Below, piece by piece: positions 1 through 20,000 of a stretch of DNA of 20,000 bases. The first letter of the stretch is position 1. Every line of letters begins with the position of its first letter. The notes under the pieces are model-generated. The model was not told where the DNA came from. It did no database searches and saw only the letters and a program-made list of their open reading frames with translations. The stretch is taken from the IMG/VR virus record IMGVR_UViG_3300025009_000095; one strand, given 5' to 3'. Both the position numbers and the translations under genes were made by a program. The stretch is from an uncultured virus (IMG/VR IMGVR_UViG_3300025009_000095). Lineage: Duplodnaviria; Heunggongvirae; Uroviricota; Caudoviricetes.

Positions 1-48
1 AGGTTTTCCTTTAAGTTATTTATTAGTTATTTTAATTAATTATTTTAA

Positions 49-237
49 TTAATGTACTGGCAGCCCTGCGTCAAGGCGTTTTCTGCGAGGAACATGATAA
101 GTTGGTTTGCCAATTGAAATGCGATGACACTTGTAACATAAAGATGCTTGTGGTTTTTTGTCTATGAGATTTTGCTTAAGGATCGTGTTGCAACGAGAAC
201 ATTTATGGGATGATTTTACTGTGTAAGAATTTTTCAT
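49..237 (-). CDS. small zinc-finger-like hypothetical protein
   Basis: 62 aa; CSRC and CYKC pairs, basic C-terminus; SD AAGGAG upstream on minus strand. Confidence 0.7.
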   Translation of the reverse strand: MKNSYTVKSSHKCSRCNTILKQNLIDKKPQASLCYKCHRISIGKPTYHVPRRKRLDAGLPVH

Positions 238-263
238 GATAAAGCTCCTTGTGAGTTGTTTGA

Positions 264-557
264 TTAATCTTCGAGTGATGTTTTCACTGGTGATTGCTTT
301 TGAATTTCGATTAGTTCATCAAGAGTGATTTGATTCCTCAGAGGATTGTTGATGAAATGCTCGATTTCTGCTTGAATATGCGTTGGTACTACATCTAATT
401 TGTTGATGATCATTTTAGTCATGTAAGTATGATAGATTGATTTGACCATCTCGTTGAGACTAGTGAGTTGATAGGTTGGTTCAAGTTGTCGGATTGCTTG
501 CAGCCCGCAAGCTAGTTGATAAGTTGTAAGTTTAAATACTATGCGGTGAGATTTCAT
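264..557 (-). CDS. putative ribbon-helix-helix-like DNA-binding protein, paralog of 3414..3980
   Basis: Start moved to MKSHRIVFKL (ATG at 557; the track starts at 584). IVFKLTTYQLACGLQAIRQLEP aligns with VSFRISDYHLARGLRAIRILEP of 3414..3980. Confidence 0.6.
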   Translation of the reverse strand: MKSHRIVFKLTTYQLACGLQAIRQLEPTYQLTSLNEMVKSIYHTYMTKMIINKLDVVPTHIQAEIEHFINNPLRNQITLDELIEIQKQSPVKTSLED

Positions 558-598
558 TTTATTTGCCCTATAATGGTTGTTCATAAGTGAACGGAAAG

Positions 599-1273
599 TT
601 ATTCACTGATTGTCAGTTTGGCTGGTTTGAACTGAGCTAAAACCGCTGCTTGTTGCTCGGGTGATAAGTTTGCCAGGATTTTCATGGCAAGCATTTCGCT
701 TGTCTGAGCATCGGTTTCGGATGCTGGCTTTTTAGTTGATGGTGCTTTGGCTTTGAGTAAGGTTTTTTGCTGATGATTTATCATCTGCTCTTGATAGTCA
801 AGGTCTTGGTACTCTTTTGCCTGGATCTTCCAGTTATTGTAGGCTCGCTGATAAATTGCTCCGGCCTCTTCAAGAGCTTGTTTGAGTTCTTTGAGTGCTG
901 GCTGTTGCGATTGTTTGGCTTTTTGACTGGCGACCTTGATGCAGTTAAGGCAAATGTTTGCATAGTTAAAGTTTTTCAGCCTGGGAAGCTTTTCTATCAG
1001 TTGATTAGTTGGTTCAATAGAATAGGTTTGGTTGCACGATGAGCAAGTTGCTTTGGTTATCTTTTGATTCTGGCTGGTAATGCCGATTTTATGATAATCA
1101 GGGCGATTGGAGAGATTTTTATGTGCCATTGCGCTGATTAAGGGCATGTTTGCACGAGGCGGTATTTTTACTTTACAGTATGTAAGAACTTCTTCCTGCT
1201 GTTCTTTAGTCCCATGTAATAACATTATCTTAGCAACTTGATCTTTTGTTTGTTCATTCATTGAGTCAGTCAT
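599..1273 (-). CDS. hypothetical protein with zinc ribbon and coiled coil
   Basis: 224 aa; CSSC...CLNC, then a Q/K/E-rich helical region; SD AGGAG. Confidence 0.75.
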   Translation of the reverse strand: MTDSMNEQTKDQVAKIMLLHGTKEQQEEVLTYCKVKIPPRANMPLISAMAHKNLSNRPDYHKIGITSQNQKITKATCSSCNQTYSIEPTNQLIEKLPRLKNFNYANICLNCIKVASQKAKQSQQPALKELKQALEEAGAIYQRAYNNWKIQAKEYQDLDYQEQMINHQQKTLLKAKAPSTKKPASETDAQTSEMLAMKILANLSPEQQAAVLAQFKPAKLTISE

Positions 1274-1303
1274 GTTTGTTCTCCTGTTAAAGTTATTAAG
1301 ATG

Positions 1304-1360
1304 TTAATTGGCAAATCAAGAGACTCATTGAACTTGTGAGTCTCTTAGTTTGGCAATTAA
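1304..1360. repeat. long imperfect inverted repeat (RNA stem-loop or protein-binding site)
   Basis: ttaattggcaaatcaagagactca-N9-tgagtctcttagtttggcaattaa; 24-bp arms, 3 mismatches, perfect 10-bp inner stem. Confidence 0.8.
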
Positions 1361-1701
1361 TTAAATGGACAAGTTTCTTGATCTGCTTCTCCCCAATCTC
1401 CCTGATTAACTGAATCATCTATAATACCAGCAGCTAAATCGTTTACAAGTTGTTGAAAGATGCCATCCCACTCATCAATATCAGCTTGAGATGCATATAA
1501 TTCTGGATATTCTTTTACCTGTGGAGCATTAGGACCTATACAACAGCAAAGATATCTTGTATGAGTTTTTTCATCAATAATTGTACATCCGATGTGATAA
1601 TCACAAGCTACTACAATAGCAGAAAGAGTTTCTTCTTCGGCAGTGGTATATTTGATTACTTTTCCAGCAAATTCTGGATATTCTCTTTTTTCAAACTGCA
1701 T
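1357..1701 (-). CDS. acidic hypothetical protein
   Basis: 114 aa; SD AAGGAG; bounded by 20-bp direct repeats at 1341-1360 and 1727-1746. Confidence 0.75.
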   Translation of the reverse strand: MQFEKREYPEFAGKVIKYTTAEEETLSAIVVACDYHIGCTIIDEKTHTRYLCCCIGPNAPQVKEYPELYASQADIDEWDGIFQQLVNDLAAGIIDDSVNQGDWGEADQETCPFN

Positions 1702-1742
1702 TGTTATTCTCCTTAATGGTTGATATTCTCTTAGTTTGACAA

Positions 1743-1931
1743 TTAAAGCAATTCATCAATGTAATCTGGTTCCAGGCCAAAGTATTCCTGGCAGATATTG
1801 TAAGCACTTTCTTGATCATCATCAGTGAGATATTCTTGAAGCTGTTCTCGAGCTTCTTCGATAAGGTCATCTGCTTCCTGGCTGGTCATTCCATCTCGAC
1901 GCATGAGGATTTGTTTGATTGATTCGGTCAT
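1743..1931 (-). CDS. small acidic phage hypothetical protein
   Basis: 62 aa; LMRRDGM...FGLEPDY resembles a recurrent phage hypothetical family (from recall); SD AAGGAG. Confidence 0.75.
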   Translation of the reverse strand: MTESIKQILMRRDGMTSQEADDLIEEAREQLQEYLTDDDQESAYNICQEYFGLEPDYIDELL

Positions 1932-1943
1932 TTTTCTTGCTCC

Positions 1944-2063
1944 TTAGTATTGCGTTGTGAGTTCTTGCCTTGCGGTATGATCTTGATGATCCCATTCTCC
2001 TGCCAGGCCAAAGGCTATTAGAATAAACAAGGCTACGATTAATTTGAGAAGTTTTGCTTTCAC
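1944..2063 (-). CDS. small membrane/secreted peptide (39 aa, not in ORF track)
   Basis: GTG start after GGAG; MKAKLLKLIVALFILIAFGLAGEWDHQDHTARQELTTQY; start overlaps the upstream stop (GTGA). Confidence 0.6.
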   Translation of the reverse strand: MKAKLLKLIVALFILIAFGLAGEWDHQDHTARQELTTQY

Positions 2064-2233
2064 TTTATTTTCTCCACGTATGCTTGATAATCAAGGTTGA
2101 GGGCTGGTTTGGTGAAATGAGACTTTGCTGTGTGCTGAGCTTCTGCAATCCAATCGCGGTTGGTAATCAAGAGAAGTGTTACTACGGCGAGGAAACCTAT
2201 GCAGAAGCAGCAGAATGATTTAGAGTCTCGCAT
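2060..2233 (-). CDS. small single-TM protein (57 aa, not in ORF track)
   Basis: MRDSKSFCCFCIGFLAVVTLLLITNRDWIAEAQHTAKSHFTKPALNLDYQAYVEKIK; SD AAGGA; fills the gap between neighbours. Confidence 0.6.
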   Translation of the reverse strand: MRDSKSFCCFCIGFLAVVTLLLITNRDWIAEAQHTAKSHFTKPALNLDYQAYVEKIK

Positions 2234-2239
2234 AGCTTT

Positions 2240-2500
2240 TTATTCCTTATGAGAGTTTTTTGCTTGTGAAATGCTGGTAAGAATTTCGTTTGCTTCTGCG
2301 TATGCTGCACTAGTCTCTATTAGCTTTTCCTCTTGTTCATGGATTGCAATTATCATGTCTGTCATGTTTGTGTTAGCAAAACTGTACAGTTTTTTGAGCA
2401 TCTTTCTAATTGCCACAAGATGTATAATGGCTGTCTTGGTATAAAGCATATGTAAGCCGGGATTGTTTTTTCTCTGATCAAATTCATATGACTTTTTCAT
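2240..2500 (-). CDS. hypothetical protein
   Basis: 86 aa; SD AAGGAG; helical C-terminus. Confidence 0.65.
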   Translation of the reverse strand: MKKSYEFDQRKNNPGLHMLYTKTAIIHLVAIRKMLKKLYSFANTNMTDMIIAIHEQEEKLIETSAAYAEANEILTSISQAKNSHKE

Positions 2501-2513
2501 GGCTTGTCTCCTT

Positions 2514-2663
2514 TCAGTGAATGGTTAAGTATGCTATTTGATCGATTACTTTGATGAATCCGAATCTCGCTGCTTGATCGATTGTTTCTTGGCCGAAGAG
2601 GATTGTTAGGGTGATGATGAATTCTTTGTGCTGACAAATGAGTAAGTAATCTATTATGTCCAT
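2514..2663 (-). CDS. hypothetical protein (49 aa, revised start)
   Basis: ATG at 2663 preceded by AAGGA gives MDIIDYLLIC...; the track's longer start overlaps the ORF at 2675..2815. Confidence 0.55.
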   Translation of the reverse strand: MDIIDYLLICQHKEFIITLTILFGQETIDQAARFGFIKVIDQIAYLTIH

Positions 2664-2674
2664 GATTGAGGTCC

Positions 2675-2815
2675 TTAGAAAGACTTGAGGAAGGTGAATG
2701 ATGCTAGTCTGTGACTGATGCAATGGACTGAAAAGATGCAGTCTAGGTAATAATCAGGGTGATTGTAAGGTATTGCTGTGGCTTCATTCCATCTGTAGTC
2801 TGTCCAATGATTCAT
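2675..2815 (-). CDS. hypothetical protein (46 aa, not in ORF track)
   Basis: GGAGctcaccATG; MNHWTDYRWNEATAIPYNHPDYYLDCIFSVHCISHRLASFTFLKSF. Confidence 0.55.
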   Translation of the reverse strand: MNHWTDYRWNEATAIPYNHPDYYLDCIFSVHCISHRLASFTFLKSF

Positions 2816-2825
2816 GGTGAGCTCC

Positions 2826-3089
2826 TTATCTGTATTGTTTAATGACTGCACTAATGGTAAGGTGTGGCCTGGCTGGATTGTTTTGCTTGATTACGCAAGG
2901 TTTGCAGCAGGCGAGTAAGTTTCGGTTGTCAGTGCTTGGCTTGCGACTGTCTCGGTAGATGTGAGTAGTTGGCTGGTGGCAGAAGTAACATAAAGGTATG
3001 ATTGGTTGGTCTGGTTGAATGAGTTCTGATGTGATAGATTCATTTGAGTCATGAAGAGTTGCTAGGATTGTCTTTGCATAGTTTGTCAT
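2826..3089 (-). CDS. zinc-finger-like hypothetical protein
   Basis: 87 aa; CYFC...CCKPC; SD AAGGA; first gene after the promoter at 3190-3218. Confidence 0.65.
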   Translation of the reverse strand: MTNYAKTILATLHDSNESITSELIQPDQPIIPLCYFCHQPTTHIYRDSRKPSTDNRNLLACCKPCVIKQNNPARPHLTISAVIKQYR

Positions 3090-3189
3090 GATGTTTTCCT
3101 TGTAGTGAGTTGCTGGTTTGGTGGTGCTTTATATATAGGGCGAGATTTTCGTGTCGGTGGTTGGTTGTGTAAAATTGTGCTATGTAGAC

Positions 3190-3218
3190 AGGTTAACACG
3201 TGACACCGGGTTTGTCAA
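3190..3218 (-). promoter_or_regulatory. sigma70 promoter
   Basis: TTGACA (3218-3213), 17-bp spacer, TG-extended TAACCT (3195-3190); A-rich UP-like tract upstream. Confidence 0.75.
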
Positions 3219-3219
3219 C

Positions 3220-3410
3220 AATTTTTTGGTGGTTTTCGGAGGCACGTGTCGTTTTTTGGTGTTGTTTGGTGCGTGGCTATTTTGACGTATAAGGCCCGTT
3301 TGGTCGTGGTGCGTGGATAGTACGGGCAACCCGTGTGCGTGGCGTGGCGGTGTCGTGTCGTGCGTGTGTCGGCGTTTTTTGGTGCTTTGCACGCACGTCA
3401 CGTCGCCTGC
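3220..3410. repeat. G/T-rich degenerate repeat tract
   Basis: GTGTCG at 3246, 3350, 3355, 3366 (also 3151); GTGCGTGG at 3269, 3309, 3335; TTTTTTGGTG at 3222, 3252, 3375; inverted repeat cgtgcgtg/cacgcacg at 3359-3397. Confidence 0.6.
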
Positions 3411-3413
3411 CGG

Positions 3414-3980
3414 CTACTCTTTCCATTCCTTGGGTGGACTAAAGTCAGTTACTGATGATATGATTGAGTCTGTAATGTTTGGATCATGAAACTCTGATGG
3501 CTTGGTTAAAGTTTTGTTTGATGCTTTAAAGGCTAAATTGATTTGTTCGTCTAGCTCTGTGTCTTGTTGATTTAGTTTTTCTTGTGCGGCTAGCTTTTCT
3601 TGTGATGCAAGTTTTGCTAAGGATTCTCGTCGCATCTCATTAAAGATTCTTTCTTCTTCGAGTTCACGAGCGATTTGCTGGGCTGTTTTTTGTGGTTGGC
3701 GATTCTTGCCGAGTTGTGGCAAGGCGTCCAGTTGTTTGTTTACTTTCTCGTTGCTTTCTAGCCCTGCTCTTGATAAGGCAATTTCTTGAAGGAGTTCTGG
3801 TGGTACGTCTAATGATGTGTTATTGAAATGCTCTGACTTTGCTATGTAGTCATTGAAGATTGTTCGGATGAGATTTGCTGGTGTTGTTAGTTCCCAGTTT
3901 GGTTCGAGGATGCGAATGGCACGCAAGCCACGAGCTAGATGATAGTCTGAGATTCTAAAACTTACGGTAGGGTTTGACAT
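3414..3980 (-). CDS. putative RHH-like DNA-binding protein with coiled-coil/disordered C-terminus
   Basis: 188 aa; N-terminal PTVSFRIS alternating beta-strand then two helices; Q/E/K-rich tail; SD AGGAG. Confidence 0.6.
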   Translation of the reverse strand: MSNPTVSFRISDYHLARGLRAIRILEPNWELTTPANLIRTIFNDYIAKSEHFNNTSLDVPPELLQEIALSRAGLESNEKVNKQLDALPQLGKNRQPQKTAQQIARELEEERIFNEMRRESLAKLASQEKLAAQEKLNQQDTELDEQINLAFKASNKTLTKPSEFHDPNITDSIISSVTDFSPPKEWKE

Positions 3981-4046
3981 GGTAGTTGCTCCTGTTGAGT
4001 TGAGGGTTTGTTGATTGGTCGGCTGTTTGCCGATTGTTATGATGGT

Positions 4047-4075
4047 AGTTTACCATGGTTTACCGGGGTTTGCAA
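4047..4075 (-). promoter_or_regulatory. sigma70-like promoter for 3414..3980, embedded in iterons
   Basis: TTGCAA (4075-4070), 17-bp spacer, TG-extended TAAACT (4052-4047). Confidence 0.55.
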
Positions 4076-4538
4076 GTGTTTTCTGCGGTTTGCCGGGGTT
4101 TACATGGGTGGGTTTGCATAGCTAAGTGCCTGATATTGTTGGGAAATAAGTGTTTACCTTGTTTACGGTGTTTTCAGGGGTTTACAGAGGTAACTAGTTG
4201 ATATTGTTGAATGTTTACATGTTTACTGGGTTTGCGTGTAAACCCCACCCTCCTCTCCTCTGGTACATCTATTTAAGAAAAAAATTAAATACTAAAATAG
4301 GACACCCACCCTTACACTCTTTTATGACAGGAGGGTAGGGTTTACAAGTAAACAGAGTAAACATAAGTTTACATGTGTTAACTACCTGTTATCACTACCT
4401 TTATTTTTGCATACTCTCTGTTTACTCTGTTTACCCTGTTTACCTATCATTAGCTAACTACCTGTTATTACTATCTTTATCATGTTTACTTTTGTTTACT
4501 CTTGTACACTCTTGTTTACCTGTCTACCCTTTGTTCAC
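4048..4538. repeat. iteron-like repeat array with central inverted repeat (candidate origin, centromere or packaging site)
   Basis: More than 20 GTTTAC-like hexamers at 8-10 bp spacing; four copies of GNTAASTRNYTGWTAT; 18-bp inverted repeat 4237-4254/4329-4346 around an AT-rich core. Confidence 0.85.
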
Positions 4539-4604
4539 CAATGAACAACCAGACAACCTTCCTCTAATCGCTAGTTACTCAAGCGAGAAATTCAAATTGA
4601 TGAA

Positions 4605-4646
4605 TAAGAAATGCCCGGAATGGCCAGAAGTGAACCAAACCGGGCA
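4605..4646 (-). terminator. probable Rho-independent terminator
   Basis: Minus strand TGCCCGG-tt-TGGTT...GGCCA-tt-CCGGGCA followed by TTTCTT, just downstream of 4681..4896. Confidence 0.6.
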
Positions 4647-4680
4647 AAGTGAAAGAATTGAGGGAAGTGAAGGAATGGCG

Positions 4681-4896
4681 TTACCTGGTTAGCTCAATCA
4701 ATACGCCGACTTTTGCAGCTTTATTCAATGGTGAAGAAGCAACGCCGAGGAATCTCAGGACGCCAGAAACATTGTTTTCGTCTCGACCGAGAATGCAGCG
4801 GACTACTTTCATATCGTCTTTGGTGGTAGTCATTTTGATCCCTTGAGCTACCGATATTCCGAAGAGGACATCTTTTTTTAAACGTGAGATTTTCAT
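4681..4896 (-). CDS. small basic hypothetical protein (71 aa, revised start)
   Basis: GAGGAtaatATG at 4896 gives MKISRLKK...; the longer track start runs through a hairpin. Confidence 0.55.
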   Translation of the reverse strand: MKISRLKKDVLFGISVAQGIKMTTTKDDMKVVRCILGRDENNVSGVLRFLGVASSPLNKAAKVGVLIELTR

Positions 4897-4972
4897 ATTA
4901 TCCTCGTAAGTTTGCCGGAAACATCCAGTAATGAATGAATCCGGCAATGTTCAGGTTGTTTAGAGATTCTGG

Positions 4973-5374
4973 TTATTTACCAAGCTTCTTGAGAAGTTCT
5001 GCAATTTCATCGGCGGACATCTTACCAAGGACCGAAATTGCTTTCTCTTCGTCGCTCATGCTCGTTTGCGGCCGGGAGACGGTTTTCCATTCCATTGAAT
5101 CGATGTTTTTCTGGCCGTATTCCTCGGACCATGTATCGTCCTTTTTGCACGCTTTGAAGGTTGCCCGAACTTCAATTATGCCTTTCTGCAGTCCTTTCTG
5201 AATCAGTTTTGCTGTGAAGTCATTCTCATTGGCCCAAGCAATCAGCTTGTCTGCATCTTCAAACTGTTCAGCCGAGGGGAAAAGATGTGATGGCAGGGAG
5301 TGAACGTATTCCTTACCGTCTACAGGAGTAATGACTTTGCCGTTATCCAATTGGATGTAAATTGATTCTGCCAT
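4973..5374 (-). CDS. hypothetical protein, first gene of leftward transcript
   Basis: 133 aa; SD AAGGGAG; directly downstream of two tandem promoters. Confidence 0.8.
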   Translation of the reverse strand: MAESIYIQLDNGKVITPVDGKEYVHSLPSHLFPSAEQFEDADKLIAWANENDFTAKLIQKGLQKGIIEVRATFKACKKDDTWSEEYGQKNIDSMEWKTVSRPQTSMSDEEKAISVLGKMSADEIAELLKKLGK

Positions 5375-5434
5375 GATAGTATCTCCCTTGAAAGAGTTTG
5401 TTTGACCAAGAACTATTCTTGATCTGTTATGGGT

Positions 5435-5463
5435 AATGTATACCCGGTTAATCCTTTTGTCAA
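5435..5463 (-). promoter_or_regulatory. sigma70 promoter
   Basis: TTGACA (5463-5458), 17 bp, TACATT (5440-5435); upstream AAATAAATG. Confidence 0.75.
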
Positions 5464-5535
5464 CATTTATTTTTGAGTTAGTTTGAAATAATTAAATGTT
5501 GAATGATTCAAACTATCTCGATGTTGATATCTAAT

Positions 5536-5564
5536 ATGTTATAGCAGATTAGTCTGATTGTCAA
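5536..5564 (-). promoter_or_regulatory. sigma70 promoter
   Basis: TTGACA (5564-5559), 17 bp, TAACAT (5541-5536); same AAATAAATG upstream context. Confidence 0.75.
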
Positions 5565-6077
5565 CATTTATTTGTAGGTTGTTTGTCCTTTATTATATGG
5601 ACAAGGAAGAATGTCTCTTGATAATAATTGTTAGTTGCTATTGATTATCAATGTTGTTTGATTGTGAGAGTTAATACCAATTGATATTGATTGCCAGGTA
5701 AGACTGATTATCAAATGAGAGAGAATGCCAGGAAAGAATGGTTGTTAAGAAAGAATGTTTCTCAAATGATTCTAGTTCTTTTGAGGGAACAATTATTGTT
5801 AAGAGCTGAATGCCTGACAACCAATGCCTCGGTTCTCTCTGACGGATAAGTGGTCTCTGTACTGAGTTGTGGAAAGCACACTTTTCCAAATGCCGGCAAC
5901 TGGGAACAATCAAAACATCCACTCAAAAGCACCAGTCAACCTTGCAAAACTCATCAGCAAACAGAAACAAGACCGTCTTTAAAATATCGCCGCCAGCCTG
6001 TAAGAATGCTGGCAATCTGCACCAACCAGCACCAAACAGGAAAAAACCGGAATCTTTTTCACCAATCAACATTTTCC

Positions 6078-6106
6078 TTGCAATTCCCTCCTAAATATAG
6101 TACGGT
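6078..6106 (+). promoter_or_regulatory. possible sigma70-like promoter for packaging genes
   Basis: TTGCAA, 17 bp, TACGGT, ~65 bp upstream of the terS start. Confidence 0.4.
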
Positions 6107-6170
6107 TCGTTAAGACCTAAAGAAATATTTACCCAACACCATTTTTCCCTTTACTACTCGGACAACCACA

Positions 6171-6899
6171 ATGCTCAAAGAACTGCGAACCCAGCACAGA
6201 ACGATCATCCAGATGGTCTTCGCAGGATACAAGAACAACGAAATCGCCGAGCGTCTTGAAATGTCTGCCTGCACAGTCTCTCAAATCGTCCGATCTCCAC
6301 TAGGCCAGGCATACTTGGAAGGCCTCCAAGATAAAGCACAAGAAGCAACTCTAGACGTTCGCAAGAAGCTCGTATCGCTGAACAAGAGTGCCTTAAGTGT
6401 TCTCGAGCGCGTGATGAATCCAGCTGAAAAGGCTCCTCACGTAGTTCAGTTAAATGCAGCCAAAGATGTCCTTGACAGAACAGGCTACAAAGCACCAGAC
6501 AGATTGCATGTTGACATGACAATGCAGACCAAGACAGATGCAGAGATCGAGGCAGAAATCCTGGCCATGCAAGAAAGCATCATGAAGACATATCACCAGG
6601 ACCCGAATCAGCTAGCCGAGCCGAAGAAAACTGTGGACGCAGAAAATGTTACGTTCACTGATGAACACCAAGAACAAGAAGAAGAACTTGACTTAGAACT
6701 CGAACTTGACTTCGCTCTTGAAGTAGAAATTGAAGAAATGGGCTCTTCCGATCAACCTGATAACTTTTCCCAAAACGATAGTAATCAAGATGATTTGTCC
6801 AGCACTTGTAATGCCTCCCGCAATGCACTTAGTCAACTGTCGGAAGAGTCCATTTCTTTGCTCTCTAAAATACCAGCAAACATCTTTCAACCAACGTAA
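6171..6899 (+). CDS. terS: terminase small subunit (HTH) with long acidic C-terminal tail
   Basis: N-terminal HTH (GYKNNEIAERLEMSACTVSQI); QLNAAKDVLDRTGYKAP motif typical of small terminases; directly upstream of TerL. Confidence 0.75.
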   Translation: MLKELRTQHRTIIQMVFAGYKNNEIAERLEMSACTVSQIVRSPLGQAYLEGLQDKAQEATLDVRKKLVSLNKSALSVLERVMNPAEKAPHVVQLNAAKDVLDRTGYKAPDRLHVDMTMQTKTDAEIEAEILAMQESIMKTYHQDPNQLAEPKKTVDAENVTFTDEHQEQEEELDLELELDFALEVEIEEMGSSDQPDNFSQNDSNQDDLSSTCNASRNALSQLSEESISLLSKIPANIFQPT

Positions 6900-6996
6900 G
6901 TCTTACCACCGTACGAATTCGGCCCGCGAATGCGAGGCCGCCTGATTAACTACAAAGACAAAATAAACATACTTACTAAGGTCCTGCCACTACTTA

Positions 6997-8511
6997 ATGC
7001 TTGAGCTAAGTCAAAACATTGTTCCAGCCCATGATCAACCTCTTGAGGACATTTCCCACCTCAATCGTGATCAAAAGGAACAATACCTTAAGCTTCTCAA
7101 GGAAAAATCAATCCGCATCAAACAAAACCGCATCATCCAGTATTATCCTGAAACTGGTCTCCTTTCCCGCCATAACTATCCCAAGCACATGTCCTTCTTT
7201 GCAGCCGGAGCGAACTTTTCCGAACGTTGCATTATGGCTGCCAATCGTATTGGCAAGTCTGAAGGCATTGGTGCGTATGAGATGACACTGCACTTGACAG
7301 GACGCTATCCTGATTGGTGGCAAGGACATAAGTTCACCCAACCTATAACTGCATGGGCATGTGGGACTACAAGCACCACCGCACGAGACATCGTTCAGTT
7401 TAAACTTATAGGTACACCGGAAGAACAAGGCACTGGCCTGATCCCGGAAAAATACATTATTAAAACAACACCTCGTGCTGGTGGTGTTCCTAACGCAGTA
7501 GATACAATTCTCGTGCGGCATATCTCAGGCGGCATCTCTCGCTGCAAGATCAAGTCTTATGCTGAAGGTCGTAAGTCTTTTGAGGGCACTGAGCAAGACA
7601 TAATCTGGCTCGATGAAGAGTGCCCGATGGACATATATACAGAGTGCCTGACCAGGACCATGACGACTAATGGTCGCATCATGCTGACCTTCACACCATT
7701 AGCTGGACTCACGGAAACTGTTCTTCAGTTCATGCCAGAAGGCAAAGTTGAAGACCACCAAGAAGGCAGCAGGTTTCTCATCCAGGCAACCTGGGATGAT
7801 GCCCCGCACTTAACGCAAGCCCAAAAAGACAAACTCTGGGCAGCCCTGCCGCCGCATCAACGTGAAGCAAGGTCTAAAGGTGTTCCTCAACTCGGCGCCG
7901 GTGCAATTTATCCGATTCTTGAAAGTAACATAGTTGTGCAGGACTTTCCAATACCAGATCACTGGCGGCGCGGTTATGCTTTAGATGTGGGTTGGAAGAA
8001 AACTGCATGTATATGGGGGGCTACCGACCCAACAAGTAAAATCACTTTTTTATATTCTGAATACTATCAAGGTCAAGCAGAACCAGTCATTCATGCTGAA
8101 GGCATCAAGGCTCGCGGAGTCTGGATTCCAGGCGTTATAGACAGCGCTGCTCATGGACGTTCACAAGAAGATGGAAAACAATTATTCGATATTTATATGG
8201 CACTTGGTTTAGATATAACAAACGCAAATAAATCAATCGAATCTGGTCTTTATAAAACTTGGCAATTACTCGCAACTAATCAACTGAAGGTATTTGGATC
8301 ATTAGTTAATTGGTTGAGCGAATTTCGTATATATCGTCGGGACGAAAAAGGTCAGATCGTCAAGGATCGCGACCATCTTATGGACTGTACAAGATATTAT
8401 GTTATGTCCGGCCTTGATAGAGCAATACCAAAGCCCTATTGGGAGTTCGAGGCATGGGAAGCAAGTGACCTTTATAATGAATCTGATGCAAACTATGTTA
8501 CAGGATATTAA
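6997..8511 (+). CDS. terL: terminase large subunit, P22 gp2-like
   Basis: Walker A MAANRIGKS, HLTGRYP motif shared with P22 gp2, Walker B IIWLDEE, LTFTP coupling motif, nuclease motifs ALDVGW and DHLMDCTRY. Confidence 0.95.
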   Translation: MLELSQNIVPAHDQPLEDISHLNRDQKEQYLKLLKEKSIRIKQNRIIQYYPETGLLSRHNYPKHMSFFAAGANFSERCIMAANRIGKSEGIGAYEMTLHLTGRYPDWWQGHKFTQPITAWACGTTSTTARDIVQFKLIGTPEEQGTGLIPEKYIIKTTPRAGGVPNAVDTILVRHISGGISRCKIKSYAEGRKSFEGTEQDIIWLDEECPMDIYTECLTRTMTTNGRIMLTFTPLAGLTETVLQFMPEGKVEDHQEGSRFLIQATWDDAPHLTQAQKDKLWAALPPHQREARSKGVPQLGAGAIYPILESNIVVQDFPIPDHWRRGYALDVGWKKTACIWGATDPTSKITFLYSEYYQGQAEPVIHAEGIKARGVWIPGVIDSAAHGRSQEDGKQLFDIYMALGLDITNANKSIESGLYKTWQLLATNQLKVFGSLVNWLSEFRIYRRDEKGQIVKDRDHLMDCTRYYVMSGLDRAIPKPYWEFEAWEASDLYNESDANYVTGY

Positions 8512-8514
8512 GTA

Positions 8515-10686
8515 ATGGCAATCCCAACTTACGAATCCCCTGATCCCGCACAGGTGGCACGCCTGGGCGCTCAAGGAGTGCAAGATGAAACCTTATCACC
8601 TGATTTGGAGTTATCTAATATTGCTGGCAATCCTCCTGTTTGGGCATCTGAGCAACCCGTGGAAGAAATCCTCGCAGAGCAAGCTCAGCCCATAGATCAA
8701 GTAACTGAACAGTTAATTCAGAAGGAAGTTCTTCGCGCAGAGGCCTTAGTCTTAGTAAGCAACATTGCAGACAAGCAGTCCAAAGATGTTCTCTCTGACA
8801 TAACAACCAGGTCTCTTGAAGGTTATAAGATAGATCTAGCTTCACGGACTGAGTGGGAAGAACTCAATAAGCAAATCATTGACCTTGCTAAGCTTCATGT
8901 CAAGAAGAAAACTTATGCTGGCGAAGTCGTAGCAAACGTCAAGTACCCGCTGATTATTAATGCGTGCATGCAATTCGCAAGTCGTGCATACCCAGAGCTG
9001 ATCAAGGGCAACAACGTAGTTCGAGGAAAAGTAATAGGCAATGATCCAACTGGGGCAAAACTTGAGAAGTCTCAGCGCATTAGCGAATTCATGTCTTTCC
9101 AGCTTCTTTCGCATATGGAAGGCTGGGAAGAGGGCGTAGATCAACTTCTCTTCACACTTCCTGCGATTGGTTGTGCGTTCAAGAAGAGTTACTTTGATAG
9201 TATTGAGCGGAAGAACATTTCCTCATTGGTTTTTGCTGATGACCTGGTAGTTAATTACTTTGCTGAATCACTTGAACGTGCTCCACGAGTTACACATAAG
9301 ATTTATCTTTACCATAATGAAATTGTCGAAAGAATAACCTCAGGAACGTTTGTTAAGTTTGACATCAAGGAACTTGGCCAGGCAACGTCAGATAAAACTC
9401 CTGATGTAGATGATGAGACGCCGCATCTGTTTCTTGAGCAGCATCGCTGGTATGATCTAGACAAAGATGGCTATCAAGAGCCTTACATAGTTACCATTCA
9501 TGAAGCAACACAGAAGCTGGTCAGGATTTCTCCTCGCTGGGCGTCTGATGGAGTTATCAGGACGAACAATGATCAGGGCATTCAAGATCCTGATGGAGCA
9601 ATAGTTAAGATCATTCCTGAGCAGTACTTTACGCGCTACTTGTTCATGCCGGCCATTGATGGTGGTTTTTATGGCATGGGCTTTGGCAGCTTGTTGATGA
9701 GCACGAATGCAGCCATCAACACGTTACTTAATCAGCTGATTGACGCAGGAACATTAAGTAATCGTCAGTCAGGGTTTCTTGGGCGTGGCTTACGGTTAGG
9801 TCGCGGCAAATCTATTCAGCTGAAGTCTGGTGAGTGGAAACCAGTTGATGTTACTGGAGATGATCTGCGGAAGAATGTCTTTCCAATGCCAGTCAGAGAA
9901 CCAAGCACAACGTTGTTTCAGTTGCTTGGCTTATTGATTGAAAGTGGTAAAGAACTTGCAGGGATGACTGAGATCTTGTCAGGAAATTCTCCTGGAGCAA
10001 ACGTTCCTGCAGAAAGTGTTCTTGCCCTGATTGAACAAGGCTTACAAGTTTACTCGGCAGTTCATAAGAGAATCCACCGCGCGCAGTACAAGGAATTTGC
10101 AAAGATCAAACGGCTCAATGCTCTTTATCTTGATCAAATGACTTATGGTCTTGTCCTTGATGACCAGCAAGCAATTGTTCAGGCAGACTTCTCGAGTCAT
10201 GACTTTGACATCGAGCCAGTAAGTGATCCGAATGCTACGACAATGGTGCAGAGGCTGCTTAAGGCTAAAGCACTTCTTGATCTTCGTGGAGAAGGTCTTG
10301 ATGATCAGGAGATTTTGCGACGTTACTTGATTGCACTTGATATTGAAGACATTGAAGCATTCTTTCCTGAAGGTGAGAAACCTGAAGAACAATTAGCAAT
10401 GCAGAAACTGCAGCTTGAACTTGAAGAGTTAAAAGCTAAGATTGATAAAATAATGGCTGAAGCTGAAAAGATTCGTGCTGATATTCCAGGTGCACAAGTT
10501 AAACAGGTTAAGGATGTTGCTGGCATAGAGAATGATGCGAGAAAGCTTGACATTGAAGAAAAGTCTGTAGAGAATCAAATTGAGCTTGGTAGAACTCAGA
10601 TGAGTTTAGGTAAAGCACCAGGTGGCTTGAAAGAAAGTACAATGAAAAGAGAGTACTGGTTAGAGACTAACAATAAGGAGAAATGA
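8515..10686 (+). CDS. portal protein
   Basis: 723 aa directly after TerL; FYGMGFG...NQLIDAGTLSN and PVREPS motifs of podovirus-type portals; C-terminal coiled coil. Confidence 0.88.
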   Translation: MAIPTYESPDPAQVARLGAQGVQDETLSPDLELSNIAGNPPVWASEQPVEEILAEQAQPIDQVTEQLIQKEVLRAEALVLVSNIADKQSKDVLSDITTRSLEGYKIDLASRTEWEELNKQIIDLAKLHVKKKTYAGEVVANVKYPLIINACMQFASRAYPELIKGNNVVRGKVIGNDPTGAKLEKSQRISEFMSFQLLSHMEGWEEGVDQLLFTLPAIGCAFKKSYFDSIERKNISSLVFADDLVVNYFAESLERAPRVTHKIYLYHNEIVERITSGTFVKFDIKELGQATSDKTPDVDDETPHLFLEQHRWYDLDKDGYQEPYIVTIHEATQKLVRISPRWASDGVIRTNNDQGIQDPDGAIVKIIPEQYFTRYLFMPAIDGGFYGMGFGSLLMSTNAAINTLLNQLIDAGTLSNRQSGFLGRGLRLGRGKSIQLKSGEWKPVDVTGDDLRKNVFPMPVREPSTTLFQLLGLLIESGKELAGMTEILSGNSPGANVPAESVLALIEQGLQVYSAVHKRIHRAQYKEFAKIKRLNALYLDQMTYGLVLDDQQAIVQADFSSHDFDIEPVSDPNATTMVQRLLKAKALLDLRGEGLDDQEILRRYLIALDIEDIEAFFPEGEKPEEQLAMQKLQLELEELKAKIDKIMAEAEKIRADIPGAQVKQVKDVAGIENDARKLDIEEKSVENQIELGRTQMSLGKAPGGLKESTMKREYWLETNNKEK

Positions 10687-10687
10687 T

Positions 10688-10897
10688 ATGGAAGAGTATC
10701 AAGAAAGAGTTTTAGTTGAACAAAAAGAACTTGGTGAAAAGATTATTAAGTTAACTACATTTCTTATAAATGCTGAGAAAATGAAAGTTTTGGGAGAGCA
10801 GGAATGGAAACAACTTAATCTTCAACTTGAAGCAATGCTTGAATATCATTTAATATTAATAATTAGAATAAGAAATTATAGGGAGCCCCTTCAATGA
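10688..10897 (+). CDS. small coiled-coil protein, crAss001_48-like family
   Basis: YQERV..EQKEL.EKI.KL..F...QL.AM.EY..IL..RI pattern (from recall); SD AAGGAG. Confidence 0.6.
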   Translation: MEEYQERVLVEQKELGEKIIKLTTFLINAEKMKVLGEQEWKQLNLQLEAMLEYHLILIIRIRNYREPLQ

Positions 10898-11148
10898 TAA
10901 GCGCTGAACAGTTTGCAGAATGGAAAACACATCCAGTGACGAAAGAGATTTTTGGTGAAATTGAGCAGGTTAAAAAAGAGCTTGTAGCTCAAATGATTCA
11001 TGGAAGCACTATTGGATATACTGCAGAAGAAACTCATGGTATGACTCATCATATGATTGGGCATATAGAAGGACTTGATCAGCTGTTAAATATTTCTTAT
11101 GCGAACGAAAAAGTTGTTGATGAAGTAAGCGATCAGAGTGGGTATTAA
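10894..11148 (+). CDS. conserved head-module hypothetical protein
   Basis: 84 aa; F.EWK.HPVT motif often seen after portals of this type; ATGA overlap with upstream gene. Confidence 0.7.
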   Translation: MISAEQFAEWKTHPVTKEIFGEIEQVKKELVAQMIHGSTIGYTAEETHGMTHHMIGHIEGLDQLLNISYANEKVVDEVSDQSGY

Positions 11149-11149
11149 T

Positions 11150-11356
11150 ATGCTTGATACTGATTTAATAACTCATGATGTTGCAGCATTTAATATTTTT
11201 CTTATTGGTGAAATGCTTGGTATTGAAGTTCCAGTAAATGAAAAACAAACAGAAATATTTTTAACTGCAATTAAAGAAAGAATTAAGGCACAGCAAAAGC
11301 AAATTAAGAATGTTAAAGAGTTTAAAGCTGCGTTAGATAACTTGAGATATTTATAA
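11150..11356 (+). CDS. hypothetical protein
   Basis: ATG at 11150 right after the upstream stop; AT-rich; C-terminal coiled coil. Confidence 0.6.
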   Translation: MLDTDLITHDVAAFNIFLIGEMLGIEVPVNEKQTEIFLTAIKERIKAQQKQIKNVKEFKAALDNLRYL

Positions 11357-11388
11357 TAAGAATAACAATTATTTAAAAGGGTAATATT

Positions 11389-11715
11389 ATGCAAGAACAA
11401 GACATTAATCAATCAGGGATCTTGCCTACTGGTGGGCACCTGCTAGTCCTTCCTGATAAGGTTGAGGAAAAGACTGCTGGCGGAATTTACCTGCCTCAGA
11501 CTACACGTGACAAGGAGCAACTTGCTGCTACAGTTGGAAGGTTGATTGCAGTTGGGCCTGGTGCCTGGACTGATCTTGATGATGGACAACCATGGGCTAT
11601 AGTAGGCGACAAGGTCAGTTATGCTAGGCATGCTGGAGTTGCGATGACTGGTCAAGATGGTCAAGATTACGTATTGATTAATGATAATGATGTACTTGCA
11701 AAATTACTTTTTTAA
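11389..11715 (+). CDS. groES: co-chaperonin GroES (Cpn10) homolog
   Basis: ILPTGGHLLVLP, mobile loop EEKTAGGIYLP, G.LIAVGPG, VGDKVSY, YVLINDNDVLA. Confidence 0.92.
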   Translation: MQEQDINQSGILPTGGHLLVLPDKVEEKTAGGIYLPQTTRDKEQLAATVGRLIAVGPGAWTDLDDGQPWAIVGDKVSYARHAGVAMTGQDGQDYVLINDNDVLAKLLF

Positions 11716-11727
11716 ATAGAGGTTATC

Positions 11728-12660
11728 ATGGCAGAAGAATTTATTAATGACATTATTGCGGCAGAGCCAGCAGTAACAACTGTTGCTCCTCCTGATCCAG
11801 CTACTGTTAAGGCTCCTGAGAAGCAAGAGGATGCTGAGGCTAGCAAGGCTACGAATGTGGGCGGAGCCCACCCGATTCCAGCTAAGACTGAGGAAGCTTC
11901 TGGTAATGAGCTGCCTGGTGTTAAGGAACTGGCTGCACAGCTTGGTTGGCGTGAAGATCATCAGGGTGAAGATGCTGTTGATGCTGTGACTTATATTTTG
12001 AGATCGAAAGATATTCAAAAATCTATGAGTCAGCATAATAAGGACTTGAAGGAACAGCTTCAGACTTTGAATGGTTCTGTTGAAGCATTGAAGAAACATA
12101 ATGAAACTGTTTATAAGGCAGAGGTAAAGAAGCTTGAGGCTGAAGTTGCTGTACTGAAGAAGGAACGTAAAAGTGCTATTGAGTTGGCTGATGTTGATAA
12201 GGTTGAAGAACTTGATAAGCAGATTGATGAGTTGCAAAAAGATATTGCTGCACCGAAAGTTGAAGAGAAAAAAACAAGTTCTACTAATGATAATCCTGCT
12301 TATGATGTATGGATAAAGGATAATCAGTGGTATTTGAAAGATGATGAAATGGCAAAGTTTGCTGATAGTGTTGCTCAGCAATATGTTGGAGCGCCGCTTG
12401 ATCGACTTTATAAAATAGTCAGAACTAAGGTACAGGAAGTTTTTCCTGATAAGTTTGAAGTAGTTAAACCAGCTAGTCAAGTTAAATCTCCTATAGGGCC
12501 TAAGAGTCCTGTTGAAGGATCTTCTGCAAAAGGAAATAGTGCTACTTTTACTAAGGCTGATTTGACTCCTGCTCAAATTAATATTATGAATCAGTTTGCT
12601 AGACTTAATATTATGAGCGAAGAAGCCTATATTAATGATGTTGCAAAGATGCAAGAATAG
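11728..12660 (+). CDS. probable capsid scaffolding protein
   Basis: 310 aa; acidic/Pro-rich N-terminus, LGW motif, long coiled coil, W..DN.WY motif; lies upstream of the capsid genes. Confidence 0.7.
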   Translation: MAEEFINDIIAAEPAVTTVAPPDPATVKAPEKQEDAEASKATNVGGAHPIPAKTEEASGNELPGVKELAAQLGWREDHQGEDAVDAVTYILRSKDIQKSMSQHNKDLKEQLQTLNGSVEALKKHNETVYKAEVKKLEAEVAVLKKERKSAIELADVDKVEELDKQIDELQKDIAAPKVEEKKTSSTNDNPAYDVWIKDNQWYLKDDEMAKFADSVAQQYVGAPLDRLYKIVRTKVQEVFPDKFEVVKPASQVKSPIGPKSPVEGSSAKGNSATFTKADLTPAQINIMNQFARLNIMSEEAYINDVAKMQE

Positions 12661-12671
12661 GAGATACGAGA

Positions 12672-13100
12672 ATGGCTGAGCAAGCAAATGCACAAGTAAA
12701 TGAAAAACCTAAGAGTGTTAATGGTGAGCAACCAAGAAAAAGAATTCCTCTTGGTACACGGAATATCTTAACTGCACCGAAAAAGCCCGGATTCGTGCGC
12801 CGGTTTGTGAATGACAAGGGTGATAGGGTTGAGAATTTTAAAGCTGCTGGTTGGAATCTCGTTGATGAAGCAGTTCAGGTTGGTGATTCGAAGATTGGAC
12901 GGGCTTCTTCTACTGGGAGTCTTGTGAATCCTCATGTTGGTGGTGGTCAACGAGCTGTGTTGATGGAGATTCCAGAAAATCTTTATAATGAAGATCGAGC
13001 AGCATCGCAAGCAGCGATTACTAGGGTTGAGAATGAGATTAAGAGAAACTCAAAAACTCCTGGTAAGGATGGTTTAGGTGGAGAAATAAGTATTTCATAA
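12672..13100 (+). CDS. conserved head-module protein
   Basis: 142 aa; PGFVRRFVND...GW..V...LMEIPE pattern seen between scaffold and capsid genes in this phage type; SD AGGAG. Confidence 0.7.
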   Translation: MAEQANAQVNEKPKSVNGEQPRKRIPLGTRNILTAPKKPGFVRRFVNDKGDRVENFKAAGWNLVDEAVQVGDSKIGRASSTGSLVNPHVGGGQRAVLMEIPENLYNEDRAASQAAITRVENEIKRNSKTPGKDGLGGEISIS

Positions 13101-13126
13101 ATTGTTAACATTAATGGAGTTATATT

Positions 13127-13717
13127 ATGGCAAATCTTGATACTCCATTCGGGTTTAAACCAGTTAAGCATTTACTGGGTACTCCCTGGAATGGAAAGAC
13201 TAATGTTTATTATGTTCCTAGTACTGATGGGACTGCAATTTTTAAAGGTGATGCAGTTAAAGGTGCTGGTTCTGCTGATGCTACTGGTAAGTTTCCTTCG
13301 GTAGCACAGGCTGCTGCTGGTGATCTTATTCGTGGTGTTGTTGTTGGTTTTGGTGATAATCCTTATACGATGCTTCATCCTGATACACCGAATCGCGATT
13401 ATCGCCCTGCGTCAACTGCTATGTATGTTTTTGTAGTTGATGATCCGTTTGTTATTTTTGAAATTCAGGAAGATAGTACTGGTAATAATCTTGCTGCTGC
13501 TCAGGTAGGTCTTTCTGCGAATGTTGTTGTAGGAACTGGCAGTACTGCTACTGGTAAGAGTGCAATGGAACTTGATTCAAGTGATACTGCTACTGATACT
13601 ACTGGTCAGTGCAAGATTTTGCGTGTCGTTGATCGTGAAGATAATGCACTTGGAACAAATTGCAAATGGGAAGTTCTCATTGTTGAGCATGAATTGTTAG
13701 TCGCAACTGACGTATAA
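13127..13717 (+). CDS. probable capsid cement/decoration protein
   Basis: 196 aa; MAN.D.PFGF.P start and V.DDP..IFEIQ motif; beta-rich; directly upstream of the major capsid gene. Confidence 0.65.
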   Translation: MANLDTPFGFKPVKHLLGTPWNGKTNVYYVPSTDGTAIFKGDAVKGAGSADATGKFPSVAQAAAGDLIRGVVVGFGDNPYTMLHPDTPNRDYRPASTAMYVFVVDDPFVIFEIQEDSTGNNLAAAQVGLSANVVVGTGSTATGKSAMELDSSDTATDTTGQCKILRVVDREDNALGTNCKWEVLIVEHELLVATDV

Positions 13718-13728
13718 GGAGATTACTG

Positions 13729-14652
13729 ATGGGAATTATTACTACTAGCAATTTTGCTAAAGATTTGGTACCAGGTGTAAAGACCTGGTTTGGGCAGAAA
13801 TATAAAGAGTATCCAATTGAGTATCTGGATATCTTTGAGAAAGGAACTTCGACGAAGGCTTTTGAAGAAGAGGTTGGAGTTACTGGTTTTGGTCTTGCTG
13901 CGGTTAAAACTGAGGGTGCGGGCGTTGCTTATGATGATCAGGAGCAAGGCTTTGTAAGTCGTTATACGCATATTACGTATGGTCTTGGTTTTATCATTAC
14001 TCGTGAGATGTATGAGGATGGTATTGCGGTGACTGTTGCGCTGCGAAGGGCAAGTGCTCTTGCTTTTTCTATTCGGCAGACTAAGGAAATGGTTGGTGCG
14101 AATGTTCTTAATCGTGCATTTACTTCTACTTATACTATGGGTTCTAATTCTGATGGTAAGGAGCTTTGTGCTACTGATCATCCGAATAAGTCTGGTGGTA
14201 CTTGGAGTAATGAACTTGCTACTGCTGCCGATTTGAGTGAAGCTGCTTTGGAACAAGCTTGTATTGATATTGGTGCTTTTAAGACTGACCGGGGTTTGAC
14301 GATTGCTATTATGCCCCAGAAACTGATTATTCCTTCTGCGCTTGAGTTTGATGCGTTTAGGATTCTTGAGTCGATTGGGCAGTCTGGATCGGCTAATAAT
14401 GATATTAATGCTTTGAGAGCTTCTAAGAAGTTCCCGCAGGGTGTTAAGGTTAATCATTATCTGACTGATGCTGATGCGTGGTTTATTGGGACTAATTGTC
14501 CTGATGGGCTCAAGTACATGGAACGGCGTGCTGATGCATTTGGAACTGAGAATGACTTTGATACTGAGAATGCAAAGTTTAAAGCTACGTTCCGTGGAAG
14601 TTTTGGTTGGTCTGATCCGCGAGGAATTTTTGGTTCTCCTGGTGCAGCATAA
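13729..14652 (+). CDS. major capsid protein (HK97 fold)
   Basis: 307 aa; KDLVPGVKTWFG, AFEEEV..TGFG.A.VK.EG, DGKELCATDHP, NHYLTD.DAWF, FGWSDPRGIFGSPGA motifs; strong codon bias. Confidence 0.9.
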   Translation: MGIITTSNFAKDLVPGVKTWFGQKYKEYPIEYLDIFEKGTSTKAFEEEVGVTGFGLAAVKTEGAGVAYDDQEQGFVSRYTHITYGLGFIITREMYEDGIAVTVALRRASALAFSIRQTKEMVGANVLNRAFTSTYTMGSNSDGKELCATDHPNKSGGTWSNELATAADLSEAALEQACIDIGAFKTDRGLTIAIMPQKLIIPSALEFDAFRILESIGQSGSANNDINALRASKKFPQGVKVNHYLTDADAWFIGTNCPDGLKYMERRADAFGTENDFDTENAKFKATFRGSFGWSDPRGIFGSPGAA

Positions 14653-14698
14653 TAAACTTGGCGTTCATAATTGAACAACCAAACTAATTTTAATACTG

Positions 14699-14726
14699 GC
14701 GTTGGTAGGACCCAATCTACCAACGC
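14699..14726 (+). other. stem-loop after the capsid gene (mRNA stabiliser or attenuator)
   Basis: gcgttggtag-N8-ctaccaacgc perfect 10-bp stem, no U-tract. Confidence 0.6.
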
Positions 14727-14749
14727 TGCTCTAAACAAGGAGTGGTAAA

Positions 14750-15154
14750 ATGGGAAAGTATTCTTTTGGTAAAAATGGTCCTACATTCAATGGTGCTTCA
14801 ATAGCTCCTGCATTTAATTCAGTTACTACTACTGCAACTCCTGCTACAGGTTCCTGTGCAGTTCAATTTGTTTTCAAAGATGTTAATGGCAATGCTCTTA
14901 TTGCTCCTGTTTCTGGGTTGCTTTATTTAAGTGAAGTAGCTACTGGACTGACAAATGATTTGGCTGATACGACTTTAGCTGTATTGACTAATGGTGCACT
15001 TAAGAATCTTGGTAGTGCTGGTCCAAGTTTGTTTACTACTACTGCTGCCGGATTATTAGGTCTTACTATTACTGCGGTTGCTGATAGTTATTGGGTTGTT
15101 TTTGTTAAACCTGATGGTTCTCTTTTGATATCTGATGTTTGTACTGTAAATTAA
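14750..15154 (+). CDS. probable virion structural (head decoration) protein
   Basis: 134 aa, T/G/A/V-rich beta-type composition; SD AAGGAG; follows the capsid gene. Confidence 0.6.
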   Translation: MGKYSFGKNGPTFNGASIAPAFNSVTTTATPATGSCAVQFVFKDVNGNALIAPVSGLLYLSEVATGLTNDLADTTLAVLTNGALKNLGSAGPSLFTTTAAGLLGLTITAVADSYWVVFVKPDGSLLISDVCTVN

Positions 15155-15166
15155 TTCAAGTATATT

Positions 15167-15206
15167 AAAGTCCATAGTAATAGATTAATAATTACTATGG
15201 GCTTTT
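15167..15206 (+). terminator. probable Rho-independent terminator
   Basis: aaagtccatagtaat-N9-attactatgggcttt stem ending in a T-run. Confidence 0.6.
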
Positions 15207-15215
15207 GGAGGAATC

Positions 15216-15524
15216 ATGAGAGCAAAAACACTAATAGCGCCAACAGAAGCTGCTGCAAAAAAGATATTAATTATTGATAGTTTAAATCTTAATGGATCAA
15301 TTTCTATTGTAGGACTTGTTACTACTGAAAGTGTTGCTATTGAGATTCCTAAAGTAGAAAATCCCGACGTAAGTACTGATACTGATTGGACACCACTTGT
15401 TTATGATGGGACTACTTATGTTTTAGATGTAGATAATAATAGGAGAAGTATTCCTTTTCGTGGGACATATAGAATTTCTAAGCCTGCAAGTAATGGTAAT
15501 GCATTTGGAATAGGGTTTGAATAA
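15216..15524 (+). CDS. hypothetical, probably structural, beta-rich protein
   Basis: 102 aa; SD GGAGG; TAATG coupling to the next gene. Confidence 0.7.
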   Translation: MRAKTLIAPTEAAAKKILIIDSLNLNGSISIVGLVTTESVAIEIPKVENPDVSTDTDWTPLVYDGTTYVLDVDNNRRSIPFRGTYRISKPASNGNAFGIGFE

Positions 15525-15949
15525 TGTTTAGCTCGCCATTTATAAATCCATTTAATAGTCCTTTTATAGGATTGAATCGGTATGGGAGTTCTTACGCCAC
15601 AACCTTCGGTAGTTATGCAGCGGTGCCCCTTGATACGGTTGTTATGTCGAGGACTATTCAGACACAGGCAACAGGCGCAATCAGCATCACGGCGGACCTG
15701 TCCGGGACCGGAGAATATCAGATTAACGGGGGGCTGTGGACTTCGGCTCCGGGGACTGTTGTCCCAGGAGACTTGATACGGGCGAGGCTGACCAGCTCGG
15801 CGCTGTATGAAACGTTGTCTGCCCTTGAGATAACCATTGATGGTGTTGCTGATACGTTCAGCGTGACGACCGTAGTGGAGAGCATTGACCTGTTCGCGCA
15901 CTATACTGGTGAAGAGAACTACACCGATACCAACCATTATACGGATTAA
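15524..15949 (+). CDS. protein with N-terminal xPF repeats and an Ig/cadherin-like beta-sandwich
   Basis: SPF-INPF-NSPF N-terminus; EYQINGG.WTSAPGTV..GD.IRARLTSS..Y.T.....TIDGVADTFSVTT resembles repeats of bacterial surface proteins; YT-repeat tail. Confidence 0.6.
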   Translation: MFSSPFINPFNSPFIGLNRYGSSYATTFGSYAAVPLDTVVMSRTIQTQATGAISITADLSGTGEYQINGGLWTSAPGTVVPGDLIRARLTSSALYETLSALEITIDGVADTFSVTTVVESIDLFAHYTGEENYTDTNHYTD

Positions 15950-15952
15950 GAT

Positions 15953-18079
15953 ATGAAAAAAATATTGTTAGTAGCGGCACTGTTACTCGTAGCTTCTCCA
16001 GTTTTTGCAGAACAAGGGGACATCACGGTTGGGACCGCTGAAGCAAGCGCCAGCCTTGATACGAACTTTGCTAATGCTCAAGCAAACTTTACTGAGTTGT
16101 ATGGATGGGTAGACCAGGGGGTAAAATCTACGAATTCGCCAGTCTTTGCAGGTGTAAACCTTGGAGTTGCTTCAACCACAACAGGACTGCTTAACTTCTA
16201 CGGCAACACCAAGGCATTCCCTTTCGGGCTGTTCTCCCAAGGTGCTGACTCTCCTGGGATAGGACTTCGCCTTCCTTCTACAATGCCAACCGTGACATCA
16301 ATTTTTATAGCTGATACTAATGGTTATATGGATTATCTCGATCCAGCAGGGTTTGCCGCAGCTCTCACCTCTGACCAGAATTACGTGTCAGACGCGCAGA
16401 TTACACTGCTCGAAAATACATCCGGGTCGAACACCGGAGATCAAAGCGGAGCAACAGTAGCTTTTGCCGATACTGATAACCTATTCACAGCGACGATGAT
16501 CGGTCCGGCAATAGAGGAATTTAACGACTCCATCAATTCAGGCGTTCCAAATAGCACCGGAGCAAAGGTGCATTGGTCGCAGATCGCAGGGATGCCGGCC
16601 GTTTTTGCTGATGGTACGGATGATGGAGCTGCCGGAGAAGGAATATCCCACGCTACTTCTGATGGGGCATATTACGCCTCGAAAGACGGAGCGTGGGCCA
16701 GCCTTACAGGTCTATATCTGGCCGCAGGTGGCACTGCGGCAAACTCAGCTCTTCTCGAAAATCATGCTGCCAGTTACTTCCAAACAGCACTTACTGATCC
16801 ATTAGTCAGAGCAGACATAGACGATATTCCGGTAAACAGTGAGATCACTGGTCCAGTTTCTTCTAACTGGGCGTATGACCACGGCGCTGCCGCTGACCCA
16901 CATATCGGTTATGCACTTGAGAGTGCACTCGGCACAGCATCATCGCGCAACGCAGAGGATACCCTAACCGATGGGAGCAATCTCCCAGATGGTGCGGCGA
17001 TCAAAGCGTATGGTGATGCAAATTGGGGCGGCGGATCTCTCCCGGATGGCACAGCAACCAACCAGCTTCTCCAGTGGAGTGGAACAGCGTGGGCACCAGT
17101 TAGTACAATCGCAGGTATAGGGAATATCTCAGGGGCGGGATCATATAATAAAGTAACGGTGACAGAGCCTGCAACAGGCGCGACACTCACCTTGGCTGAT
17201 GGTTCAACGCTGGCTACATCAGGGGCGTATTCACTTACACTGACTCAAACAGGCAACAGCAACGTAACATTACCGACCGCAGGCACTCTGGCAACGCTTT
17301 CCGATATCCCGGCTGGTTCTCTGCCAACCTGTTCCGTAGATACCCAGACGGTTGAGTGGGATACTACAACAAGCGATTGGATATGTGTTGATACGGTCAG
17401 CATTACAGCGGGAACGGGCATCACAATTAGCTCTGGTGCGATTTCTGTAACAGCCAACACGTACCAGCCACTTGACAGCGATCTGACCTCTATCGCCGCA
17501 CTCACTACTAATGCCGTGGGCTTGAGCCTCCTTGACGACACGTCAACCTCTGCCCTGAGAACATCCATCGGCATGACAGCGAACGGGTCTTCTCTGGTCG
17601 TTGCGGCTGATTACGCAGCCATGCGGACCTTGCTTGATCTGGAGGCAGGAACCGACTTCAACTCTTATGATGAGGATTTGACAGACCTCGCAGACGGTTC
17701 ACTTTCCGGCTCAAAAGTAGGCACCGGAATAAACGGCGATAACGTGACATCCGGGACAATTGCTGATGCTCGGATTGCGTCAACAATCACCCGCACAGTA
17801 GCATCCGGCACGTCCGCCCTTGGTACCACAGAAATAGCTTCAGGCGCGTGTGCTTCTGCCGTGACGACCTCCGCTACTGGAACCGCAACGACTGATGTTA
17901 TCAATTGGGGATTTAATGGCGATCCTACAGGCGTGACAGGGTATGCACCGACAGCGAACGGGATGCTGACAATTATTGCTTATCCGAGTGCGGATAATGT
18001 GAATTATCGTGTCTGCAATTTAACCGCTGCCGCTATTACTCCCGGAGCTATTACTTTAAATTGGAGAATCCAGCGATGA
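15953..18079 (+). CDS. signal-peptide-bearing tail-fibre-like mosaic protein
   Basis: MKKILLVAALLLVASPVFA|EQ signal; fibre-like motifs AANSALLENHAASYF, HGAAADPHIGY, YQPLDSDLTSIAAL, AAMRTLLDL; A/T/S/G-rich. Confidence 0.7.
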   Translation: MKKILLVAALLLVASPVFAEQGDITVGTAEASASLDTNFANAQANFTELYGWVDQGVKSTNSPVFAGVNLGVASTTTGLLNFYGNTKAFPFGLFSQGADSPGIGLRLPSTMPTVTSIFIADTNGYMDYLDPAGFAAALTSDQNYVSDAQITLLENTSGSNTGDQSGATVAFADTDNLFTATMIGPAIEEFNDSINSGVPNSTGAKVHWSQIAGMPAVFADGTDDGAAGEGISHATSDGAYYASKDGAWASLTGLYLAAGGTAANSALLENHAASYFQTALTDPLVRADIDDIPVNSEITGPVSSNWAYDHGAAADPHIGYALESALGTASSRNAEDTLTDGSNLPDGAAIKAYGDANWGGGSLPDGTATNQLLQWSGTAWAPVSTIAGIGNISGAGSYNKVTVTEPATGATLTLADGSTLATSGAYSLTLTQTGNSNVTLPTAGTLATLSDIPAGSLPTCSVDTQTVEWDTTTSDWICVDTVSITAGTGITISSGAISVTANTYQPLDSDLTSIAALTTNAVGLSLLDDTSTSALRTSIGMTANGSSLVVAADYAAMRTLLDLEAGTDFNSYDEDLTDLADGSLSGSKVGTGINGDNVTSGTIADARIASTITRTVASGTSALGTTEIASGACASAVTTSATGTATTDVINWGFNGDPTGVTGYAPTANGMLTIIAYPSADNVNYRVCNLTAAAITPGAITLNWRIQR

Positions 18080-18744
18080 TCAGGAAATTACTCTTTCTCA
18101 CTCTCGCTTTCTTTCTCCCAACTCTGACCTTTGCGGGGCAGGGGATGGGGCCGGGGCCTGGCTTTAAGACGTATTCTGCTGCGTCGTCCGGGATATCAGA
18201 TGATTTCTCGGCTGATACATCTGCAAATTATACCGCAATAACAGGGACTATAAATATTGCTGCTGGGACAATCGGCGGTGATTCGAACTGGCAGTACAAC
18301 TATTTTTACAACAAGACAGCTACAGGCTCAAATGATCATTTCGTCCAGGCTGATCTCGCCCCATCTGAAGCCACCTCTGCGGGCGGGGCGTTGCTGTTGC
18401 TTCGCAGTGATGGAACCACTGGATATATAGTCAATGTAACAAGCGGCGTTGAAAGGATATATCTTCGCAGGTTTAATGGTGGAACGGTAACTGATATTGA
18501 CTGGATATCAACAATTGATGCAATAGCCAATCAGGTTTACAGGGTTAAGGTTTCTGTCAGCGGCTCGACCTTTAGTTTTTATATCGACCATAATTCAGAT
18601 GGTGATTTTGATGATGCAAATGAATCGCTCGGGACAAAAACAGATGCTACCTACTCGACCGGCCAGTACATCGGCATAGGCGCAAACCGTGGCGCAGATG
18701 GAGTTGATTACCGAGGCGATAACCTCTCTGGTGATGCATTATGA
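18076..18744 (+). CDS. secreted beta-sandwich (ConA lectin/glucanase-like) protein
   Basis: ATG at 18076 (ATGA overlap, GGAG upstream); signal MIRKLLFLTLAFFLPTLTFA|GQ; Ca-binding-like loop IDHNSDGDFDDANE. Confidence 0.6.
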   Translation: MIRKLLFLTLAFFLPTLTFAGQGMGPGPGFKTYSAASSGISDDFSADTSANYTAITGTINIAAGTIGGDSNWQYNYFYNKTATGSNDHFVQADLAPSEATSAGGALLLLRSDGTTGYIVNVTSGVERIYLRRFNGGTVTDIDWISTIDAIANQVYRVKVSVSGSTFSFYIDHNSDGDFDDANESLGTKTDATYSTGQYIGIGANRGADGVDYRGDNLSGDAL

Positions 18745-20000
18745 TCCTCATCTTGCTCGTTGGCCTGCTGCTATTCCCCACTGATGCGTGGTCGGTCGAT
18801 TATCACATCGGGCCAGGACAGACATATACTACCATCGGTGCCGCGCCGTGGTCCTCGCTTGTGGCAGGAGACAATATCTACATCCACGCCAAAGCCGATC
18901 AAGCCCCGTATTATGAGCATATCTATATCTCTGCTGTCTTGCAAGGTACGGAGGCAAACCCGATAGACATTGTTGGAGTGCCTGACGGTTCTGGGAACCG
19001 CCCTATTATTGACGGAGCCAATTCAACCACAGGCCCAAACTTTGCGCCCTACGGTGATCCTCAGTATCACTCTGCATTGGGGCTGCTTTTTTTTGGACCA
19101 TCTACCGGGGATGCCGACTCGTCACCGGCATGGGTTACAGTCAGCAACCTGGAAATCAGAAATTATACAGACGTTACCACCACAGACGAAAACAGCCTTA
19201 CACGCAATAGCTACAGCGCCTCGACTGTCTATTTTCAGGGTGGTGTCAATATCACCCTCGATAATCTGATAATCACCGAGGGCACTGATGGTATTTTCGC
19301 CAAGGACGGCTTGTCAAACGTCGAGAATATAACCGTAAAAAATTGTTACATCCACAACAACGGCGTAGTCGGAGACTATCTCTATCATAATATTTACACT
19401 GAGGTTGAAGGGATTATTTTTGAGGGAAATTATTTTGGTCCGCCGATATCTGGCTCCCCTGGGAACAATATTAAGGACCGCTCGTCTGGTTTTGTTTTTC
19501 GCTATAACTACGTCCACAACGGAGGACACCTGCTTGACTTGGTAGAGTGTCAGGATGAGTGTGTTGATCATACAGCAGATCTTAGATGGGATGATGCCTG
19601 GGTATACGGAAACATTTTTTATGCAGGCGGAGACGGTCCAGGATATCTCGTCCATCTCGGGACAGGTGATACGGGGGCGAACCCTGATTACTGGCGGAAA
19701 AACCTTTATTTTTACCACAACACAGTAGTGGTTGACCGTGACCAGGCAGAAACATATTCCATTTCGCTATTCCAACTATCTGGAAGCGATCAGAACGTTT
19801 ACATGGATAACAACCTGATTCACGTCGCTCCCTCCACGACAGGGCAACCAGTAACGGAATTTGTCCTGCAATACGATGGGTCTGGCTCAACTTTTGCGGA
19901 TGGAAATATTACAATGGGGCCAAACTGGATATCTCCAGGGTGGCTCAATACGAGGACAGGCACTACCCTGGTTGGAACCATAACCGGGGCAGCGGACATC
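18741..20000 (+). CDS. secreted right-handed parallel beta-helix protein (putative polysaccharide lyase/depolymerase), 3' truncated; not in ORF track
   Basis: Open for 420 codons to the window end; ATGA overlap; signal MILILLVGLLLFPTDAWS|VD; YHIGPGQTYTTI, LVAGDNIYIH, RPIIDG, NITVKNCYIHNNG, HNIYTE, GNNIKDRS, FYHNTVV Asn-ladder repeats. Confidence 0.8.
   Translation, partial: MILILLVGLLLFPTDAWSVDYHIGPGQTYTTIGAAPWSSLVAGDNIYIHAKADQAPYYEHIYISAVLQGTEANPIDIVGVPDGSGNRPIIDGANSTTGPNFAPYGDPQYHSALGLLFFGPSTGDADSSPAWVTVSNLEIRNYTDVTTTDENSLTRNSYSASTVYFQGGVNITLDNLIITEGTDGIFAKDGLSNVENITVKNCYIHNNGVVGDYLYHNIYTEVEGIIFEGNYFGPPISGSPGNNIKDRSSGFVFRYNYVHNGGHLLDLVECQDECVDHTADLRWDDAWVYGNIFYAGGDGPGYLVHLGTGDTGANPDYWRKNLYFYHNTVVVDRDQAETYSISLFQLSGSDQNVYMDNNLIHVAPSTTGQPVTEFVLQYDGSGSTFADGNITMGPNWISPGWLNTRTGTTLVGTITGAADI

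What the first reader, a model, noticed from the sequence alone, without database searches (positions are those of the whole stretch)
15953..20000. Operon of three Sec-signal-peptide proteins (fibre, lectin, beta-helix) in the virion module
Seen: three consecutive genes joined by ATGA overlaps at 18076-79 and 18741-44. Each starts with a signal-peptide-like leader (MKKILLVAALLLVASPVFA, MIRKLLFLTLAFFLPTLTFA, MILILLVGLLLFPTDAWS; the third has no basic n-region). They lie just after the capsid genes. Established: tailed-phage fibres and depolymerases normally fold in the cytoplasm and start with a virion-attachment domain, not an export signal. Inference: the phage may export its receptor-binding apparatus to the periplasm and attach it at or after lysis. 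Alternatively it may display an adhesin, lectin and depolymerase set on the infected or lysogenic host surface. This is the best candidate for an undescribed system here.
Basis: partly seen in the sequence, partly recalled or inferred. Interest (0 to 1): 0.82.

Follow-up and report, generated by a model that had tools for sequence, protein, structure and literature searches.

The report
Exported phage fibres with docking tags
A groundwater phage, like many uncultured phages, puts bacterial secretion signals on a fibre, sugar-binding proteins and probable sugar-cutting proteins that carry short matching tags, so this host-recognition gear probably matures outside the cytoplasm and clips onto the virus particle late, a route not established for tailed phages.

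Summary
Observation confirmed. Three signal-peptide (SP) genes follow the head genes of a probably lytic, podophage-like phage. An identical record shows two more SP-like genes and a lipoprotein beyond the window. The assembly is sound and there is no att site.

ORF15 is a mosaic fibre ending in a conserved ~97-aa beta-sandwich with an invariant Cys pair. Among 139 loci with this domain, 100 of 111 complete fibres have SPs (control 12 of 372). The next gene overlaps in 125 of 133, has an SP in 112 and a PGPG tag just after cleavage in 79. Some use Tat leaders. Three leaderless fibres lost Cys and have leaderless partners. Other fibre tips pair with other tags, and one relative fuses fibre and lectin.

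Export is very likely. Joining the virion at lysis is inferred (0.58), helped by seven SP-bearing Cellulophaga phage proteins annotated as structural by MS/MS. SignalP could not be run; SP calls come from my own rule.

Ten literature searches found no description.

The parts
15167..15205 (+). 15-bp-arm hairpin between the 134-aa and 102-aa genes; may attenuate read-through into the cassette (inferred)
   Evidence: inverted repeat I6; not listed by the terminator scan
15216..15524 (+). ORF13, 102 aa, leaderless, conserved in relatives; candidate capsid-side adaptor (inferred)
   Evidence: (cluster of 12)
15524..15949 (+). ORF14, 141 aa, leaderless; first ~20 codons conserved, then a swapped domain with weak virion-structural/fibre similarity; module joint at ~15585; candidate cytoplasmic docking partner for the exported fibre (inferred)
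   Evidence: phrog_14394 E 8e-4; phrog_4924 E 0.01; composition break 15590
15953..16009 (+). ORF15 Sec-type signal peptide (19 aa, VFA/E cleavage by the -3/-1 rule)
   Evidence: a leaderless homologue P0155 starts with Met at the equivalent place
16010..16105 (+). ORF15 mature N-terminal motif shared with leaderless fibre-like proteins; candidate virion anchor/trimer start
   Evidence: 77% over 30 aa to P0155; hit to leaderless L089 protein, whose N-terminus weakly matches phrog_6942 tail fibre and phrog_677
15953..18079 (+). ORF15, 708 aa exported mosaic fibre
17786..18076 (+). Conserved C-terminal tip domain (CTD-A), 6-strand beta-sandwich, invariant Cys633 and Cys688
   Evidence: (pLDDT 91.7)
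18076..18135 (+). ORF16 signal peptide (20 aa, TFA/G)
18136..18165 (+). PGPG tag at the mature N-terminus of ORF16; co-occurs with CTD-A; proposed docking peptide
18190..18744 (+). ORF16 ConA/galectin-fold lectin-like domain, closest solved fold CBM66
   Evidence: (Foldseek E 6e-9)
18741..20000 (+). ORF17 (514 aa in full, ends 285 nt past the window): SP, right-handed beta-helix, short C-terminal tail shared in pattern with ORF19
   Evidence: PF13229 above cut-off; 88% to L090

Best explanation
An optional, late-expressed adsorption appendage built outside the cytoplasm. SHOWN by sequence: fibre, lectins and enzyme-like proteins carry cleavable-type export leaders; the fibre ends in a conserved two-cysteine tip; the next gene carries a tip-specific N-terminal tag; cargo domains are swapped around these fixed joints. 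INFERRED: the host Sec (sometimes Tat) system exports the chains during late infection, signal peptidase I frees the N-terminal motifs, and the tip disulfide forms in the envelope. The fibre trimerises, the tagged lectin caps its tip as gp38 caps gp37, and enzymes join through short C-terminal tails. When lysis opens the inner membrane, the complex meets finished particles and binds through the fibre N-terminus, probably to leaderless ORF13/ORF14 on the head. It would then bind and cut host surface glycans, in addition to the leaderless podophage-type tail.
For: Export: 101 of the best 120 CTD homologues have SPs; 100 of 111 complete fibres, 112 of 133 next genes and 62 of 89 third genes in loci, against 12 of 372 controls. 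RR-type (Tat-like) leaders replace Sec leaders in 4 partners and 5 third genes. Both Cys are kept in 134 of 139 tips; the three clearly leaderless fibres (L144, L153, L181) keep 1, 1 and 0 and have leaderless partners. Tag pairing: PGPG in 50 of 75 partners against 3 of 350 other SP ORFs, those 3 being the same partners called from another start; two other tip classes pair with two other tags; L011/L016 fuse fibre and ORF16-type lectin with neither tip nor tag; tip plus leader plus tag travel as one DNA block. Virion link: position among structural genes in sipho-, myo- and podophage-like contexts; tip fold resembles tailspike C-terminal domains; leaderless twins of the mature N-terminus; 7 SP-bearing proteins of two cultured Cellulophaga phages are annotated 'structural protein, MS/MS'.
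Against: No virion proteomics, host or expression data for this phage. SP calls are from my own rule, not SignalP. The cassette also holds exported proteins unlikely to be virion parts (an SP nuclease, lipoproteins) and lies next to lysis genes. 11 of 41 MCP relatives have no SP gene between MCP and the conserved downstream Cys-rich gene, and relatives have a separate leaderless tail module, so it is not the essential adsorption device. MS/MS of purified phage can pick up exported non-virion proteins: Lom and Bor were classed as contaminants in phi24B (10.64898/2026.04.10.717836, passages). The Cellulophaga proteins were not shown to be homologous to ORF15-17 (no cultured phage matched the CTD or ORF17). 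Tip fold matches are weak (best Z 6.8). Fibre PHROG matches for ORF15 itself are E 0.09-0.18.
Confidence: 0.58

Rival explanations
1. Exported but never virion-bound: the tagged fibre-lectin-enzyme complex acts on the infected cell's envelope or surrounding matrix, masking or stripping receptors (superinfection exclusion, easier progeny release) or digesting biofilm polysaccharide.
For: All export and tag evidence fits equally. The cassette sits with an SP nuclease, lipoproteins, holin-like genes and the endolysin. Cargo includes a GH5 hydrolase, a fucosidase, an M28 peptidase and GDSL hydrolases. It is optional.
Against: Mature N-termini match leaderless fibre-type proteins. No membrane anchor is evident in ORF15-19 by inspection. 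In L084 and L083 SP fibres follow the ejection/internal-protein genes, where podophages keep tailspikes (convention recalled). Virion MS/MS annotation exists for analogous Cellulophaga proteins.
Confidence: 0.25
2. Lysogenic conversion: a surface adhesin set for the lysogen, working like Bdellovibrio MAT fibres.
For: SP-bearing phage-like trimeric fibres are displayed on a bacterial surface in Bdellovibrio (PMC10769870, passages). The block is compositionally foreign.
Against: No PF00589 or PF07508 match in 5 of 5 near-complete relatives. No prophage closer than 64% MCP identity among GTDB genomes. Genes are coupled within the late operon, with no promoter excess. CTD not found in 401 + 401 sampled genomes (no positive control).
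Confidence: 0.07
3. The leaders are not export signals: they stay on as hydrophobic anchors at the inner membrane, or translation starts downstream and assembly is cytoplasmic.
For: ORF17's leader has no basic residue; ORF16 has an ATG at codon 24 behind a G-rich stretch. Leaderless pairs exist, so the fold can work from the cytoplasm.
Against: Small residues dominate the -1/-3 positions ahead of the tag. Tat-like leaders substitute. Met at that tag position occurs in only 32 of 76 tags, and an ATG near the cleavage site in 15 of 100 fibres. ATGA-type coupling points at the leader start in 125 of 133 partners. Cys loss tracks leader loss.
Confidence: 0.07
4. Host genes beyond a prophage end, or a chimeric assembly.
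For: G+C and GC-skew shift at about 15.5 kb.
Against: Unitigs 14983-17077 and 14995-16966 bridge the shift at even depth in two samples of one study. An identical virus record spans 13000-20000. The same slot holds similar cassettes in many relatives. Atlas clusters nearest the CTD are 94-100% viral.
Confidence: 0.02

Closest known systems
T-even (S16) long tail fibre gp37 trimer capped by gp38 adhesin (PMC6851490, passages)
   Same: A fibre gene is followed by a separate adhesin gene whose conserved N-terminal part would dock on the fibre tip, with variable distal cargo. 5 of 65 partners carry Gly_rich_2 (PF21722).
   Different: gp38 docks by a three-helix bundle with three tryptophans on a beta-helix tip. 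Here the tip is a two-Cys beta-sandwich, the adaptor is a ~10-residue PGPG peptide exposed by cleavage, and both chains have export leaders.
Bdellovibrio MAT (mosaic adhesive trimer) fibres (PMC10769870, passages)
   Same: Signal peptide plus mosaic phage-like fibre with a variable or beta-sandwich tip.
   Different: MATs are chromosomal, cell-surface proteins with a conserved ~130-aa beta-rich domain after the SP and often a C-terminal S74. Here the genes are viral, the N-terminus is variable, the C-terminus is the conserved part, ORF15 has no S74, and a tagged partner follows.
Cellulophaga phage phi18:3 gp085-087 and phi10:1 gp091-094 (GenBank KC821620, KC821618)
   Same: Runs of SP-bearing proteins between structural and lysis genes, annotated as structural by MS/MS; in phi10:1 a leaderless small structural gene precedes them.
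   Different: Bacteroidota-type leaders (Gln after cleavage); no CTD-A match. The records do not remark on the leaders, and I did not see the source paper.
C-terminal lectin-like domains of tailspikes (Kp32gp38, phi297 gp61, Pam1, K1 lyase) and H-type lectins
   Same: Best structural neighbours of the tip domain: Z 6.8, rmsd 3.0, 84 aligned for 9qrm_B; Atlas leads K1-lyase_C, Gp53-like_C, H_lectin at 0.78-0.80.
   Different: Scores are below the level that shows kinship; the invariant Cys pair, high conservation and tag coupling suggest an adaptor rather than a variable receptor-binding tip.
Exported proteins of known phages: SP endolysins (PMC8951688, passages), Lom/Bor, filamentous phage coat proteins (recalled)
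   Same: Phage proteins that use host export.
   Different: Lysis or conversion proteins, or a virion built at the membrane; none is a fibre or lectin of a tailed phage.

Membership tests
Sec/SPI-exported proteins | N-terminal n/h/c leader with small residues at -3 and -1 | tested here: met
   Own rule; control 2 of 372 and 12 of 372. ORF17 lacks a basic n-region.
Sec/SPI-exported proteins | SignalP call and demonstrated cleavage/export | not testable with these tools
   No SignalP or proteomics available.
T-even gp37/gp38 adhesin system | Separate adhesin gene directly after the fibre gene | tested here: met
   125 of 133 overlap at -4/-1
T-even gp37/gp38 adhesin system | Three-tryptophan helical attachment domain on a beta-helix fibre tip | tested here: not met
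   ORF16 N-terminus is a short low-confidence Gly/Pro peptide; tip is a beta-sandwich
T-even gp37/gp38 adhesin system | Physical binding of adhesin to the fibre tip on the virion | not testable with these tools
   Needs structure or pull-down.
Bdellovibrio MAT fibres | Signal peptide on a mosaic fibre | tested here: met
Bdellovibrio MAT fibres | Conserved ~130-aa beta-rich domain after the SP | tested here: inconclusive
   Mature N-termini of CTD fibres are highly variable; no direct comparison with a MAT sequence was made
Bdellovibrio MAT fibres | Chromosomal gene of a cellular predator | tested here: not met
   Phage late operon; nearest Atlas clusters 94-100% viral
Phage tailspike depolymerase (ORF17) | Right-handed beta-helix | tested here: met
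   PF13229 30.6 bits, cut-off 25.9
Phage tailspike depolymerase (ORF17) | N-terminal virion-binding domain, cytoplasmic trimer | tested here: not met
   Beta-helix region follows the leader; no PHROG match
Phage tailspike depolymerase (ORF17) | Polysaccharide cleavage | not testable with these tools
   Needs assay.
CBM66 / ConA-like lectin (ORF16) | ConA/galectin beta-sandwich fold | tested here: met
   Foldseek 4b1m E 6e-9, TM 0.51/0.61, model pLDDT 67
CBM66 / ConA-like lectin (ORF16) | CBM66 family sequence membership and fructan binding | not tested
   Only 19% identity; ligand unknown.
Prophage moron / lysogenic conversion | Temperate phage with integrase; own promoter | tested here: inconclusive
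   0 of 5 relatives with PF00589 or PF07508; plasmid-type lysogeny untested; the window's own full genome not held

The most novel reading that the evidence does not exclude
Many tailed phages of diverse hosts use a second assembly line in the host envelope: fibres, lectins and glycan-cutting enzymes are exported by Sec or Tat, oxidised and cleaved, snapped together by a code of short terminal tags matched to fibre-tip classes, and loaded on the finished particle only at lysis. This would give a plug-and-play multi-enzyme appendage and end the rule that all tailed-phage parts are made in the cytoplasm.
Probability: 0.5. Interest if true: 0.9.

Novelty: new variant of a known kind. Interest (0 to 1): 0.76.

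Why it matters
Tailed-phage particles are taken to be built wholly in the cytoplasm (established knowledge, recalled). A widespread exported fibre-lectin-enzyme module would mean either an unrecognised extracytoplasmic step in virion assembly or an unrecognised way for phages to remodel the host surface. It predicts host factors (SecA, Tat, signal peptidase, Dsb) for infectivity and explains many unannotated SP genes in environmental phages. The tip domain with its PGPG tag is a compact marker and a possible modular display system. The question is directly testable in cultured Cellulophaga phages. If virion attachment is shown, the route itself would be categorically new.

Tried and rejected
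Complex prediction of three CTD copies with the 32-aa tag: no verdict (score 0.03, mark 0.32), no evidence either way. Host: not identified; best cultured MCP match 55%, best GTDB match 64% in probably mis-binned contigs, and only short chance-level DNA matches besides one MCP-like contig in 401 genomes of one phylum. CTD not found in 5, 401 and 401 genomes (no positive control). No cultured phage matches the CTD or ORF17; ORF15 matched one 58-aa piece. Foldseek of the CTD gave nothing at E<=0.001. ORF19 has no Pfam or PHROG match; Atlas neighbours are unnamed. Cysteine parity of large cassette genes did not separate SP from non-SP (even in 10 of 17 against 12 of 26). att site or tRNA near 15580: none. 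No RNA holder listed. Promoter and terminator counts are at chance level. Names given by sources were uninformative. Literature: ten searches found no description of SP-bearing fibres of tailed phages; the library lacks most subscription papers, and I read no supplements. Passages of 10.1101/2020.04.01.020958 and PMC13412088 were not on point; the latter found no Tat motifs in its Klebsiella phages. Scan notes: none by CTD sequence or by PGPG/tag words.
Full report
CONTEXT. The window is the head module of a tailed phage: terminase small and large subunits, a 723-aa probable portal, GroES, probable scaffold and major capsid protein (MCP). It occurs in groundwater metagenomes of one study. Of 346 MCP relatives in IMG/VR the best 80 are 81-97% identical; the best cultured match is 55%. 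Two complete-length relatives have a leaderless tail module with head-closure-like proteins and 1.9-2.2 thousand-aa proteins and no tape-measure or sheath match, so I read the clade as podophage-like (inference). None of 5 near-complete relatives has a tyrosine integrase or serine recombinase match. The host is unknown.

OBSERVATION. The three ORFs, overlaps and leaders are as reported. SignalP was not available, so I wrote a rule (hydrophobic core, -3/-1 small residues). It flags ORF15-17 and no head-module gene, and fires on 2 of 372 homologues of leaderless head-module genes, or 12 of 372 when six starts are allowed. An identical virus record (G001) extends the operon: ORF17 is 514 aa, then ORF18 (LamG-like, E 3e-5; leader from Met8 by eye), ORF19 (568 aa, SP, no family) and a lipoprotein-like ORF.

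NOT AN ARTEFACT. Composition shifts at about 15590. Unitigs span 14983-17077 and 14995-16966 at even depth in two samples, one of which may be the source. DNA homology with 10 related loci stops at 15585-15589, about 21 codons into leaderless ORF14. This is a module joint behind a conserved N-terminal peptide, not an att site.

THE FIBRE. ORF15 is mosaic. Its last ~97 residues (CTD-A) are conserved: 557 hits; of the best 120 (one is ORF15 itself), 109 have the domain within 10 residues of the C-terminus and 101 have an SP. Two cysteines are invariant in 75 aligned sequences. The model is a six-strand beta-sandwich (pLDDT 91.7) whose best neighbours are tailspike C-terminal domains and H-type lectins, weakly (Z 6.8 at best; nothing at E<=0.001). 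Nearest Atlas clusters are 94-100% viral. The mature N-terminus matches leaderless P0155, which begins with Met where ORF15 would be cleaved (77% over 30 aa); 27 of 35 hits to this region have SPs. PHROG fibre matches for ORF15 itself are only E 0.09-0.18.

EXPORT IS UNDER SELECTION. I kept the best 80 of 99 viral and 80 of 161 metagenome loci, which reduce with earlier loci to 139 distinct tips including the window's own. 100 of 111 complete fibres have an SP; 134 of 139 keep both Cys; the next gene overlaps by -4 or -1 in 125 of 133 and has an SP in 112; third genes have one in 62 of 89. Of the 11 complete fibres not flagged, three (L144, L153, L181) are clearly leaderless; by eye two have leaders my rule missed and six look like wrong starts. 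The three leaderless fibres keep 1, 1 and 0 Cys and have leaderless partners, while 1 of 100 SP fibres lost a Cys. Four partners and five third genes have twin-arginine leaders instead (Tat consensus recalled; a sixth regex hit, L108, does not look like a leader). Replacement by a second export route and joint loss of leader and Cys are hard to explain unless the proteins are exported.

A TIP-TAG CODE. In 79 of 133 loci the partner has PGPG a few residues after the predicted cleavage. In the first set this held for 50 of 75 partners but 3 of 350 other SP ORFs, which are the same partners called from another start. ORF16's cargo has a ConA/galectin fold (CBM66, E 6e-9; model pLDDT 67, first 52 residues low). 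The same lectin, about 80% identical, carries a different tag in L090, where the fibre has a different tip. That second tip class (L090, L021, L047) and a third (L012/L022, L018/L019/L024) each go with their own tag, although the more distant third-class locus L088 does not show it. L011/L016 fuse fibre and ORF16-type lectin with no tip or tag. Tip, leader and tag form one conserved DNA block (17783-18182), and homology to L090 starts at 18190, just after the tag. Partner cargo includes Gly_rich_2, LamG, F5/8 and GH5 (16 of 65 had a Pfam hit); third genes include beta-helix, fucosidase, GDSL and M28 domains. Enzyme-like genes share short C-terminal tails within a genome group: one tail on four genes in L090, L012, L018 and L021, another on ORF17 and ORF19 here. 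Binding is inferred from these patterns; 54 of 133 partners lack PGPG.

POSITION. CTD fibres lie among structural genes of siphophage-like (L106), myophage-like (L107) and podophage-like (L084, L113) contigs (a hand-picked set of 61 proteins). In this clade the cassette sits between head and lysis genes, with lipoproteins and an SP nuclease. 11 of 41 MCP relatives have no SP gene before the conserved downstream Cys-rich gene, and 17 of 43 large cassette genes have SPs, the rest being leaderless. It is accessory.

CULTURED PRECEDENT. Earlier scan notes pointed to Cellulophaga phages. I checked: phi18:3 gp085-087 and phi10:1 gp091-094 pass my SP rule and are annotated 'structural protein, experimental MS/MS'. 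I did not see the source paper (one search found none). Such data can include exported contaminants (Lom and Bor in phi24B), and these proteins are analogues, not shown homologues.

MECHANISM. Most likely (0.58): late export, cleavage and oxidation in the envelope, tag-guided assembly, and loading on particles at lysis, perhaps on leaderless ORF13/ORF14 at the head. Export itself I put near 0.9. Rivals: non-virion action on the host surface or matrix (0.25), lysogen adhesin (0.07), leaders not used for export (0.07), artefact (0.02). A diderm host, trimers and head attachment are assumptions.

COMPARISON AND NOVELTY. It works like the gp37/gp38 fibre-adhesin pair (PMC6851490, passages) and resembles exported Bdellovibrio MAT fibres (PMC10769870, passages), but fails defining features of both. 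Ten searches found no paper on SP-bearing fibres of tailed phages. Beyond search listings I read passages of six papers and no supplements; most subscription papers are not held. The scan has noted the export pattern on other DNA (8 notes); none was found for this tip or the tag. I rate it a new variant of a known kind, interest 0.76; proof of virion loading would make the route categorically new.

Noticed in passing
window 11389-11715: GroES co-chaperonin inside the head module between portal and scaffold, conserved in the clade (48 members); phi18:3 also carries cpn10 genes near its structural genes.
   Followed up: no
window 11728-15524: Head genes have extreme codon bias (C at third position 2-6%) against 23-31% in the cassette and 16-27% in terminase and portal.
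   Followed up: partly
L084:5759-7759: SP placed in front of an N-terminal domain that looks like a P22-type tailspike head-binding domain (resemblance recalled; PHROG gave only phrog_26190, E 5e-5) followed by a beta-helix, directly after DNA-ejection genes.
   Followed up: partly
L081:8696-9163 and relatives: SP-bearing nuclease (phrog_452) conserved in the cassette next to lysis genes (8 of 8 members with SP): a secreted phage DNase, perhaps for progeny release.
   Followed up: no
L258:259-1965 (-), past the window end: ORF19, 568 aa, SP, no Pfam or PHROG match; Atlas neighbours at 0.95-0.97 are unnamed viral and Myxococcota clusters. An uncharacterised exported family.
   Followed up: partly
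L011, L014, L127, L130, L155, L159, L168 third genes; ORF18 N-terminus: Gly-rich, beta-strand-like terminal tails of about 15-25 residues on unrelated exported proteins; possibly a further docking-tag class.
   Followed up: no
window 18526-18564 (ORF16): DxDxDG-like acidic loop conserved in most ORF16 homologues, possibly calcium-binding (motif recalled).
   Followed up: no
window 14750-15154 slot in relatives: The gene after MCP alternates between unrelated-length forms (134, 312, 324 aa) in phages with about 92% identical MCP: swappable capsid decoration.
   Followed up: no
window 10688-10897: 69-aa crAss001_48-like protein (PF21825, E 2e-13) after the portal.
   Followed up: no
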